Assembly: GCA_964650485.1 (NCBI GenBank)
Contig: CAZYTX010000003.1
Location: forward strand, 57,114 to 121,113
Length of the DNA stretch: 64,000 nucleotides
Direction of reading: 5' to 3'
Source: an uncultured bacterium
GTDB taxonomy: Bacteria > RBG-13-61-14 > DATKZS01
Part shown: piece by piece, positions 1 to 64,000 of the stretch
How the letters are laid out: every line of letters starts with the position of its first letter
Position numbering within the stretch: the stretch's first letter is position 1
Notes under the pieces: model-generated
Seen by the model: only the letters and a program-made list of their open reading frames with translations
What the model was told of the DNA's origin: nothing
The model's database searches: none
Position numbers and translations under genes: made by a program

Positions 1-1034
1 GGGCTTCCCACCTGGCGCTGCGTGGTCCCGTCCGGCCTGGGCACGTCCACCACCATCTCCCTGGCTTTGGTGAGCGGGTGCTCAGCCATCTCCGCCACCG
101 AGAGCACCGGCTCCACGCAGGCGTCCACCTCTTTGAACACGGCCTCCCACTCCTTCCTGGTCTTCTTTTCAAACTCGGCCTGGAGCGCCTCTTTGAGCTC
201 GCGGCCGCCCGACATCTGCTTGTCCGCCAGGTCCTCCCTGCCAAGGGCGGTGACCATTGCCTTAAAGAACTGCGGCTCCAGGGAGCCAACGGACATGTAC
301 TCCCCGTCCTTGGTGCGATAGAAGTCGTAGTACCCGCCGCCGTTCAAGGGGTTCCCCTCGCGCTCGGGCGGCTCCCCCCCGGCCAGGTAAGCCATGGCAT
401 GGAGCGCGCCCAGGTGCATGGCCCCGTCGGTCATGCTGATGTCAATGCACTGCCCTTCGCCGGTGCGCTCTTTGTGATATAGCGCTGCCAGGATAGCCAC
501 CACCGCGTTCAGTCCGCCGGCACACTGGTCAGCCACCTGTATGCCCAGGGGCAGTGGCCCGGAGTCCTTCCTGCCGGTGTAGGACATGACCCCGGAGAGC
601 GCCAGGTAGTTGGCGTCGTGGCCGGCCCGGTCGCGGTAGGGCCCGTCCTGGCCGTAGCCGGTAATGGAGCAGTAGATCAGGCCGGGGTTGTGGGCGCTCA
701 TGCACTCGTAGTCCACGCACAGCCTCTTCATCACCCCGGGCCTGAACTGCTCCACCAACACGTCGAAGTTCTTCACCAGCCTGGTTATGACCCCGGCGCC
801 CTCCGGGTTCTTGAGGTCCACCATGATGGACCTCTTGTTCCGGTTGATCTCGCGGTGGGCCGCGGAGACCTCGCCGTCCATGGGCGGCATCAGGGTAAGC
901 AGGTCGGGCAGGCCCGGGGCTTCCACCCGTACCACGTCGGCGCCCATGTCAGCCAGCACCATGGTGCCGAAGGGCCCGGGCAGCAGCCTGGTGAAGTCCA
1001 GCACCTTTACTCCTTTAAGCGGTCCGCTCATCAT
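1..1034 (-). CDS. CoA-transferase family III (CaiB/BaiF-like) protein; C-terminus runs off the window start
   Basis: Reverse-strand translation from ATG at 1032-1034 reads MMSGPLKGVKVLDFTRLLPGPFGTMVLADMGADVVRVE...GYGQDGPYRDRAGHDANYLALSGVM..., the typical family III CoA-transferase N-terminal and Asp-containing core. The frame is open to position 1, so it is absent from the ORF track. Confidence 0.7.
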   Translation of the reverse strand, partial: MMSGPLKGVKVLDFTRLLPGPFGTMVLADMGADVVRVEAPGLPDLLTLMPPMDGEVSAAHREINRNKRSIMVDLKNPEGAGVITRLVKNFDVLVEQFRPGVMKRLCVDYECMSAHNPGLIYCSITGYGQDGPYRDRAGHDANYLALSGVMSYTGRKDSGPLPLGIQVADQCAGGLNAVVAILAALYHKERTGEGQCIDISMTDGAMHLGALHAMAYLAGGEPPEREGNPLNGGGYYDFYRTKDGEYMSVGSLEPQFFKAMVTALGREDLADKQMSGGRELKEALQAEFEKKTRKEWEAVFKEVDACVEPVLSVAEMAEHPLTKAREMVVDVPRPDGTTQRQVGS

Positions 1035-1073
1035 TCGCTCCTGTTTGATACCCGCCTTGCCTTTGCGGGATTT

Positions 1074-1502
1074 TCAGCCCATTCCAAGGACCTCTTTGAC
1101 CTTTGCAACCACCAGGTCCTCGGACCCGGGACCCTTCATCACGTACCCTTTATGGTTATTCCTGAAACCCTCGGAGAACTCGGCCACCTCTTTGCTCATC
1201 TGTTCCACCCAGTCCTTCTCCTTGCCCGAGTAGATTATAAAGGGGGTGCTTGCAAGCTCCTCGTAAAGGGCATGCACCACCGCTCCCACCTGGGCGCCGA
1301 GCATGTCCGGCATCTCCATGTCCAGGACGAACATGTCCACCGAGCCGCGGATGGACGGGTCGGAGAGCACCCTGGTCTCCAGGTCCGAGGCGTGCTCTGC
1401 GCTTATCAGCTCGAACACGGGCTCGGAGAAAGTCTCCTTCAAGAGCTCCCTGGCAGTGGGGCTGTCGTCCACGTGCACAACTACGTATTTTCCTTCTCTC
1501 AT
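1074..1502 (-). CDS. Single-domain response regulator (CheY-like receiver)
   Basis: 142 aa: VVVHVDDSPTARELLKETF...DMFVLDMEMPDMLG...IIYSGKEK, with the receiver acidic pocket, phospho-Asp and conserved Lys pattern. Confidence 0.75.
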   Translation of the reverse strand: MREGKYVVVHVDDSPTARELLKETFSEPVFELISAEHASDLETRVLSDPSIRGSVDMFVLDMEMPDMLGAQVGAVVHALYEELASTPFIIYSGKEKDWVEQMSKEVAEFSEGFRNNHKGYVMKGPGSEDLVVAKVKEVLGMG

Positions 1503-1511
1503 CTTGTCCTC

Positions 1512-2189
1512 CTACTCGTCTGGCATGGCCTTGGTGCGCGCCCGCACCGGGTCGCGTATGCGGCTTGTGTGCTTGTCACCGGCATGGCTTCTTACCATCC
1601 GCTCCTCGTCAATGAAAGCGTAGCTGATCCTGACCGACAGCTCGTACAAGGTGAAGGTGAGCCCGTAAAAGGGGTTGTCCGGGACCTCGCACCCGCTGGT
1701 CTGCACCTTCACTCCAGCGGCCTTGAACAGGTGTCTCGCTCTTTTCAGGTGATAGGGCGAGCTGACCACTATGCACGAGCTCCAGCCGCGCTCTCGCATG
1801 ATCCCTGCCGAGTACCTGGCATTGCCGATGGTGTCCATGGCCTCGCGCTCCTCCACTACGTCTTCCCCGGGCACTCCCATGGACACGGCGACTTCCTTCA
1901 TGACCGAGCTCTCGTACAGGTCCTTGTACGTGTTGCCGCCGGTCATGATCATCTTTTTGGCAAGGCCTTGCCTGTAAAGCTGGACACCCGCCTTCACCCT
2001 GCGGGCAAGCTCGTCCGCAGGCTCTCCCTTCTCGTCCACCGGCGGACCGTAGCCCAGCACCACGATGACGTCCGCGGGCACGAGGTCCTGCTGTGGTATG
2101 AGAATGGGGTTCAGCGCAGGCTTTGAGCAACCCCCTGCCAAGGCCAGGAAGAGAAGCGGGAACAGAAACCTTGAACCACTCTTTTTCAT
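1512..2189 (-). CDS. DUF218 (YdcF/SanA/ElyC-like) domain lipoprotein
   Basis: MKKSGSRFLFPLLFLALAGGCS lipoprotein signal and lipobox, then VIVVLGYGPPVDEKGEP...MIMTGGNTY, typical of DUF218. Start taken at the internal ATG (2187-2189) that yields the signal peptide; the ORF extends to 2258. Confidence 0.6.
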   Translation of the reverse strand: MKKSGSRFLFPLLFLALAGGCSKPALNPILIPQQDLVPADVIVVLGYGPPVDEKGEPADELARRVKAGVQLYRQGLAKKMIMTGGNTYKDLYESSVMKEVAVSMGVPGEDVVEEREAMDTIGNARYSAGIMRERGWSSCIVVSSPYHLKRARHLFKAAGVKVQTSGCEVPDNPFYGLTFTLYELSVRISYAFIDEERMVRSHAGDKHTSRIRDPVRARTKAMPDE

Positions 2190-2350
2190 TATCTTTTGTC
2201 CACTCCGCCAGAACAATGGTAGTTGAAATAATCTATCACTCGCTCGGCTTTTGGACAAGCGCTTTACTAATCCCCTTATGTGTGTTAGCTTTAGTCCTGT
2301 TGTTTTCCCGGGTGTAACCCCGGGAGCCGGCAGATTGGAGGTGAAGCAAA

Positions 2351-2620
2351 TTGACGCTGGCTAAAGAGAGGAAAGCGGAGATCATAGGCAGGTTCCGGAG
2401 AGGCGAGGGCGACACCGGCTCGCCCGAGGTGCAGGTGGCTATTCTGACCGAGCGGATCAATTATCTTACCGAGCATTTCAAGTCCCATCCCAAGGACCAT
2501 CACTCCAGGAGGGGGCTGCTCAAGATGGTAGGCCAGAGGAGGCGTCTTTTGAACTACCTTCAGAAGTGCGACCATGACCGCTACAAGGAGCTGATCCAGG
2601 AGCTGGGCCTGAGAAGGTAA
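2351..2620 (+). CDS. rpsO: 30S ribosomal protein S15
   Basis: 89 aa ...[51 protein letters not shown]...; TTG start with GGAGG 9 nt upstream. Confidence 0.95.
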
Positions 2621-2631
2621 TGAGAGGAGCG

Positions 2632-2647
2632 GGGGAAGGATTTCCCC
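2632..2647 (+). terminator. Short hairpin downstream of rpsO (GGGGAA-GGAT-TTCCCC); start of the structured rpsO-pnp leader
   Basis: A 6-bp GC-rich stem 12 nt after the rpsO stop with no U-tract. Further hairpins lie at 2670-2720 and immediately before the pnp RBS (CTTCTT...AAGAAG), consistent with a processed leader that does not fully terminate. Confidence 0.3.
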
Positions 2648-2838
2648 TATAGACGTTAACCAAGGGTCCGCGCAGGCTGGAAAGACCCGGGTCACATCCG
2701 GGCATCGCGATTTTGACAAAGCAATTGCGGTGTCGGGACGTGGATCGGGCCTCCTTGCTTGCGCGGCCGGGCATGCGCCCTTTTGCCGGGGATGGTCTTC
2801 TTCTCCTGCACAAGAAGGGCGCTAAAGGAGAGTTCACA

Positions 2839-5049
2839 ATGTATAAGAAGATGAGCATGCCCTTCCACGGCCGCGAGCTTACCATCGAGGTCGGGAAGCT
2901 GGCCAGGCAGGCAAGCGGTTCCGCGGTGGTGTCCTACGGCGACACCATAGTACTGACAACGGTGGTTATGGACAGGACTCCGGGGACCCCCGGCGACTTC
3001 ATCCCCCTCACGGTCAACTACCAGGAGAAGTTCTACTCTTCTGGCAAGATACCGGGCGGCTTCTTCAAGCGCGAGGGAAGGCCCACCGACGTGGAGACAC
3101 TGAACTGCCGATTAATTGACCGGCCCATCCGGCCCCTGTTCCCCAGGCACTGGTTCTACGAGACACAGATTATGCCCACGGTCCTGTCCGCGGACGGAGA
3201 GAGCCATCCCGGCGTGCTGGGCATGATCGCGGCTTCCGCGGCGCTCGAGGTCTCCAAGATTCCTTTCGAGGGACCGATCGCAGGGGTGCAGGTCGCACGC
3301 GTGGGCGAGGAGTGGGTGGTGAACCCCGGCTACTCCCAGATCGAGGAGAGCAAGGCCGAGCTGATAGTGGCCGGCAGCCGCGAAGGCATAGCCATGGTTG
3401 AAGGCGGCGCTGAGATGGTGCCCGAGGAGGAGATAATGGAGGGCATCTTCCATGCATACGAGGAGATCAAGCCTCTACTCGATATGCAGGACCAGCTCCG
3501 GCAGGAAGTGGGTGTGCCCAAGATGGAGCACGAGGTCATCGAGCCCCCGGAGGAACTGTCCCAAAGGATCGAGCAGGAGGCGAAAAAAGACCTGGAGGAG
3601 GCCTGGCGCATCGCGGACAAGCAGGAGCGGCAGGACCGGGTGCACCAGGTCTGGGACGGGCTGCACAAGAAGCTGGTGGAGGAGGAGACGGACCTTGGGC
3701 CCGGCGAGCTGTACTTTACCGAGATCAAGGACAAGATAGACAAGGACATTGTAAGGGGCAACATAATCCGGGAAGGGGTCAGGGCTGACGGCAGGGACTT
3801 CACTACGGTGCGGCCGATCTCCGCTGAGGTCCGGGTCCTGCCCAGGACGCACGGCTCTTCTCTTTTCACCCGTGGCGAGACCCAGGCCATGGCCGTTGTC
3901 ACCCTGGGCACGCGCAAGGACGAGCGCAAGATCGAGCGTCTTGAGGAAGATTATTACAAGACCTTCTTCCTGCACTACAACTTCCCCCCTTACTCTGTGG
4001 GCGAGACCAAGTTCAGGCTGGGGCCCGGCAGGAGGGAGATAGGCCACGGCTACCTGGCAGAGCGGGCCCTTGCCAGGGTGTTGCCCGAGCACGAGGATTT
4101 TCCCTATACCATCAGGGTGGTGTCCGAGATCACCGAGTCCAACGGGTCCAGCTCCATGGCCACGGTGAGTGGCGGGTCGCTCTGCCTCATGGACGCGGGC
4201 GTGCCGGTCAAGGGACAGGTGGCCGGCGTTGCCATGGGCCTTGTAAAAGAGGCCGAGGGCAAGTTCCACGTGCTCACCGACATAATCGGAGACGAGGACC
4301 ACACCGGTGACATGGACTTCAAGGTGGCCGGCACCAGGGACGGCGTGACCTCGGTTCAGATGGACATAAAGATATCGGGCGTGGACAAAGAGATACTTGG
4401 CGGGGCGCTTGCGCAGGCCCGGGAGGCCAGGCTGCACATACTGGACGAGATGGACAAGGTCATTGCCGAGCCAAGGACAGAGCTCTCGCCTTACGCGCCC
4501 AGGATAGTGACTCTCCATATACCGGTGGAGAAGATAAAAGACGTGATCGGCCCGGGCGGCAAGATGATCCGCAGCATTGTCGAGCGCACCGGGGCCACCA
4601 TTGACGTTGAGGACGACGGCACCGTGAAGGTGGCGTCCTCGGACTCGGAGGCCAACAGGAAGGCCATCGAGATCATCGAGCAGTTGACCGAGGAGGCCGA
4701 GGTGGGCAAGGTCTACACCGGCGAGGTGAAGAAGGTCATGGACTTCGGGGCCTTCGTGGAGATACTGCCCGGCACCGAGGGACTGGTTCACATCTCGCGG
4801 CTCGACCGCGGTCGTGTTGAGAAGGTCACCGACGTTGTGCAGGAGGGCGACAAGATCACGGTAAAGTGCATTGGCATTGACAACGAGGGAAAGATAAGCC
4901 TGTCAAGGGAGGAGGTCCTGGACCAGCAGCCCGAGGCGTCCAGGAAGCCCAGGAAGTCCGGACCCGGCGGCTCCGGCGGCCGGGGAGGTCCTGGCGGCCC
5001 CAGGCCCCCGCGCGATTCCAGGCCGTATCCTCCACGCGACCAGGGGTAA
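2839..5049 (+). CDS. pnp: Polyribonucleotide nucleotidyltransferase (PNPase) with Gly/Pro/Arg-rich C-terminal tail
   Basis: MYKKMSMPFHGRELTIEVGKLARQASGSAVV..., two RNase PH domains, then KH and S1 (GKVYTGEVKKVMDFGAFVEI). AGGAG 8 nt upstream of ATG 2839. The C-terminus carries a roughly 40-aa PGGSGGRGGPGGPRPPRDSRPYPPRDQG extension. Confidence 0.95.
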   Translation: MYKKMSMPFHGRELTIEVGKLARQASGSAVVSYGDTIVLTTVVMDRTPGTPGDFIPLTVNYQEKFYSSGKIPGGFFKREGRPTDVETLNCRLIDRPIRPLFPRHWFYETQIMPTVLSADGESHPGVLGMIAASAALEVSKIPFEGPIAGVQVARVGEEWVVNPGYSQIEESKAELIVAGSREGIAMVEGGAEMVPEEEIMEGIFHAYEEIKPLLDMQDQLRQEVGVPKMEHEVIEPPEELSQRIEQEAKKDLEEAWRIADKQERQDRVHQVWDGLHKKLVEEETDLGPGELYFTEIKDKIDKDIVRGNIIREGVRADGRDFTTVRPISAEVRVLPRTHGSSLFTRGETQAMAVVTLGTRKDERKIERLEEDYYKTFFLHYNFPPYSVGETKFRLGPGRREIGHGYLAERALARVLPEHEDFPYTIRVVSEITESNGSSSMATVSGGSLCLMDAGVPVKGQVAGVAMGLVKEAEGKFHVLTDIIGDEDHTGDMDFKVAGTRDGVTSVQMDIKISGVDKEILGGALAQAREARLHILDEMDKVIAEPRTELSPYAPRIVTLHIPVEKIKDVIGPGGKMIRSIVERTGATIDVEDDGTVKVASSDSEANRKAIEIIEQLTEEAEVGKVYTGEVKKVMDFGAFVEILPGTEGLVHISRLDRGRVEKVTDVVQEGDKITVKCIGIDNEGKISLSREEVLDQQPEASRKPRKSGPGGSGGRGGPGGPRPPRDSRPYPPRDQG

Positions 5050-5144
5050 AGTGACGAGCGGCGATTCAAGGACAGGAAAAAGCCGAGGCAGAGCAAGCAC
5101 TATCACAATAACGATGGTAACGATGACCGCAATGATCACTGACC

Positions 5145-5804
5145 ATGGCAAGCTACATATACATGAAGGTCCTGGAGTCGCAGCCCGGACGCTACGACCG
5201 TGGGATCTCATGGCTGAGCTTTGGGAGGGCGGACAGGGTAAAGCAGAGGATAGCTGAAGAGATCGTGCGGCCCGGGATGAAGGTCCTGGAGATAGGGGCC
5301 GGCACCGGGTCGTTCGCTATCATGGCCGCGAAAAAGGGCGCAGAGGTAAAGGGGTTCGATCTCTCACCGGCCATGCTTTCCGTGGCCAGAGAAAAAGTGG
5401 ATAAAGCCGGTCTTAATGACAAGGTCGAGCTCGAGGAGATGGGCGTGGCCGGAATGGACGGGATCGAGGCCGCGGCCTTTGACCTGGTGGTGTCCACGCT
5501 GGTGTTCTCCGAGCTCTCCGCGCAGGAGCAGGACTACGCATTGATTCATGCCTTACGCAGCCTGCAGCCGGGCGGCAGGCTGGCGCTCGCGGACGAGTCA
5601 AAGCCGGAGAGCACTCTCAAGGCCGCCCTGCACCAGGCCGTCCGCATTCCCCTCATGATAATTACATTCGCCTTGACCCAGACCTCGACAAAAGCGGTGC
5701 AGGACCTGCCCGAGCGGGTGGCGAGAGCGGGCTTTGTTATCGAAGCGGTGGAGCGCAAAAACCTCGGCTCCTTCATTTACCTGGTGGCGAGAAAGGAGGA
5801 GTAA
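5145..5804 (+). CDS. Class I SAM-dependent methyltransferase (UbiE/COQ5-like fold)
   Basis: RYDRGISWLSFGRADRVKQRI..., VLEIGAGTGSFAIMAAKKGAEVKGFDLSPAML (motif I / post-I) and LVVSTLVFSEL. The stop TAA 5802-5804 abuts the next ORF in the same frame. Confidence 0.8.
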   Translation: MASYIYMKVLESQPGRYDRGISWLSFGRADRVKQRIAEEIVRPGMKVLEIGAGTGSFAIMAAKKGAEVKGFDLSPAMLSVAREKVDKAGLNDKVELEEMGVAGMDGIEAAAFDLVVSTLVFSELSAQEQDYALIHALRSLQPGGRLALADESKPESTLKAALHQAVRIPLMIITFALTQTSTKAVQDLPERVARAGFVIEAVERKNLGSFIYLVARKEE

Positions 5805-6863
5805 TTGGGCCTTGCCGGCTGGTTGGTGGCTTACACGGCCCGGTGGCTTCCGCACTCCGCGGACACGGGGCTGAAAGCCATTGGCAAGCCAACCGAGGAC
5901 TCGCCCGTTATTGTGACCTCGAACTTCTCACTCACCGTGAACAGGGTGACAAGGGCGCTCAAGGGCATGGACCTGTGGCTGCTGGTGGCCAACACCCAGG
6001 GGATAAACGTGTGGTGCGCTGCCTGCGGGGGCATGTTCACCGAGAACCACGTGATTGACGCCATCAAGGTGGCCGGGCTGAGCGAGCGGGTCTCTCACAA
6101 CCAGGTCATTCTCCCCGCACTGTCGGCGCCCGGCATTGATTGCAATGCAATAAAAGACGAGACCGGGTTCCGGGCAAGGTTCGGGCCGGTGCAGGCCGCG
6201 GACATCCCCGCATACCTGGCCCATAAAAAGAAGAAGACCAGTGAGATGAAGCGGTTCAAGTTCGATCTCAGCCACCGCCTGGACATGCTCTTTCCCATGA
6301 ACTTCCCCATATACCTCCCGTTCGCCGTTGTGCTCGCCGTCTTCTGGCCCGGGCTGCTCCTGGGCGCGACCCTGATCTTCTGGGGAGCGCTTTTGTTTTT
6401 ATACCTGTTCGTGCCCTGGATACCGGGAAAGACCGGCTGGACCCAGGCCATCGTGTCCGCCGGCCTGTTCGTGGCCATGTGGGCCGGGTTTGACCTTTAC
6501 TTCACAGGGGACCCGCTCCTGCACTACAAGTGGTTCATGGCAAGCTTCGCAATTTTCCTGGCCGCGGGGTTCGACCTTGCAGGAATAGCCACCGGCAGGA
6601 AGTCGGACGCCGAGCAGTTGGTGCAAAAGCTGGGCATCAAGAGCATGGGCAGCCTGTTCAAGGAAAAGGACCTGGGCGAGATCACCCTGGACCGCGAGAA
6701 GTGCGACGGTTGCAGGACGTGCTTTAACATCTGCCCGGTGGGGGTGTACAACGGCCTTGACCAGGAAAGGAAGATGACCTTCCAGGACCGGGGGGCATGC
6801 TTTGCCTGCTCGGCCTGCGTAAAGCAGTGCCCGCAAGAGGCCCTGAGCCTGGCTGGTATCTAG
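5805..6863 (+). CDS. Fused HgcA-like corrinoid protein / HgcB-like 2x[4Fe-4S] ferredoxin (HgcAB-like)
   Basis: N-terminal SPVIVTSNFSLTVNRVTRALKGMDLWLLVANTQGINVWCAACGGMF closely matches the HgcA cap-helix signature N(V/I)WCA(A/G)GK, with Cys71 in the position of the Co-ligating Cys. Downstream GFRARFGPVQAADIPAYL resembles HgcA. Four predicted TM helices follow (IYLPFAVVLAVFWPGLLLGATLIFWGALLFLYLFV; AIVSAGLFVAMWAGFDLYF; WFMASFAIFLAAGFDLAGIA). The C-terminus has two CxxCxxCxxxCP motifs (CDGCRTCFNICP, CFACSACVKQCP). TTG start with GGAGG 5 nt upstream, translationally coupled to the methyltransferase. Confidence 0.6.
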   Translation: MGLAGWLVAYTARWLPHSADTGLKAIGKPTEDSPVIVTSNFSLTVNRVTRALKGMDLWLLVANTQGINVWCAACGGMFTENHVIDAIKVAGLSERVSHNQVILPALSAPGIDCNAIKDETGFRARFGPVQAADIPAYLAHKKKKTSEMKRFKFDLSHRLDMLFPMNFPIYLPFAVVLAVFWPGLLLGATLIFWGALLFLYLFVPWIPGKTGWTQAIVSAGLFVAMWAGFDLYFTGDPLLHYKWFMASFAIFLAAGFDLAGIATGRKSDAEQLVQKLGIKSMGSLFKEKDLGEITLDREKCDGCRTCFNICPVGVYNGLDQERKMTFQDRGACFACSACVKQCPQEALSLAGI

Positions 6864-6912
6864 TGCCTGTTGCGAAACTCTCATTTTCAAAGAAAGACAC
6901 AGTTCATTCCTC

Positions 6913-7115
6913 TCATGCCAGGGCTTGAGCCTTTTCCTCCAGAGATTCAACGAGGTCTTGAATTGCGTCCACTTCTTTTCCCTCGAAATAGGCTTCTCCG
7001 CATTGAACGCAGACCCAGGCGGGAACCGCATCGAGCGTCAGGTGGCAGCCCTTGCGGTCAACGTGGAAAAGAGTGACGCCCCTTTCATCTCACCCTGGCA
7101 ATGAATGCATTTCAT
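6913..7115 (-). pseudogene. YgiT-type zinc-finger (MqsA-like) antitoxin gene interrupted by a -1 frameshift
   Basis: The reverse strand reads MKCIHCQGEMK, then, shifted by one base, RGVTLFHVDRKGCHLTLDAVPAWVCVQCGEAYFEGKEVDAIQDLVESLEEKAQALA*. Inserting one base in the AAA/GGGG run restores a 68-aa YgiT zinc finger with two CxxC pairs. It lies in a low-GC islet. Confidence 0.45.
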
Positions 7116-7153
7116 TTTCCACTTTAATATTTTGCCTTCTCTAGATTAGTCTT

Positions 7154-7426
7154 TCAGTAAGTTAGAAGAAGCCGGTCAGCAACGACCTCATTCTCAAGCG
7201 TCTTGCCTCCCATTTGGAACCTTTTAAGCATTGATCGTCCGCAGTTTACAAAGGCCTCTCTCTCAAATAAGCCGGATGGTATACTCAGCTCGCATAAGTG
7301 ATTGCCCGACTTCTTCTTTCCATCTATGCTCAAGGCAACGTAGGCCCCTCTCTTTTTGCAAGACTCTATTTCCTCGAATAATCCCTCTATATCGAATGTT
7401 TGGGCACCGTAAGGAAAGACCTGCAA
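7154..7426 (-). CDS. Hypothetical 90-aa protein, candidate toxin partner of the zinc-finger antitoxin
   Basis: ORF in low-GC DNA ending 38 bp upstream of the zinc-finger gene, which is the toxin-antitoxin order. I recognise no family, and it could be spurious. Confidence 0.25.
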   Translation of the reverse strand: MQVFPYGAQTFDIEGLFEEIESCKKRGAYVALSIDGKKKSGNHLCELSIPSGLFEREAFVNCGRSMLKRFQMGGKTLENEVVADRLLLTY

Positions 7427-7480
7427 GCATATTTGAGCTACAGAGCTTCAAGATTAAATGACTATGTGGAACCTCGACTA

Positions 7481-8059
7481 ATGGATGTCAAGGAAGCTAA
7501 AAGCCGGTTTATAGAACTTAAGAAGAAGTTGAGACCATCATGTCATTTGCCGATGAATAAGCAAAAAGGGAAAAAGAAGTCGCCGGCATACTTCACTGGC
7601 ATAATAAATATGCTGATTGAGAAGAATATAGGAGATCTTGATTGCGATTATGACCCGAGAAAGATGGTAGTTTTTTTGAAAGATGGCAAGCCTGCTCGAA
7701 CCATGGCAAGGAGAATAGACGGTGCTTTCCCATCCACTATTAATCCTGTCGCTATATGGGAAATAAAGGAATACTACTATACGACAACTTTCGGAAGCAG
7801 GGTGGCTGACGGCGTTTATGAAACCCTTCTTGATGGAATGGAGATCGAGGAAGCGGCAGAGAATGAGAGTCTTAAAGCCCTACATTACTTGATGATAGAC
7901 TCTCATTATACGTGGTGGGAATGCGGCAGATCTTACATTTGCAGGATCATTGATATGCTTCATATGGGATATGTTGATGAAGTGTTGTTCGGCAAAGAGG
8001 CTATTGAAAGACTTCCAGCTATTGTAAGAAAGTGGAGGAGATTAAAAGTCGGAAGATGA
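7481..8059 (+). CDS. Hypothetical protein with a possible PD-(D/E)xK nuclease-like motif
   Basis: Low-GC ORF with codon usage unlike its neighbours. RIDGAFPSTINPVAIWEIKEYYY fits a D...(D/E)xK catalytic signature. ATG at 7481; the track ORF begins at TTG 7400. Confidence 0.45.
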   Translation: MDVKEAKSRFIELKKKLRPSCHLPMNKQKGKKKSPAYFTGIINMLIEKNIGDLDCDYDPRKMVVFLKDGKPARTMARRIDGAFPSTINPVAIWEIKEYYYTTTFGSRVADGVYETLLDGMEIEEAAENESLKALHYLMIDSHYTWWECGRSYICRIIDMLHMGYVDEVLFGKEAIERLPAIVRKWRRLKVGR

Positions 8060-8165
8060 ATCTTACCCCTGTAGGCTATGGCCGACTGCGGAAAAGACTG
8101 GCTTGCAGGGCTTGAAGAGCGGCTCTGTGCGTGATAACATTTGTTGGAATTGCTAGGGTGACTAG

Positions 8166-9425
8166 TTGGACATTAGCGAACAGGTAAGCAAGATGGCGCG
8201 CGATGCCCGCACTGCCTCCCGCGTGCTCTCCCGTCTCGACTCCGGGGCCAAGGACCGGGCGCTCCTGGACACTGCCGAGGCCCTTGTATCCCAGGCCGAG
8301 CGCATCCGGGCGGAGAATGAAAAGGACCTTGCCGAGGCCCGGAAGGCGGAGCTGCCCGAGGCCATGGTGGACCGGCTGACCCTGACCCCCGAGCGCATCA
8401 AGTCCATGGCCGACGGCCTTGTCGCGGTCGCGGCCCTGCCAGACCCTGTGGGCGAGGTCACCAGCATGTGGACCCGGCCCAACGGCCTCAGAATCGGACG
8501 CATGAGGATCCCTCTCGGTGTGATAGGCATCATCTACGAGTCCAGGCCAAACGTGACCGTTGACGCCGCGGGGCTCTGCCTCAAGTCGGGCAACGCCGTG
8601 ATCCTGCGGGGCGGCTCCGAGTCCATAAACTCGAACCGGGTGCTGGGCGAGGTCATGGTCGAGTGCGCCAAAGAGGCCGCTGTGCCCGAGGCTGCCATAC
8701 AGGTGATGCCCATGACCGACCGTGCCGCGGTGGACGCGCTGCTTTCGCAGGAGGACTATGTTGACGTGATAATTCCCCGCGGTGGGGAGGAGCTTATCCG
8801 CAAGGTGGTGGAGAAGTCCCGCATACCCGTGCTCAAGCACTACAAGGGGGTGTGCCACGTGTACGTGGACGTTGACGCGAACCCCAGAAAGGCCCGGGAG
8901 ATAGTGCTGAACGCCAAGCTGCAGCGGCCCGGGGTGTGCAATGCCATGGAGACCCTGCTGGTGCACGCGGCCGTTGCCGAGGACTTTCTTGCAAGCATAG
9001 TCACCCCCCTGGTCAAGGCCGGGGTGGAGCTCAGGGGCTGCCCGGACACCCGCAGGTTCGTGCCCGGCATGAAGGCGGCCACGGAAGATGACTGGTACAC
9101 CGAGTACCTTGACAAGATACTGGCCATAAGGCTGGTGGAGAACATTGACCACGCAATCGAGCACATCCAGGAGTACGGGTCGGACCACACCGAGGCGATC
9201 GTCACCGAGAACTACACCAACGCCCAGCGGTTCATACGGGAGGTTGACTCCAGCTCGGTCATGGTGAACGCCTCCACCCGCTTCTCCGACGGGTTCCAGT
9301 ACGGCCTGGGAGCAGAGATCGGGATCAGCACCTCCAGGCTGCACGCCTACGGCCCCATGGGGCTTTGCGAGTTGACGACCAGCAAGTTCATAGTGTATGG
9401 TGAAGGTCAGGTTCGCGAGTCGTGA
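8166..9425 (+). CDS. proA: Gamma-glutamyl phosphate reductase
   Basis: 419 aa aldehyde-dehydrogenase-family Pro[35 protein letters not shown] and catalytic Cys in [12 protein letters not shown]. Confidence 0.9.
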
Positions 9426-9440
9426 CTCACGGAGGACGCG

Positions 9441-10082
9441 GTGTACATAGGTATTTACGGCGGCACCTTCAACCCCATACACTTCGGTCACCTGCGCGCG
9501 GCAGAGGAGGTTTGCGAGGCGTTCAAGCAAACGCACGTGATATTCGTCCCCTCTGCAAACCCGCCTCACAAGGACAAGCAGGACCTGGTGGACCCCAACC
9601 ACAGGCTGAAGATGGTCAACCTGGCGGTGACCGGAAACCCCAGGTTCCAGGCCTCGGAGATAGAGATACAAAGAAGGGGGAAATCATACTCAATAGACAC
9701 AGTAAGGGCCCTGAAGCAATCCAACCCGGACGACGACTTCGCATTCATTATGGGCCTGGACGCCTTCCTCGAAATCGAGACCTGGCACAAGTACGACGAG
9801 CTTTTCCCCGAGTGCGACTTTATAGTCACCACCAGGCCGGGGTCCACCAGCCGGAGCTGCAACCAGGCCATTCCCGAGGCGGTGCGCGAGTCCTTCAAAC
9901 GGAAGAAGGGAACAAGGGAGTTCGAGCATTCCTCCGGCCGAAAGCTCTTCTTTGCGGAAGTGACCCTGATAGACGTCTCCGCAAGCTCCATAAGGGACAA
10001 GGTGCGAAAGGGCGAGTCCATACGCTACCTCATTCCGCGCAGGGTGATGGAGTATATCCACGAGCACGAGCTCTACAAGTGA
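9441..10082 (+). CDS. nadD: Nicotinate-nucleotide adenylyltransferase
   Basis: MYIGIYGGTFNPIHFGHL (HxGH nucleotidyltransferase motif); conserved proA-nadD-rsfS gene order. Confidence 0.9.
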   Translation: MYIGIYGGTFNPIHFGHLRAAEEVCEAFKQTHVIFVPSANPPHKDKQDLVDPNHRLKMVNLAVTGNPRFQASEIEIQRRGKSYSIDTVRALKQSNPDDDFAFIMGLDAFLEIETWHKYDELFPECDFIVTTRPGSTSRSCNQAIPEAVRESFKRKKGTREFEHSSGRKLFFAEVTLIDVSASSIRDKVRKGESIRYLIPRRVMEYIHEHELYK

Positions 10083-10098
10083 GGGCGCTGAAAACCTG

Positions 10099-10488
10099 AT
10101 GAGTGGGTCTCCCGGAGGCGGTCGGAGCAAAGGCAAGAAGCCCTCACCCGAGCAGATGGCCAGGCTGGCTGCAGGGGCGGCCCGCGATTCCAAGGCCATT
10201 GACGTGGTGGCCATCGATGTCTCCGGGCTCCTGGACTACACTGATTACCTGATCATATCATCGGGAAGGAGCACCAGGCAGACACAGGCCATAGCGGACA
10301 ACGTGCTCCGGGCAATAGCGTCCACCGGAAAGAAGGCCGCGGGGGTCGAGGGAGAGAAACAGGGCAACTGGATACTGATTGACTGGGGGCAGGTGATAAT
10401 ACACGTGTTCCACCAGCCGGTGCGCGAGTTCTACGAGCTGGAGAAGCTGTGGGGGGACGCAAAAAGACTTGCCCTGCCGGACGACTGA
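10099..10488 (+). CDS. rsfS: Ribosomal silencing factor RsfS (Iojap family)
   Basis: DVVAIDVSGLLDYTDYLIISSGRSTRQTQAIADNV...WILIDWGQVIIHVF; positioned after nadD. Confidence 0.85.
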   Translation: MSGSPGGGRSKGKKPSPEQMARLAAGAARDSKAIDVVAIDVSGLLDYTDYLIISSGRSTRQTQAIADNVLRAIASTGKKAAGVEGEKQGNWILIDWGQVIIHVFHQPVREFYELEKLWGDAKRLALPDD

Positions 10489-10562
10489 CAGGGCCTATAG
10501 ATAGACATCAATATTGTAATCAGGTCTTGGATCCGACTAAACCTGGAAACAATGGCCCGGGC

Positions 10563-10817
10563 TTACACGGGCTCCACGTGCACCCTGGTCTTTTTCCTGC
10601 CCATGCGCTCGTAGAGCACCTTGCCGGCGACTTTGGCAAAAAGGGTGAAGTCCTTGCCCATGCCCACGTTTCGGCCCGGATGCACCCTGGTACCGAGCTG
10701 CCTAACCAAAATGTTGCCCGAGGCCACCACCTGGCCCCCGAACCTCTTCACTCCGCGCCTCTGGCCCGCGGTGTCCCTGCCGTTCCTGGAGCTTCCGCCC
10801 GATTTCTTGTGCGCCAT
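10563..10817 (-). CDS. rpmA: 50S ribosomal protein L27
   Basis: [31 protein letters not shown]... Confidence 0.95.
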
Positions 10818-10820
10818 GCC

Positions 10821-11276
10821 TTAATCCTCCTCGCTCCCGGGCTGCGAGCCCTGCTCGGTCTCTTCCTCTTCCGCCAGGGCCTCCTCTTCCGGCCCGGGGC
10901 CTTTTGCCTCTTGCTCCACGCCTGTCCCCGGCTCCGCACTGGTTGACCCCGCCCCCTGCTCGTCCCCGAAAAGGACCTCGTCAATCTCCACCAGGGTGTA
11001 GCCCTGCCGGTGCCCCTGCTTCTTCCTGTAATCCTTGCGGCGCTTCATCTTGTACACCACAACCTTGTTGCCGCGGCCGTGGGACAAAACAGTGCCCGTG
11101 ACCCTGGCGTTCTCCACCACGGGTGTGCCCAGCTTGACCCCGGAGTCGTCTCTAACCAGCCGCACGTCATCGAACTCCACCCGGGAGCCCTCCGGGGCGG
11201 ACACCTTCTCCACCTTCAGCTTGTCGCCGGGCGAGACCCGGTGCTGCTTACCCCCGCTCTTTATTACCGCGTACAT
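10821..11276 (-). CDS. rplU: 50S ribosomal protein L21 with acidic C-terminal extension
   Basis: MYAVIKSGGKQHRVSPGDKLKVEK...GHRQGYTLVEIDEV, followed by a roughly 45-aa Glu/Asp-rich tail. Confidence 0.9.
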   Translation of the reverse strand: MYAVIKSGGKQHRVSPGDKLKVEKVSAPEGSRVEFDDVRLVRDDSGVKLGTPVVENARVTGTVLSHGRGNKVVVYKMKRRKDYRKKQGHRQGYTLVEIDEVLFGDEQGAGSTSAEPGTGVEQEAKGPGPEEEALAEEEETEQGSQPGSEED

Positions 11277-11542
11277 GAAAACCCTCCCAGGGAACGCATC
11301 AAATCAAGCTCCGGGCCACAGAGCCCGGAGCCGTAATGCAGACAAAAGACAAGATTAATATTAGTCCATGGGAGCGCACATGTCAATATGTAAAGCTTGG
11401 CATTTCAAGCTTGGCATGGCACTGGCGGGCACAAAAGGTTCAATCATACCCGCTCGCAGCTTTATGGCAACAACAAGGCTATTTTGCTATCATCTCTTGT
11501 AAAGCAGTTGTTAAAAGCCCGGGCAAAAGGGAGGTATAAGTC

Positions 11543-11734
11543 ATGTGCGAGTCCAACGCTTACCTGGTAAAAGAAGATAACGAGGAGCTGTTCTTGAAGG
11601 ACGTGGTAAGGATAGTCCCGAGCGAGGACGGCAAGCTCCTGGTCGAGAACCTGCTCGGAGACCAGCGCGAGTTCCAGGGCAGGATCAAGGAGATCGACTT
11701 CACCGGCCACAAGATACTCCTGGAGCAAGACTGA
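11543..11734 (+). CDS. cooT: CooT-family small nickel-binding protein
   Basis: 63 aa beginning MCESNAYLVKEDNEELFLKDVVRI, the CooT signature with Cys2; AGGGAGG RBS. Confidence 0.6.
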   Translation: MCESNAYLVKEDNEELFLKDVVRIVPSEDGKLLVENLLGDQREFQGRIKEIDFTGHKILLEQD

Positions 11735-11974
11735 GCCGCGCCGCTCTATCGCCCTCACCTTATGCCCAGCACCACGGCTGTCCCATTAACTTTAGAACAA
11801 CAGCTAAAAGGCTAACTCCTGGAGATTCTTCCCGCCGCCGTACTACCAAGGCATGCAATGCGCATGCAATGCGCTCTTGGCCTCCTGGTGTTCCTCGTGT
11901 TTTTTGGCGTCCTCCTCTTCCCTGGCGGCTTGGCGTTCCTGCATTCCTTGGAATAATCTGTTAAGATCAAAAAG

Positions 11975-13048
11975 ATGCCGAAGCCCGTTCCAGACGACTT
12001 CCGCCCGAAAAACGTACTGGTGATCCAGCTCCGGCAGATCGGCGACGTGATCCTGAGCACGCCGGCCCTGCGCGCCTTGCGCAAGCGCTTCCCTGAAGCA
12101 GGCATATCATACCTAGCCGAGCCCCTACCTGCGGAGGTGCTGGAGCTAAACAATAACATTGACCGTCTGATAATTCGCGAGCCGGGCGGCGGTCCCTTCG
12201 AAGCTTTGCATACCATCAAAAGGGTGCGGGATGCGAAGTTCGACCTGGTGATTGACTTCCTCTCAAACCCGAGGTCAACGCTCATCGCCATGCTCTCGGG
12301 CGCCAAGGTGACCATAGGCCACACACGGAACTTGCGGAGGCTGTGCTACACCCGCGCGGTGGAGCTTGAAGGAACCTTCCCGGGCGAGCACAAGCTCTCC
12401 GTGCTGCGGTCACTGGGGTGCGATCCCGAGCCCATGGACCTGGACCTGCCGGTGCCGGACCATGCCCGGCAGAGCATGGTGAAGTGGTTCGAGGAGGCCG
12501 GGCTTTCCGGCTCGCCAAGGCCCGTGGTCTGCGTGGCCCCCTTTCACAAGAGGCCGGTGCGCCAGTACCCGGCCGAGGGTTTCCTTGATATCATCGAGCT
12601 TTTGAAGAACAAATGGGGAGCCACCATAATCCTTTGCCGGGAGCCTGGCAGGGAGGCCGAGGCAGGTGAGCTGGCTTCCCGCTCGAAAGTGCCGGTCACG
12701 CTCGGCCCTCGCACCACCCTGCACCAGGCCGCGGCACTGTATGGGCTCTGCGACCTGTGGATCGGGAACGAGGGCGGGGCCAGGCACATCGCGGCCAGCC
12801 AAGGCGCGCCCACATTCGCCATCCTGGGGCCGAGCAGCGACCAGTGGACCCCTCCGGGGCAGATGCACGTGAGCAGGGGCAAGCCCGGCCTCGAGTGCAG
12901 GCCCTGCCTTGCGCGACACTGCCCGGAAAAGCATCATAAGTGTATGAGGGAGTTCGAGCCCAAAGAGGTCTTCCAAATGATCGAGGAGTTCTGGCAAGGC
13001 ATTGGCGAGCAATGGGAGACGGACAACAAAAGCGAGTGCTCCTCGTAA
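11975..13048 (+). CDS. Glycosyltransferase family 9 (ADP-heptose:LPS heptosyltransferase-like)
   Basis: NVLVIQLRQIGDVILSTPALRALRKRFPEA...GLCDLWIGNEGGARHIAASQGAPTFAILGP, the GT9 fold. Confidence 0.8.
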   Translation: MPKPVPDDFRPKNVLVIQLRQIGDVILSTPALRALRKRFPEAGISYLAEPLPAEVLELNNNIDRLIIREPGGGPFEALHTIKRVRDAKFDLVIDFLSNPRSTLIAMLSGAKVTIGHTRNLRRLCYTRAVELEGTFPGEHKLSVLRSLGCDPEPMDLDLPVPDHARQSMVKWFEEAGLSGSPRPVVCVAPFHKRPVRQYPAEGFLDIIELLKNKWGATIILCREPGREAEAGELASRSKVPVTLGPRTTLHQAAALYGLCDLWIGNEGGARHIAASQGAPTFAILGPSSDQWTPPGQMHVSRGKPGLECRPCLARHCPEKHHKCMREFEPKEVFQMIEEFWQGIGEQWETDNKSECSS

Positions 13049-14091
13049 GGATCGGGAGCATAGGTAACGCCCTGGTGTCGGTGCCGGCCATAAGGGCTCT
13101 GCGCAGGGCCTGGCCTCAGGCACATATATCCATGGTGGCAAACCCGCTGGTGGTGGAGCTTCTTTCCAGGTGCCCCTACCTTGACGAGCTTATCAGCTAT
13201 GACAACACCGGTCCCGAGAAGGCGGGGCCGGGATACGCGCGCTTCATCCTGGGGCTGAGGAGGAGGCGCTTCACCCACGCGGTCCATTTCAGGCGCTACC
13301 TCAGGAGCGAGCTCATGGGGTTCCTGTCCGGGGCGCCCGTGAGGGTCGGGTTTGCAACCGAGGCCCGAGTCCAGCTTGTAAACCGCAAGGTCGAGTACTT
13401 GGAAGGCGAGAGCGTGATCGAGCAGAACCTGAAGCTGGTGCGCGCCCTGGGCGTGGACGCCCAAGACCGGTCCCTGGAGTACTGGCCCTCAGAGGGATCA
13501 GAGGCCGTGCAAAAGCTGATCGCAAAGACTGGGATAGATGGTCCCCTGGTGGTGATGCATCCCGGGGGCATGACCTTCGGGGAAAGGCTGTGGGACGGTT
13601 ACGGGGAGCTGATCGCTATTATACGCATAAGCATGGGGGCCAGGGTGGTGATAATTGGGGGGCCGGCCGAGCGCGAGGTGGTGCAAAAAGCAGCGGAGTC
13701 GGTGCGCCCCCATGCGGTGTTTGACGCGGATCTATCGTTGGCGGAGCACGCAGAGCTTATAATGAGGGCGGACCTTTTCGCCGGCCAGAACTCGGCTCCT
13801 GCTCACTTGGCAAAGTCTGTGGGGACTCCGGGGGCGGTTGTTTACGCCCCTCAGTTAAACGTCCAGGGAGAGGTCAACAAGTGGAAGCCGGAGGGCTGCT
13901 CGTATCTTGCTTTTACTCCCGGCCTGGACTGCTTAGCTTGTTCCATGTATCCTTGTGACCCTGAAAGCATAAAGAGATGCGCAAACTCGATCCCGCCTGG
14001 AAAAGTTGCGGAGGCATTGGAAAAGCTCTACGAGGAGGAGAAGAAAAATAAACTGGAAAAAGGAGGAAGTCATGGCGGAGACCCTGGGTAG
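13012..14091 (+). CDS. Glycosyltransferase family 9 (second heptosyltransferase-like)
   Basis: RVLLVRIGSIGNALVSVPAIRALRRAWPQAHISMVANP...; start at ATG 13012, overlapping the upstream GT9 by 37 nt. Confidence 0.75.
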   Translation: MGDGQQKRVLLVRIGSIGNALVSVPAIRALRRAWPQAHISMVANPLVVELLSRCPYLDELISYDNTGPEKAGPGYARFILGLRRRRFTHAVHFRRYLRSELMGFLSGAPVRVGFATEARVQLVNRKVEYLEGESVIEQNLKLVRALGVDAQDRSLEYWPSEGSEAVQKLIAKTGIDGPLVVMHPGGMTFGERLWDGYGELIAIIRISMGARVVIIGGPAEREVVQKAAESVRPHAVFDADLSLAEHAELIMRADLFAGQNSAPAHLAKSVGTPGAVVYAPQLNVQGEVNKWKPEGCSYLAFTPGLDCLACSMYPCDPESIKRCANSIPPGKVAEALEKLYEEEKKNKLEKGGSHGGDPG

Positions 14092-14458
14092 TCTTATTGA
14101 TAAGCTGACCATTGCAAACGTGCGCCTCTGGCATCTGGAGGACGTGAGGAGGGACCGGGCCCTGCCTGACAAGGACAGGCTGGCTGCAGCGGACGCTATC
14201 GCAGAGGTCAACCAGCAGAGGAATAACCTCATAGACGAGATAGACGGGTTCCTGTACAAAGCCGCCCACGGGCAGGTAAAGCTCAAGGCCCCCAAGATGA
14301 AAATGTATAAAAAGTTCAAGCTGGAGCCGAAACAGGAAAAGCGGGCGGATGAGTTGTCCAGGAAAACCGGGGCGAAAAAGTCCGCAAAAGAGAAGGGAGC
14401 AAAAAAACCCGGGTCCGCAAGGTCCGGCAAAAGGAAAAGCTCTACCAGGAAAAAGTAA
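14072..14458 (+). CDS. Hypothetical protein with Lys-rich C-terminal tail (possible DUF4254-like, linked to heptosyltransferase genes)
   Basis: MAETLGSLIDKLTIANVRLWHLEDVRRDR...NQQRNNLIDEIDGF, then a KKxK-rich tail; GGAGG RBS. The family assignment is from memory and is uncertain. Confidence 0.5.
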   Translation: MAETLGSLIDKLTIANVRLWHLEDVRRDRALPDKDRLAAADAIAEVNQQRNNLIDEIDGFLYKAAHGQVKLKAPKMKMYKKFKLEPKQEKRADELSRKTGAKKSAKEKGAKKPGSARSGKRKSSTRKK

Positions 14459-14480
14459 CATTTCGAAACCCTGCAAATGT

Positions 14481-14508
14481 TTGACCTCTAAAAGCTCGCG
14501 GATATAAT
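14481..14508 (+). promoter_or_regulatory. Near-consensus sigma70 promoter (TTGACC-N16-TATAAT)
   Basis: TTGACC at 14481-14486, a 16-nt spacer and TATAAT at 14503-14508, about 37 nt upstream of the GTG start of the secreted protein gene. Confidence 0.4.
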
Positions 14509-14544
14509 AGGTCGAAGGGTATTGATGGTTAAAGGAGCAAAAAG

Positions 14545-15237
14545 GTGAGCCCAAAAGCACGGATGGCGGCCAGGGCCGCGGTAGTGGCGGTGTTGCTGCC
14601 CGTGTTTGCGGTCAGCGTGGCGCTGCACGCCCGGTCCGGCGCCGGGGATGTCATAACCCCCAAGGAAAAGTACTCTGATCCTGCATGGTCGAAAAAGGCG
14701 GACAAGTACAATAAGAACCTGGAGCGGACAAAGAGCGGCGTGGAGAAGAAGTACGATCCATCCAAGGTGCATTTTCTCACCACCCAGGAGTCCGCGGTGG
14801 GAGGAGTGGGCTTGTGGGGGAACCCGTCCGAGTTCGGGGACCCCAGCCGGTACCTGGGGGTCTTCGCCAGGGTAAGGCTGCCCGACCCCTCCACCGGTAG
14901 GCCCTTCCCGGACACCGAGACCGGCAGGATCATGACCGTGATTGACGCCTATGGAAAGCACGCCATAAGCGTCATGGCCGCTGAGCTCGAGAAGATGCAG
15001 GACCCGGGCATTGCCGGCGCGGCCATGATACTCATCTACACCAGGAAGCCGGTCACCGACCCGGCCTTTGAAAGCCAGGCCGAGGCTTTGGCGCTCTTCA
15101 TGCCCAAGGACGCGGTCATACGCTTCGCCCAGCTCCGCATGACCGTGCAGTCGCTTTTCTCAAAGAGCCAGATGCTCCCGGTCATGAAGGGCAGCGAGCA
15201 GATAAAGAACCTCAGACTCTACATAATCCAGCCTTGA
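14545..15237 (+). CDS. Secreted hypothetical protein (signal peptide)
   Basis: MSPKARMAARAAVVAVLLPVFAVSVALHA signal peptide with AGGAG RBS. I recognise no family. Confidence 0.55.
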   Translation: MSPKARMAARAAVVAVLLPVFAVSVALHARSGAGDVITPKEKYSDPAWSKKADKYNKNLERTKSGVEKKYDPSKVHFLTTQESAVGGVGLWGNPSEFGDPSRYLGVFARVRLPDPSTGRPFPDTETGRIMTVIDAYGKHAISVMAAELEKMQDPGIAGAAMILIYTRKPVTDPAFESQAEALALFMPKDAVIRFAQLRMTVQSLFSKSQMLPVMKGSEQIKNLRLYIIQP

Positions 15238-15412
15238 TCCTGCACAAAATAATACTCTTATATCACACAGAGGCACTGAGGGCACAGAGGAAGACGAAGA
15301 AAAGACCTGTTTTTACCTGGCTGAACAAACAATCAGAGGAATGCATGTTGTCTCTGGAAGCAGAAATTCTCTAAATCTCTGTCTTCTCTGTGTCTCTGTG
15401 CGAAAAATTCTT

Positions 15413-16033
15413 TTATTCTTCCCCGCCCTTCGAGCCTACGGGCTTCTCCTCGCCCGCCCGGAGCCTGCGTATGTTGTCCCGGTGTGCGAAGACCACTATG
15501 CCCGAGATCACAAAAGCGGAAGCGGTCAGGTAGACAACGTGCACGTGTCCCCAGGACACCGCCAGGGTTGCCACGGGCAGGACCGCTGCTGCCGAGAGGC
15601 TCGCCAGGCTGACGAGCTTTTTCCAGGCCACCACCCCGGCCCAGGCAAGAAGCGCAACCAGGGCCGCTCCCGGCGACAGCCCTATCATGACGCCGAAAGC
15701 CGTGGCCACCCCCTTGCCGCCTTTGAAACCGAGCCAGGGGTTGTACACGTGGCCAAGCACCGCCAGCACCCCGGCCGCGCAAAACCCGGCCGCATGCAAC
15801 TGCAGGCCCCGGGCGATCAGCGCCGTGACCAGGCCCTTGCCCATGTCGGCAAGGAACACCGCGGCGCCCCACTTCCAGCCAAACACACGGTACACGTTGG
15901 TGGCGCCGATGTTCTTGGAGCCCACGGTGCGGAGGTCTACGTCGGACAAGCTTCTTGCGACCAGGAGACCGGAAGGGATGCTGCCCAGAAGATATGCGGC
16001 CAGGAAAGCCAACACCAGCGCGCTTATGCTCAT
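15413..16033 (-). CDS. plsY: Glycerol-3-phosphate acyltransferase PlsY
   Basis: GSKNIGATNVYRVFGWKWGAAVFLADMGKG...GHVYNPWLGFKGGKGVATAFG. Confidence 0.9.
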   Translation of the reverse strand: MSISALVLAFLAAYLLGSIPSGLLVARSLSDVDLRTVGSKNIGATNVYRVFGWKWGAAVFLADMGKGLVTALIARGLQLHAAGFCAAGVLAVLGHVYNPWLGFKGGKGVATAFGVMIGLSPGAALVALLAWAGVVAWKKLVSLASLSAAAVLPVATLAVSWGHVHVVYLTASAFVISGIVVFAHRDNIRRLRAGEEKPVGSKGGEE

Positions 16034-16163
16034 GCCTGAATGATAATACCGTAGCGGCCATGTGGCAACACAGAACTGTAAAAGTATCCTGGGTTATGAA
16101 AAAAGCATTGAAGGTTATAGAATAATAACAAGCACGCAGCATTTTTTATAGGAGAAGATACCC

Positions 16164-17570
16164 ATGCAAGACAGTGGCCGGACCAGACGAGAGTTTATGA
16201 GGGCTCTCGCCGCGGGCTCACTTGCGCTCGCCTCGGCAGGTGCACGCGGCTCATACGCGCCGGAGAAGAAGCCAAACATAATCTACATACTGCTCGACGA
16301 CGCAGGCTACGGCGACCTTAGCTGCTACGGCCAGGACAGGTTCGAAACGCCGAACATTGACCGCCTGGCCGGTGAAGGCATACGCTTCGAAAGCCACTAC
16401 GCAGGCAGCGCCGTGTGCGCCCCCTCCAGGTGCTCTCTCATGACCGGCTATCACACCGGCCATGCAACCATTCGCGGCAACCGCAGCATGGAGCCGGAGG
16501 GACAGATGCCCCTGCCCGCGGATGCCGTCACCTTGCCTCGGCTGCTGAAAAAAGCGGGGTACAAAAACGGCATGTTCGGAAAATGGGGCTTGGGCCCGCC
16601 GGGGTCGTCCGGTGACCCCATGGACCAGGGGTTCGACAAATTCTTCGGGTATAACTGCCAGAGCCTGGCCCACAACTACTATCCCGAGTATCTCTGGCAT
16701 AACCGCGACAAGGTCATGCTCCACAAGGAGGCCTACTCCCATGACCTCATCATGGAAAAGGCGCTCGAGTTCATAAGGCAGAGCAGCAAAGGCCCGTTCT
16801 TCTGCTACCTGCCGGTGACCATACCGCACGCCTCATTGCACGTGCCCGAGGAGTCGGCCAGGCCCTTCAGGAAGAAGTTCTGGATGTTCGAGCCGGTGCC
16901 AGGGTTCTACGCCGGCCCGGTGATCATGAACCCGGCCGCGTGCTTTGCCGGAATGATGACCAGGCTGGACTCCCAGGTGGGAGAGCTCATGGCGCTTCTT
17001 AAGGAACTCGGCATCGAGGAGGACACCCTGGTCATGCTGACCTCTGACAACGGTCCGCACGCTGAAGGCGGGGCAGTGCCCTGGTTCTTTGACAGCAACG
17101 GGCCGTTCAGGGGCATCAAGAGAGACCTCTACGAGGGCGGCATACGTGTTCCTATGATGGCCAGGTGGCCCGGTGTCATAAAACCGGGCACGGTCACGGG
17201 CCACGTGTCAGCTTTCTGGGACGTGCTCCCCACACTGTGCGATGTTTCAGGGATCAAGGCGCCGGAGGGAACTGACGGCATATCAATGCTTCCCGCGCTG
17301 CTGGGGAGAGAGGAGGGCCAAGAGCAGCACGAGCTTCTATACTGGGAGCTCTCCGAGCTTGGCGGCAGGCAGGCGGTGCGCTCGGGCAAGTGGAAGGCGG
17401 TGCGCTACTTGGTGTCCGTAAACCCTCGCGCCCGGCTCAAGCTCTTTGACCTGGAAAAGGACCCCGAAGAGAAGCACGACCTGGCGGCAAGTTTCCCGGA
17501 TGTGGCCCGCCACATGGAAGGGCTGCTCGCATCCGCACGCACCCCATCGAAGCAGTTCCCGTTATTCTGA
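16164..17570 (+). CDS. Sulfatase (Cys-type, Tat-exported)
   Basis: Tat-like RTRREFMRALAAGS; IIYILLDDAGYGDLSCYG...SAVCAPSRCSLMTGYHTGH (C-x-P-x-R formylglycine motif). Confidence 0.85.
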   Translation: MQDSGRTRREFMRALAAGSLALASAGARGSYAPEKKPNIIYILLDDAGYGDLSCYGQDRFETPNIDRLAGEGIRFESHYAGSAVCAPSRCSLMTGYHTGHATIRGNRSMEPEGQMPLPADAVTLPRLLKKAGYKNGMFGKWGLGPPGSSGDPMDQGFDKFFGYNCQSLAHNYYPEYLWHNRDKVMLHKEAYSHDLIMEKALEFIRQSSKGPFFCYLPVTIPHASLHVPEESARPFRKKFWMFEPVPGFYAGPVIMNPAACFAGMMTRLDSQVGELMALLKELGIEEDTLVMLTSDNGPHAEGGAVPWFFDSNGPFRGIKRDLYEGGIRVPMMARWPGVIKPGTVTGHVSAFWDVLPTLCDVSGIKAPEGTDGISMLPALLGREEGQEQHELLYWELSELGGRQAVRSGKWKAVRYLVSVNPRARLKLFDLEKDPEEKHDLAASFPDVARHMEGLLASARTPSKQFPLF

Positions 17571-17647
17571 AAACCGAAAAGTGCGACGGTTACTGGCTTT
17601 TTCTTGATCATGATCCCGGCTTTCAGGGTATCAGGGCGAAGAAGGGC

Positions 17648-18199
17648 TCAATCTTTCCAGGTGACCTTGATTATGCAGGCCTCCCTGCCGTCGCGCTCAT
17701 CCTCGATGAACTCGGCGCGTGCGTCCTTGCCCCCGTTCAGCTCCACCAGCTTCTCCATGGTCCCGGCCTGTATCTCGCGGAACAGGTCCCAGGCAGGGGC
17801 GTCGTCCACGGGGTGGAAGATCAGCTCGGCAAAGCCCGGCCCGAAGCCGGCCGTCTCGATTTCGAGATCGTCCACGTACTTCTTGGCCACCCATGCAAAT
17901 GCCTTGATGGATGCCACCGGGTCGCCCTTTAAGAGGAACTGCCTGGTGCCTGGGTAGAGGATCTCGTCCACTCGAGTGCGGCCGTGCAAGCGGACGGACT
18001 CATAGCTCTCCAGGGAGCGCATCTTGAATAATCCCTGGCCAATGTGGGCCATGGTCTCCACCGGGTACCACGCGGTAGGGATGATTACGCCCCGCACGAT
18101 CTCCCAGTCCTCTTCGGTGAGATACTTGTCCCACTCGAGATCAGGGGTGTCGTGCACTATTTTTACGTAATCTTTAAGGAAGTTTCCCTTGATCTTCAA
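17648..18199 (-). CDS. Hypothetical cytoplasmic protein between the two sulfatase genes
   Basis: 183-aa ORF with good coding character. I recognise no family with confidence. Confidence 0.5.
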   Translation of the reverse strand: MKIKGNFLKDYVKIVHDTPDLEWDKYLTEEDWEIVRGVIIPTAWYPVETMAHIGQGLFKMRSLESYESVRLHGRTRVDEILYPGTRQFLLKGDPVASIKAFAWVAKKYVDDLEIETAGFGPGFAELIFHPVDDAPAWDLFREIQAGTMEKLVELNGGKDARAEFIEDERDGREACIIKVTWKD

Positions 18200-18328
18200 G
18201 AGGGACCTCTGTAGCTTTTATTATCATGAAATAATGGCAGGAGCAAACATCTGATAACCCTGACCGCTGCTAGAATAAAGGCTGTTTGACATCGCGCTCC
18301 TCGAAGATATAATTTCCGGCTGAGGGCC

Positions 18329-19726
18329 ATGAGTTGTAAAGAAGATTTACATCGCCGGCGCATCAGTCGCAGGCACGCGGTCAAAATCGCCGCGAGCGGG
18401 CTGACCGGCGGGATGCTGGACCTCGCCGCCAAAGGCGCGCGCGCAAAACATAGTACCCCCAATATCATCGTCATACTCTCGGACAACCAGAGGTGGGACT
18501 TCATGGGGTGCGCCGGTCACCCCTTTGTAAAGACGCCCAACATGGACCGGCTGGCAAAGGAGGGCGTCTTATTCAAAAACGCGTTCGTGACCACCTCGTT
18601 ATGCGGCCCAAGCAGGGCCAGCTTCCTCACCGGCCAGTACGCACACACCCACGGGGTGCGCGACAACCTGACCGTGTGGAGCGACAAGAACGTGACATTC
18701 CTGGAGCTGCTGGGCCGCGCCGGGTATGACAACGCCTTCATAGGCAAGTGGCACATGCCGGGCAAGCTGCCCGAGCTGCGAGGCGTGGACCTGTTCGTGA
18801 CCTTCACCGAACAGAAGGGCCAGGGAAAGTACTTCGACTGTCCACTGGTGGTGGACGGCGAGGTGAGGCCCTCCCGCAAACCCTACATAACCGAGGAGCT
18901 CACCGACTACGCCCTGGAGTTCATCAGAAGGCCGCGGGACAATCCTTTTTGCGTATACCTGTCCCACAAGGCGGTGCACCACAGGTGGCTGCCGCCGCCC
19001 GGTCTCGAGGACCTGTACAAGGGCGAGCACCCGCCCTTCCCGGATGAGTTCAACCCGTTTTCCTTCATAACCGGGGGCAGCCTGTTCGAGGGGCTGATAG
19101 GGATGCCGGACGAGCTGTACTTGGACTACGCCAGGGTGGTCACCTCGCTCGACCGCCAGGTGGGAAGGGTGCTCCAAATGGTTGACAGGCTCGGCATCGC
19201 TGACAATACAATCGTCATCTTCGCAAGCGACAACGGCTTCTTCTTCGGCGAGCACCAGCTCGCCGGCACGGGCAGGTGGCCGTACGAGGAGTCCATACGC
19301 GTGCCCTTTATCGTGCGGGCGCCGGGGCTGGTAAGCGACCCCGGCAGGCGCGCGAGCCAGATGATATTGAACATTGACCTGGCGCCCTCCTTGCTCGACC
19401 TGGCCGGGCTTCCTATACCAAAAAGCATGGAAGGCATAAGCTTCGTGCCCCTGCTCCGCTCGGCCTCGGCCCCCGGCAGAAAAGCCTGGCTCTACGAGTA
19501 CGAAAAGGACTTCCCCTTCAGGATACCCTCCACTCAAGCGGTCCGCACCGAGGACCACGTATACATCGAGTTCCAGGGAAGGAGGGGAGCCGAGCTCTAC
19601 GACTTGAACAAGGACCCCCGACAGATGAACAACTTTGCGGGCGCACCCGAGGGGCGGGCGCTTATGAAAAGACTGAAGCCCTTGCTGAGGGAACTGAAAG
19701 CGGGAGGCCCTGAAAGGCATGAGTGA
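18329..19726 (+). CDS. Sulfatase (Cys-type, probable Tat signal)
   Basis: RRRISRRHAVKIAASG; IIVILSDNQRWDFMGCAGH...TTSLCGPSRASFLTGQYAHTHG (CxPxR). Confidence 0.85.
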   Translation: MSCKEDLHRRRISRRHAVKIAASGLTGGMLDLAAKGARAKHSTPNIIVILSDNQRWDFMGCAGHPFVKTPNMDRLAKEGVLFKNAFVTTSLCGPSRASFLTGQYAHTHGVRDNLTVWSDKNVTFLELLGRAGYDNAFIGKWHMPGKLPELRGVDLFVTFTEQKGQGKYFDCPLVVDGEVRPSRKPYITEELTDYALEFIRRPRDNPFCVYLSHKAVHHRWLPPPGLEDLYKGEHPPFPDEFNPFSFITGGSLFEGLIGMPDELYLDYARVVTSLDRQVGRVLQMVDRLGIADNTIVIFASDNGFFFGEHQLAGTGRWPYEESIRVPFIVRAPGLVSDPGRRASQMILNIDLAPSLLDLAGLPIPKSMEGISFVPLLRSASAPGRKAWLYEYEKDFPFRIPSTQAVRTEDHVYIEFQGRRGAELYDLNKDPRQMNNFAGAPEGRALMKRLKPLLRELKAGGPERHE

Positions 19727-20282
19727 TTTGCAGCGACCTGGTTTTGCAAAGAGGTTCCTGGCGCCCACGCTCGCGGCGCTTGCGCTGATGCTCGCGTCCA
19801 GGGCGGTCTATTTCAACTCCGGGCTTCTGGACAGCCGCGCGGCCTATCACACGGTGGCCCTTCTTTCCGGGCTGGTGCACTTCATGAGCGTCATTCTCGT
19901 CCCGGTCTTCATCTATCCCTTCGCTTTCTTCCGGGGTGCCGGAGCAGCGGAGAGGATCATAGCATCCTCGATCAACCCGGCGCTCTGGGTATTCATAGAC
20001 GCATACCACGTGAGCGAGGCCTTCAATTTCCTCGAATCCCTCTACTACGGTCTTAACATTGGCTCGGTGATCTTCATCTTCATGTTTTCGCAGATGAGCG
20101 TCTGCGAGATGGCCTGCCGCTGGCGCCAGAAGAGGAGCGGCGCCGGGGTCAGGGTGCTGACACCGGCCGTGTTTGCCCCCTTTGTCTTCCTCGCCATACT
20201 CGGCATTATATTGTCCAGGCAGGGCGGCGCCTTTTACTTCAACCTCATGCTCGAGGGTTATGCGGCCCTGTTCAATGGATGA
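19719..20282 (+). CDS. Hypothetical integral membrane protein (overlaps sulfatase stop, co-transcribed)
   Basis: Several hydrophobic segments (VALLSGLVHFMSVILVPVFIYPFAFF, FVFLAILGIILS); 8-nt overlap with the upstream gene. Confidence 0.5.
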   Translation: MSDLQRPGFAKRFLAPTLAALALMLASRAVYFNSGLLDSRAAYHTVALLSGLVHFMSVILVPVFIYPFAFFRGAGAAERIIASSINPALWVFIDAYHVSEAFNFLESLYYGLNIGSVIFIFMFSQMSVCEMACRWRQKRSGAGVRVLTPAVFAPFVFLAILGIILSRQGGAFYFNLMLEGYAALFNG

Positions 20283-20310
20283 TCCTGAACTGTGCGGCTT
20301 AAGCCGCGCG

Positions 20311-21291
20311 TCACTTCGAGGACCCCGCGCACGGGACCTCCCAGTGCACCAGGTCTTTCGAGCGGGCCAGGCCCAGCTTGTTGTCGCCCCTCCTCTTGTG
20401 GGTCTTTCCCTCGGTGCGGCCGGCGTAGATGAGGTAAAAGTGGCCGTCGTGGCGGCGCCAGTCAGCCAGGAAGCAGGCGTTGGCCACGTGGTCGGTGTTG
20501 AATTTCTCCATGGGCACATCGAGCTTTAAAAAATCGCCCCAGGAAGCCCAGTGTTTGTCCTTGTCCCCGCTGCCATCCATCTCCCTTATGAATGGCGCCA
20601 GATCCTCGCGGCCGCCCTGGCGCGCGGTGCACACCAGCCGCCACTTGCCCTCTATCTTTATGAGCTCGCCGTTCTCGAACCATGCAGGCCCCACCTTTCC
20701 CAGCCGGGTCCATCCGGCCGGGCCCATCTCCGCCGCGACCGCTGCCCTGGGCTTCTGGAACTCCTTCCATATTAGATAGTATCGGCTTCCCTCGGCCGCC
20801 ACCGCGGCGTCTATGGCCCTTCTCCATTTTGTTATGTCCCTGGCAAGCGGCTTGCCGCGCTCCCAGTTCTCCAGGTCCTTTGAGGTCGCGTAGAAGAGCT
20901 GGTTGGGCTTCCCGAACCTGTCGCCCCAGGAGTTGTAGGTGAGATAAAAGGTGTCACCCGCCACGGTGAGGTTTGGAGAGCACATGCCGATCCAGCCACC
21001 CTCCTCCCCCCGCCAGTTGAAAAGCGGCTCCGAGTACTCTTTAAAGTCCCGCGTCTTAACGCCCACCACGTGCGAGCGCTCCCTGCCGTCATCTCTATAA
21101 AAGGCCGAGAAGAAGATGTAGAACCACCCGTCCCGGAAGGCCATGCAGGCGTCCTTGGTGGACCAGCCCGGACGCGAGTACACCGGGTTCTCCAGTGTCT
21201 CCCAGTCAATGAAAGGCTCCTCCGCACGGGCACACCATACGCACGCATATAGGAGCACGAGCACGGCCGTTAAAAAATTCCCGCCTCTCAT
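20311..21291 (-). CDS. Secreted glycoside hydrolase, five-bladed beta-propeller type (GH43-like)
   Basis: Signal peptide MRGGNFLTAVLVLLYACVWCARA; ENPVYSRPGWSTKDACMAFRDGWFYIFFSAF...FYLTYNSWGD is reminiscent of GH43/GH32-superfamily propellers. Family-level call only. Confidence 0.5.
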   Translation of the reverse strand: MRGGNFLTAVLVLLYACVWCARAEEPFIDWETLENPVYSRPGWSTKDACMAFRDGWFYIFFSAFYRDDGRERSHVVGVKTRDFKEYSEPLFNWRGEEGGWIGMCSPNLTVAGDTFYLTYNSWGDRFGKPNQLFYATSKDLENWERGKPLARDITKWRRAIDAAVAAEGSRYYLIWKEFQKPRAAVAAEMGPAGWTRLGKVGPAWFENGELIKIEGKWRLVCTARQGGREDLAPFIREMDGSGDKDKHWASWGDFLKLDVPMEKFNTDHVANACFLADWRRHDGHFYLIYAGRTEGKTHKRRGDNKLGLARSKDLVHWEVPCAGSSK

Positions 21292-21404
21292 GGCATCTCC
21301 CTCCCAGGCCCTCTTCCAAACACTCCATCATACCAGTTCAGCGCCTTTTTTTTATCTTGCCATACACGGGCCTCTGGTTTGGACCTCTGCCTTGAGAAAC
21401 AGTT

Positions 21405-21433
21405 TTTGATGCGCCCGCGACCGTACTCTATAA
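21405..21433 (+). promoter_or_regulatory. Candidate sigma70 promoter TTGATG-N17-TATAAT upstream of leuD
   Basis: -35 at 21405-21410 and -10 at 21428-21433, about 50 nt before the leuD start. A CGTACT/AGTACG inverted repeat overlaps the -10. Confidence 0.35.
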
Positions 21434-21482
21434 TAAGTACGAGTTCAGAGGCCGAAAAGAACTTATTGCAGGGGGGAGAGAA

Positions 21483-22178
21483 ATGTTACTTAAAGGCAAG
21501 GCCTGGAAGTTCGGGGACCACGTTGACACCGACGTTATCATTCCGGCGAGGCGCCTTACCACCTTTGACCCGGAGGTATTAAAAGACCACTGCATGGAGG
21601 GCCTGGACCCAGGGTTCGCGGACAAGGTGAACCCCGGCGACATCATGGTTGCGGGCCAGAACTTCGGGTGCGGGTCCAGCAGGGAGCACGCGCCCATATC
21701 CATCAAGGCCGCGGGCGTCTCCTGCGTTATCGCCAAGAGCTTCGCGCGCATCTTCTTCAGGAACGCGTTCAACATCGGCCTGCCGGTGCTGGTCTCGCAG
21801 GACGCGCCCGGGGGTGTCGAGACCGGGGACGAGCTCGAGATGGACCTTTCATCGGGCGCCATAAGGAACATCACCCGGGGGACAGAGTACATGGCCGAGC
21901 CGGTGCCCGGGTTCATGCAGGAGCTGGTGGAAGACGGAGGTCTCATGGAGCACGTGAAGAAGATCATGGCCCGGGGCGGCCTCGAGAGCAGCGAAGCACC
22001 CGCTGATACGGAAAGTAATAAGGAGGAGGGCGCGCAGCAACGCGGCGAGAGGATGATGGCGCTGGAGAACGAGCCCGGGCCCGAGGGCAAGACCGCACCC
22101 TGGGTGGAGGAGGAAGAGGAAGCCCCTGCACCCGCGGCTGAAGAGGAACTGGAAGAAGAAGAGGATGAGCAGGAGTAG
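21483..22178 (+). CDS. leuD: 3-isopropylmalate dehydratase small subunit (LeuD-like) with acidic C-terminal tail
   Basis: MLLKGKAWKFGDHVDTDVIIPARRL...AGQNFGCGSSREHAPISIKAAGVSCVIAKSFARIFFRN, then about 60 aa of Glu-rich low complexity. No leuC is adjacent. Confidence 0.8.
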   Translation: MLLKGKAWKFGDHVDTDVIIPARRLTTFDPEVLKDHCMEGLDPGFADKVNPGDIMVAGQNFGCGSSREHAPISIKAAGVSCVIAKSFARIFFRNAFNIGLPVLVSQDAPGGVETGDELEMDLSSGAIRNITRGTEYMAEPVPGFMQELVEDGGLMEHVKKIMARGGLESSEAPADTESNKEEGAQQRGERMMALENEPGPEGKTAPWVEEEEEAPAPAAEEELEEEEDEQE

Positions 22179-22373
22179 GCTCGACTGCAAAGCCGAGAAA
22201 AATATCCTTGGACTTAAATTGTGATATTCCTTATAAGCCCTGAAGGGGCGACATAATTCGGAGGGATGATTCAAACATGGGGTGTGAAACATAGCGCAAG
22301 AGCGAGGCTCCCGGCTTGCATTATGCCAGCCGGGATTAAGGGTCCCTCAATTCAGGTTGGAGAGTGAACTAAA

Positions 22374-23447
22374 GTGGCGGATACGTACAGGATAGCGGTG
22401 GTGCCGGGAGACGGCACCGGCCCCGAGGTGGTTGAACAGGGCATGAAAGCGCTCAGGGCCGCGGGGGAGAGGTTCAATATCAAATTCGAGTACAAGCGCT
22501 TCGACCTCGGGGGAGACAGGTATTTGTCAACGGGCGAGGTGCTGCCGGACCAAGAGCTCGATGAGCTGCGCGGCTTTAACGCCATATACCTTGGCGCCCT
22601 GGGCCACCCGGAGGTAAGGCCCGGCATCCTGGAAAAGGGCCTCCTGCTGCGCTTGCGCTTCGAGCTGGACCAGTACGTGAACCTGCGGCCGATAAAGCTA
22701 TACCCTGGGGTATACACTCCGCTGAAGGACAAGGGGCCGGAGCAGGTTGACATGGCGGTGGTTCGCGAGAATACCGAGGGCCTGTACGCTGGGGCCGGCG
22801 GGTTCCTGAAGAGGGGCACACCCGAAGAGGTGGCCATCCAGACCTCGATCAACACCAGGAAGGGCGTGGAGCGGTGCGTTCGCTTCGCATTCGAGTACTG
22901 CATGAAAAGGGACCGGCCGGAGAAGAAGGTCACCCTGTGCGGCAAAACCAACGTGCTCACGTACGCCTTCGACCTGTGGGAGCGCGCCTTCCGCGGGGTG
23001 GCCGAGGAGTACCCGGATGTTAAAGCCGACTACGCCCACGTTGACGCCATCTGCATGTGGATGATAAAGGACCCCGAGTGGTTCGACGTTATCGTGACCG
23101 ACAACATGTTCGGTGACATCATAACCGACCTGGGGGCCATCATACAGGGCGGCATGGGGATAGCCGCGGGTGGCAACCTGAACCCGGAGGGGGTGTCAAT
23201 GTTCGAGCCCATCGGGGGGAGCGCGCCCAAGTACACGGGCAAGGACATGATCAACCCCCTGGCCGCCATAGCCGCGGCCCAGATGATGCTGGAGACACTG
23301 GGGGAGGAGCAGGCCGCAAGCGCGGTGGAGCGGGCCATAATCAAGGTCATAAACAACGACCTCGATGGCATGCAGGCCGGGAAGATGGGCATGACCACCT
23401 CCCAGGTGGGCGACAGGGTCGCGGAATACGTCTCCGCTGAAAAGTAG
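22374..23447 (+). CDS. leuB: 3-isopropylmalate dehydrogenase (isocitrate/isopropylmalate DH family)
   Basis: YRIAVVPGDGTGPEVV...NLRPIKLYPGV...GSAPKYTGKDMINPLAAIAAAQMML. Paralogous specificity such as tartrate or homoisocitrate is not excluded. Confidence 0.8.
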   Translation: MADTYRIAVVPGDGTGPEVVEQGMKALRAAGERFNIKFEYKRFDLGGDRYLSTGEVLPDQELDELRGFNAIYLGALGHPEVRPGILEKGLLLRLRFELDQYVNLRPIKLYPGVYTPLKDKGPEQVDMAVVRENTEGLYAGAGGFLKRGTPEEVAIQTSINTRKGVERCVRFAFEYCMKRDRPEKKVTLCGKTNVLTYAFDLWERAFRGVAEEYPDVKADYAHVDAICMWMIKDPEWFDVIVTDNMFGDIITDLGAIIQGGMGIAAGGNLNPEGVSMFEPIGGSAPKYTGKDMINPLAAIAAAQMMLETLGEEQAASAVERAIIKVINNDLDGMQAGKMGMTTSQVGDRVAEYVSAEK

Positions 23448-23491
23448 ACCGCCATGTCTATGCTGGTTTAGGATATCCGGGGCCTTTCCTG

Positions 23492-24637
23492 ATGAAGCAC
23501 CGTGTCGTAGAGCTGCTTGTCTGTCCGCGATGCGGCGCGGAGCTCTCTGTTCTCTCCGCTGCGGAAACCGAGTCCCGCCCCCGGCCGGACTTGTCAGGGA
23601 AAACCCCCGGATGCTCTCGCTACTGCTCACTGCACGACATCCGCCTGCCGCTCCCGCCCGACCGGGATACTCCCGACTGTTCGGGCTGCTACGGCATGGA
23701 GGTGATGTCCGGCTCTCTCGTCTGCGAAAGGGGACACCGGCATTGCATCGAGGGCGGGGTCCCGCGGCTTCTTGCCGAAGAGACCAGCGGAAAAGATGAG
23801 CGCACGTCTTATTCATTCGGGTACGAATGGCTCCGCTTCCGGGTGGACATGGCCTCCGAGGAGCGCGAGGTGTTCCTTTCCGAAACCCAGTCAGGGCCCG
23901 GGGAGTTCCCCGGCAAGCTGGCGCTGGACGCAGGGTGCGGCATGGGCAGGTTCACCGCGGCCGCCGCTGAGCTGGGGGCAGAGGTGGTGGGCCTGGACAT
24001 CTCGCCCGCGACCCGGGCGGCTTTCGAGAAGACAAGAAACCTGCCCATGATGCACGTGGTCAGGGGGGACATAACGAGGCCGCCGCTCAGGGCGGGAGCA
24101 TTCGATATTGTATACAGCCTGGGGGTGCTGCACCACGCCCCCGACACCAGGGCGGCGCTCGACTCCATCGTCCCCCTCGCCCGCATAGGCGGGACCGTGG
24201 CCTTCTGGGTATACGGGAAGGCCGGCAAATACGAAGAATTCGTAAGCAACCCGCTCGAGCCCGGACGCGCGCAGTTCATCGAGAGGCGGCCGTGGCTGCG
24301 GCGCCCCTACTGGCTGGGTCTCAAGGCCAGGACCGCGGCTTCGGACTCGATCAGGGCCGTAACCATCAGGCTGCCGGTCCCCCTGCTCTATAATGTCTGC
24401 CGCCTGCTTGTGCCCCTGGGCGCGGTCCCTCTCATAAAGCACTTCACCTTTTCATCGCACCCTGACCCGCGTGTGCGCTTGCAGGAGAACTTCGACTGGC
24501 TCTCGCCCCCCTTTCAGCACAAGCACACAAAGGAAGAGGTGCGGGCATGGATTTGCGAACTGGGCATGCGGGAGGAGAAGATGCTCGAGCACGGGCTGGT
24601 GCCCAAGGTGGGTTTCAAGGCGCGCAGGGAATCATAA
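23492..24637 (+). CDS. Trm112-like zinc-ribbon domain fused to a class I SAM-dependent methyltransferase
   Basis: N-terminal LLVCPRCGAEL...LVCERGHRHCIEGGVPRLL (Trm112p-like), then LDAGCGMGRFTAAAAELGAEVVGLDISP (motif I) and DIVYSLGVLHH. Confidence 0.75.
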   Translation: MKHRVVELLVCPRCGAELSVLSAAETESRPRPDLSGKTPGCSRYCSLHDIRLPLPPDRDTPDCSGCYGMEVMSGSLVCERGHRHCIEGGVPRLLAEETSGKDERTSYSFGYEWLRFRVDMASEEREVFLSETQSGPGEFPGKLALDAGCGMGRFTAAAAELGAEVVGLDISPATRAAFEKTRNLPMMHVVRGDITRPPLRAGAFDIVYSLGVLHHAPDTRAALDSIVPLARIGGTVAFWVYGKAGKYEEFVSNPLEPGRAQFIERRPWLRRPYWLGLKARTAASDSIRAVTIRLPVPLLYNVCRLLVPLGAVPLIKHFTFSSHPDPRVRLQENFDWLSPPFQHKHTKEEVRAWICELGMREEKMLEHGLVPKVGFKARRES

Positions 24638-24643
24638 TTACAG

Positions 24644-24664
24644 AGGGGGATGCATGCCCCCTCG
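24644..24664 (+). terminator. Stem-loop GAGGGGG-ATGCATG-CCCCCTC immediately after the methyltransferase stop
   Basis: 7-bp GC-rich stem with a 7-nt loop starting 7 nt after TAA. No clear U-tract, so the function is uncertain. Confidence 0.35.
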
Positions 24665-24780
24665 TACCACAATGACTGGTACTCTCCGAATTTTTCCGGG
24701 TGCTCGATCGAAAGCTCGGCAACGTTCATGTTGTCCTCCGTTCTTGTTACCGTCCGGTTTGATGTTTATCCTAGTACGGA

Positions 24781-25962
24781 ATGGTGGACGATGGCAAAGA
24801 AAAGGCTGCGAGCTCCGCGCCGCCCGTTTTCGAGCAGGGCCCTATCCGGCCGCCCTCGGAGGCCCGGTCGCTTTTGGTGCGTGTGACCCGGAACTGCCAC
24901 TGGAACAAGTGCGAGTTCTGCCCGGTGTACAAGGGCCAGAGGTTCTCCCGGCGGAGCGTTTCCGAGGTCAAGGAAGACATCCGGGCCATGGCCTTCTGGT
25001 ACGAGCACGCGGTCTCCGAGTCCTGGCGCCTGGGCTTCGGGGGCAGGCTGGACCAGGGCTCCCTGCCCGCGATCTATCAGCGAAACCATGACAACCCTTA
25101 CATGCACTCCATACTCATATGGCTCTCCGGGGGCGGGACGAGCGCTTTCCTCCAGGACGCGGACTCGATCCTCCTCAAGCCGGATGACCTCGCAGACATA
25201 CTGCGCTTTCTGCGCGAGACCTTCCCCGGCCTCCGCCGGGTGACCACCTACTCTCGCTCCAGCACCTGCTCGAAGCGGGGAGCCGAGGACCTCGCAAAGC
25301 TGAAGCAGGCGGGCATGGACCGGGTGCACATAGGCCTGGAGAGCGGCTCCGACCGAGTGCTTGAAAAGGTGAACAAGGGGGCCACCGCCGATGTGCACGT
25401 GCAGGGGGGCGTGAACGTGAAGCAGGCCGGCCTTGAGTTGTCCGAATACGTCATGCCCGGGCTGGGCGGCAAGGAGCTCTCCGAAGAGCACGCGAGAGAG
25501 ACCGCGCGGGTGCTCAGCAGGATTGACCCGGACTTCATACGCATCCGCTCCTTGGGTCTGAGAAGAGGCATCATAATGTATGAGAGCTGGCAGCAGGGAG
25601 AGTTCGAGCCCTTGAACGACGAGGATACAGCGGCCGAGCTCAAGCTCTTCATCCAGGGACTTGAGGGCATAAGCTCGCAGGTGGTGAGCGACCACATCTT
25701 GAACCTTCTGCCCGAGGTCGAGGGCAAGCTGCCGGAGGACAAGCAAAGGATTATCGAGGTCATTGACAGGTTCCTGGGACTCCCGGACGAGGAGCGGACA
25801 ACCTATGTGGTGGGGAGAAGATTCGGGCTGTTCGAGGGACTGGACGACCTGGAGGAGCCCACTCAGAGGTCGGCTGCAAGAAGGGCCATGCAAAAGCTCA
25901 GGGAGCAGGGCGGCGAAAACATACATGACACTATCCGGGACATAATCAGCCGCTTCATATGA
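24781..25962 (+). CDS. Radical SAM enzyme with non-canonical CX4CX2C cluster motif
   Basis: RNCHWNKCEFCPVYKG (C-x4-C-x2-C, as in ELP3-type radical SAM), LSGGGTSAF and HIGLESGSDRVL elements. No SPASM or B12 domain seen, so the substrate is unknown. Confidence 0.7.
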   Translation: MVDDGKEKAASSAPPVFEQGPIRPPSEARSLLVRVTRNCHWNKCEFCPVYKGQRFSRRSVSEVKEDIRAMAFWYEHAVSESWRLGFGGRLDQGSLPAIYQRNHDNPYMHSILIWLSGGGTSAFLQDADSILLKPDDLADILRFLRETFPGLRRVTTYSRSSTCSKRGAEDLAKLKQAGMDRVHIGLESGSDRVLEKVNKGATADVHVQGGVNVKQAGLELSEYVMPGLGGKELSEEHARETARVLSRIDPDFIRIRSLGLRRGIIMYESWQQGEFEPLNDEDTAAELKLFIQGLEGISSQVVSDHILNLLPEVEGKLPEDKQRIIEVIDRFLGLPDEERTTYVVGRRFGLFEGLDDLEEPTQRSAARRAMQKLREQGGENIHDTIRDIISRFI

Positions 25963-26091
25963 CATCACTTGCAAAAGCGTTGCCCGTGTTCAAGACCAGG
26001 CATGCATTCAAGCCCGGCAGCGGCGGCCTTCCTTTTTCCACTCAACCGCGGTTGCACTCTCCATAAATTTAGTATAAAATATGCCATAATC

Positions 26092-26733
26092 ATGTATAAT
26101 TTAATTAAAATTGTTAAGAATTTGATTAACTGTTTTGTGCTCGCGGTCTTGACGGCGCTCCTCATGTGCCAGCCGGCCCGGGCAGAGAAGGGGGCCGTGC
26201 ACCTGGGCCTTGCATCCCACTTTGTATGGCCTCAAATGGACGTTGCCGAGTTCGAGCCCGGCCTCTCCTACGGCGCCGTGTTCCATTACTGGCTGAACGA
26301 CACCACCAGCATCGAGCTCGGCTACGAGTACATGAACTTTAAAAGCCCTCTGGACGCGGGTGGTGAAGGTGAGCACATAAGCTACGTCACCAATATAATC
26401 GAGGGCGGGGCCAGGTACAGGCCGGAGCTTGATTTTATCATGACGCCTTTTGTGGAGGCCGGGATAGGCTACCAGTTCTGGAGCACGGACCCTGGTGTGG
26501 ACTTCCTGGATTCCAGGAGCGGGAACTCGGTGGCCTACTTCTTGGGCAGCGGACTTGTATACCATTTCAGGAAGCTCTTCCTGGCGTCGCTTTCCGTGCG
26601 CTGGCACTATATGCCCATGCACGAGCACATAGTGGTGGAGACGGACGATGCAGGGGGGAACGTTCGCGAGCGGAACCTGAGAGACGTGAGCTACCTATCC
26701 GCGGGGATTGAAATGGTGTGGAGACTGAAGTGA
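26092..26733 (+). CDS. Outer-membrane beta-barrel protein (OmpW/OmpA-like small barrel)
   Basis: Signal peptide MYNLIKIVKNLINCFVLAVLTALLMCQPARA, alternating amphipathic beta-strands and a C-terminal aromatic residue (…MVWRLK). Confidence 0.6.
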   Translation: MYNLIKIVKNLINCFVLAVLTALLMCQPARAEKGAVHLGLASHFVWPQMDVAEFEPGLSYGAVFHYWLNDTTSIELGYEYMNFKSPLDAGGEGEHISYVTNIIEGGARYRPELDFIMTPFVEAGIGYQFWSTDPGVDFLDSRSGNSVAYFLGSGLVYHFRKLFLASLSVRWHYMPMHEHIVVETDDAGGNVRERNLRDVSYLSAGIEMVWRLK

Positions 26734-26740
26734 AGGAGAG

Positions 26741-27247
26741 GTGGAGATGAAGAGGACGGCCATTGCATTTGTGGTGGTAATCATGTTCGCGGGGGGCGCC
26801 GCGGCCCAGGAGCAGGCCGGCTCTCTCACCAGCAGGGGCGGCTACGTGAGCATCGGCATTGCCGGCGGCATGCTTATAGACCCGGACATGGCCGGCGGCG
26901 CCTTCAGCCTGGACTACTACGTGACCGACGAGATATCGGTGGGTCCCTACTTTGTGGGGGGCGGGTACGAGGACAACAGCTTCTGGGGTGTGAGCGGGCA
27001 GGTGAAGTTCTCCGCGCCCCTGGCCGGGAACGCCAGTGTCAGGCCCTACGGCCAGCTGGGCATCGGGTTCGTGGAGTTGGACTTCGAAGACAGGGAGGAC
27101 GACCCGGAGATGACCTACTTCTTTCCTTTGGCAGGCGGGTTCGAGTTCGAGCTTACCGACATCCTGTCTTTGGACGTGGGCGGCCAGTTCCACGTGACCG
27201 AGGACACCTTTGCAGGCGCCATGGTGGGCTTACGGGTGCTGCTCTGA
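26741..27247 (+). CDS. Outer-membrane beta-barrel protein (8-stranded, OmpA-like N-domain type)
   Basis: MKRTAIAFVVVIMFAGGAAAQ signal; Gly/aromatic-rich alternating strands; C-terminus GLRVLL. Confidence 0.6.
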   Translation: MEMKRTAIAFVVVIMFAGGAAAQEQAGSLTSRGGYVSIGIAGGMLIDPDMAGGAFSLDYYVTDEISVGPYFVGGGYEDNSFWGVSGQVKFSAPLAGNASVRPYGQLGIGFVELDFEDREDDPEMTYFFPLAGGFEFELTDILSLDVGGQFHVTEDTFAGAMVGLRVLL

Positions 27248-27295
27248 GCCGGAAAGATAAAAACGCCAAGCGCGCCAAGGAACGCCAAGAATTTA

Positions 27296-27340
27296 TTCTG
27301 TTTTTTCCTCTGCGCCTTTGCGCCTCTGCGTGAAACAAAA
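27296..27340 (+). repeat. Intergenic repeat element copy A (TGCGCCTTTGCGCCTCTGCGTGAAACAAAAAC), preceded by CGCCAAGG-type tandem motifs at 27258-27290
   Basis: 29 of 33 nt identical to the reverse complement of 35585-35620. The adjacent array AACGCCAAGCGCGCCAAGGAACGCCAAG resembles motifs at 11930-11960 and 53410-53445. Confidence 0.45.
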
Positions 27341-27370
27341 ACCTTTGCGGTTTAAGAAAAGTCTTTGCCT

Positions 27371-28221
27371 TCAGTCCCACTTGTAATTCTCGTCGAGCGC
27401 ATACTTTTCCTCCACCCCTATCATCCTGGTGAACTCATTGAAGTCCATCATCTGATCGCGTATGGCCTCGGTGTCCCCGTGCTCGATCAGGTGCCGGAAG
27501 GTCTTATCCAGCGCTTTGGCCGCGGCGAACAGCCCGGAGAGCACGTACCCCACCGAGAAGAAGCCCATCTCCTGGAGCTCGGAAAGCGGCAGCAGCGGGG
27601 TCCGGCCACCCTCGATGCAGTTCACCACCAGGGGCGGCGGGACCTCGGCCGCTATCCTCTTCATCTCCTCCCTGGTGCGGGGGGCCTCCACGAATATGAG
27701 GGTGGCCCCGGCCTCCTTGTAGACCCTGCCACGGCGGATGGCCTCGTCCAGGCCCAGCGGGTCCCGGGCGTCCGTCCGCGCGGTGATGATAAAGGGCCGG
27801 TCGCCCCTGGCGTCGGCCGCGGCCCTCACCTTGGCAGCGTGCTCCTCCATGGGCACCACCGACTTGCCGCGCATGTGGCCGCAGCGCTTGGGCCAGGTCT
27901 GGTCCTCGAGCAGCACCCCCCGGCGCCCATATTGAGGGCCTCCTTTACCGGCCTGTATACGTTGAGCGGTCCCCCGAACCCGGTGTCGCCGTCTATAACA
28001 ACCCCGATGTCCACCGCGTTCACCACCCGCCGGGCCACGTTCAGCACCTCGGTCTGGGTGAGCAGCCCGAAGTCGGGCTCGCCCAGGTGGGAGGCGGCCA
28101 CACCGAAGCCGGTCACCACCACCGAGTGGAACCCGGCCCGCTCGGCTATCTTTGCGGAGAACACGTCGTACACCCCCGCGGCCAGCACCACCTTTCTCTG
28201 CTCGATCAAGGGATGCACCAT
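27371..28221 (-). pseudogene. PEP mutase / isocitrate lyase superfamily gene (2-methylisocitrate lyase or carboxy-PEP mutase-like) split by a -1 frameshift in a C6/G6 homopolymer near 27915
   Basis: The upstream half MVHPLIEQRKVVLAAGVYDVFSAKIAERAGF...GDTGFGGPLNV...NMGAGG and downstream half LLEDQTWPKRCGHMRGKSVVP...FVEAP are contiguous family motifs (K-R-C-G-H). Adding one G to the GGGGGG run restores a single frame of about 283 aa. Confidence 0.6.
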
Positions 28222-28233
28222 GACAGTTCTCCT

Positions 28234-29256
28234 TTACGATCCGTCTAATGCCTGTTCGAATATCCGCGCGGCCTCCTCGACCTCATCCCGGCCCACGTCG
28301 AGGTGGGTCACGGCCCGGAGGCGGTCGGGCGCCAGCGGGTTCACCAGCACGCCCTTCTCCTTCAGCCTTGCCGCGTACTGGAATGCGTTCCTTTCTCCTG
28401 TATCCACGAACACCATGTTGGTGTTCACCTTTTCGAGGTCAATGAAAAGCCCGTCCACCTCGGCCAGGCTGGTTGCAAGCAGCCTCGCGTTCTCGTGGTC
28501 CTGGGCGAGCCTTTCAACGTGGTTGTCCAGGGCATAGAGCCCGGCCGCGGCCATGACCCCGGCCTGGCGCATGCCGCCTCCGAGAAGCTCGCGGTACCGC
28601 TTTGCTCTTTCCATGAACTCGGCGCTGCCGCACACCACTGACCCCACCGGGCACCCCAGCCCCTTTGAGAGGCAGAAGGACACCGAGTCAACAGGAGCGC
28701 ACAGCTCGGACACGCTCTTTCCCGTGGCTATTGCAGCATTGAATATCCTGGCCCCGTCAATGTGCGATTTAATGCCCCATGCGCGCGCACCCGCTGCTAT
28801 CTGCTCGACGTCATCCTGGTCGAATACTATGCCGCCGCCGCCGTTATGTGTGTTCTCCATCATCACTAAAGTGGTTGGCGCGAAGTGGAGGTTCCCGCCC
28901 AGGCAGTTCTCGTAGGCGTCCTTCCAGGTGAAGGTCCCTCCCTGGCCGACTATGATGGGCAGCACACCGGCAATGGCCGATGGCCCGCCGCTCTCGTAGA
29001 GCCAGGAGTGGGCCTTCTCGCCCAGGATGATGGAGTCGCCCCTGCGGCAGTGGGAGAGCAGGGCCACCAGGTTGGCCATGGTGCCGGAGGGCACGAACAG
29101 GGCCTGGTCTTTGCCGGTGATCTGGGCGGCCCGCTCCTGCAGCCGGTTGATTGAGGGGTCCTCCCCGTAGCCGTCGTCTCCCACCTCGGCCTTGGCCATG
29201 GCTTGTCTCATCCCGGGTGTGGGCCTTGTCACCGTGTCGCTCCTAAGGTCAATCAT
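28234..29256 (-). CDS. ltaE: Low-specificity L-threonine aldolase
   Basis: [20 protein letters not shown]...[12 protein letters not shown]...[16 protein letters not shown] (PLP Lys). Confidence 0.85.
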
Positions 29257-30038
29257 TTAAGGTTCCTCTGAAATATTATCCGGAGGCCCTCGATGGTGAG
29301 ATTGTCATCAACAGTCTTTATGAGCCTGCATTGGGGGGCGATCAGCGCCGCGGGCCCGCCGGTGGCCATGACCAGCGGCTCGGGCTCGTCCGGCCAGTCC
29401 CTTTTCACCTCCTGGCTGACGCTCTCGACCAGCGAGTCCACCATGCCGGCGTACCCGTTAATTATTCCGCTCTGCATTGCAGCCACGGTGCTTTTTCCGA
29501 TCACCCTTGACGGCTTTATCATCTCCACCCTGGGCAGCTTGGACGCCTGTTTGAACAGGGCCTCGGTGGACACCAGCAGGCCGGGGGCTATGATCCCTCC
29601 CTCGAACGAGCCCCTGGAGGTGATGAAGTCCAGCGTGGTCGCGGTTCCGAAGTCTATCACTATCACCGCGCTCTTTGCCCGCTCGTACGCAGCCACCGCG
29701 TTCGCGATCCTGTCCGCGCCCACCTCCCTGGGGTTGTCCACGTGTATGGGCATGCCGGTCTTGATGCCGGGCCCCACTAACAGTGGCTGTACCTGGAAGT
29801 ACCTCCTGCACAGGTCGGCCATCACCTGGTGCAGGGGCGGCACCACGCACGAGACCGCGATCCCCTGGAAGCAGTCCGCGGGAAGGGCCCTGCTCTGCAA
29901 GAGCTCCTTTAAAAGGATGTAGTACTCGTCCGCGGTCTGCTCGTGACGCGTCACCACCCGCCAGTGGCACAGGAGGTCTTCGCCCTTGTAAAGCCCGATC
30001 ACCGTGTTGGAGTTGCCTATGTCAATCACCAGGAGCAT
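29253..30038 (-). CDS. coaX: Type III pantothenate kinase
   Basis: [17 protein letters not shown]...[14 protein letters not shown]...GGIIAPG. Start at the internal ATG (30036-30038); overlaps the ltaE start. Confidence 0.85.
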
Positions 30039-30142
30039 GCTGAACTCCCCTGCTTTGAAAATGGGGTGGGAGAGTCCTTCCGGTCTCGATAATCGCGAGC
30101 AGGAGCTCGCTCCCACCTGAAGCTCATGCCGGCATTAATCAT

Positions 30143-30922
30143 TCACCCGATTATTGTAACGTCGCCGGCAACAACGGCCCTCTCCAGCCCGTCCGCGCGC
30201 ATCACCAGGGCCCCGTCCTCGCGCACCGACTCCGCCACCCCGGTGAATATCCCCGCGGGGGTCTCTGCCCTGACCGTCTTGCCCATGGCCTCTGAAAGCT
30301 CTTTCCACCTCTCAATCACCTTTTGCGAATTACCATCGGCAACCAGCTCCATCATGCTCTCCAGGTTTATCATAAGGGCTTTGAAGAGCCCGGCCCTTTG
30401 CACCTGCTCCCCGGTCTCCATGTACAACGAGGTGGCCGAGTCCAGAAGGTCCGCGGGCAGGTCCCCGGCCGCAAGGTTTACGTTCATCCCTGTCCCCAGT
30501 ATCACGTATTCCATGCCCGGGCCTGCCTCCGCCAGAACCCCGGTCACCTTCCTGCCTCGTATGCGCACGTCGTTGGGCCACTTGATCATGGCCGGGACGC
30601 GGCAAATCGCTCTTATGGCCTCTGCCGCGGCCACTCCCGCGGCCAGGGTTATCATGCCAGTGCCGCCCGCGGACACGCCCTCTCTCAGTATGATTGAGAA
30701 GAGCAGGTTTTTCCCGGCAGGAGAGTGCCAGGTCCTGCCCAGCCTGCCCCTGCCCTTTTCCTGCTCCTCGGCAATCACCACCGCGCCGTGGGATGCGCCC
30801 GAGTCCGCGAGCCTTCGGGCGTCGTCGTTGGTCGAGCCGGTCCTCTCCTTCACCACCACTGTATGGCCTAGCCTCGATCCCGGCCTCGAGAGCTCATCCG
30901 CCAGAAGCTCGTCCATGCCCAA
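30143..30922 (-). CDS. birA: Biotin--[acetyl-CoA-carboxylase] ligase (group I, no HTH)
   Basis: VIAEEQEKGRGRLGRTWHSPAGKNLLFSIIL...IKWPNDVRIRGRKVTGVLAE. Confidence 0.85.
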   Translation of the reverse strand: MGMDELLADELSRPGSRLGHTVVVKERTGSTNDDARRLADSGASHGAVVIAEEQEKGRGRLGRTWHSPAGKNLLFSIILREGVSAGGTGMITLAAGVAAAEAIRAICRVPAMIKWPNDVRIRGRKVTGVLAEAGPGMEYVILGTGMNVNLAAGDLPADLLDSATSLYMETGEQVQRAGLFKALMINLESMMELVADGNSQKVIERWKELSEAMGKTVRAETPAGIFTGVAESVREDGALVMRADGLERAVVAGDVTIIG

Positions 30923-31748
30923 TCACGAGTCCTCTAAATGCAGGTCCGCGCTCACCTCCGCGGCAGGAGCGGAGTGCGTAATCGCGCCCACCGAGATCAA
31001 GTCCACGCCGCAGGCCGCGACCTCGGAGACGTTCTCCAGGGTGATACCGCCGGAGGCCTCGATCAGCGCCTTGCCACCCAACTCCCGGACCACGGCGCGC
31101 ATCTCGCCCGGGTCCATGTTGTCCAGGAGCAGCATGTCAGCGCCAGCCGCCACGGCCTCCTCGGCCTCGTCCGCGCTCGTGACCTCGACCTCTATCTTCA
31201 ACAGGTGATGCGCGCCGGACCTGGCCCTGTCCACGGCCTCGGAAACCGAGCCTGCAACAGCCTTGTGGTTGTCCTTTATCAGCACACCGTCCGAGAGCCC
31301 GAACCTGTGCGGGACCCCTCCGCCCGTTTTAACCGCGTACTTCTGGAGCAGGCGCACCCCGGGCATAGTCTTCCTGGTGGCCGCGATCTTCGCACCGGTC
31401 CCGGCCACGGCCTGGACGTACTCCCGGGTCAAGGTTGCTATGCCGGAGAGGTGCTGGGCGATGTTGAGCGCCACGCGCTCGCCCGAGAGCAGGGCCCGGG
31501 CATTTGCGCGGCCCTTCATGATAACCGCGTCCGAGCCGGCCGGAGCCCCCTCCTCCATGCGCTCCGCCCGGGCTTGTGGGTCCAGCAGGGAGAACACCCG
31601 CTCCGCTGCGAAGAGCCCGCACACGATGAGCCCGGACCCGGCCCGGAACTCCATGCTCGCGGAGAGGTCAGGGGACACGATGCTCTCGGTGGTCACGTCG
31701 CCCGGTCCCAGGTCCTCTGCCAGGGCCGCTCTCAGCCACTGGTCCATC
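30923..31748 (-). CDS. nadC: Nicotinate-nucleotide pyrophosphorylase (carboxylating)
   Basis: 274 aa MDQWLRAALAEDLGPGDVTTES...ATRKTMPGVRLLQKYAVKTGGGVPHRFGLSDGVLIKDNH...LLDNMDP. The track's 610-aa ORF is an upstream over-extension. Confidence 0.85.
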
Positions 31749-31803
31749 TCAGGCCATGTAAAGAACGCTCTCATCCAAATTAAACCTATCACATCGTCCG
31801 CAT

Positions 31804-31831
31804 TTGAAAAACCCTTTATAAGGTTTATATT
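31804..31831 (+). promoter_or_regulatory. Candidate sigma70 promoter TTGAAA-N16-TATATT for galT
   Basis: Lies in the divergent nadC/galT intergenic region. The spacer contains the near-palindrome CCTTTATAAGG. Confidence 0.35.
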
Positions 31832-31870
31832 GTACTCAGTTTTTGAGCCTATGGAAAAGAAGGGGGAGTC

Positions 31871-32872
31871 ATGTCCGAGCTCAGGAGAGACCCTGTTGAC
31901 GGCCGCTGGGTGATCATAGCCGCGGAGCGCCGCAAGCGCCCGGTGGACTTCCAGACCAGGCCCTATGAAACAGAGTCCTCGGAGAAGTGCCCCTTTTGCG
32001 AGGGCAAGGAGGACCAGACTCCTCCGGAGGTCTTCGCCATACGTGGCCAGGACAGCATGCCCAACGGCCCGGGCTGGGAGCTGCGCGTCATTCCCAACAA
32101 GTATCCTGCCTTGCGCATAGAGGGCGAGCTTACCAGGGAAGGGGTGGGTTACTTCGACAAGATGAGCGGGACCGGCGCGCACGAGATCATAATCGAGACC
32201 CCGGACCATTACGCCCACCGGTCCACCATGACCCTGCACCAGCTCGAGAACGTGTACAGGGCGTACCGGGAGAGGATAGTGGCCCTGCGGCACGACCGCA
32301 GGATCAAGTATGTGATGATCTTCAAGAACTACGGGGACGCCGCGGGGGCCAGCCTTGCCCACCCCCACACCCAGCTCATCGCGTTGCCCATCCTTCCCCA
32401 CCACATAGTGGAGGAGATGAACGGGGCCCGGCAGTATTTTCAATACAAGCAGCGCTGCATTTTCTGCGACGTTATCTACCAGGAGGCGGACATGGCCGAG
32501 CGGGTGGTGTGCCAGAACGAGGGTTTCATAGCCATCTGCCCCTGGGCACCCATCTTCCCCTTCGAGGTGTGGGTCCTGCCCAGGCAGCACGACTCCTGCT
32601 TCGAGGACTGCAACCCGGACGAGCTTGAAAGGCTCGCGGACCTGTGCTCGCAGGTGCACAAGCGGCTCGACCAGGCCCTGGCAATGCCCCAGTACAACTC
32701 CATACTGCACACCTCGCCGTTCGACGAGCAGTACAACGACTACTACCACTGGCACATCGAGATCATGCCCAGGCTTACCCGCACCGCGGGGTTCGAGTAC
32801 GGGACCGGGTTCTACATAAACCCGGTCCCGCCGGAGGAGGCCGCGGGCTTCCTGCGGGATATGGAGGTCTGA
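31871..32872 (+). CDS. galT: Galactose-1-phosphate uridylyltransferase (HIT-family GalT)
   Basis: SEKCPFCEGKE zinc site; HPHTQLIALPILPH (HxHxQ active site); FIAICPWAPIFPFEVWVLP. Confidence 0.8.
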   Translation: MSELRRDPVDGRWVIIAAERRKRPVDFQTRPYETESSEKCPFCEGKEDQTPPEVFAIRGQDSMPNGPGWELRVIPNKYPALRIEGELTREGVGYFDKMSGTGAHEIIIETPDHYAHRSTMTLHQLENVYRAYRERIVALRHDRRIKYVMIFKNYGDAAGASLAHPHTQLIALPILPHHIVEEMNGARQYFQYKQRCIFCDVIYQEADMAERVVCQNEGFIAICPWAPIFPFEVWVLPRQHDSCFEDCNPDELERLADLCSQVHKRLDQALAMPQYNSILHTSPFDEQYNDYYHWHIEIMPRLTRTAGFEYGTGFYINPVPPEEAAGFLRDMEV

Positions 32873-32976
32873 AAGAGGCTTGAGGCTTGAGACATGAGGT
32901 TTGAGGTGCGAGGGTTGAAGGAATCGGCAGCAAATGCCACAGGGACCATAATGAATTATAATGGTTTATAGGAGGG

Positions 32977-33195
32977 TTGGCTATGAAATCGCTTGAAGAC
33001 AGGATAAAAGAGCTTCCGGCTGAGTTCTTGCCCGAGGTCGAGGATTTTATAGATTTCTTGTTAAAAAAAAATCGCAACAAAAAAAAGAAGAAGCCCGCAT
33101 TTGAATGGGTCGGAGCACTCGAGGACTTGAAGGAAGAATACACCTCCGTCGAGCTTCAGCATGAGATATCAAGATTTCGAGCCACGGAGAAATGA
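32977..33195 (+). CDS. vapB: VapB-type antitoxin (DUF2281-like)
   Basis: 72 aa ...IKELPAEFLPEVEDFIDFLLKK..; 4-nt overlap with the downstream PIN gene. AT-rich relative to the genome. Confidence 0.6.
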   Translation: MAMKSLEDRIKELPAEFLPEVEDFIDFLLKKNRNKKKKKPAFEWVGALEDLKEEYTSVELQHEISRFRATEK

Positions 33196-33587
33196 AGCTC
33201 CTTATAGACACCAATGTGGTGCTTGAAATGCTGCTCTGGCAGCAACAAGCCGATGAGTCTATCGAACTTTTTAACAGATTAGGTGAACACGATTTTTATA
33301 TCACTGATTTTTCTCTTCATTCTTTAGGGGTCATTCTATTTCAAAAAAATCGGCGAGAAGCCTTTGTGCAATTTCTGAAGGATATGATTGTAAACCCTGT
33401 TATCGAGATAAAGACGTTGCTCATGGAAGACATGGATGAACTCACCATGAACTCCAGAAGTTTCAACCTTGACTTTGATGATGCCTATCAATACACCACT
33501 GCAATAAAATTCGGCCTGACTATTGTCAGCTTCGACAACGACTTCGACCGGACGGAGCTGGGGAGAAAGGAACCGGGAGAGATTTAG
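33192..33587 (+). CDS. vapC: PIN-domain toxin VapC
   Basis: MKLLIDTNVVLEML...ITDFSLHSL...DDAYQYTTAI...VSFDNDFD (the conserved PIN acidic residues). Confidence 0.8.
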   Translation: MKLLIDTNVVLEMLLWQQQADESIELFNRLGEHDFYITDFSLHSLGVILFQKNRREAFVQFLKDMIVNPVIEIKTLLMEDMDELTMNSRSFNLDFDDAYQYTTAIKFGLTIVSFDNDFDRTELGRKEPGEI

Positions 33588-35593
33588 TCCTTTGTACTGA
33601 ACATCTCCCCTGCCCTGGCTATGTGCTCGGGCTTTCCCAGGAGCACGGCCACGTCGTCCTCGGAAAGGCCCTGGTCCGCGGCCGGGTTGGTGATTATCTT
33701 CTCGCCCCTGCGCACGGCCATCAAGGTGGCCCCGGTGCGCGAGCGGAGCATGAGCTCGGCCAAAGTCTTTCCAGCGGCCTCGGAGCCCGGCTGCACCCTG
33801 AAGGTGGCCACCTCGGTGTCGGGCATGTGCAGCCTGAGGTCGCACACCCCCGCCCGCGGCTCCTCCACGCTGCGGAGCATGTGGTAGCCGCCGGAGCGGA
33901 GCTCGCGTGTAAAGCTTTGTATCTCCTCCGAGGGCACCATGTACCTTGTCAGCACCCGGGTGAATATCTCCACAGAGGTCTCAAGCTCCGCGGGTATGAC
34001 CTCGTCGGCGCCGAGCCGGTAGAGGGGCTCGGTCTCCTTGATGAAGGGGGTCCTGGCGATCAGGTAGAGCTTGGGGTTCATGCGCCGCGCCAGCTCGATT
34101 ATCCTCCTGGTGGAGGCGGGGTCTGGAATGGCCACCACCATGACCCGGGCACGCTCGACCCCGGCGTGCTCGAGCGTGGTCTGCCCTGATGCGTCTCCGT
34201 ATGTGACCGGCTCGCCCCTGTTCCTTTCCCTGCGCACGGTCTCGGGGTTGAGCTCGATTATCACGTAGGGGATGCTGGAGGAGGCCGCGGCCCTGGCCAG
34301 GCTGACGCCGTTGGGCCCGAAGCCCACTATGACCAGGTGGTCTGTGAGCCTGCTTTCTTTCTCGATCCCGGCTTGCATGCGCCATCCCGAGGTTATCCTT
34401 TCCGGCAGGGGCACCCGGGAGAGCAGGTCGGTCAGCCGGGGACCTGATGAGATCAACAACGGGGTGGCGATCATGGTGAGTATGGCCACGCCCAGGAACA
34501 CCTGGTATGTCCCGTCGGGCATGAGGCCGTGGTCCATTCCGATCTTGGAGAGTATAAAGGAGAACTCCCCCACCTGCGACAGGGCGAGGCCGGCGAGCAG
34601 CGAGGTCTTCAAGGGGAACCCGAGCACGAACACCGGCGCCGCGGCCAGCATCGACTTGATCACGAGCACCAGGGCGGCCGCGGCCAGGATCATAAGCGGG
34701 TGCTGTATGAAGAACGATAGGTCCAGGAGCATGCCGATGGACACGAAGAACAGGCTGATGAATATGTCCCGGAAGGGGATCATGTCAGAAAGCGCCTTGC
34801 TCGAGTACTCGGACTCGGATATTATCAGCCCGGCCAGGAAGCTGCCGAGCGCCAGGGAGAGCCCGGCCGCGTAGGTGAGCCAGGCAACCGCAAGACCGAT
34901 GAACACCACCGCCAGTATAAAGAGTTCGCGGTCTTTCAGCCTGGCCACCTGGAAGAGGAGCACGGGCACAATGTAGCGGGCAAGAATGATAGCGAGCCCC
35001 ACCACCGCGGCCCCCTTGCCCAGGAGGACCAGCAGGGAAGCCCAGGGCCTCGCGTCCGCACCGGCCAGCATTGGCACAAGAAGCACCATGGGCACCACCA
35101 TGATGTCCTGGAAGATGAGTATGCCCAGCACGTTCCTGCCGTGGGGGCTGTCTATCTCCGCCCGCTCCTGCATGATCTTTAGCACGATGGCCGTGCTGGA
35201 AAGCGCCAGCAGGAACCCGAAGAACATTGCCTGGTTGAAAGGCCGGCCAAAGCCTACGCTGATCACCGCCCCTGCGGCCGCGGTAAGCGCTACCTGAAGC
35301 CCGCCTCCCACAAGGACCATGACCTTTATCTGCAAGAGCTTCTCGACCGAGAACTCGATGCCGATGGTAAAGAGCAGAAGCACCACCCCCACCTCGGCCA
35401 TGACCTCGACCTCGTGCACCGCGCTTATCAGCCCCAGCCCGTGGGGACCGGCCAGCACACCGGTGAGCAGGAGGCCCACCAGCGCAGGGATGCGCAGCCA
35501 ATGGCAGACCATCACCACCGCCACTGCCAGGCCGAAGATCACTAAAAGGTCGGTTAAAAGAGGTATTTCCATTTGTCTTTTTATTTCACGCAA
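33584..35593 (-). CDS. CPA2-family K+/H+ antiporter (KefB/KefC-like) with RCK (TrkA-N/TrkA-C) domains
   Basis: About 12 TM helices, then VIVGFGPNGVSLARA (Rossmann RCK) and a C-terminal TrkA-C-like domain. Confidence 0.85.
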   Translation of the reverse strand: MREIKRQMEIPLLTDLLVIFGLAVAVVMVCHWLRIPALVGLLLTGVLAGPHGLGLISAVHEVEVMAEVGVVLLLFTIGIEFSVEKLLQIKVMVLVGGGLQVALTAAAGAVISVGFGRPFNQAMFFGFLLALSSTAIVLKIMQERAEIDSPHGRNVLGILIFQDIMVVPMVLLVPMLAGADARPWASLLVLLGKGAAVVGLAIILARYIVPVLLFQVARLKDRELFILAVVFIGLAVAWLTYAAGLSLALGSFLAGLIISESEYSSKALSDMIPFRDIFISLFFVSIGMLLDLSFFIQHPLMILAAAALVLVIKSMLAAAPVFVLGFPLKTSLLAGLALSQVGEFSFILSKIGMDHGLMPDGTYQVFLGVAILTMIATPLLISSGPRLTDLLSRVPLPERITSGWRMQAGIEKESRLTDHLVIVGFGPNGVSLARAAASSSIPYVIIELNPETVRRERNRGEPVTYGDASGQTTLEHAGVERARVMVVAIPDPASTRRIIELARRMNPKLYLIARTPFIKETEPLYRLGADEVIPAELETSVEIFTRVLTRYMVPSEEIQSFTRELRSGGYHMLRSVEEPRAGVCDLRLHMPDTEVATFRVQPGSEAAGKTLAELMLRSRTGATLMAVRRGEKIITNPAADQGLSEDDVAVLLGKPEHIARAGEMFSTKD

Positions 35594-35620
35594 AGGCGCG
35601 AAGGCGCAAAGGGCAACTTA
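35585..35620 (-). repeat. Intergenic repeat element copy B (reverse complement TTGCGCCTTCGCGCCTTTGCGTGAAATAAAAAG)
   Basis: Second copy of the 27296-27340 element. In both cases it lies just downstream of a stop codon in gene orientation. Confidence 0.45.
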
Positions 35621-35632
35621 AAAGAGATTTTT

Positions 35633-36913
35633 TTATTGCGATTCCTCCAGAGCCTCTGAAAAGGCCTCCACCGTCCTGTCAATGTCTTCGTAAGAATGGG
35701 CGGTGGAGGTGAACAGGGTCTCGAAGGCCGAGGGGGCAAGGTATACTCCCCTTTTAAGCATGGCGTGAAAGAAGCGCTTGAAGCGCCCGGTGTCGGCTTG
35801 GCTGGCCTCCGCATAGTTCCGGGGCGGCTCCGGCCGGAAGAAGACCCCGAACATGGCGCCCAGGCTGGTCGCGCTCACGCCCTCCTCTCGTTTCTTGATG
35901 ACATCGGAGATCCCCTCGACCAGGGCGCTGGTGCGGGCCGCGAGGTTTTCCATCACCGACTCCTTTGCTATCTGGTCCAGGGTGGCCATTCCCGCGGCCA
36001 TGGCCACCGGGTTGCCGGAAAGGGTCCCTGCCTGGTAGACCGGGCCCTCGGGCGCCACCGATGCCATGATCTCGCCCTTGCCCCCGTAGCACCCCACCGG
36101 GAAGCCGCCGCCGATGACCTTGCCCAGACAGGTGAGGTCCGGCTTCACCTCGTAGTGTCCCTGCACACCGCCTTTTACCCTGAAGCCGGCCAGGACCTCG
36201 TCGAATATGAGCACTGAGTCGTAGTGCGAGCAGAGGTTCCTGAGCGCGTCCAGGAAACCGGGCTCCGGCTTTATGAGGCCCATGTTGCCGGCCACAGGCT
36301 CCACGATCACCGCGGCCAGGTGCGAGCCGTGTTCGGCAAAGGCGTGCTCCAGGGGCTCGATGTCGTTCATGGGGATGACCACGGTGTGCTGGGCAAAGCT
36401 CGCCGGCACTCCCGCTGAGCTGGGCTGTCCCAGGGTGGCCGCGCCCGAGCCGGCCTTTACCAAGAGGTGGTCGCCCCCCCCGTGGTAGCATCCCTCGAAC
36501 TTGATGATCCTGTCCCGGCCGGTATAGCCCCGGGCCGCACGGATGGCGGCCATGCAGGCCTCGGTGCCCGAACTGACGAAGCGCATCTTCTCCATGGAGG
36601 GGTAGAAGGAGTGCACACGCCTTGCAAGCTCGGTCTCGCGCACGCAGGGCGCGCCGAAGCTGGACCCGTCACGTATTGCTCCCACTGCCGCGTCCACCAC
36701 CGCGGGGTGGGCATGGCCCAGTATGAGCGGTCCCCATGAGAGCACGTAGTCAATGTATACGTTGCCGTCCTCGTCCTCGATCCTGCTGCCCCTGCCCCGG
36801 CTCATGAACACCGGGGTGCCGCCCACCGCCTTGAAGGCCCGCACCGGGCTGTTCACTCCCCCAACCAGGTAAGCCCCGGCCTGCTCGAAAAGCTCCTGCG
36901 AACGCCTGAACAT
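35633..36913 (-). CDS. hemL: Glutamate-1-semialdehyde 2,1-aminomutase
   Basis: MFRRSQELFEQAGAYLVGGVNSPVRAFKAVGG...YGGKGEIM...LGKVIGGGFPVG (PLP Lys). Confidence 0.95.
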   Translation of the reverse strand: MFRRSQELFEQAGAYLVGGVNSPVRAFKAVGGTPVFMSRGRGSRIEDEDGNVYIDYVLSWGPLILGHAHPAVVDAAVGAIRDGSSFGAPCVRETELARRVHSFYPSMEKMRFVSSGTEACMAAIRAARGYTGRDRIIKFEGCYHGGGDHLLVKAGSGAATLGQPSSAGVPASFAQHTVVIPMNDIEPLEHAFAEHGSHLAAVIVEPVAGNMGLIKPEPGFLDALRNLCSHYDSVLIFDEVLAGFRVKGGVQGHYEVKPDLTCLGKVIGGGFPVGCYGGKGEIMASVAPEGPVYQAGTLSGNPVAMAAGMATLDQIAKESVMENLAARTSALVEGISDVIKKREEGVSATSLGAMFGVFFRPEPPRNYAEASQADTGRFKRFFHAMLKRGVYLAPSAFETLFTSTAHSYEDIDRTVEAFSEALEESQ

Positions 36914-36957
36914 ATAATGCTCCTTTCTATGCCGGCGCCTTCACGCGCGGGCCGGCC

Positions 36958-45966: not shown

Positions 45967-47133
45967 TTATTTAACCTCGAACCTGGAACGCAGGTCTTCA
46001 AGCCGCTTCACGATCCCGCCGTACTCCAACTCCTTCATGCCCAGCATGGCGCAGCCGGAGAACCCCTGCTCCCTGATGTAAACCGACTTCTGGGCGGCCT
46101 TCTGCCGGACCGTGTCCCAGAAGGGGTGCGCGAACACGTCCGCGGGCTCGGTAAAGATGCCATCCCTCACCGAGAAGGCGGCGCCGGTCACCACCGGCGG
46201 GCCGTCGAAGTACGATATGTCCGTGTTGAGCTTGCACGGCATCATGGGACCCACGTGAGAGCCCCGCATGAACCCGGCCACGTAATGGCAGCGCTCGAAC
46301 GGGAGCAGTATCTCCCCGGTGGCCGGGAACTCGCCCTGGGTGCGCACCAGCATCACCGGGTCATCCTTGCCGGTGTACTTGCCGGCGATGTTGTGCAGCC
46401 TGGTGGTGGATATGGCCGCGGCCTGGTTGCCGGTCTCTCCCGACCATATGCTCTCCACCACGTACCTCTGGTTGTCACGGAGGAGCGCGGCGATGTCGTA
46501 GAGGTCTCGGGGTGCGGAGAGCTCGACGATCATGTCGCCGGGCGGGTTCTCCTCCGCTTCAGAGCAGGCCACGTCGTGGAGATGGTAATTGCCGCATTGC
46601 GAGCACTCGGTGTACTCCACGTCCATTATGCGGAACTTGAACCCTTTGAACATCTTGGGGCTGAGCATCAGTCCGGGGTTGATCATGGGGTCGGCAAAAC
46701 CGAGATACAATGGCAGGTTATACGCTCCCGGGTCGGTCTTGTCCGCGGCGAAGAACACGAACGGCTCGTTCTCGCGCTCATCGAACTCCATCTCGGCCAC
46801 TGCCGGCCCCATGCCCCTGACGTTGCCGGAGAAGGCGTCCTTCAAAAGGTCCTGGCCCGCCCCGTAAAGCCCCTGCTTCTTGGCCACGTTCTCGGTGGCG
46901 TGGTTGAACGCGTCCCAGGCGAACTGGTGCACCTTCTCGTCGTCAACGCCCCGCTCGTGGCTCATGAGGATCCCGATGTCGTCCCCGGTGTGGCCCACGT
47001 AGCAGTCTATTATGAGCTTGCCCTTCTGGTCCTCGGCCGCCTTCCTCACCGCATCCACCAGATTTTGGCTGGGTTTAATGTGTCCCCCGATGCTGCCGAT
47101 GTCCGCCTTGATTACAGACAAAGTGACCTTCAA
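45967..47133 (-). CDS. fbp: Fructose-1,6-bisphosphate aldolase/phosphatase (class V, archaeal-type bifunctional FBPase)
   Basis: MKVTLSVIKADIGSIGGHIKPSQ...IIDCYVGHTGDDIGILMSHERG...; about 388 aa, the characteristic N-terminus of FBP aldolase/phosphatase. Confidence 0.9.
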   Translation of the reverse strand: MKVTLSVIKADIGSIGGHIKPSQNLVDAVRKAAEDQKGKLIIDCYVGHTGDDIGILMSHERGVDDEKVHQFAWDAFNHATENVAKKQGLYGAGQDLLKDAFSGNVRGMGPAVAEMEFDERENEPFVFFAADKTDPGAYNLPLYLGFADPMINPGLMLSPKMFKGFKFRIMDVEYTECSQCGNYHLHDVACSEAEENPPGDMIVELSAPRDLYDIAALLRDNQRYVVESIWSGETGNQAAAISTTRLHNIAGKYTGKDDPVMLVRTQGEFPATGEILLPFERCHYVAGFMRGSHVGPMMPCKLNTDISYFDGPPVVTGAAFSVRDGIFTEPADVFAHPFWDTVRQKAAQKSVYIREQGFSGCAMLGMKELEYGGIVKRLEDLRSRFEVK

Positions 47134-47281
47134 GATAAAAACCCCCTTTCACCTCCGGCTTTGTTTTAAGTATCCCTTTCACTTGATGAGGCCCTCTACT
47201 GCGCACTGCCGCCGGTAAGCACGCACATGTCCTACATCATAAGGGTTTTATTTTAAAAATTTAAGAATGATCTTTTTTGCT

Positions 47282-47295
47282 TGCAACATGTTGCA
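47282..47295. promoter_or_regulatory. Perfect 14-bp palindrome TGCAACATGTTGCA about 150 bp upstream of fbp; candidate dimeric-regulator operator
   Basis: Exact self-complementary 14-mer in the ubiA-fbp intergenic region. It is not followed by a U-tract on either strand, so it is unlikely to be a terminator. Confidence 0.3.
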
Positions 47296-47353
47296 GTTGC
47301 CGGAAAACTACCGAGCGCCTGGCTCTTCAGCGGCAGTATGAAGCATAATGAGA

Positions 47354-48259
47354 TCATATCAAAGACAAGACCGTTTTGCCATAGAGCACCAGGAACACGG
47401 AAGCGAACCATAGGAGTATGTTGACTATCAGGGGCGCGTCCGAGAGGAACACCCTTGATGGCGAGCCGCCCATGTTCTTCTGGTGCACCAGGTAGAGGTA
47501 GCGGAAGATCCCGTAACACACGAAGGGGACCGACCAGAAAAGCGCCCGGGTCCCGAACTTGGACACGGTCCCCGGCCATATGGTCCACAAGGCGTATGCC
47601 ATCACCGTGCTGGCCGTGGACATGGCTATCATCTGGTCCAGGAACCCGATGCTGTAGTGCGCAAGGGATGCCCGGTGGTTGAGGGTGGACTGGGGAAGGC
47701 CCAGCTCGTGCCGCCTCTTGCAGAAAGCCAGGAACAATGACCCCAGCAGCGTGCACAGTATGATCCAGGTGGATATCTCTATCTTGGGATCGAACAGCCG
47801 CAGGGCCTCGGCGCCGGCAAGTATGCGGAGCACGAACCCGAAGGCCACTGAAAAGGCGTCTATGATAACAAGCCCCTTGAGGCGGAAGGAGTAGGCCAGG
47901 TTGAGGACAACGTACGCGGCCACTATCGCGGTCACCATGGGCCTTATGGAAAGGCTTATGATAGCGGAGACCAGGAAAAGCATTGACATGGAGACGATGG
48001 CCGCGCCAATGCCCAGCCTGCCCGAGGCCACCGGCCTGTCCTTCTTCTCCGGGTGCAGGCGGTCAGCCTCGCGGTCAACCACGTCGTTTAGAAGGTAGAC
48101 GCCGGAAGAAGCCAGGCAGAAACATATGAAGGCCCCTCCCGCGGCTAAAAGCATGTGGGGGTCCAGGAGCCTCTGGGCGAAGGCCACCGGCGCGAACACG
48201 ACCAGGTTCTTGATCCACTGATTGGGCCGCATGCTTATAATTATCTGCCGGACCATCAC
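47354..48259 (-). CDS. UbiA-family decaprenyl-phosphate phosphoribosyltransferase-like prenyltransferase
   Basis: YLLNDVVDREADRLHPEKKDRPVASG (NDxxDxxxD motif), 8-9 TM helices; resembles DPPR synthase (Rv3806c-type). Confidence 0.8.
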   Translation of the reverse strand: MMVRQIIISMRPNQWIKNLVVFAPVAFAQRLLDPHMLLAAGGAFICFCLASSGVYLLNDVVDREADRLHPEKKDRPVASGRLGIGAAIVSMSMLFLVSAIISLSIRPMVTAIVAAYVVLNLAYSFRLKGLVIIDAFSVAFGFVLRILAGAEALRLFDPKIEISTWIILCTLLGSLFLAFCKRRHELGLPQSTLNHRASLAHYSIGFLDQMIAMSTASTVMAYALWTIWPGTVSKFGTRALFWSVPFVCYGIFRYLYLVHQKNMGGSPSRVFLSDAPLIVNILLWFASVFLVLYGKTVLSLI

Positions 48260-48978
48260 TGGCTCTCCCGCTCCGACTTTGTCACCGGCCTGGCAGGGTT
48301 CCCGGCAACCACCTCGCCAGGCCCCACGTCCCGGGTCACCACCGAGCCCGCGCCGGCCACCGCGTTCTCTGCCATGGTCACCCCGTCCAGTATAACCGAC
48401 CCCGCTCCTATCCAGGCCCCGTCCTTGATCTCAATGCCTTTGGCCTCGATGCCCTGCTCGCGGATGGGCCGACCGCTCTCTTCATAGCGGTGCTCCACCG
48501 CAAGGATCATGGCGCCCGGCGCCACTATCACGTTGTCGCCGAGCCGCACGCCGCCCTGACCGGTGATACATGCGTTCATGCCGATCACGCAGTCCCTGCC
48601 GATGCTGATGCCCGAGCCGGAGAGACCGCGGAAGTTGTACACGTGGAGCACCGCGCCCTGCATCAGCCTGGCGCCCGCGCCCAGGTGCAGCCCGCCCGGG
48701 CGGCCGTGAAGGTAGACCCCCCTGTCAATGAAGACGCCCCTTTCAACCCTTATATGCTGCGCTCCCAGCACGCGCACCCCCCTCTCCATGACAAAGCCGC
48801 CGGCGCCCTGGAGCCATATCCTGGACCACATGGAGCGCAGGGAAGTTCCAGCCAGGCCGGGCAACCAGGACACCCCCGCGATCATGCAGTCTCTCACCCA
48901 CCCGGAAAAGCCCCCGTGCAGGGCCTCCAGGTATCGGCCGGACATGTGAAAAGCGGAAAAGTCCTTTCCGTGACCCAT
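48256..48978 (-). CDS. Hexapeptide-repeat acetyltransferase (left-handed beta-helix, WcaF/WbbJ-like)
   Basis: The 240 aa from MGHGKDF... contain repeated [LIV]GxxxxI hexapeptides (IGRDCVIGMNACITGQGGVRLGDNVIVAPGAMIL). 4-nt overlap with the ubiA-like start. The rest of the 661-aa track ORF is spurious. Confidence 0.75.
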   Translation of the reverse strand: MGHGKDFSAFHMSGRYLEALHGGFSGWVRDCMIAGVSWLPGLAGTSLRSMWSRIWLQGAGGFVMERGVRVLGAQHIRVERGVFIDRGVYLHGRPGGLHLGAGARLMQGAVLHVYNFRGLSGSGISIGRDCVIGMNACITGQGGVRLGDNVIVAPGAMILAVEHRYEESGRPIREQGIEAKGIEIKDGAWIGAGSVILDGVTMAENAVAGAGSVVTRDVGPGEVVAGNPARPVTKSERESQ

Positions 48979-49017
48979 TAAACTAAGAATTTTACACCAT
49001 ACAAAGGAGAGGATAAA

Positions 49018-50556
49018 ATGAGTGTGCAAAGGAGGACAATAATGCGATGGAACACTTTGAAAGCGGGGACACTTTTGTGGCTGGCATGCGCCTGTGTTTT
49101 CACTGCCGGGCCCTCCGGGGTAATTCAGGCTGGAGTGGCGCCGGAAAAAGGTGTCGAGCACCGCTCGCCGGGTCTCGAGGTGTCTGGCGAGCGCGAGGCC
49201 GGTCACTGGGAGGCCGGCTTCGATGCAGTCTACGAGACGCTGCTCATGAACCTTCACGAGCCCGGCTCCTTCTTTAAGACCCGCTACGCCTTTCCCTCCC
49301 CCATATTCAGGGGCGTATACCTGTGGGACACGGCCTTCACCTCCCAGGTGTGGAAGATATGGGACGCGGAGACCGCGCGGGAGATCAACTGGACGGTGAT
49401 GGCGCGCGCGGACCAGGGCAGGCTGCAGCACTTCATGAGCAAGTGGGACCAGAGCGAGTACACCCAGCCGCCGGTGATGGCCTGGTCGGTGTGGGAGAAC
49501 CACCTGTGGGACCCTGACCGCGATTACCTGGCAAAGGCGTACCCGGTGCTTGAGCAGTACAACGCCTGGCTGTACGAGAACCGCAGGCTCGCAAACGGGC
49601 TGTTCTTCTGGGCCCATCCATACGAGTCCGGCATAGACAACTCGCCCAGGTTCGGCTCCGCCAGCGAGATAACGGTAAGGGACATGGAGGGCCTGGCCGC
49701 GGTGGACCTGTGCTCGTACGTGGTCATGCAGAACCGGGTGCTGGCAGAGATGGCCGAAGAACTCGGGAAGACCGGCCCCGCGGCCGAGTTCAAGAAGAAG
49801 GCGGACGTGCTTGCCGGCCTGGTGAACTCCATGATGTGGGACGAGGAGAGCGGCTACTATTACGACCTCGACGTGGACACCGGGAAGCTCGTCAATGTCC
49901 GGACCATAGCCTCCCTGTTCCCTCTCTTCGCCGGCATTCCCGGAGACTACCGCGCAAAGATACTGCGCGACCACGTGATGAACCCGGCCGTGTTCAACAC
50001 CAAGATACCCTTGCCCACCGTGGCCCGTGACGACCCCGAGTTTGAGAGGGACATGTGGCGGGGGCCGGTATGGGTGAACGCCGCCTACATGGTGATAAAG
50101 GGACTTGAGAGGTACGGGTACAAGGACGAGGCCGCAAAGCTCGCCTTCAAGCTGGTGGACGGGGTGTACACCACGCGAGAGAACACGGGCAAGCTGGTCG
50201 AGTTCTACGATCCCGACCGCTTCGACATAAAGAAGCTCCACCGCAAAAAGGGCAACCTCTACAAGGCCTTCACCCTGGGCACCAAGCCCAGGCCCAACTT
50301 CGTGGGATGGACCGGGCTGGTGAACACCATGGTGGTGGAGCAGTTAATAGGGTTCCACAAGCAAAGAGACGAGAGGGTGATCGAGCCGCGAATGCCTGAC
50401 CAGGCCAGCGGAGCAATGGTCACCCTGACAATTCCCGCGGACAATTTAAGCATCCACATGAAGGTGATGGACGGGGGCCGGACAAGCGGAAAGATTATTG
50501 CGGACGACAAAGAGATAGAGTTTTTCCTCCAGAGAGGCGAGAGGCTGAGCTTTTAG
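49018..50556 (+). CDS. Secreted (alpha/alpha)6-barrel glycoside hydrolase (GH63/mannosylglycerate-hydrolase-like)
   Basis: Signal peptide, then ...GLFFWAHPYESGIDNSPRF...MWRGPVWVNAAYMVIKGL, typical of GH63/GH37-clan barrels. Family-level call only. Confidence 0.5.
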   Translation: MSVQRRTIMRWNTLKAGTLLWLACACVFTAGPSGVIQAGVAPEKGVEHRSPGLEVSGEREAGHWEAGFDAVYETLLMNLHEPGSFFKTRYAFPSPIFRGVYLWDTAFTSQVWKIWDAETAREINWTVMARADQGRLQHFMSKWDQSEYTQPPVMAWSVWENHLWDPDRDYLAKAYPVLEQYNAWLYENRRLANGLFFWAHPYESGIDNSPRFGSASEITVRDMEGLAAVDLCSYVVMQNRVLAEMAEELGKTGPAAEFKKKADVLAGLVNSMMWDEESGYYYDLDVDTGKLVNVRTIASLFPLFAGIPGDYRAKILRDHVMNPAVFNTKIPLPTVARDDPEFERDMWRGPVWVNAAYMVIKGLERYGYKDEAAKLAFKLVDGVYTTRENTGKLVEFYDPDRFDIKKLHRKKGNLYKAFTLGTKPRPNFVGWTGLVNTMVVEQLIGFHKQRDERVIEPRMPDQASGAMVTLTIPADNLSIHMKVMDGGRTSGKIIADDKEIEFFLQRGERLSF

Positions 50557-50579
50557 CAAGCGGTCGAGAAGACTTATCC

Positions 50580-50955
50580 ATGCACCTTATAACCGGCGGC
50601 AGCGGAGTCCTGGGCAGGGCGCTCACGCGTGAGCTATTGGACCGGGGTCTACTCCAGGAACAAGCTCGAGTGCGAACAGAGGCTTTCAGAGCTCTCGGGG
50701 AAGACCGGCCTCGAGGCGAGCTTCCCCCGGATGCCCATGATATTCGGGCCCGGGTTCTACCACGAGCCCTCCATGATGCTGCTCATGAGGCTCATAAACC
50801 GGTCGCTGCCCGTGCCCGTGGTTGCAAGCCCGGACGCTCCCTGGGCCTCGGTGAGCTCCGCGGACACCAAGATAACAAGCCGCAGCAAGATTCAACAGCG
50901 GCTTTGGGACCTCTTTGGCCTTGACGTCATGGAAAGCCTTTTAACCATACACTAA
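50580..50955 (+). pseudogene. Remnant of an NAD-dependent epimerase/dehydratase gene (internal deletion plus frameshift)
   Basis: Frame 1 starts MHLITGGSGVLGRALTRELLDRG (Rossmann GxxGxxG). About 17 codons later, in frame +1, YSRNKLECEQRL (the YxxxK catalytic motif) and ...MIFGPGF appear. Roughly 120 aa of the normal spacing is missing. Confidence 0.4.
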
Positions 50956-51073
50956 TGGCGGTATAATCCATAATGATCCCGACAAGTTGGAAGCCAGGAT
51001 GAAGGCTAAATAGAAAACTCAGGTTAAAGCGGAGATCACGACAAGAGAGCGAAGTTTCATGTCCTACTCCATT

Positions 51074-52504
51074 TCACGGCTTGTAAAAGAGATACAAGTC
51101 CTTTTGCGGCGCCGGCTGGTATGCTTCAAGCTTTATCTCTCCTTCTTCCACGGAAGTTGCTATAAGGGGCTCGCCTCGGACCACGACCTGCACCCTGCCG
51201 GCGGGGTCCCCTGGAAAGTCGGGCCGCTTTTCTTTGAGCTTTTCGAGTTTGATTTCAGCCGCGCCAGCGGAGGCTGTGAACTCCTGCTGGTCTAGCCTTA
51301 TGCACTCGACCTCGGAGGCCCCCTCGATGACCGCCCGTGGCATCCTGGACACCTGTGTCGCTGCCAGGAGGAGGCCGCCCACGCCGTAGGTGGCGCTGTG
51401 ATTCTCGAAGTCCCTTTTTACGGGCCCGCGTCCCACTGGCTGCACGCGCATGACCTTGCCCGAGTCCTTGACCGAGAGATCCAGGAAGTGCCACGCCTTC
51501 TGCACCACCGGCAGGTACTCTTCTTCCGGCAGGTGCCCCCGGTTTATCATGTATGCCAGCATGTATGTAAAGAATGCGCTGCCCGAGTTCTCGGGCATCT
51601 TGTAGTTCGCGAGATCGAGTACGTCCGAGTTCCATGTGCCCACGATGTTGCGATTTTGCTTCAGGGTCTTGGCCATCTGCCTGAGCTGGTCCACTAACCA
51701 CTTTGCGTCTTTCTCGTATGAAGGCTCGTCCTTTAGAACGTCCAGGACCTTCACGTAGCCCGCGGCCACCCAGCCGTTGCCGCGTCCCCACTGGTACTCG
51801 CCTATGCTCCTCTTGTCGTGCCAGTAGAGCCCGGTCTCCGGGTCTTTCAAGATGTCCGCGTATGCGCGGCAGTACTCCATGGCGATGGTGCGGGCGTCCT
51901 TGTTGTTCGGTATACCCTTGCTTCCTGCCGCGCGACCCCTCCTGGCAAGGAAGGGCGGCACCATGTGAAGGTCGTCGTTCCAGAACCGCATCCAGTAGTC
52001 GTCGTAGCCCGTGCCCCTTTGCGCCGGCTTCCTCCCCTTTACGATGAACTCGATCATGCCGTCGGTGAGCTCCAAGTGTTTTGATGTCCGGCCCGACCTC
52101 TCGTAAAGCCAGATATAGGTCTGGCCCGCGCACACCGCGTCGCCGTGGAAGACCCAGAAGGGGTAGCCCCCCGGGTCCCGGTCGGCCCAAGCCTCCAGGT
52201 AGTCCATGTACCTGGGCACTTCCCGGCCGGTCTCGGAAAGCCGGTCGTAGAGCGCGGCCACCCCGGACATCAGGGTCGAGTCCTCCCAGTAAAGGTTGTG
52301 GTGCACATTGATTGCAGGCATTGCTCTATCGTCCCGGATGACTTCCCCGAACAGCTCGTGATCGGCCGCGGCCACGGCAACGGCCAGAGGACCCCTGCCA
52401 CTCTCGCGCTCTCCGGCGCCCGCGGACAGGGCCGCGGAGAGCGGGAGCGAAAGCAGGGCAATCATGCCTGCTATGAAAGTGATACTTTTATTGCCGGGCT
52501 TCAT
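51074..52504 (-). CDS. Unsaturated glucuronyl/rhamnogalacturonyl hydrolase (GH88/GH105 family), secreted
   Basis: Signal peptide MKPGNKSITFIAGMIALLSLPLSA; WNDDLHMVPPFLARRG and RGNGWVAAGYVKVLDVL, characteristic of the YteR/UGL (alpha/alpha)6 family. Confidence 0.75.
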   Translation of the reverse strand: MKPGNKSITFIAGMIALLSLPLSAALSAGAGERESGRGPLAVAVAAADHELFGEVIRDDRAMPAINVHHNLYWEDSTLMSGVAALYDRLSETGREVPRYMDYLEAWADRDPGGYPFWVFHGDAVCAGQTYIWLYERSGRTSKHLELTDGMIEFIVKGRKPAQRGTGYDDYWMRFWNDDLHMVPPFLARRGRAAGSKGIPNNKDARTIAMEYCRAYADILKDPETGLYWHDKRSIGEYQWGRGNGWVAAGYVKVLDVLKDEPSYEKDAKWLVDQLRQMAKTLKQNRNIVGTWNSDVLDLANYKMPENSGSAFFTYMLAYMINRGHLPEEEYLPVVQKAWHFLDLSVKDSGKVMRVQPVGRGPVKRDFENHSATYGVGGLLLAATQVSRMPRAVIEGASEVECIRLDQQEFTASAGAAEIKLEKLKEKRPDFPGDPAGRVQVVVRGEPLIATSVEEGEIKLEAYQPAPQKDLYLFYKP

Positions 52505-52576
52505 CCCGTTTCCTTTCTTCCTTATCAATCTCAAGCGTATAAGTGCCTCTACACGATCCATTGGCATCAGGCACAA

Positions 52577-53341
52577 TCAGAACTTCCCGTGCCGGCCGCC
52601 GCCTGATGTGAACCTCACAAGTCCCTCGGCCATCTCCGGGCTGGAAAGGGAAGTCATGCCCCTCTTGAACTCGTTCTTGATGGCATCATCGAAAGACAAG
52701 CCGAACTGCTCGTAGGCCGAGAGCCTGTCCTGGTTCATGCACACCTGGGGGAACTCGGCGAGCTCAGCCGCGATCTTCTCGGCCTCCTGTCTGGATGATC
52801 CGTCCTCCACCACACGGTTTGCCAGCCCGAAGGCATAAGCCTCCTCCGCGGCCACCGGCCTGCCGGTGAGTATCATGTCCATGGCCCGGGACAGGCCGAT
52901 CAGCCGGGGCAGGCGCACCGTGCCCCCGTCTATCAGGGGCACGCCCCACCTCCTGCAGAACACGCCGAACACCGCGCTCTTCTCCACAACCCGCATGTCG
53001 CACCACAGGGCAAGCTCCAGCCCGCCGGCCACGGCGTAGCCTGCCACCGCGGCGATCACCGGCTTCGAGAGGGTGAGCCGGGAGGGACCCATGGGCCCGT
53101 CACCTTCCTCCCGGGCGCGGTTGCTCCCTTCGCCCGAGGCCACGGCCATGAGGTCCGCGCCGGCGCAAAAGTTTCCGCCCCTGCCCCAGAGCACCGCCAC
53201 CCGCAGGGAGTCGTCCTTGTCGAACTCGCGGAAGGCCTCGGCCAGAGCCTCCGCTGTGGGCCTGTCCACAGCGTTCCTCTTCTCGGGCCGGTCAATGATA
53301 ACGGTCAAGGCCTTGCCGCTCTTCTCCGTTAATACGTTCAT
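52577..53341 (-). CDS. Enoyl-CoA hydratase/isomerase (crotonase family)
   Basis: LTVIIDRPEKRNAVD...FCAGADL...AVAGYAVAGGLELALWCDMRV. Confidence 0.85.
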   Translation of the reverse strand: MNVLTEKSGKALTVIIDRPEKRNAVDRPTAEALAEAFREFDKDDSLRVAVLWGRGGNFCAGADLMAVASGEGSNRAREEGDGPMGPSRLTLSKPVIAAVAGYAVAGGLELALWCDMRVVEKSAVFGVFCRRWGVPLIDGGTVRLPRLIGLSRAMDMILTGRPVAAEEAYAFGLANRVVEDGSSRQEAEKIAAELAEFPQVCMNQDRLSAYEQFGLSFDDAIKNEFKRGMTSLSSPEMAEGLVRFTSGGGRHGKF

Positions 53342-53451
53342 GTATTAACCTCCGCTTGAACACAGACGCCGAGTCGCCAGGAATCAAGAGTTAATAAAAA
53401 CGAGCTCTTCTTCCTTGGCGACTATGGCGCCTTGGCGTTCGTATTTCTTCC

Positions 53452-54285
53452 TCAGACGCTTACGCCATCGAGAAAGTCGAGCACCAGCCTGTTCCAGAGC
53501 TCGGGCTTCTCGATGGGAGGCACGTGCCCGGAGCCGGGTATCTTCTCCAGCCTCGACCCGGGTATGGCCCTTGCCAACTCCTCCTGGGTGGGCATGGGGG
53601 TCAACTGGTCCAGCTCCCCGGCCAGCACCAGGCACGGCGCCTCGATGCCGGCCAATCGCTTCTTGATCTCCTCATGGTCCGCCTGCGGCGCAGATGTGAA
53701 GATGCTCCTTATGGTCCGCGCGTAGCCGATGCCCGGGTCCTGGCTGATCCTCTTTTTTACCAGCTCCACCGTGTCCGGCCGGTTCTCGATGAACTCCTTT
53801 GCGAACATGAGTGAGATGGTGGTGTCGGCAAGCTTTGCCCTTCCGTGCTTCTCCGCTATTGCCGCGGAGGCCTCGAACATCTCCCGCTTCTCTTTAAGAG
53901 CCTCCTTGCTCACGCCCGTTTGAATACCAGCGGAATCCGACAGCACCAGGGAGGCCGTGGCCCCGGGATATGCGATTGCGAACGACCACGAGATCCAGCC
54001 GCCCATTGACAGGCCGGCGATGTGCGCGCGCTCGATCCCGAGATGACCCAAGAGCGCGTGCAGGTCGTCCACGAACTGGGGGATGGAGTAGCCGTCCTCG
54101 GTGGTCTCCGAGCGGCCGTGCCCGCGCACGTCCCACAGGAGAAGCCTGTACTTCTGCTTGAACTCGGGCACCTGCGCCATCCACATGGTGTGATCCCCTC
54201 CCAGCCCGTGGGTGAACACCACGGGGAACCCGCTGCCGTGGGTCTGAAAGAAAATCCTGGCACCGTTTATATTTGCTTCCGCCAT
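53452..54285 (-). CDS. Alpha/beta-fold hydrolase (3-oxoadipate enol-lactonase-like)
   Basis: FPVVFTHGLGGDHTMW...HIAGLSMGGWISW (GxSxG nucleophile elbow). Confidence 0.8.
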   Translation of the reverse strand: MAEANINGARIFFQTHGSGFPVVFTHGLGGDHTMWMAQVPEFKQKYRLLLWDVRGHGRSETTEDGYSIPQFVDDLHALLGHLGIERAHIAGLSMGGWISWSFAIAYPGATASLVLSDSAGIQTGVSKEALKEKREMFEASAAIAEKHGRAKLADTTISLMFAKEFIENRPDTVELVKKRISQDPGIGYARTIRSIFTSAPQADHEEIKKRLAGIEAPCLVLAGELDQLTPMPTQEELARAIPGSRLEKIPGSGHVPPIEKPELWNRLVLDFLDGVSV

Positions 54286-54338
54286 CGCGGACTCCTTTCA
54301 TCCCGGCCGCTGTTTGATGATATTTTAGTATACGGGCT

Positions 54339-55358
54339 TTACTCGATCTCCTTTTTCTTCAGGTTTTTGAAGGCCTTCCTGGTCTTTTCCTCCCACTCGT
54401 TTATGGGGTGCAGCTTCCTGAACTTTACCAGGTTGTTGAACTTCTCCATGCCGGAGTCGAGCTCCTCCTGCCACTCCTTGGTGAACTCGCCCGAGCGGAT
54501 CTCTTCCAGCACCTGCTGCATCTTCTCCTTCACCGGCATGTCGAAGAACCTGGCCCCCCGGGTCATGGACCCGTACTGGCTGGTGTGGGAGTGGAAGTTC
54601 ATCTGGCCCACCATGCCGTACTCGATCATCTTCTGCAGGGTGTATGCGAACTCTCCGGACATGTAGAGCTCGAGCATTATGGCCTCGATGGGGTAGCCTG
54701 CCTCCAGCTGGGTCTCGATGGCCGTGGTTAATACCCTTCCGAATGCGGGGCCGAACCCCTGCTCTGTGAACAGGTCCAGCTCGGCCTCCATGCTCATGGA
54801 AAGCTCCAGGGCCCCGGCCTTGAGTGTGCCCAGCCCCTTTGCCAGGGCCAGCATCTTCTCCTTTGCTTTGCCGGTGGCATCGTTGTGCACGGCCACGAAG
54901 CTGGGGAACCCGGTCCCGTCCACGTAGGAGTCGCGCACTCCCGGGCCGATCATGCGGGGGGCGATCATGATAACGTCCGCTGTCTCGGGCGGCTGAAGGA
55001 GCCCGAAGCCCACGGTGTAGCCGGATGCGAAGTCCAGGGCGGCCCCCTCCTTGAGGTTGGGCGCCACCTCCTCCGCGAACACCCGGGGCATGACCTCGTC
55101 CGGAATGAGCATCATGACCACGTCGCCCTTTTTCACGGCCTCGGCTATGTCGTGGACCTCGAAGCCCATCTGCCGGGCCTCCTCCCTGGCCTCGTCGCCG
55201 CGGTTGCCCACGATAACCGAGAGCCCGGAGTCGCGCAGGTTCTGGGCCTGGGCCTTGCCCTGATTGCCGAAGCCGGCCACCGTTATGGTCTTGCCCTGGA
55301 GCACTCCCAGGTCGCAGTCTTCTTCGTAATAGACCGTCGCCGTTTTTTCCTCTGACAT
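54339..55358 (-). CDS. ilvC: Ketol-acid reductoisomerase (class I)
   Basis: GKTITVAGFGNQGKAQAQNLRDSGL...; C-terminal knotted domain motifs (MSGEFAYT, GARFFD). Confidence 0.9.
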   Translation of the reverse strand: MSEEKTATVYYEEDCDLGVLQGKTITVAGFGNQGKAQAQNLRDSGLSVIVGNRGDEAREEARQMGFEVHDIAEAVKKGDVVMMLIPDEVMPRVFAEEVAPNLKEGAALDFASGYTVGFGLLQPPETADVIMIAPRMIGPGVRDSYVDGTGFPSFVAVHNDATGKAKEKMLALAKGLGTLKAGALELSMSMEAELDLFTEQGFGPAFGRVLTTAIETQLEAGYPIEAIMLELYMSGEFAYTLQKMIEYGMVGQMNFHSHTSQYGSMTRGARFFDMPVKEKMQQVLEEIRSGEFTKEWQEELDSGMEKFNNLVKFRKLHPINEWEEKTRKAFKNLKKKEIE

Positions 55359-55422
55359 CTCTTCCTCCCTTTTCATCTAAATTCCTGGCCGGAATACTAT
55401 CAAGTCTTTATCTTCGGCCAGT

Positions 55423-56244
55423 TCACTCCCCCGGACCACGGTAGTGTCTTTTTACGATCGCGTCCGAGACCTTCCTGGACATGCCCGGGAACGCCTGTGC
55501 CACCTTTATCATCACCCTGGCCCGGAAGCCGGGCGCGATTACCGCCCGGCCGCGTCTGATACCTTTTAGTATGTAGTCCGCGGTCTCCTCCACCGATAGG
55601 GTGAGCACACTCTCTGCCAGCTTCCTGTTCTCGACTGGCCTGTCCTTTTCCACCGCCTCCAGCATGGGGGTCTGGACCTGGGGCGGGACCACCAGGTGCA
55701 CTGCTATGCCCTGAGGCAAAAGCTCCTGGCGCAGGGCCTCTGTAAAGCCCACCACGGCGTGCTTTGAGGCGCAGTATGAGGTGTAACCGAACACGCCCAT
55801 CACCCCCGCGGCCGAAGCTATGTTTATGATCCTTGCTTTCGACTTCTTCTTGAGCAGTGGCAGCACCGCCTTAATGCAATGCAGCGCCCCGAAGAAGTTG
55901 GTGTCCATGAGGGCGCGGAAGTTATCCAGGCTGGTATGCTCGAAGTAGGCGCCCGAGAGTATGCCGGCAGAGTTCACCAGCGCGTCCGGCCGGCCCATGG
56001 CCTCTGTCATCCTGGCCACGGTCTCGTTGACATGCTCGATGCTGGTTATGTCACAGGAGAATGCACGTATGGCGGACTCGTCCGCCCCGGTCGCAGAGGC
56101 TATTTCATCGCGGACGCGAGAGAGCTTTGCCTGGTCCCGGGCCAGGAGCGCGATGCGGGCTCCTTGCGCGGCAAGCCTGGTTGCCATGCAGGCGCCGATA
56201 CCGCTCGATCCCCCGGTTATAATCACACATTGGTCCTTCCACAT
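55423..56244 (-). CDS. Short-chain dehydrogenase/reductase (SDR)
   Basis: VIITGGSSGIGACMA (TGxxxGxG), NSAG, and YCASKHAV (YxxxK). Confidence 0.85.
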   Translation of the reverse strand: MWKDQCVIITGGSSGIGACMATRLAAQGARIALLARDQAKLSRVRDEIASATGADESAIRAFSCDITSIEHVNETVARMTEAMGRPDALVNSAGILSGAYFEHTSLDNFRALMDTNFFGALHCIKAVLPLLKKKSKARIINIASAAGVMGVFGYTSYCASKHAVVGFTEALRQELLPQGIAVHLVVPPQVQTPMLEAVEKDRPVENRKLAESVLTLSVEETADYILKGIRRGRAVIAPGFRARVMIKVAQAFPGMSRKVSDAIVKRHYRGPGE

Positions 56245-56329
56245 GAAAAATGAAAAGCTCTCCCCGCCTGGCCAGTATTATAACAGAAATGGGTGGATCA
56301 TACAAAATTGGACAAGAGTGATGAAATAT

Positions 56330-56364
56330 AAACTCCCGGCGCCTTTGAGCGACGCCGGGAGTTT
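56330..56364 (-). terminator. Rho-independent terminator (12-bp perfect stem AAACTCCCGGCG/CGCCGGGAGTTT) downstream of the Cys/Asp-rich protein gene
   Basis: Hairpin 16 nt after the minus-strand stop, followed on that strand by UUUAUAUUUCAU. Confidence 0.5.
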
Positions 56365-56379
56365 CTTTAAGCTTTAGTG

Positions 56380-57084
56380 CTATGGACAGGCGGCGGTTCC
56401 CGCACAGTTTGGATCGTTGCAGTCAGTGAGCCCGTCGCCATCCTCGTCGCCCGAAGCTCCGGAGCAGCCGCTCTCTATGCATGCAGGGTCTTCTTCGCAA
56501 TCGGGGTCCTGGCAGTCAACTTTTCCGTCGAGGTCATTGTCCTGGGTGTCGTCGCAGTTCCCCGCCTCCATGCAATCCGGGTCGTTTGCGCAGTCGGAGT
56601 CTGCGCAGTCCACCAGTGTGTCGCCGTCGTTGTCCATGCTGTCGTCACACACCTCGACCATGAGGTCCTGCCCGTCGCAGTTCTGGTCAATCCCGTCTCC
56701 TGTGGGGTCGGGCGCTCCCGGGTGAATTGATGAATCCCCGTCGTTGCAGTCGGCGCCGTTTGCCAGGAGGCTGTCATACCCGTCCCCGTTCACTATCACC
56801 TGCAGGTACGCATCAGCCTGGGAGAACACCTCCGGGTCTATGGGGTTCACGCTGCCAAGGAGGATGTGATACAGCCCTCCTGTCACAAGCACGTTCGTCT
56901 GGGTCTCGCCCCACAGCATGGTGTCGCCGTAAAGGCCCGGATAAACCTCGAAGCGCATGTCCACGGTCTCGCCGTCAAGGGGCGCGCCCGCAGCGTCGGT
57001 CAGCCTTCCCTGGTAGTTAATGAGCCTGGGCACAGACTGGGCAAGAGCAGCAGCGGCGATGACAATAAGCCCCAGCACTGCCAA
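56380..57084 (-). CDS. Secreted protein with C-terminal Cys/Asp-rich tandem repeats (C-x-D-x-x-D-N-D-x-D-G-x-x-D-C-x-D-x-D-C)
   Basis: Signal peptide MAVLGLIVIAAAALAQS, an N-terminal beta-rich domain, then four Cys-Asp repeats of roughly 27 aa (CDDSMDNDGDTLVDCADSDCANDPDC...). Confidence 0.6.
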   Translation of the reverse strand: MAVLGLIVIAAAALAQSVPRLINYQGRLTDAAGAPLDGETVDMRFEVYPGLYGDTMLWGETQTNVLVTGGLYHILLGSVNPIDPEVFSQADAYLQVIVNGDGYDSLLANGADCNDGDSSIHPGAPDPTGDGIDQNCDGQDLMVEVCDDSMDNDGDTLVDCADSDCANDPDCMEAGNCDDTQDNDLDGKVDCQDPDCEEDPACIESGCSGASGDEDGDGLTDCNDPNCAGTAACP

Positions 57085-57233
57085 AGAGACTCTGGATTTC
57101 CTTGCTTTCTCCTCCTTGTTGGGATAGTGGGTCCTTTAGCCCGACCCCTTTTTCAATGCGCTTTCAGTCCCTGTGTCAAAAGCAAAGCGGAAAAACAATT
57201 AGCAGAATGAATCAATTCAAGAAAGCAAATGGT

Positions 57234-58190
57234 TCACTCGAGCACCCTCTTGGCCCGGAGAAGTATCTCCAGGGTCTCTTTGCTTGAATAGCGGAAACCG
57301 AACCCGAGCTCCTCCCTGAGCCTTGTGCTGTCCAGCACCCAGGGCCAGCGCATGAAGTCGAGCAGCGAGGGGGGCGCCTTCATGACGGGCAGTTGCAGCC
57401 TCCAGGCAAGGCCGACCAGGCGCTTTAGCAGGGCCAAGGGCAATCGCACGGAGAAGCGCTGGGTGAGCTCCACCGCCTCCTGCAGGGTGACGGCGTCCGG
57501 GGGCGCCACGTTGAACGGCCCTTTTCCCTGCTTTTCCAGGATGGCTATTATGGCCCTTGCGACGTCGTCCTCGTGCACGAACTGGAGGGGAGGGTTGTAC
57601 CCCCTGGGGACCACGGGCACGAGCATGGTGAGGAGGTCTCCCAGGTAGTTGTTCACCAGGGGCCCGTACACCACGCACGGCCTTATGATGCTTGTTATGG
57701 TGTCGGGGTGCTCTTTTATGAACTCCTGGCATATGAACTCGACCTGTGACTTGTCGTTGGCATACTTGAAAGTGGGGTGAGGCCTTATAGGGTCGGATTC
57801 TTTGAGCGGCACGGGGTTGTCGGGCCAGACCCCGTAGGCAGTGCCTGAACTCGCCACCAGCACCTGGGGCACTTTTGCTTCGGCTGCGGCCCGGAGCGCG
57901 TTCCTGGTGCCCTGGACGTTCACCTTTTCCATGAGGGCCTCGTCAGGTATGGGGTCCACGATAAAGGCCAGGTGCACGAACATGTCCGGCCGTATCTCGC
58001 ACACCCACTCGACCAGGCCAGGGTCGTTAATGTCCATCTCCCTGAACTCGGCCTTGTCGAACTTGTAGAGCGGTTTTTTAACGTCCATGCCGAAAACGCG
58101 CTGGCACCAGTCCAGGTGGTCGAGCCGCTTGCAGAGGGCCCCGGCTATGTAGCCTCCCATTCCGGTGATGAAGACATTTTTCTTTTCCAT
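57234..58190 (-). CDS. NAD-dependent epimerase/dehydratase
   Basis: MEKKNVFITGMGGYIAGAL (Rossmann), YANDK (YxxxK) and IIRPCVVYGP. Confidence 0.8.
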   Translation of the reverse strand: MEKKNVFITGMGGYIAGALCKRLDHLDWCQRVFGMDVKKPLYKFDKAEFREMDINDPGLVEWVCEIRPDMFVHLAFIVDPIPDEALMEKVNVQGTRNALRAAAEAKVPQVLVASSGTAYGVWPDNPVPLKESDPIRPHPTFKYANDKSQVEFICQEFIKEHPDTITSIIRPCVVYGPLVNNYLGDLLTMLVPVVPRGYNPPLQFVHEDDVARAIIAILEKQGKGPFNVAPPDAVTLQEAVELTQRFSVRLPLALLKRLVGLAWRLQLPVMKAPPSLLDFMRWPWVLDSTRLREELGFGFRYSSKETLEILLRAKRVLE

Positions 58191-58259
58191 TTGGGGGCGA
58201 GCATACAATCAATCCGATCGGGGGTCAATAAGAATTACATAGGACTGAGCTACGGTGTT

Positions 58260-59291
58260 TTAAGTGTCCCGTGCCTGTTCAAGCTCCTGCGACTCCTCCC
58301 TTAGCTTCATGAGTGAGTATCCCTCTCGCCAGAGGGCGATGGCGCCCGCGGCTATCAATGGAAAGTAGTAGCAGGAGTGAAGCACGACAGCGAAGGAAAG
58401 TGCAGTGCCGGCGTCAACCTCGGGCTTTAAGAAAACCAGTCCCTGCTGGTTGAATGCGTGGAAGGTCCCGAAGAAGCCCGGGGTGGCGGGTATGGATGCA
58501 GCGGCGCTTCCTATCACCAGCATGAACATGCACCCGAAGAAGTCAATGTCAATATTGAATGCCAGGCCGGAGAGCCACACCGGGAGCAGGTTAACCACCC
58601 ACACGAACACGCTCATGCCCACAAGAGCGACAAGGGCGCGCGGCCTGCCCATGATGACCAGGCCGGATGCGAACCTTTTAATAGAGTCGAGCGCGGCCTT
58701 GCGGGGCCTTTGCGGCAGTATGGCCATGACCTTTTCCATCCAGGGCATGAGCACGTCGGTCCTGGCATGGAGGAGCATGAGGAATGAGAACAGCAGGGCT
58801 GCGGCTATCAAGGTGGCTGTGCCTGTATGATGCACCGCGGCCTCGAGCCTTTTGTACTCATCAGAAAAGGGCACGATCATAAGCACCGCAGCCAGGAACA
58901 CCAGCATGACCAGGAAGTCGAACAGCCTCTCAACCACAACCGTGGCCAGGGCCGCGCTGTAGGTGATGCTCTCCTCCTGCCGGCCGATCAAAAACACCCG
59001 CATGAACTCGCCCGCCCTGAGCGGGAACACGTTGTTGCCCATGTAACATACGAGTATGGACACGAAGGAGTTGCGCAGGCTCACCCGGCCGCACTGGTTC
59101 AATATGAAGCGCCACCTCAGGGCCCTGAAGAACATGACCGCGAAGTAAGAGGCCACAATGGGTATAAGAAGCCACCAGTGGGCCTCGATAAACGAGCGGC
59201 CGAACCTGTGCCAGTCCTCCACCTGCCAGAGAACAAAGGCGATACAGGCCGCGCTTATGAGCACCCCCGCCCAGAAGTGCCAGCGCTTCAC
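58260..59291 (-). CDS. Integral membrane protein of the lysylphosphatidylglycerol-synthase-TM/flippase-like (UPF0104) family
   Basis: About 8 TM helices; RALRWRFIL and GNNVFPLRAGEFMRVFL motifs are typical of this family. Confidence 0.7.
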   Translation of the reverse strand: MKRWHFWAGVLISAACIAFVLWQVEDWHRFGRSFIEAHWWLLIPIVASYFAVMFFRALRWRFILNQCGRVSLRNSFVSILVCYMGNNVFPLRAGEFMRVFLIGRQEESITYSAALATVVVERLFDFLVMLVFLAAVLMIVPFSDEYKRLEAAVHHTGTATLIAAALLFSFLMLLHARTDVLMPWMEKVMAILPQRPRKAALDSIKRFASGLVIMGRPRALVALVGMSVFVWVVNLLPVWLSGLAFNIDIDFFGCMFMLVIGSAAASIPATPGFFGTFHAFNQQGLVFLKPEVDAGTALSFAVVLHSCYYFPLIAAGAIALWREGYSLMKLREESQELEQARDT

Positions 59292-60274
59292 TGCCGGCCG
59301 CCTTCTGGCTGTCCGGACCTGTCAGGTTTAGAGCGGTCCGGCTCGCGCTTTGCTTCCATTGCAAGGACCTCGCGGGCCTGCTCCACGTCTTTTTTTATCT
59401 GCTCTACAAGCTCCTCGGGCGAGCTGAACTTGACCTCCCCACGGAGCCTCTTTATAAGACCCAGCCGTACGTTTTTATCCTGCAGGTCCCCCTGGAAATC
59501 CATCAGGTGGGCCTCGATCGAGAGCTCCTGGTCTTCGAAGGTGGGGTTGGAGCCGATGTTCACCACCGCGGGGAACAGGGAATCGTCCCACTCCGCGGTG
59601 GCCGCGTACACCCCTTCCGGGGGTATGAGTGTGTTCTCCCATGAGAGGTTTGCGGTGGGAAAGCCCATGCCCTCGCCCCTGCCGTGTCCGGGTATGACCC
59701 TGCCTTGCAGGTGATAGGGGGGTCCCAGGAGTTTCCTGGCCCGCTGCATCTCGCCCGCCTGGATAAGCCCCCTGATCCGGGTCGAGCTCACCGGCTTTCC
59801 CTCGACCGTGACCACGGGCACGCCCTCGACCTCGAACCCGTACTCTTGGCCCGCCTGTCTAAGAAACTCCTCGTCCCCCTGCCGGTCTTTCCCGAATCGG
59901 AAGTCGTGTCCCAGCACGATTACCCGGGGCCCGAACTTGTCTTTTAGCTCAGATACGAACTCCTTTGCGGAAAGGGAGGCGAACTCGGTGGTGAACTCGA
60001 CCTTTACAAGGTAGTCCACGCCAAGGTCGGATATGAGACGTACACGCTCGGGAAAGGGGAATATGGATGGAACCGACTGGCCGGGGTATATGACCTCGCG
60101 CGGGTGGGGCTCAAAGGTCATCACTACAGAAGGCACTCCCAGCCTCTTTGCATGGTCCATGACCCGCTCCATGATCTTGCGATGGCCGGCGTGCACACCG
60201 TCGAAGTTGCCCACGGTGACTGCCGAGGCCTGGAGTGTGTTTTTGCGGGCCGCCTGGAAACAGATTTCTTCCAT
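59288..60274 (-). CDS. ribF: Bifunctional riboflavin kinase / FMN adenylyltransferase
   Basis: VTVGNFDGVHAGHRKIM (FAD synthetase) and GRVIPGHGRGEGMGFPTANL (riboflavin kinase), plus a roughly 30-aa basic/Pro-rich C-terminal tail. Confidence 0.9.
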   Translation of the reverse strand: MEEICFQAARKNTLQASAVTVGNFDGVHAGHRKIMERVMDHAKRLGVPSVVMTFEPHPREVIYPGQSVPSIFPFPERVRLISDLGVDYLVKVEFTTEFASLSAKEFVSELKDKFGPRVIVLGHDFRFGKDRQGDEEFLRQAGQEYGFEVEGVPVVTVEGKPVSSTRIRGLIQAGEMQRARKLLGPPYHLQGRVIPGHGRGEGMGFPTANLSWENTLIPPEGVYAATAEWDDSLFPAVVNIGSNPTFEDQELSIEAHLMDFQGDLQDKNVRLGLIKRLRGEVKFSSPEELVEQIKKDVEQAREVLAMEAKREPDRSKPDRSGQPEGGRQ

Positions 60275-60295
60275 CTTTATCTGGAGCCTGAATCC

Positions 60296-62941
60296 TTACA
60301 CCACCACGTTCACCAGCTTGTTTTTGACCACCACCACCTTGCGCACGGGCTTGCCGGCCATGTAGTTGTGAATATAGTTTTTCACCTGGTCGTTCTTCAT
60401 GGCGATCTCTTCGAGCTCGTCCTTTTCAGCGTCAACCGGCGCCTCCACCCTTGCCCTTACCTTGCCGTTCACCTGCAGCACCAGCTCGAAGGTGTCCCTT
60501 GCCAGGGCTTTTTCGTCGAACCCCGGCCACTCAGCCCGGAAGGTGCTCTCGGCGTGTCCGAGCTCGTGCCAGAGCTCTTCCACCAGGTGCGGGCAGAAGG
60601 GGTTTAGCATGAGCATGAAGCGCTCGAAGGAGAACCTAATTAGCGCGTATCTTCTTTCATGGTCGTCCCCCGCCTCCGGGTCGAAACCGCTCATCTGGTT
60701 GAAAAGCTCCATGAGCGCGGCTATGGCGGTGTTGAACACCCACCTGTCAACCCGGTCGGTCACGTCTTTCACCGCCTGGTGGGTCTTCCTGTAAAGCTCC
60801 TTTTCATCTTCCGGCCCGGCGAGGAAGTCGTGCTCTCCCGTGTCCGGGCGGGCCTGTTCCATGCGCTCGATATTCTTCGAGGCAAAGGCCCATACCCTGT
60901 TTATGAACCTGTGCATGCCCTGGATGCGGTCCTCGCTCCACTCGATCTCCTTGTCCGGGGGGGCCTCGAACAGAAGGTAGAGCCGCATGGTGTCCGCGCC
61001 GTATTTGTCCACCATGTCCTGGGGGTCCACGGTGTTCCTCTTGCTCTTTGACATCTTCTCCTTGCGGCCGATCTGGAGCTGGCCCCCGCACGCCGGGCAC
61101 TTGTCGTCTTTCACTTCCTCCGGGAACACGTACCCGTGTTCCCGGCAGAGGTAGGACTCTTTTAGCACCATGCCCTGTGTGAGCAGCCTAGTGAAAGGCT
61201 CTCCGAAGTCGAGGTAGCCCAGGTCCCGGAGCACCTTGGTGTAAAAGCGCGAGTAGAGAAGATGCATGACCGCGTGCTCGATCCCGCCTATGTACTGGTC
61301 TACCGGCAGCCAGTAATGGACCTCATCGCGGTCAAAGGGCCCGGTGTCGCACCAGGGGGATGCGTACCTGTCAAAGTACCACGAAGACTCCATAAAAGTG
61401 TCCATGGTGTCTGTCTCGCGTCTGGCCTCGGCCCCGCAGCGAGGGCAGCTTACATTGACCCACCAGTCAATCCCCCCGAGCGGGTTCCCTCCGCCGACCT
61501 CGGACTGTACCTCGGCGGGAAGCTCCACCGGCAGGTCCGGGATTGGCACCGGCACCACACCGCACTTTTTGCAGTACACCATGGGTATGGGGGCCCCCCA
61601 GAAGCGCTGCCTGGAGATGAGCCAGTCCCTTATCCGGTAGTGCACGGTGGCTCCCCCCATGTTCTCGCTCGCAAGCCGCTCGCATATGACCTTCTTGAAC
61701 TCCTCGCTGTGCAGGCCGTTGTACTCCCCGGAGTTGATTATGGAACCCGGGTCCTCGTAAGCCTCGGTCATGTTCTCCGCGGTGATGGGCTCCTCATCAG
61801 GCGGCTGCACCACCGGCACTATTGATAGGTCATATTGTTTTGCGAACTCGAAGTCCCGCTGGTCGTGCGCCGGCACTGCCATGACCGCGCCGGTGCCGTA
61901 CTCCATGAGCACGAAGTTGGCCACGTACACGGGCATGCGCAGCCCTGTCACCGGGTTTATGCAATAGGCCCCGGTGAACACCCCCTCTTTTTCGTAGTCC
62001 TCGGCCGAGCGCCTGGTGCGGTCCTCTGCCCGGACCCTCTCGCAGAACTCGCGCACCTGCTCTTCCTGGTCCGTGCCTTTTGAGAGTATGGCGCACAAGG
62101 GGTGCTCTGCGGCCAGGCTCATGAAGGTGGCCCCGTACAAGGTGTCCGGCCTGGTGGTAAACACCACTATCCTGTCTATTTCCCCGTCGGTCTCCGGGTC
62201 TGGGTAAGGCCTCTCAAGCTTGAAATGTATCATGGCCCCCTCGGAGCGGCCGATCCAGTTCCTCTGCATCAAGAGCACCTTCTCGGGCCAGCCGGGCAGC
62301 TCGTAGGTCTTTTGCAGGAGCTCCTCTGCATACTCGGTGATCTTCAGGAACCACTGCGACAGCTCGCGCTGTCGCACCCTTGTCTCCGGGTGGCGCCAGC
62401 AAAAGCCGTCCTCCACCTGCTCGTTTGCAAGCACGGTGTTGCACTTGTCGCACCAGTTGACCCAGGCCTTTTTCCGCTCGACCAGGCCCCGCTCCCACAT
62501 CTCGATGAAAACCTTCTGCTCCCACTTATAGTAGTCCGGGTCGCATGTGGCGAACTCTCTCCTCCAGTCGTAGGAGTACCCCATGCGCTTTAGCTGCCCG
62601 CGCATGTGCTCGATGTTCTGCCGGGTCCAGGTGTTTGGGTGCACCCCGGCCTCGATGGCCGCGTTCTCCGCGGGAAGGCCGAATGCGTCCCATCCCATGG
62701 GGTGGAGCACGTTGCAGCCGCGCATCACCTTGTAGCGGGAGACTACGTCTCCGATGGAGTAGTTGCGCACGTGGCCCATGTGCAGTTTGCCCGAGGGGTA
62801 GGGGAACATCTCCAGGAGATAGTACTTCGGGGCGCCCGGGTCCATGTCCGCCTGGAACACGCCATCGCTCTCCCAGCGCTCCTGCCACTTAAGTTCTATC
62901 TGTTCAGGGTTGTACTTTGAGTCCACCGGCCCGCTCCGCAC
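60296..62941 (-). CDS. leuS: Leucyl-tRNA synthetase
   Basis: YYLLEMFPYPSGKLHMGHVRNY (HIGH), CP1 editing domain and KMSKS. 881 aa. Confidence 0.95.
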   Translation of the reverse strand: MRSGPVDSKYNPEQIELKWQERWESDGVFQADMDPGAPKYYLLEMFPYPSGKLHMGHVRNYSIGDVVSRYKVMRGCNVLHPMGWDAFGLPAENAAIEAGVHPNTWTRQNIEHMRGQLKRMGYSYDWRREFATCDPDYYKWEQKVFIEMWERGLVERKKAWVNWCDKCNTVLANEQVEDGFCWRHPETRVRQRELSQWFLKITEYAEELLQKTYELPGWPEKVLLMQRNWIGRSEGAMIHFKLERPYPDPETDGEIDRIVVFTTRPDTLYGATFMSLAAEHPLCAILSKGTDQEEQVREFCERVRAEDRTRRSAEDYEKEGVFTGAYCINPVTGLRMPVYVANFVLMEYGTGAVMAVPAHDQRDFEFAKQYDLSIVPVVQPPDEEPITAENMTEAYEDPGSIINSGEYNGLHSEEFKKVICERLASENMGGATVHYRIRDWLISRQRFWGAPIPMVYCKKCGVVPVPIPDLPVELPAEVQSEVGGGNPLGGIDWWVNVSCPRCGAEARRETDTMDTFMESSWYFDRYASPWCDTGPFDRDEVHYWLPVDQYIGGIEHAVMHLLYSRFYTKVLRDLGYLDFGEPFTRLLTQGMVLKESYLCREHGYVFPEEVKDDKCPACGGQLQIGRKEKMSKSKRNTVDPQDMVDKYGADTMRLYLLFEAPPDKEIEWSEDRIQGMHRFINRVWAFASKNIERMEQARPDTGEHDFLAGPEDEKELYRKTHQAVKDVTDRVDRWVFNTAIAALMELFNQMSGFDPEAGDDHERRYALIRFSFERFMLMLNPFCPHLVEELWHELGHAESTFRAEWPGFDEKALARDTFELVLQVNGKVRARVEAPVDAEKDELEEIAMKNDQVKNYIHNYMAGKPVRKVVVVKNKLVNVVV

Positions 62942-63115
62942 CTATGGAAATAGGCAAGGGAGAGCCCTTGCCCGCTTTTTTTAATTTAACACCGCGATGC
63001 ATCATGGTCAAGAAAAACCAAGGGAGCTGCCCTTGTGAAGGATAGTGCAGCAGAAAGGCAATGGTATTTTAGCTCTATTAATATGCTATGATTGCATGCA
63101 GAAAGGCGCCGCATT

Positions 63116-64000
63116 TTGAAATTCTTCACAAAGGACACGGATATAGCAGGTCTTCCATGCGATTACGGACCTGCGAGGCCGGACCATTTCAGGGTTGACA
63201 GAATCATCCTCGCCAAGGGGAGCGACTCTTGTTTTGAAAGGCGGCGCTTCATCGCCGGGATCTGCGAGCTCTACCCTGAAGCCGAAATAATCGAGAGTCT
63301 CCATGTGCCCCATAACCGAATTGACCTCGATGAGAAAGACCCTGCCAGGAGGGCTGAAAAAGGCAAAGCAACCCTGGTGTTCGGCGAGCACAAGAGCGCG
63401 GTGCGCCGGAGTGATGAACAAGGCATTGCCTGCCCTACCTACTGGCACTTCTCGCCCTGGGGCTTCTGCTTTTACGGGTGCAAGTATTGCTACCTCTCGG
63501 GGACAAGGACCGTGTGGCATTCTCCAACAGTGAAGATCTTCCTCAACCTGGAGGAGATACTAAGCCAGGTTGACATGGCCGCTTGGCGGGAGAGCAGGCC
63601 GGTGGCCTTCTACCTTGGCAAGCTCCAGGACGGACTGGCCCTTGACGCCTTGACCGGGTACTCCGAGGTCATGGTCCCTTTCTTCGCCCGGCATGAATTC
63701 GCGAGAATGACGCTCCTCACAAAAAGCGACCGGGTTGAGAGGCTCCTTCCTCTGGACCACCGCAGTCACACCATCCTCTCCTGGAGCGTGAACCCGCCGG
63801 AGATAGCCTCGCGCTTCGAGGAGAGGGCGCCCCCGGTCAGGGACCGGCTCAGGGCAATGAAGAGCTGCGCGGACGCGGGCTACCCGGTGCGGGCGGTGAT
63901 GATGCCGCTCATACCTGTCCCGGGCTGGCAGGACTATTACGCCGAGTTCACGCGGCGCCTGCTTCAAGAGGCGCCCCTGCAAAGGCTCACCATGGGCGGC
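63116..64000 (+). CDS. splB: Spore-photoproduct-lyase-family radical SAM DNA repair protein (SplB-like), 3' end beyond the window
   Basis: ...LVFGEHKSAVRR...CPTYWHFSPWGFCFYGCKYCYLSG (CxxxCxxC) ...LTKSDRV. The frame is open to position 64000, so it is absent from the ORF track. The start is uncertain (TTG 63092 or 63116). Confidence 0.65.
   Translation, partial: MKFFTKDTDIAGLPCDYGPARPDHFRVDRIILAKGSDSCFERRRFIAGICELYPEAEIIESLHVPHNRIDLDEKDPARRAEKGKATLVFGEHKSAVRRSDEQGIACPTYWHFSPWGFCFYGCKYCYLSGTRTVWHSPTVKIFLNLEEILSQVDMAAWRESRPVAFYLGKLQDGLALDALTGYSEVMVPFFARHEFARMTLLTKSDRVERLLPLDHRSHTILSWSVNPPEIASRFEERAPPVRDRLRAMKSCADAGYPVRAVMMPLIPVPGWQDYYAEFTRRLLQEAPLQRLTMGG

Follow-up and report, generated by a model that had tools for sequence, protein, structure and literature searches.

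A gene for an HgcA-like corrinoid protein fused to an HgcB-like ferredoxin, lying immediately behind a gene for a SAM-dependent methyltransferase (cpaM), raises the question of what the two products do together and whether mercury is their substrate. The pair lies in the window, the whole 64-kb stretch of DNA that was analysed. Fused HgcAB was published in 2015 by Podar et al. (PMC4646819), and a 'ubiE methyltransferase' adjoining Nitrospina hgcA-like genes has been noted earlier (10.1101/648329). The sequence-only reading of this locus presented the fusion as functionally unexplained. Novelty of the pair is not supported, as each of the two proteins already has a curated NCBIfam model, and one of these models takes its name from their association: NF043040, of model type 'hypoth_equivalog', is the 'corrinoid protein-associated methyltransferase' (CpaM), while the fusion protein belongs to NF043039. 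A literature search found no paper naming CpaM, NF043040 or NF043039; the two models may stem from work of Haft and Gwadz in 2023. Judged by its sequence, the pair represents a two-gene module that has been catalogued before, of which it is an ordinary example, and neither gene is new.

Organization of the locus

Both open reading frames are real genes rather than chance ones, given their E-values in the HMM search (4e-85 for cpaM and 2e-116 for the hgcAB-like gene). The two in-frame genes, split by one TAA and with GGAGG placed 5 nt before a TTG start, had been described by the sequence-only reading, and direct reading of the junction, AAGGAGGAG, confirms both the arrangement and the spacing (Table 1). 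The position of the TTG start is backed by alignment of the N-terminus, within 1-2 residues, to 41 homologs. The abutment of TAA and TTG is a translational-coupling junction. Overlap or abutment of stop and start is the rule among the loci compared, which come from the best 80 of ~600+ genome matches, implying coupled, stoichiometric synthesis of the two proteins. The seven closest relatives within these best 80 of ~600+ matches (56-65% identity) have TGATG/GTGA-type stop/start overlaps in a different frame; compared with them, the in-frame TAA/TTG junction is peculiar to the present contig.

A polynucleotide phosphorylase gene lies upstream, its stop 95 nt before cpaM, and the neighbourhood of the pair consists of housekeeping genes. 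A scan for promoters and terminators yielded no more candidates than shuffled sequence would. Searching the entire window for Rfam families and tRNAs gave no match, and a cobalamin riboswitch is therefore absent. Recent horizontal acquisition was rejected on composition, the GC content of 0.60 being that of the flanks.

Table 1. Features of the cpaM/hgcAB-like locus, in window coordinates
Feature	Position	Strand	Evidence and remarks
cpaM, class I SAM-dependent methyltransferase	5145..5804	+	ATG start, 219 aa; NF043040 and Pfam matches
GGAGG, Shine-Dalgarno-like, within the cpaM 3' end	5795..5799	+	direct sequence reading
TAA stop (5802-5804) abutting TTG start (5805-5807)	5802..5807	+	gap 0, same frame; direct reading
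hgcAB-like fusion gene	5805..6863	+	TTG start, 352 aa; full-length NF043039 match
Corrinoid-binding domain, CFeSP C-terminal-like, Rossmann-type, residues about 10-141	5832..6227	+	PF03599, CFeSP fold matches
Cap-helix motif GINVWCAACGG, residues 66-76	6000..6032	+	family alignment; Cys71 codon 6015-6017
Membrane domain, four TM helices, residues about 155-262	6267..6590	+	hydropathy scan, charge flanks, AF2 helices
2x[4Fe-4S] ferredoxin domain, C-terminal, residues about 292-350	6678..6854	+	Fer4 family matches

Structure of the HgcAB-like protein

The HgcAB-like protein scores 389.3 bits against NF043039 (cutoff 285), with residues 6-348 aligned to positions 3-350 of the 350-position profile. 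It has 583 homologs at E<=1e-10; the closest relatives are from unclassified MAGs, Thermoanaerobaculia, Deltaproteobacteria and Pirellulaceae, and the nearest in the database is 68% identical. The AF2 model (pLDDT 88.3, pTM 0.82) has the HgcAB model 9a0b_A as its top PDB fold match. With other members of the NF043039 family, such as those of Pyrococcus furiosus (Q8U2U9) and Methanococcoides methylutens, the protein shares the corrinoid domain with its cap-helix cysteine, four TM helices, a fused 2x[4Fe-4S] domain without a cysteine tail and the motif GINVWCA[AS]xGG. The window copy differs from the family in its distance to the nearest relative, in a minority cysteine at position 74 and in having an in-frame abutment instead of an overlap.

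In the N-terminal domain, residues 10-137 align with positions 259-386 of the 387-position PF03599 (CdhD) profile, and the CFeSP large subunits 4djd_C, 2ycl_A and 4c1n are matched over 129-139 columns. The corrinoid domain superposes on that of the CFeSP large subunit (AcsC/CdhE; 2YCL, 4DJD) with an rmsd of 1.6-2.6 Å over about 130 columns; however, only the last ~128 PF03599 positions are present, and the N-terminal [4Fe-4S] domain, the TIM barrel and the small subunit are missing. The window protein is also membrane-anchored, has a cysteine ligand, and has no methyl-H4folate methyltransferase encoded nearby, again differing from CFeSP. That it is not an ordinary CFeSP subunit is borne out by NF003195 (acetyl-CoA decarbonylase-synthase gamma), whose cutoff of 306 bits is far above the 92.5 bits scored here, with only profile positions 315-449 of 450 matched.

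The cap-helix motif aligns without gaps to the canonical GINVWCAAGKGTF, which puts Cys71 in the corrinoid-ligand position, where it had been placed from the sequence alone. In the family alignment Gly66, Ile67, Asn68, Val69, Trp70, Cys71 and Gly75 are invariant, and the AF2 model has a helix at residues 69-74. Gly75 takes the place of the canonical lysine. Significance had also been attached to the second cysteine of the motif; this is not upheld, because family members differ at position 74, where G, D, A, V, K, R, T, S and E all occur and only a minority have C.

Four hydrophobic helices, as predicted by the sequence-only reading, are found both in a Kyte-Doolittle scan and in the AF2 model, where they span residues 155-180, 182-205, 211-234 and 241-262. 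K/R-rich flanks on both sides of this membrane domain put the two terminal domains on one side of the membrane, presumably the cytoplasmic one. The C-terminal domain contains two CxxCxxCxxxCP motifs, formed by Cys300, 303, 306 and 310 and by Cys332, 335, 338 and 342, all eight of which are invariant in the family. The cysteine pair of HgcB was correctly stated to be lacking: in the window protein no cysteine follows the last cluster motif, its tail being PQEALSLAGI, and 55 of 61 family members likewise have none after the final motif. Canonical HgcB, in contrast, has CC at the end of its tail.

Occurrence and co-evolution of the gene pair

Relatives of the locus were located by an alignment-based scan of genome contigs, a single-sequence scan having given none. 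The survey sample, the best 80 of ~600+ genome matches, comprised 66 fusion-type loci and 14 canonical hgcA-hgcB loci. Within this best 80 of ~600+, CpaM is directly upstream of, or fused to, the corrinoid protein at 60 of the 66 fusion-type loci (63 of 66 when nearby copies are included) and adjoins none of the 14 canonical pairs (0/14; Fisher p=4.5e-13). The adjacency of methyltransferase and corrinoid protein on which the sequence-only reading had built is thus not unique to this contig, and the fusion-type loci with CpaM span many bacterial and archaeal phyla. Covalent fusions occur in two forms in the best 80 of ~600+ matches: six loci have a single open reading frame of about 590 aa for CpaM-HgcA-TM-Fd, and four have CpaM-HgcA-TM in one frame with a separate ferredoxin. 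Both were verified by finding NF043040 and NF043039 on one polypeptide, and a linker of ~25 residues separates the end of the CpaM profile from the start of the HgcAB-like profile. The two proteins also diverge in parallel (mirror-tree r=0.76, Mantel 0/999). That CpaM and the HgcAB-like protein are functionally linked is proved by their adjacency, their fusion and their co-divergence in the genomes; in which direction and by what chemistry a methyl group is transferred does not follow from these.

Except for a TetR-like regulator at 13 loci, no other neighbour gene is conserved among the 66 fusion-type loci from the best 80 of ~600+ matches, and the module therefore looks self-sufficient. With an archaeal query, the pair was found in Thermococcus atlanticus, and neither P. 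furiosus nor M. methylutens was among the top 120 matches. Next to the T. atlanticus copy are genes for a heavy-metal P-type ATPase and an ArsR-type regulator, a hint that the role may be related to metals.

Proposed mechanism

The translationally coupled CpaM/HgcAB-like module is, from its sequence and gene context, probably a relay that carries a methyl group from SAM to a corrinoid and on to an acceptor that is probably not Hg(II). Cys71 of the cap helix would serve as lower axial thiolate ligand to a corrinoid held by the HgcA-like domain, and Co(I) would be formed or regenerated with low-potential electrons from the C-terminal 2x[4Fe-4S] domain. SAM bound by CpaM would have its methyl group presented to Co(I), yielding methyl-Co(III); transfer from there to the acceptor may take place where the four-helix membrane domain faces the cytoplasm. 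All of these steps, the direction in which the methyl group travels and an acceptor other than Hg are what we infer. A SAM-to-corrinoid-to-substrate relay had been suggested before on the gene order, and it is now the best-supported model because of the natural gene fusions and because true HgcAB uses SAM (PMC11588087). The purified enzyme is methylated by SAM via a Cys-ligated methyl-Co(III) intermediate (PMC11588087; PNAS 2024). As this needs no separate methyltransferase (PMC11588087), it is not obvious that methylating a corrinoid requires a dedicated partner that binds SAM.

More tentatively, CpaM and the HgcAB-like protein might be a complete, portable enzyme of Bacteria and Archaea that takes the methyl group of SAM to a Cys-ligated corrinoid and then hands it on, as the equivalent of a carbanion or a radical, to an electrophile other than Hg(II), a chemistry that would be sister, and perhaps ancestral, to Hg methylation. 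In that case the acceptor could be a different soft metal, a metalloid or a substrate associated with the membrane.

Cobalamin-dependent methionine synthase is reactivated by SAM together with a low-potential electron donor, and the module holds both a SAM methyltransferase and a ferredoxin. CpaM and the ferredoxin domain could then serve only to reactivate oxidised Co(II) reductively with SAM, with the donor and acceptor enzymes encoded elsewhere. Such a repair role is unlikely, as the surroundings of the pair at the 66 loci from the best 80 of ~600+ matches have no further conserved gene for a methyltransferase or for use of a specific donor, and SAM is the catalytic donor in true HgcAB (PMC11588087). 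The proposed relay does have its first half-reaction, methylation of Co(I) by SAM with a low-potential donor, conceptually in common with MetH reactivation (SAM and reduced flavodoxin) and with class B radical-SAM enzymes/TsrM, but the SAM-binding folds are unrelated: CpaM is a separate class I Rossmann methyltransferase, and its corrinoid protein is of CFeSP type and membrane-bound.

Comparison with mercury-methylating HgcA and HgcB

With HgcA and HgcB of P. mercurii ND132 the protein shares a homologous corrinoid domain, the cap-helix ligand cysteine, anchoring in the membrane and a dicluster ferredoxin as partner. To that extent the proposed likeness to HgcA and HgcB holds; it does not extend to the curated models for the true proteins, since NF040863 (HgcA) scores 174.5 bits against a cutoff of 275, with only residues 15-179 aligned, and NF040864 (HgcB) 47.6 bits against a cutoff of 99. 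The Hg-MATE protocol gives N(V/I)WC(A/S)(A/S/G)GK as the cap-helix motif of HgcA (PMC10087281). The NVWCAACG of the window protein fails this motif: the cysteine is kept, but GK is replaced by CG, or by xG in the family, so that where HgcA has an invariant lysine in its AGKG stretch, the HgcAB-like family has an invariant glycine. Canonical HgcA shows up to five hydrophobic peaks, compared with the four TM helices here; in the fused ferredoxin, the Cys73-type cysteine and the C-terminal CC of HgcB, whose C-terminal cysteines have been implicated in Hg handling, are both missing. A dedicated SAM methyltransferase partner also distinguishes the module from the canonical loci (0/14 in the best 80 of ~600+ matches).

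These comparisons bear on whether the protein might be a genuine mercury methylase, a fused HgcAB variant for which CpaM loads the methyl groups of SAM. The conserved cap-helix cysteine and GINVWCA core, as well as the HgcAB model being the best PDB fold match, are consistent with this. We nevertheless regard it as quite improbable, with both scores below the curated cutoffs, the invariant lysine exchanged for an invariant glycine, and the Cys73-type cysteine and C-terminal pair absent. Furthermore, two cultured carriers of fused HgcAB made no MeHg in published whole-cell assays, although the authors of these assays warn that the outcome might be due to uptake or expression and do not exclude intrinsic activity, and the Hg-MATE consensus protocol advises caution for fused sequences (PMC10087281).

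The methyltransferase and its junction with the corrinoid protein

CpaM scores 284.6 bits against NF043040 (cutoff 180), covering positions 1-216 of the 216-position profile, and has Pfam matches to Methyltransf_25/11/31 and Ubie_methyltran. Motif I, VLEIGAGTG, is at residues 47-55, with GxGxG present, and Asp72 and Asp113 are conserved. Like most other members of its family, it is encoded directly upstream of the corrinoid protein; it differs in motif I, which reads GAGTG, with an alanine, instead of the commoner GCGTG, and it has no cysteine at all. CpaM is a minimal SAM-binding core, and its family has no conserved cysteine outside motif I. It therefore has no metal(loid) site of the ArsM kind, in keeping with a role directed at a cofactor. 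Assignment as an ArsM arsenite methyltransferase was rejected (NF008823, 49.6 bits against a cutoff of 263; no conserved As(III)-binding cysteines, the ArsM triad being absent), as was assignment as a UbiE/MenG quinone C-methyltransferase (TIGR01934, 60.7 bits against a cutoff of 158.35).

Since the next-best matches of CpaM are UbiE/MenG, MpqE and ArsM-type methyltransferases, its partner is embedded in the membrane and JGI annotates homologs as UbiE, CpaM could be an independent small-molecule or quinone (UbiE/MenG-like) methyltransferase, with the corrinoid protein catalysing a different step on the same membrane substrate or being merely co-regulated. We consider this very doubtful: all of those models score far below their cutoffs, the ArsM cysteine triad is absent, and covalent fusion arose at least 2 times in different architectures which, together with the tight co-divergence, argues for a physical CpaM/HgcAB-like complex.

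Programmed read-through of the in-frame TAA into a tri-domain CpaM-HgcAB-like polypeptide, which the sequence-only reading had entertained on account of the shared frame and the single stop without a gap, and which the natural single-ORF fusions of other lineages might recall, is extremely improbable, given that the same frame arises by chance in about 1 in 3 cases, that the closest relatives (56-65% identity) have out-of-frame overlaps, that the product would have almost no linker compared with the about 25 residues of natural fusions, that the strong Shine-Dalgarno sequence and a TTG at the normal N-terminus of the family indicate re-initiation, that the window contains no Rfam element, and that TAA before a U is regarded as terminating efficiently in bacteria.

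Implications

The window copy is a fairly divergent example of the module, at 68% identity to its nearest relative, and holds no new biology beyond that. For the family, the near-constant and partly covalent company of CpaM with fused HgcAB agrees with the 2024 finding of methyl transfer from SAM to HgcAB (PMC11588087). The substrate of the CpaM/HgcAB-like module is probably not mercury. Surveys of hgcA regularly recover 'fused HgcAB' genes, and the resulting estimates of methylation potential are inflated or confused by them; an upstream CpaM together with the NVWCA[AS]xGG motif provides a genomic discriminator from canonical hgcAB.

Family membership of the two proteins

The gene pair in the window is a fairly divergent member of an already catalogued module. 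The 219-aa protein matches NCBIfam model NF043040, "corrinoid protein-associated methyltransferase CpaM", over its full length at 284.6 bits (cutoff 180), and the 352-aa protein matches NF043039, "HgcAB-like fusion protein", likewise over its full length, at 389.3 bits (cutoff 285). NCBI curated models thus cover both partners, one of them being named for the association, and fused HgcAB has been published since 2015; the pair is therefore not novel. Database relatives are similar in number (583 for the fusion protein at E<=1e-10, 609 for CpaM at E<=1e-20), many of the paired matches lie on contigs of equal length, and some are named CpaM and HgcAB-like by NCBI. The 352-aa protein is a member of the "fused HgcAB" clade, which goes back to Podar et al. 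2015 (PMC4646819) and which, according to Lin et al. 2023 (PMC10083202), is well supported and separate from the single-subunit HgcA clade. A "ubiE methyltransferase" beside Nitrospina hgcA-like genes has been mentioned in passing (10.1101/648329).

Canonical HgcA is ruled out for the 352-aa protein by a score of 174.5 bits against a cutoff of 275 (NCBIfam); the proposed HgcA-like relationship stands, with the cysteine aligned to the HgcA ligand. The true HgcB cutoff is also missed (47.6 bits versus 99). Nor is the N-domain an ordinary CFeSP subunit, given 92.5 bits versus 306 for the CFeSP/ACDS gamma subunit, a Pfam match to only the last ~128 positions of PF03599 (plus Fer4 domains) and a structural CFeSP match confined to the corrinoid domain.

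CpaM is a minimal class I SAM methyltransferase, and among solved structures it has only generic class I relatives. Conserved residues are the N-terminal segment E11..P14.R16-Y17-D18, motif I, D72, D113, S122-E123, E151..P154 and R167.P169. Because the family conserves no Cys apart from the common one in GCGTG, and the copy in the window has none at all, CpaM lacks an ArsM-type metalloid site; scores for both ArsM and UbiE/MenG are far below cutoff.

Coordinates of the features discussed (window positions, unless residues or a genome locus, L007 to L081, are indicated)
Feature	Position	Strand	Remarks
CpaM (first ORF)	5145..5804	+	ATG start, 219 aa
HgcAB-like protein (second ORF)	5805..6863	+	TTG start, 352 aa
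GGAGG	5795-5799		5 nt ahead of TTG start
TAA stop, TTG start	5802-5804, 5805-5807		gap 0, same frame
Cap-helix motif GINVWCAACGG	residues 66-76		352-aa protein
AlphaFold2 helices	residues 155-180, 182-205, 211-234, 241-262		352-aa protein; coincide with the four hydrophobic helices
Low-GC island	6900-8100		GC 0.42-0.47
90-aa ORF	7154..7426	-	no Pfam match; inside island
DUF7687 protein	7400..8059	+	219 aa; PF24736, E 5e-83; inside island
Long ORF	618-2126	+	rejected as gene
Long ORF	3475-4791	-	rejected as gene
Long ORF	8076-9671	-	rejected as gene
Single-ORF CpaM-HgcA-TM-ferredoxin	L007:152-1927, L008, L009:3260-5029, L010, L011, L016:1523-3298		both NCBIfam models match one ORF
CpaM-corrinoid-TM ORF	L027:3125-4834, L053, L056, L057:1407-3089		541-574 aa, ferredoxin gene downstream; Chloroflexota/Anaerolineales
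TetR-like regulator (example)	L011:1335-2030		upstream of cpaM
Fused protein, Verrucomicrobiota MAG	L080:4001-4990		canonical motif
Thermococcus atlanticus pair with neighbourhood	L081:549-5760		chromosome locus

Structure and cysteines of the HgcAB-like protein

A hydropathy scan shows four hydrophobic helices, bordered on either side by K/R-rich stretches, and the protein has two CxxCxxCxxxCP motifs with no Cys beyond the second. The AlphaFold2 model, built from a 42-sequence alignment, is confident (pLDDT 88.3, pTM 0.82). Hydropathy, model and tail cysteines agree with four TM helices and a 2x[4Fe-4S] ferredoxin without the C-terminal Cys pair of HgcB, as the sequence-only reading had it; its other sequence-level statements, on the ORFs, junction and motif, are likewise correct. 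The top PDB match is the published integrative HgcAB model 9a0b_A, with 284 aligned columns that take in the membrane domain. Next come CFeSP large subunits (rmsd 1.6-2.6 A, ~130 columns), in agreement with the PDB sequence search (4djd_C, residues 317-442).

Cys71 aligns without gaps with the Cys of GINVWCAAGKGTF in ten canonical HgcAs from the genome loci, placing it in the corrinoid-ligand position, as claimed. G66-I-N-V-W-C71 and G75 do not vary within the fusion family, G75 occupying the place of the invariant Lys of canonical HgcA. Position 74 varies (G, D, A, V, K, R, T, S, E, C). The second Cys remarked on beside the ligand is present, and occurs in the window, in the homolog P0080 and at five loci (L001, L002, L003, L007, L009); it is a minority lineage variant rather than a family feature, and we give it no functional weight. 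Cysteines after the last cluster motif are absent from 55/61 fusion proteins, including that of the window, whereas canonical HgcB in the same sample has a Cys-rich ...CC tail.

Cys-rich C-terminal extensions (e.g. CSCPTC...CC) occur in a minority of fusion-type proteins (L036, L044, L049 and L051, the last also without CpaM), which may stand midway between the HgcAB-like and HgcAB types. The fused L080 protein combines the canonical NVWCAAGKG motif with a Cys-rich tail of the HgcB kind, ...GGDACCGEGGCCG, and has no CpaM within 4 kb upstream; judged by these features, it is apparently a true HgcAB in fused form and not a member of the HgcAB-like family.

Association with CpaM

One genome per GTDB species was scanned with an alignment, which gave 599 confirmed relatives. 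The best 80 loci were kept and classified by tblastn and ORF tracing into 66 fusion-type loci, mostly with the motif NVWCA[AS]xGG, and 14 canonical loci, with NVWCAAGKG and a stop before hgcB. Among these best 80 of 599, CpaM lies directly upstream on the same strand in 48/66 fusion-type loci, is adjacent but cut by the contig end in two, lies 0.7-1.8 kb upstream in three and is absent from the locus in three. It is adjacent or fused in 60/66 fusion-type loci versus 0/14 canonical ones (Fisher p=4.5e-13). The METHYLTRANSFERASE adjacency is thus general and not unique to the contig of the window. Carriers span many bacterial phyla, Bathyarchaeia, Methanofastidiosia, Hydrothermarchaeota, Desulfurococcales and Heimdallarchaeota, and include the cultured archaeon T. 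atlanticus. Pairwise distances of the one protein between loci correlate with those of the other (r=0.76, 56 loci; Mantel 0/999 permutations).

Natural fusions are of two kinds. In 6/66 of these loci (best 80 of 599), from Desulfobacterales, Calditrichaceae and Lentimicrobiaceae MAGs, CpaM, corrinoid, TM and ferredoxin domains form a single ~590-aa ORF; in 4/66 the ferredoxin is separate. Both curated HMMs match the single polypeptides, above cutoff or, for two of them, near it. The two architectures imply that fusion or fission took place independently two or more times. The literature searched contained no paper describing such fusions.

Clustering all ORFs of the loci gave no other conserved neighbour, except a TetR-family-like regulator directly upstream of cpaM in 13/66 fusion-type loci; this only recurrent third gene among the kept loci is absent from the window. 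The clustering also gave antisense-ORF clusters. The T. atlanticus pair is in a metal-homeostasis neighbourhood, with an ArsR-type HTH_5 regulator and an HMA-domain P-type ATPase close by on its upstream side and a DUF302 protein and another P-type ATPase on its downstream side; such a neighbourhood is not conserved across the 80 kept loci.

Proposed mechanism

That CpaM and the corrinoid/ferredoxin protein work together in one complex is indicated by their conserved adjacency, by translational coupling, by co-divergence and by covalent fusions of two independent kinds. Zheng et al. 2024 (PMC11588087) reported that SAM methylates purified true HgcAB by way of a Cys-thiolate-ligated methyl-Co(III) intermediate, and this result leads to the most economical model for the module. 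The ferredoxin domain would reduce the corrinoid to Co(I), CpaM would present SAM to it, and the methyl-Co(III), with Cys71 as lower ligand, would hand its methyl group on to an acceptor close to the membrane domain. The SAM to corrinoid to substrate relay suggested earlier is retained in this form, although we infer every step from the analogy with true HgcAB. A MetH-like repair function of SAM and the ferredoxin, with a catalytic donor whose gene lies elsewhere, is a serious competitor of this model; it is made less likely by the finding that no other methyltransferase is conserved near the pair in the loci.

In the relay model, the acceptor is probably not Hg(II), because the protein lacks both the Hg-handling HgcB cysteines and the motif Lys, which is replaced, and because tested carriers are methylmercury-negative. 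Work on ND132 implicates Cys73 and the HgcB tail cysteines in Hg handling, and two cultured fused-HgcAB carriers, P. furiosus and M. methylutens, formed no methylmercury in whole-cell assays.

The junction and its surroundings

Read directly, the junction is ...AAGGAGGAG TAA TTG.... The TTG start is credible because the N-terminus of the 352-aa protein coincides with those of 41 homologs to within one or two residues. Termination-reinitiation coupling explains the junction most simply, the shared frame being a one-in-three coincidence. Read-through of the TAA, raised as a possibility on account of that frame, is highly improbable: the in-frame junction is peculiar to the window's contig, the closest relatives (L001-L004, L006 and L012; 56-65% identity) having TGATG or GTGA overlaps in a different frame; natural fusions have ~25 linker residues from the end of the CpaM profile (residue ~218) to the start of the HgcAB-like profile (residue ~243), whereas both window proteins end and begin at their normal positions; and a strong Shine-Dalgarno precedes the TTG.

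The pair lies among housekeeping genes and shares the GC of its flanks (~0.60). Upstream are a Pfam-confirmed ribosomal protein S15 gene and a 778-aa ORF that we take, from its translation, to be polynucleotide phosphorylase; downstream are a proA-like ORF of the aldehyde dehydrogenase family and ORFs that are presumably nadD- and rsfS-like, again from their translations. Scans of the whole window found no riboswitch or tRNA. Immediately downstream of the pair, the low-GC island (flanks ~0.60-0.65) looks like a foreign insertion between the hgcAB-like and proA-like genes. Three very long ORFs (438-531 aa), which overlap real genes or run antisense to them, were rejected as shadow ORFs typical of high-GC DNA; they shadow the DUF218 and response-regulator genes and the polynucleotide phosphorylase-like and proA-like ORFs.

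Neither the strictness of the CpaM association (60/66 versus 0/14) nor the link of the module to the 2024 SAM result is discussed in the searchable literature. The strict association, the natural fusions and the SAM link are matters of the whole family, not special to the window, and together they make the function of the family directly testable.

Follow-up and report, generated by a model that had tools for sequence, protein, structure and literature searches.

In type II restriction-modification systems that carry a controller (C) protein, the methyltransferase (M) shields the sites of the host, while expression of the endonuclease (R) is first delayed and then adjusted by the C protein. 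Among the described systems, BclI of Bacillus caldolyticus NEB414 is the one closest to the locus presented here. NEB414 is the source strain of BclI, which is specific for T/GATCA and is accompanied by an m6A methyltransferase of type II alpha (PMC5805893), and the regulatory logic of C proteins has been described (PMC2175313; PMC2504287). Plasmid pBcl1 of this strain bears the three genes M, C, and R. Its helix-turn-helix (HTH) protein is identical in 77 of 77 residues to PDB entry 2B5A, the crystallised C.BclI, and a 285-aa open reading frame (ORF), WP_205536320.1, annotated as hypothetical in RefSeq, contains the domains DUF7690 and DUF7687. Since it follows bclIC in the source strain, this ORF is probably R.BclI, and the combination of DUF7690 and DUF7687 would then represent the endonuclease family of the classical BclI, a very widespread family whose member next to C.BclI is still called "hypothetical". 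Confirmed matches to this combination were obtained in at least 572 stretches of a collection of species-representative genomes; the phage collection searched yielded no homolog, and a literature search for DUF7687 and DUF7690 returned no papers.

The second group of systems to be considered are toxin-antitoxin modules with zinc-finger antitoxins. DUF4258 is a toxin family of the RelE/ParE superfamily with a BECR fold, whose members also occur fused to MqsA-type antitoxins and whose toxin activity itself is uncharacterised (PMC11980606). MqsA of Escherichia coli, a protein of 131 aa with an N-terminal zinc-binding CxxC...CxxC motif and a C-terminal HTH-XRE domain, has MqsR as its partner.

In the DNA analysed here, a stretch of 64,000 nucleotides (referred to as the window), pieces of both kinds of system lie next to each other in an islet of low GC content. 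Very probably, what remains in this islet are two wrecked addiction modules, both small and acquired horizontally, that stand side by side and of which neither works, one of them being a BclI-type, C-protein-controlled type II cassette and the other a DUF4258/YgiT zinc-finger toxin-antitoxin operon. The following features were assigned:

6864..8100, no strand: low-GC islet flanked by an HgcAB-like fusion gene, whose stop is at 6863, and by proA, which starts at 8166
6913..7115, minus: frameshifted pseudogene of a YgiT-type zinc-finger antitoxin with CxxC...CxxC, 67 aa after restoration (TIGR03831 and relatives)
7079..7085, minus: site of the frameshift, at which AAAGGGG (A3G4 run) is one base short and relatives have AAG CGG GGC or AAG AGA GGA (Lys-Arg-Gly)
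7108..7156, minus: 5' region left over from the toxin-antitoxin operon (aligns to positions 3633-3686 of locus L009)
7154..7411, minus: predicted C-terminal remnant of a D12-class (Dam-like, BclI-type) N6-adenine DNA methyltransferase, 85 codons plus stop (profile and homologs)
7412..7414, no strand: deletion junction at which methyltransferase DNA (minus) meets endonuclease DNA (plus)
7415..8059, plus: remnant of a type II restriction endonuclease of the BclI family, with the last ~18 residues of DUF7690 and all of DUF7687 (Pfam, PADLOC, and homologs)

The restriction-modification part is best recognised from the endonuclease. An ORF of 192 aa (7481-8059, plus strand; 193 codons with the stop) matches the Pfam family DUF7687 over its complete length (1-187 of 187, E 3e-83), and PADLOC REase_II matches the remnant at positions 79-277 of 285. 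The D...EIK motif, which had been noticed in the preliminary description, is present in the form RRIDGAF...WEIKEY, and the protein has a PD-(D/E)xK catalytic core. It is, however, not the free-standing nuclease-like protein that had been assumed, as it represents a truncated restriction enzyme of 280-290 aa. The ORF begins at a conserved internal methionine, homology to the endonuclease extends 22 codons upstream of this residue right to the junction, and of DUF7690 only the last ~18 residues are left. In contrast, among the best 120 of 7530 endonuclease homologs, nearly all have 272-319 aa and contain both DUF7690 and DUF7687, and of the few shorter DUF7687-only calls at least one is a mis-called full-length gene. 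The remnant is 71% identical to residues 72-278 of the endonuclease of the intact locus L001 and 51% identical to the pBcl1 ORF adjoining C.BclI. Identity to other PD-(D/E)xK enzymes (BstEII, NgoMIV, Cfr10I, Bse634I, SgrAI, PspGI, and BsoBI) amounts to 9-13%, with a marginal Foldseek match (E 0.04), and no PDB chain was matched at the sequence level.

On the opposite strand, the ORF of 90 aa (7154-7426) that was initially considered a candidate toxin has a different identity. Its match to PADLOC MTase_II covers the last 87 positions of the profile only (206-292 of 292, E 4.6e-19), and the remnant shows 69% identity to the stretch 212-296 (of 296 residues) of the intact D12 methyltransferase of L001 and 53% to the pBcl1 methylase. 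Judged by this homology, the ORF encodes the C-terminal third of a DNA methyltransferase of the Dam-like (D12) class. The SAM-binding FxGxG motif and the catalytic DPPY motif are lost and the part following DPPY alone survives, the corresponding DPPYSHSQ of L001 being located just upstream of the break. The first five codons of the ORF are the antisense of endonuclease-derived DNA. That it might instead be the toxin of a degraded MqsRA-like pair, with the 193-codon ORF as an unrelated stand-alone PD-(D/E)xK protein, is suggested by its location on the strand of the zinc-finger gene, immediately upstream of it at a distance of 38 bp, and by the fact that none of the Pfam and NCBIfam families matches it; set against the fit to the methyltransferase profile and its homologs, the start within antisense endonuclease DNA, and the DUF4258 partner with a 4-bp overlap that is typical of this zinc-finger family, this interpretation is almost certainly wrong.

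How the two remnants relate to each other becomes apparent from the intact cassettes. In L001 and L002, a D12 methyltransferase gene on the minus strand is followed by an HTH ORF and the endonuclease gene, both on the plus strand, and this divergent layout, M(-)/C(+)/R(+), was found in 75 of 80 genome loci; three others showed M(-)/R(+) with C undetected, and two were cut by a contig end. The controller gene of the intact members, which belongs to HTH_3, lies just upstream of the endonuclease gene, and its product resembles C.BclI, C.AhdI, and C.Esp1396I. In the window, the end points of the tblastn alignments are 7411 for the methyltransferase and 7415 for the endonuclease, leaving 3 nt between the remnants, so that the junction joins approximately codon 212 of the methyltransferase to approximately codon 72 of the endonuclease. 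Compared with L001, in which the stop codons of M and R are 2082 bp apart, this distance is 906 bp, and about 1.15 kb are missing. The lost DNA comprised codons 1-211 of the methyltransferase and codons 1-71 of the endonuclease, together with the divergent promoter region and the C gene that lie between these two parts; neither a C gene nor a C-box is left between M and R. The window copy shares with the BclI system the families of its D12/type II alpha adenine methyltransferase and its DUF7690-DUF7687 endonuclease, and its intact relatives have the divergent arrangement of M and C-R in common with that system; it differs from BclI by these losses, which leave a remnant of a system. Other C-controlled type II systems, such as PvuII, AhdI, Esp1396I, and Kpn2I, agree with the intact relatives in having a C gene, which the window lacks. 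Both remnants also carry an excess of unusual substitutions: the methyltransferase remnant deviates at 4 of 44 conserved columns and the endonuclease remnant at 8 of 96, seven of these with residues that occur in none of 77 intact members, for which the maximum is four.

The toxin-antitoxin part begins with a minus-strand ATG at 7115, from which the reading frame opens with MKCIHCQGEMKG... and stops after 25 codons, while the -1 frame carries on as ...RGVTLFHVDRKGCHLTLDAVPAWVCVQCGEAYFEGKEVDAIQDLVESLEEKAQALA up to its stop codon. When the A3G4 run (7085-7079) is lengthened by one base, a zinc-finger protein of 67 aa with the two CxxC pairs of the YgiT type results, and only after this restoration does TIGR03831 (YgiT_finger) match, with 45.7 bits compared to a cut-off of 20.2. 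The restored protein is 76-91% identical to eight antitoxins that were read, the highest value being that for the 70-aa protein P0241, which has EMKRGVT at the place of the frameshift. At the nucleotide level, the gene is 82% identical to L009 with a single 1-nt gap exactly at this position. The earlier view that one base restores a canonical MqsA-like protein of 68 aa is correct with respect to the single base and the YgiT-type zinc finger and not with respect to MqsA: the match to Pfam MqsA_antitoxin is weak and confined to the zinc-binding N-terminal domain that the two proteins have in common (profile positions 1-65), the scores stay below the MqsA cut-offs (PF15731, 23.6 vs. 30; TIGR03830, 29.9 vs. 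61.8), and the window protein and its relatives, with 67-70 aa, lack the C-terminal HTH-XRE domain. Programmed -1 frameshifting was considered and rejected, as G AUG AAA G is no slippery heptamer and eight of eight relatives are encoded in a single frame.

The partner of this zinc-finger family is not MqsR but DUF4258. The closest homologs, of 70 aa, are preceded by a DUF4258 gene, the last 4 bp of which overlap the start of the antitoxin gene at its ATG, a pairing which was checked directly for two antitoxins, P0241 (91% identity) and P0329 (78%). In the window, only the first four codons of such a toxin gene are left. The stretch 7108..7156 matches L009 just upstream of and into the start of its DUF4258 gene (BLASTN E 1e-7; local score 21.5, with shuffled queries reaching 11 at most) and consists of non-coding upstream DNA and the beginning of the toxin gene, GTG GAA AAT GAA (GTG at 7122-7120), which is fused via AAATGAA (7117-7111) to the ATG of the antitoxin (7115-7113), positions 7122-7107 reading GTGGAAAATGAAATGC. 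As the toxin gene of L009 ends with GAGAAATGAAATGCATCC, its start and its end each contain AAATGAA. A search of 6800-8300 by tblastn with two DUF4258 toxins gave no remnant (best E 0.19), and none was detected to the left or to the right of the restriction-modification remnant. In the preliminary description, reads with an intact zinc-finger frame were expected to indicate a live toxin-antitoxin module; this does not follow, because with the toxin gene gone even an intact frame would give none.

These observations are consistent with the following history, in which the order of events and the mechanisms of deletion are those we infer. A single deletion that spanned the divergent control region and measured about 1.15 kb would have removed the catalytic two-thirds of M, both promoters, the C gene, and DUF7690 together, after which the leftover 3' pieces of M and R would abut head-to-head at 7412-7414. 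The simultaneous loss of R, C, and M would not be expected to cause the post-segregational killing that, as deduced from type II addiction, would occur if M went first. In the neighbouring operon, the toxin ORF may have been cut out by recombination or slippage between the two AAATGAA repeats, of which the first marks the toxin start and the second the overlap of toxin stop and antitoxin start; in this way, the 5' region of the operon and the first four toxin codons would have been fused to the antitoxin ATG. This model of toxin excision is based on one sufficiently close locus, L009, the upstream regions of the other loci being too diverged. The antitoxin, with no toxin to neutralise, would then have lost one base and become a pseudogene. 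Joint arrival of the two modules was considered and rejected: the zinc-finger gene occurs in none of 80 cassette loci and M or R in none of 82 toxin-antitoxin loci, which indicates that the modules are independent neighbours.

The remnants are presumably neither expressed nor active. The two restriction-modification remnants are free of stop codons, the 192 codons of the endonuclease ORF retain D...EIK and most invariant residues, and gene callers predict the 192-aa product, so that a residual function of this ORF is possible. The DUF7687 core from Met 7481 could then be a solitary nuclease that is tolerated, for instance, via shielding of the sites by a Dam-like methylase of the host, and the frameshift, which falls in the A3G4 run, could be a sequencing error that conceals an orphan antitoxin or regulator, in line with the frequent occurrence in metagenomes of orphan zinc-finger genes with truncated toxins. 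We consider such a partly live islet unlikely, in view of the endonuclease homology reaching beyond the methionine to the junction, the lack of a promoter, C-box, and C gene, the absence of DUF7690, which all but a few of the best 120 of 7530 homologs possess, and the seven residues unseen among intact members; moreover, the 1-nt deletion is repeated in a separate short-read assembly, Logan contig L003 (1940 bp, run SRR7048220), which may, however, share the reads of the window genome. Survival of the core in particular, as a nuclease without a methyltransferase whose sites are methylated by the host or whose role is repurposed, appears very improbable; if true, it would be a domestication of a restriction-enzyme core after the addiction module had been disarmed. 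The source looks like an assembly from an uncultured organism and its nearest relatives are 68% identical, and the junction at 7412-7414 and the missing toxin could be errors in a metagenome-assembled genome, produced by chimeric joining or by collapse. This is hardly to be expected, since L003 is 100% identical to 6379-8318 and thereby runs from within the HgcAB-like gene across both junctions and the frameshift into proA (with the same possibility of shared reads), and no internal repeat long enough for a collapse was found.

The wreck of two addiction modules thus remains the preferred interpretation, and as such the locus is a case of ordinary gene decay of known kinds, neither a working nor a new system and nothing new in kind. 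It would illustrate two routes of disarming, i.e. a control-region deletion that kills R, C, and M together and a microhomology deletion that takes only the toxin, after which the antitoxin decays. For annotation, the label of pseudogene fragment is appropriate to all three genes, rather than toxin for the 90-aa ORF, hypothetical nuclease for the 192-aa ORF, and MqsA antitoxin for the zinc-finger gene.

The sharp drop in GC content between the HgcAB-like gene and proA was confirmed. In 300-nt windows, it falls to 0.39-0.46 at ~6900-8100 from 0.58-0.64 on either side; the values are 0.46 for the methyltransferase remnant, 0.41 for the endonuclease remnant, 0.54 for the zinc-finger gene, and 0.60-0.62 for the flanks. 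Intact cassettes were likewise more than 5 GC points below their flanks in 53 of 63 genomes. While the general label of a degraded mobile or defence islet holds, the signs of mobility that were searched for were not found: direct repeats flanking the islet are short and at chance level, no integrase ORF lies beside it, and there are no tRNA genes within the 64 kb. Promoter and terminator sites predicted in the islet are no more numerous than in shuffled sequence. A scan of contigs with the HgcAB-like protein found no host relatives, and in a protein search the best homologs from other genomes were 68-69% identical (100% for the source contig); at three of these loci, the pair of methyltransferase and HgcAB-like genes is kept and proA is not downstream. 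With no close host relative, there is neither an empty site nor an intact ancestral copy for comparison, and as synteny does not define the borders, the outer limits of the islet are drawn from composition and homology.

TGATCA occurs at 11 sites in the window compared to 21.5 expected, which ranks sixth among 64 palindromes and is not distinctive; avoidance of this sequence as a footprint of past restriction was therefore rejected, the mild depletion being no stronger than that of several other palindromes. With about 50% identity to the BclI proteins, the recognition sequence of the window system need not have been TGATCA; within the family, specificity is known for BclI alone (PMC5805893). 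As further observations, orphan zinc-finger genes with truncated toxins are common in metagenomes, and the DUF7690-DUF7687 family is unusually conserved, with 60-70% identity across phyla.

The low-GC islet between the HgcAB-like gene and proA is best explained as the remains of two addiction modules, both of known kinds; in each, a deletion that took out the harmful component would have caused inactivation, and drift would have followed. The sharp drop in GC content pointed out in the preliminary description is borne out by the composition profile (0.39-0.46 at about 6900-8100, 0.58-0.64 on both flanks), and the degraded defence islet suspected there has a real basis in these two inactivated modules. 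Both open reading frames (ORFs) are present as described:

5805-6863, HgcAB-like fusion gene (close homologs named "HgcAB-like fusion protein" by NCBI); the islet begins after its stop codon
7154-7426, minus strand, 90-aa ORF
7481-8059, plus strand, 192-aa ORF
8166, start of proA, the other border of the islet
farther out, pnp, UbiE-like methyltransferase gene, nadD and rsfS

Repeats above chance level, tRNA genes and an integrase were sought around the islet and none was found, so that neither of the border marks considered earlier, flanking repeats and an integrase, delimits it; no genome close enough to serve for an empty-site comparison was found. The UbiE-like SAM methyltransferase gene and the HgcAB-like fusion gene (window 5145-6863) form an adjacent pair that is kept in three distant relatives (L006-L008, 67-69% identity), with different genes downstream in each.

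The 192-aa protein is predicted to be a truncated restriction endonuclease; the D...EIK motif formerly noticed in it is there with its residues intact, and the restriction-modification system to which it belongs had been overlooked. Its match to Pfam DUF7687 covers the entire profile (E 3e-83); its match to the PADLOC profile for type II endonucleases, 285 positions long, sets in only at position 79. In a protein search 7530 sequences were hit; of the best 120, almost all are 272-319 aa long and carry an additional N-terminal DUF7690 domain, and a few are shorter, with DUF7687 only, at least one being a full-length gene that was mis-called. Endonuclease homology extends 5' of the ATG at 7481, window KDLQAYLSYRASRLNDYVEPRL aligning with KEILAYFEYRAEILNTVVEPQL of the intact locus L001 as far as nucleotide 7415, and the methionine at 7481 is thus a conserved internal residue and no true start. 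In the intact locus L002 (5396-6579), a 192-aa gene was called wrongly: the reading frame stays open farther upstream and gives the whole endonuclease, from MEADARF.... Miscalls of this sort may also account for several of the "short" database entries that have DUF7687 only.

The 90-aa ORF had been taken for a toxin because of its place upstream of the zinc-finger gene. Pfam and NCBIfam gave no hit for it; it matches the C-terminus of the PADLOC type II methyltransferase profile (positions 206-292 of 292, E 4.6e-19) and shares 69% identity with the L001 methyltransferase over residues 212-296 of the latter, which makes a toxin exceedingly improbable and points to the tail of the partner methyltransferase. 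In intact loci, a D12-class adenine methyltransferase gene (M; 285-296 aa) precedes the endonuclease gene (R) on the opposite strand. The window fragment begins directly past the position of the L001 DPPY motif, methyltransferase homology reaching to 7411 and endonuclease homology starting at 7415, and the 90-aa ORF takes its first codons, the TTG start among them, from the antisense strand of endonuclease DNA.

The distance from the M stop codon to the R stop codon is 2082 bp in L001 versus 906 bp in the window. The absent stretch of about 1.15 kb comprises methyltransferase codons 1-211, a divergent spacer of about 300 bp with the controller gene (C), and endonuclease codons 1-71; one deletion through this control region would have produced the head-to-head junction at 7412-7414. 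That the islet is an assembly artefact is very improbable, because a second assembler gives the same features: a 1940-bp Logan contig of run SRR7048220 is 100% identical to window 6379-8318, although it was possibly built from the same reads. Both remnants show signs of what is probably relaxed constraint. Where 77 intact members show a column conservation of 90% or more, the endonuclease piece mismatches at 8 of 96 and the methyltransferase piece at 4 of 44; seven of the eight endonuclease mismatches are residues found in no other member, a count that reaches 4 at most in the intact ones. Neither remnant has acquired a stop codon and D...EIK is preserved, so decay is not advanced, and the same two points would favour some residual function of the nuclease core; this is nevertheless unlikely, as the N-terminal DUF7690 domain of nearly all the close homologs is missing.

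L001 and L002 also encode, on the same strand as R and in the interval that separates it from M, a helix-turn-helix (HTH) protein of about 79 aa, which matches Pfam HTH_3 and resembles the crystallised controllers C.BclI, C.AhdI and C.Esp1396I. The site bound by the C protein, a C-box, lies upstream of the C gene itself (PMC2094064), and passages in PMC2175313 and PMC2504287 describe how, in systems of this type, the protein first activates transcription of C and R and later represses it. Scanning a single genome from each species yielded at least 599 pattern matches, at least 572 of them confirmed; those listed include Nitrospirota, Acidobacteriota, Planctomycetota, Verrucomicrobiota, Chloroflexota, Actinomycetota, Spirochaetota, Bacteroidota and several proteobacterial classes. 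With these matches and the 7530 protein hits, the BclI-like endonuclease family is very widespread, and at about 60-70% identity between phyla it is unusually conserved for a restriction enzyme. The layout M(-)/C(+)/R(+) was found in 75 of 80 kept loci, M(-)/R(+) with C not detected in three, and two run off the end of their contig. The cassette is typically low in GC (more than 5 points under the flanks in 53 of 63 genomes).

In a tblastn search of a plasmid collection, the three genes were found in the same layout on pBcl1 (NZ_CP025075.1), a plasmid of [Bacillus] caldolyticus NEB414. This is the strain from which BclI (T/GATCA) originally came, and it has a single type II alpha m6A methyltransferase that acts on TGATCA (PMC5805893). 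The HTH protein of pBcl1 is identical to C.BclI (PDB 2B5A) at 77 of 77 residues. The 285-aa ORF after bclIC (L176 3001-3858), annotated "hypothetical protein", contains DUF7690 and DUF7687, and we infer from its position that it is R.BclI. The endonuclease remnant of the window is 51% identical to this protein (E 5e-71) and the methyltransferase remnant 53% identical to the pBcl1 methylase, which places the window cassette in the BclI family. DUF7690 plus DUF7687 thus appear, on homology, to constitute the BclI endonuclease family; no paper mentioning either domain was found. By-products of the analysis are a corrected annotation and the tie of these Pfam domains to BclI. A tyrosine recombinase gene lies about 300 bp downstream of the pBcl1 cassette; among five full-length loci whose neighbours were read, housekeeping genes surround the cassette on the sole chromosomal contig (L001).

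The second module is represented by the zinc-finger gene, whose ATG at 7115 (minus strand) opens MKCIHCQGEMKG... and is followed by a stop after 25 codons, the remainder continuing in the -1 frame. As previously proposed, one restored base repairs the frame, and the protein then passes TIGR03831; it is no full MqsA, having no HTH domain and falling under both MqsA cut-offs. The restored protein is 76-91% identical to eight 70-aa proteins from many phyla, the closest of which (P0241) has EMKRGVT at the lost-base site. All the intact loci that were examined have a DUF4258 gene of 103-112 codons directly before the zinc-finger gene, with the DUF4258 stop codon overlapping the ATG of the antitoxin. 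DUF4258 is counted among the putative BECR-fold RelE/ParE-superfamily toxin families and is sometimes fused to MqsA-type antitoxins (PMC11980606).

A DUF4258 remnant was sought in the window and not found. Window 7156-7108 (minus strand, 49 nt) aligns with the closest locus, L009 (E 1e-7; score 21.5 versus at most 11 for shuffles), over the stretch just 5' of the toxin gene and the first toxin codons, GTG GAA AAT GAA. Since the L009 toxin ends in ...GAGAAATGAAATGCATCC, the heptamer AAATGAA flanks the toxin ORF on either end. Judged against this one close relative, window GTGGAAAATGAAATGCATTC is the exact product expected from a deletion between two such copies; a deletion of this kind may have removed the toxin ORF. 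Truncated toxins beside intact zinc-finger genes are common among 80 metagenomic loci, which suggests that the module usually decays toxin first, a recurring course that leaves orphan antitoxins. DUF4258 is truncated or replaced upstream of an intact zinc-finger gene, for example, in L021, L030, L031, L036, L046, L075, L077 and L081. In L010-L015 the pair lies after folD, and another short fragment matching the FolD C-terminal domain, found between a few hundred bp and 2 kb farther downstream, suggests an island inserted at the folD 3' end with partial duplication.

The zinc-finger gene occurs in 0 of 80 restriction-modification loci and M or R in 0 of 82 toxin-antitoxin loci, which argues for independent insertions that adjoin by chance; the homology to the toxin-antitoxin upstream region begins right at the stop codon of the methyltransferase (7156-7154). 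A second low-GC islet (32977-33587, plus strand; GC about 0.41 versus 0.60) contains a toxin-antitoxin pair that looks intact: a gene for a 72-aa DUF2281 protein (E 6e-16) and, overlapping its end by 4 bp, one for a PIN-domain protein of 131 aa (E 3e-12). Over the whole window, several 6-bp palindromes are rarer than Markov expectation: CTCGAG (35 versus 65.5), CAGCTG (2 versus 11.7), GTCGAC (1 versus 8.6), ATCGAT (1 versus 8.1) and TGATCA (11 versus 21.5).

Follow-up and report, generated by a model that had tools for sequence, protein, structure and literature searches.

Four neighbouring genes on one contig of an uncultured bacterium (CAZYTX010000003.1) raise the question of whether they encode a single pathway: a methyltransferase, a radical SAM (rSAM) enzyme and two small outer-membrane barrels, here called OMP1 and OMP2. 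The initial annotation of the 64,000-nucleotide stretch of DNA that was analysed (the window) had proposed that they form an operon modifying an RNA, a lipid or a small molecule. An open reading frame check recovered all four genes as annotated (Table 1), and we compared each of them, together with its surroundings, with homologues elsewhere. Our analysis indicates that the region is probably not a pathway operon, and that three independent units came to lie side by side by chance. The first would be a methyltransferase of a widespread Trm112-ribbon family, brought beside the rSAM gene by rearrangement; the second, a stand-alone rSAM gene of a large family found mainly in presumed anaerobes; and the third, a fixed OMP1–OMP2 tandem of one lineage, which would often lie downstream of the rSAM gene through inherited synteny.

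Table 1 Features of the region, in window coordinates.
Feature	Position	Strand	Description
Methyltransferase ORF	23492-24637	+	Class I SAM-dependent, 381 aa
AMP-binding (acyl-CoA-synthetase-like) gene, 5' stub	24658-24729	-	24 codons (MNVAELSIEHPEKFGEYQSLWYEG); tblastn
rSAM enzyme	24781-25962	+	393 aa, predicted single [4Fe-4S] site
Cluster motif C39-x4-C44-x2-C47	24895-24921	+	TGC CAC TGG AAC AAG TGC GAG TTC TGC
rSAM–OMP1 spacer	25963-26091	+	129 nt, 3' end AT-rich
OMP1	26092-26733	+	213 aa, predicted outer-membrane beta-barrel, signal peptide (…CQPARA/EKG)
OMP2	26747-27247	+	166 aa, modelled 8-stranded outer-membrane beta-barrel, signal peptide (…GAAA/QEQ)

The first gene had been described as a Trm112-like methyltransferase fusion. 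A putative N-terminal Trm112-like zinc ribbon (residues ~1–97) is followed by a Rossmann core (~140–240, LDAGCGMGR) that matches Methyltransf_11 with 69 bits in a Pfam search. The ribbon of the window protein itself scores below threshold, both for Trm112p (PF03966; 19.3 bits against a cut-off of 22, the match being split by an insertion) and, in an NCBIfam search, for Trm112_arch (E 1e-5). Precomputed PF03966 matches are present alongside methyltransferase domains in many full-length homologues, several homologues carry the JGI label 'methyltransferase/YbaR (Trm112 family)', and an alignment shows that the CPxC...C ribbon is kept across them. The family holds at least 1349 proteins, with the ribbon and methyltransferase architecture common to hundreds of full-length homologues. 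The same layout, a CPxC...C ribbon and then a Methyltransf_11 core, is found in Trm112-fused class I methyltransferases (PF03966 plus PF08241; COG 'YbaR/Trm112 family'), to which the subfamily of the window adds a Cys-rich insertion of ~50 residues inside the ribbon (CSRYC...CSGC) and a conserved C-terminal extension of ~140 residues (ENFDWLSPPFQHKHTKEE). Glycosyltransferase genes surround two of the three homologues that we looked up (44–61% identity), one adjoining GT2/GT4/BrkB (locus L088) and the other Wzy_C/GT4 (L090), which suggests a role in glycan modification; an rSAM gene was found beside none of the three.

The rSAM protein matches Radical_SAM (PF04055) with 57 bits and contains the three-cysteine motif of the superfamily. 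Its residues 39–47 read C-HWNK-C-EF-C, a CX4CX2C motif that is invariant in an alignment of 20 homologues; the family has three invariant cysteines, and most members contain just the three cluster cysteines in total. Conservation is strong throughout, with ~90 invariant positions among sequences of 48–74% identity and an invariant N-terminal motif, FEQGPIRPPSEAxSLLxRxTRNC. The second half of the barrel is ELP3-like (GLESGSD, MPGLGG), and the C-terminal domain is helical and family-specific (SDHxxNLLxExEG, GRRxG). As initially annotated, there is neither a SPASM nor a B12 domain (PF02310), for which Pfam and NCBIfam searches gave no match. Pfam also gave no match to an acetyltransferase domain, and the C-terminal region is all-helical up to the end of the protein at residue 393.

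Judged by sequence and predicted fold, the nearest relatives of the rSAM enzyme are ELP3 and MnmL/YhcC. ELP3 (TIGR01211; PDB 6iad, 5l7j) is its best match among solved structures, both by profile comparison (E 1e-13 over residues 158–277) and by Foldseek (E 4e-8). The ELP3-like cysteine spacing pointed out in the initial annotation is borne out by alignment, in which CHWNKCEFC of the window protein and CPWNKCEFCP of the family profile share the CX4CX2C spacing of archaeal Elp3 (CPHGKCIFCP in M. infernus, 6iad). In both enzymes the later half of the barrel carries GxxSGS and MPGxxG motifs, and the rSAM protein shows a faint Radical_SAM_C match. However, it lacks the C-terminal GNAT/KAT acetyl-CoA-binding domain of ELP3 and fails the corresponding model, TIGR01211 giving 41.8 bits against a cut-off of 350 over residues 169–284 only. 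Its best NCBIfam match, TIGR01212 (MnmL/YtqA/YhcC, IPR005911; E 1e-12), also fails, with 47.5 bits against a cut-off of 180 over profile positions 127–266 of 302 only. No NCBIfam equivalog model was passed; the enzyme does not fall into a well-characterised family. Like the rSAM enzyme, MnmL/YtqA/YhcC proteins are without B12 or SPASM domains, and YhcC acts in anaerobic growth, the rSAM family likewise coming mostly from anaerobic lineages. The cysteine spacings given for the ELP3/YhcC megaclusters by RadicalSAM.org differ from that of the rSAM enzyme, being CX11CX2C and CX7CX2C (PMC9477430).

The rSAM enzyme is predicted to be cytoplasmic and to hold a single [4Fe-4S] cluster, with no second cluster, B12 or acetyl-CoA domain. 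By analogy with the superfamily, it would reductively cleave SAM, generating a 5'-deoxyadenosyl radical that would abstract a hydrogen atom from the substrate. Since ELP3 and MnmL/YhcC both tailor the wobble uridine of tRNA, U34, at its C5 side chain, a nucleic acid, namely tRNA, is the leading if tentative guess for this substrate; otherwise it could be a small molecule or a protein. The homology behind the guess is weak and spans only the latter half of the barrel. Furthermore, YhcC has been described with a positively charged cleft, whereas the rSAM family is mostly acidic (pI 5.5–6.8), which does not favour RNA binding.

At E ≤ 1e-30, the rSAM family comprises 906 clusters at 50% identity, and it occurs in at least 590 species, including members of the Thermodesulfobacteriota, Acidobacteriota, Dehalococcoidia and Syntrophomonadaceae; the lineages that carry it are, we take it, mostly anaerobes. 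No family-wide conserved neighbour was found among the 84 loci compared, where the commonest neighbour clusters, pcm and an M23 peptidase, reach only 15 loci, SirC/HemA seven to nine and CarD/PIN seven to eight. Five rSAM loci that we looked up showed five differing contexts. The rSAM gene normally stands alone.

All four genes of the region do lie on one strand, as the initial annotation stated. The short gaps that it described are found between leuB and the methyltransferase gene (44 nt) and between OMP1 and OMP2 (13 nt), but not between the methyltransferase and rSAM genes (143 nt) or between rSAM and OMP1 (129 nt). Inspection of the 143-nt spacer revealed the AMP-binding stub, in which 18 of 24 residues are identical to the N-terminus of a 503-aa AMP-binding gene product in L092 (tblastn E 1e-7), an assignment on which the DNA alignment and the translations agree. 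The homology ends ~20 nt short of the stop codon of the methyltransferase gene, and the remainder of the AMP-binding gene was not found anywhere within the window. In L092 the AMP-binding gene is complete and lies upstream of the rSAM orthologue (69% identity) in divergent orientation, so the methyltransferase–rSAM junction in the window is a rearrangement scar. Most simply, a deletion would have left just the first 24 codons of an AMP-binding gene that once stood divergently upstream of the rSAM gene. The gene orders of L088 (methyltransferase–GT2–GT4–BrkB) and L092 (GT2–GT4–BrkB–AMP(-)–rSAM) overlap through orthologous GT2, GT4 and BrkB genes of 43–62% identity. The methyltransferase–rSAM adjacency is unique to the window genome, with no methyltransferase homologue beside the rSAM gene at any of 87 related rSAM loci (flanks of up to ~8 kb). 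In the nearest relative (L091, 74% identity), rSAM–OMP1–OMP2 and the downstream synteny are retained, but another gene lies upstream; the methyltransferase orthologue from the same sample is on a separate contig, beside glycosyltransferases.

The two remaining genes do encode small outer-membrane barrels in tandem. OMP2, whose ATG start agrees with the database protein P0241, passes PF13505 (OMP_b-brl; 31.7 bits against a cut-off of 28.7), and its AF2 model (pLDDT 83) shows a signal helix and 8 strands. Foldseek matches the model to Ail, OmpA-TM, OprF-N, NspA and OmpX (E ~1e-6 to 4e-5, query-normalised TM-scores of 0.5–0.7); a signal peptide and eight antiparallel strands are common to OMP2 and these small barrels, at a sequence identity of just 13–18%. 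OMP1 scores below threshold for PF13505 (21.6 bits), its orthologues carry this domain, and their alignment places its start most likely at the tabulated ATG, not at TTG 25969. Unlike the known small barrels, the OMP2 family is tiny and lineage-restricted, only 17 homologues having been found in 5.8 billion proteins. OMP2 always occurs with the second barrel gene, to which its relationship is only remote (hhalign probability 23%), and the tandem is invariant in all loci examined. The rSAM–OMP1 spacer showed no stable structure (z-score 0.01) and no Rfam element. Neither a terminator nor a convincing promoter was found in this spacer or in that between the methyltransferase and rSAM genes, so transcription may read through all four genes.

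The position of the barrel pair could reflect a lineage-specific, co-transcribed module. The rSAM enzyme would then make a product such as a modified lipid, cofactor or envelope constituent, which would either be exported to the barrels or be used in conjunction with them. Indeed, six of the eight distinct contexts (the window, L091, L002, L008, L093 and L095) have the rSAM gene immediately upstream of the pair, with spacers of ~60–160 nt despite differing outer flanks, and no terminator was detected between them in the window. At OMP1 identities of 36–47%, this linkage has lasted better than synteny mostly does, and the genes could be co-transcribed. However, the pair is tied to the rSAM gene only in one narrow lineage, and even there the linkage is lost in two lineages, the gene orders being NnrU–OMP1–OMP2–phosphatase (L094, L096–L098) and GH94(-)/OMP1–OMP2/PEP mutase(-) (L099, L100). 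One of these lineages keeps the rSAM gene on the same contig as the pair, ~28 kb apart and on the opposite strand (DATKZS010000127.1 of GCA_035527835.1). The adjacent pair is also missing at rSAM orthologues of 63–64% identity, neither L009 (64%) nor L003 having it next to the rSAM gene, and a downstream DSP phosphatase accompanies the pair about equally often. More than 80 other loci of the family are without barrel genes, including those of Dehalococcoidia and Syntrophomonadaceae, which are classically described as monoderm, that is, without an outer membrane. We know of no pathway in which a cytoplasmic rSAM enzyme is linked to OmpX-like barrels, and we regard such a module as unlikely. More doubtful still is the idea that the enzyme represents a large KAT-less ELP3/YhcC offshoot which, in strict anaerobes, carries out a radical modification not yet described, and that it was recruited with the two barrels in one lineage; it is compatible with the linkage in six contexts, but the family-wide distribution counts against it. 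If it were true, the rSAM enzyme and its dedicated barrels might, for example, make a modified component of the envelope or handle one.

We consider it very improbable that all four genes form one operon for a modified RNA, lipid or small molecule. Their common strand and the lack of detected terminators are in keeping with this proposal, and methyltransferase and rSAM genes are often paired in biosynthesis; the proposal nevertheless fails because the methyltransferase adjacency is unique, the junction is scarred by an opposite-strand truncated gene, the rSAM neighbours are unrelated in other genomes and the link to the barrels is lineage-limited and twice broken. The different upstream gene and the separate methyltransferase contig of L091 likewise count against it. 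A pairing of the methyltransferase and the rSAM enzyme alone, resembling MnmM and MnmL, is hardly credible. MnmL is a radical SAM enzyme that converts cmnm5s2U in tRNA to nm5s2U and, according to a preprint, works with the stand-alone methylase MnmM (bioRxiv 10.64898/2026.05.18.725915), and its model, TIGR01212, heads the NCBIfam matches of the rSAM protein. However, that match is partial and far from its cut-off, the 25 best of the 39 NCBIfam matches of the methyltransferase include no MnmM model and all score far below their cut-offs. Furthermore, the relatives of the methyltransferase lie among glycosyltransferases, and its adjacency to the rSAM gene is not conserved and coincides with the scar.

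With three independent units as the probable reading, the proposed cluster would not repay experiments as an operon. The AMP-binding stub serves as a methodological reminder that same-strand adjacency can be the scar of a recent deletion, which inspection of the spacer shows directly. The rSAM family, being widespread, strongly conserved and without a curated model, is perhaps worth listing, and assigning its substrate would fill a sizeable blank around ELP3 and YhcC in the radical SAM superfamily.

The radical SAM (rSAM) protein of the window belongs to an uncharacterised rSAM family, located in the ELP3/YhcC-like region of the superfamily. It gives a radical SAM match of 57 bits and carries the cluster motif C39-HWNK-C44-EF-C47, which bears out the CX4CX2C spacing described in the initial annotation; neither a SPASM nor a B12 domain was matched by Pfam or NCBIfam profiles, as had been claimed. 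No curated NCBIfam model reached its cut-off with this protein, and the best matches, MnmL/YtqA (47.5 bits, cut-off 180) and ELP3 (41.8 bits, cut-off 350), were confined to the second half of the barrel. ELP3, MnmL, HemN/HemZ, MiaB/RimO, HpnJ, PhpK and LipS2, all far below their NCBIfam cut-offs, were rejected as identities for the enzyme. Among solved structures, Elp3 was the sole sequence match (single-sequence E ~1e-10, profile E 1e-13), and the cluster motif of archaeal Elp3, CPHGKCIFCP, is spaced like that of the window protein, which, unlike ELP3, has no GNAT domain. Literature searches with the N-terminal strings GPIRPPSEA, IRPPSEA and QGPIRPP gave no match, and those for CX4CX2C or 'Elp3-like' gave nothing specific to this family.

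The family comprises ~8000 proteins in a 90%-clustered database, with 906 clusters of 50% identity at E<=1e-30, and is carried by at least 590 species in a genome collection. Its hosts are mainly Thermodesulfobacteriota, with further members in Acidobacteriota, in Dehalococcoidia/Chloroflexota and in Syntrophomonadaceae, the last two being lineages that are classically regarded as having no outer membrane. Hits in metagenome-assembled genomes indicate genera such as Syntrophobacter, Smithella and Desulfacinum. Across 20 members that are 48-74% identical to the window protein, ~90 positions are invariant, including the N-terminal FEQGPIRPPSEAxSLLxRxTRNCxWNxCxFC and the C-terminal SDHxxNLLxExEG and GRRxG. 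Because the three cluster cysteines are the only ones conserved, most members having no other cysteine at all, the alignment points to a single [4Fe-4S] enzyme. One subgroup of ~300-360 aa (database proteins P0282, P0284, P0293, P0302 and others) matched the family profile in two stretches, the better of which begins near profile position 111; the helical insertion that separates the cluster loop from strand 2 seems to be incomplete in these proteins.

We gathered 87 rSAM-bearing loci with flanks of up to 8 kb per side and performed unbiased ORF clustering on 84 of them. As candidates for a conserved partner gene, this clustering returned only housekeeping neighbours, the commonest of which occur in at most 15 of the 84 loci (<=18%): pcm and an M23 peptidase upstream, and SirC/HemA or CarD/PIN downstream. 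Single-locus look-ups of rSAM homologues gave an unrelated context each time. In the deltaproteobacterial loci (L010-L087, from Thermodesulfobacteriota), the rSAM gene often follows pcm and an M23/LysM peptidase gene (15 loci each) and precedes either SirC, a cytochrome-c-assembly-like gene and hemA (7-9 loci) or carD and a PIN-domain gene (7-8 loci), arrangements that have the appearance of housekeeping syntenies particular to a clade. A link to haem biosynthesis might be read from the SirC/HemA genes downstream and from one NCBI homologue named 'coproporphyrinogen III oxidase'; we rejected it in favour of clade-specific synteny, since the family has no HemN/HemZ model match.

ORF calls in the window recovered the four plus-strand genes of the initial annotation, and their reading as one operon found no support. 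The gaps described as short are so between leuB and the methyltransferase gene (44 nt) and between OMP1 and OMP2 (13 nt), but not between the methyltransferase and rSAM genes (143 nt) or between rSAM and OMP1 (129 nt). Neither of these two larger spacers contained a terminator or plus-strand promoter call; Rfam elements were absent from the spacers even at E<=1, as were tRNAs, and folding of the rSAM-OMP1 spacer was not significant (z = 0.01). About 80 nt at the end of that spacer and over the first OMP1 codons are strongly AT-rich, against a genomic GC content of ~60%, and a consensus sigma-70 promoter was not among the plus-strand calls in this stretch. The methyltransferase itself, with a Methyltransf_11 core (69 bits, Pfam), is a real Trm112 fusion, as had been proposed: its N-terminus scores 19.3 bits against Trm112p (cut-off 22) and E 1e-5 against an archaeal Trm112 model, the CPxC...C ribbon is kept across aligned homologues, and the full length is common to at least 1349 proteins, many with a precomputed PF03966 match. 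Its subfamily carries an additional Cys-rich insertion of ~50 residues. None of three homologues examined (44-61% identity) has an rSAM neighbour, two of them lying among GT2/GT4/BrkB or Wzy_C/GT4 genes, and tblastn found the window methyltransferase in 0 of the 87 rSAM loci. This absence, the lack of a family-wide partner and the scar at the junction all speak against a four-gene unit.

The scar is a remnant of an AMP-binding gene in the methyltransferase-rSAM spacer. The related locus L092, with an rSAM protein of 69% identity, reads GT2-GT4-BrkB-AMP-binding(-)-rSAM, and the remnant corresponds to the first 24 codons of the AMP-binding gene there, 18 of 24 being identical (window MNVAELSIEHPEKFGEYQSLWYEG, L092 MNVAELSIEHLERFGEYRTMWFEG). 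It is divergent to the rSAM start, in the position where L092 has the full gene; homology stops abruptly, leaving ~20 nt to the stop codon of the methyltransferase gene, and the remainder of the AMP-binding gene is absent from the window. The stub marks a deletion or rearrangement breakpoint at that distance past the stop codon. A second locus, L088, has the order methyltransferase-GT2-GT4-BrkB. Since its GT2/GT4/BrkB genes are orthologous to those of L092, the simplest history would be an ancestral array methyltransferase-GT2-GT4-BrkB-AMP(-)-rSAM from which the middle genes were lost; a more complex rearrangement could possibly have produced the same junction. Under either history, the adjacency of the methyltransferase and rSAM genes is recent and accidental.

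The two predicted outer-membrane beta-barrels both have a signal peptide and are of the OMP_b-brl type. OMP2 scores above the Pfam cut-off, and AF2 models it (pLDDT 83) as a barrel of eight strands, similar to Ail, OmpA-TM and OmpX; only 17 homologues were found in a 5.8-billion-protein collection and three in a metagenome scan. The two genes were in tandem in every case seen, and recent duplication was rejected as their origin, their relation being only remote (BLASTP E 0.27, hhalign probability 23%). In tblastn searches of the 87 rSAM loci, both occur only in the closest relatives. A local functional tie between rSAM and the barrel pair would fit the six loci in which rSAM lies directly upstream of the pair (the window, L091, L002, L008, L093 and L095), and we consider it unlikely. 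The pair occurs without adjoining rSAM in two other lineages, L094/96-98 (NnrU-OMP1-OMP2-DSP phosphatase) and L099/100 (GH94(-)|OMP1-OMP2|PEP mutase(-)), rSAM and pair lie ~28 kb apart on opposite strands in GCA_035527835.1 (contig DATKZS010000127.1), and L009 (rSAM 64% identity) has no pair beside rSAM. Because the two separate in several relatives, their linkage looks like a lineage-level synteny, broken more than once. In several of these loci, a dual-specificity/tyrosine-phosphatase-like gene follows OMP1-OMP2 on the same strand; the window lacks a counterpart there.

Downstream of the four genes lies a convergent block comprising a PEP-mutase-family gene, threonine aldolase, coaX, birA and nadC. 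The first of these is split by the loss of 1 nt from a C/G run (window GGCGCC-GGGGGG, L091 GGCGCCCGGGGGG), its orthologues being unbroken in L091 (288 aa) and L099 (283 aa); the break reflects either genuine pseudogenisation or an error of assembly. Upstream, the LeuD-like small subunit (Aconitase_C) has a Glu/Ala/Pro-rich C-terminal tail of ~60-70 residues (…EEEEEAPAPAAEEELEEEEDEQE), which is unusual for LeuD. The window is also rich in glycan-degradation and surface genes, including two sulfatases, one GH43-like and one GH88 protein, and a 2026-aa protein that combines papain-like protease, lectin-like, TSP3 and PD40 domains.

Coordinates of features in the window and in compared loci
Feature	Position	Strand	Remark
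Glycan-degradation/surface genes	16164-17570, 18329-19726, 20311-21291, 51074-52576, 38596-44676
leuD	21483-22178	+	5' of the four genes
leuB	22374-23447		5' of the four genes
Methyltransferase	23492-24637	+
AMP-binding (acyl-CoA-synthetase-like) gene remnant	24658-24729	-	24 codons; tblastn E 1e-7 against L092
rSAM	24781-25962	+
AT-rich stretch	26055-26135
OMP1	26092-26733	+	start codon by orthologue alignment
OMP2	26747-27247	+	start codon by orthologue alignment
PEP-mutase/isocitrate-lyase-family gene	27371-28221	-	two overlapping ORFs; break near 27912-27920
Phosphatase-like gene after OMP1-OMP2	L091 8456-9082, L093 2161-2637, L094 6576-7193, L096-L098 7576-8193		same strand as the pair
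Example neighbours of deltaproteobacterial rSAM	L079 6229-6975, L051 6762-7922, L080 2767-3588, L029 2016-4181, L056 9251-9856

By analogy with the rSAM superfamily, the CX4CX2C cluster would bind SAM, reduction would release a 5'-deoxyadenosyl radical, and this radical would take a hydrogen atom from the substrate. The protein has no second cluster, cobalamin or GNAT domain, which rules out methylthiolation-type, B12-methylation-type and ELP3-type acetyl-radical chemistries in their known forms. ELP3 remodels the C5 side chain of tRNA U34. MnmL/YhcC remodels the same side chain, according to a preprint (bioRxiv 10.64898/2026.05.18.725915). Since both of the nearest characterised families act at this site, tRNA or another RNA is the leading, if tentative, guess for the substrate, drawn from homology that is both weak and partial; it is disfavoured by the acidic pI of most family members and by the lack of an informative neighbour. 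The window gives no functional clue beyond the rSAM family itself, and what is of interest here is that family: widespread, strongly conserved and outside all curated models.
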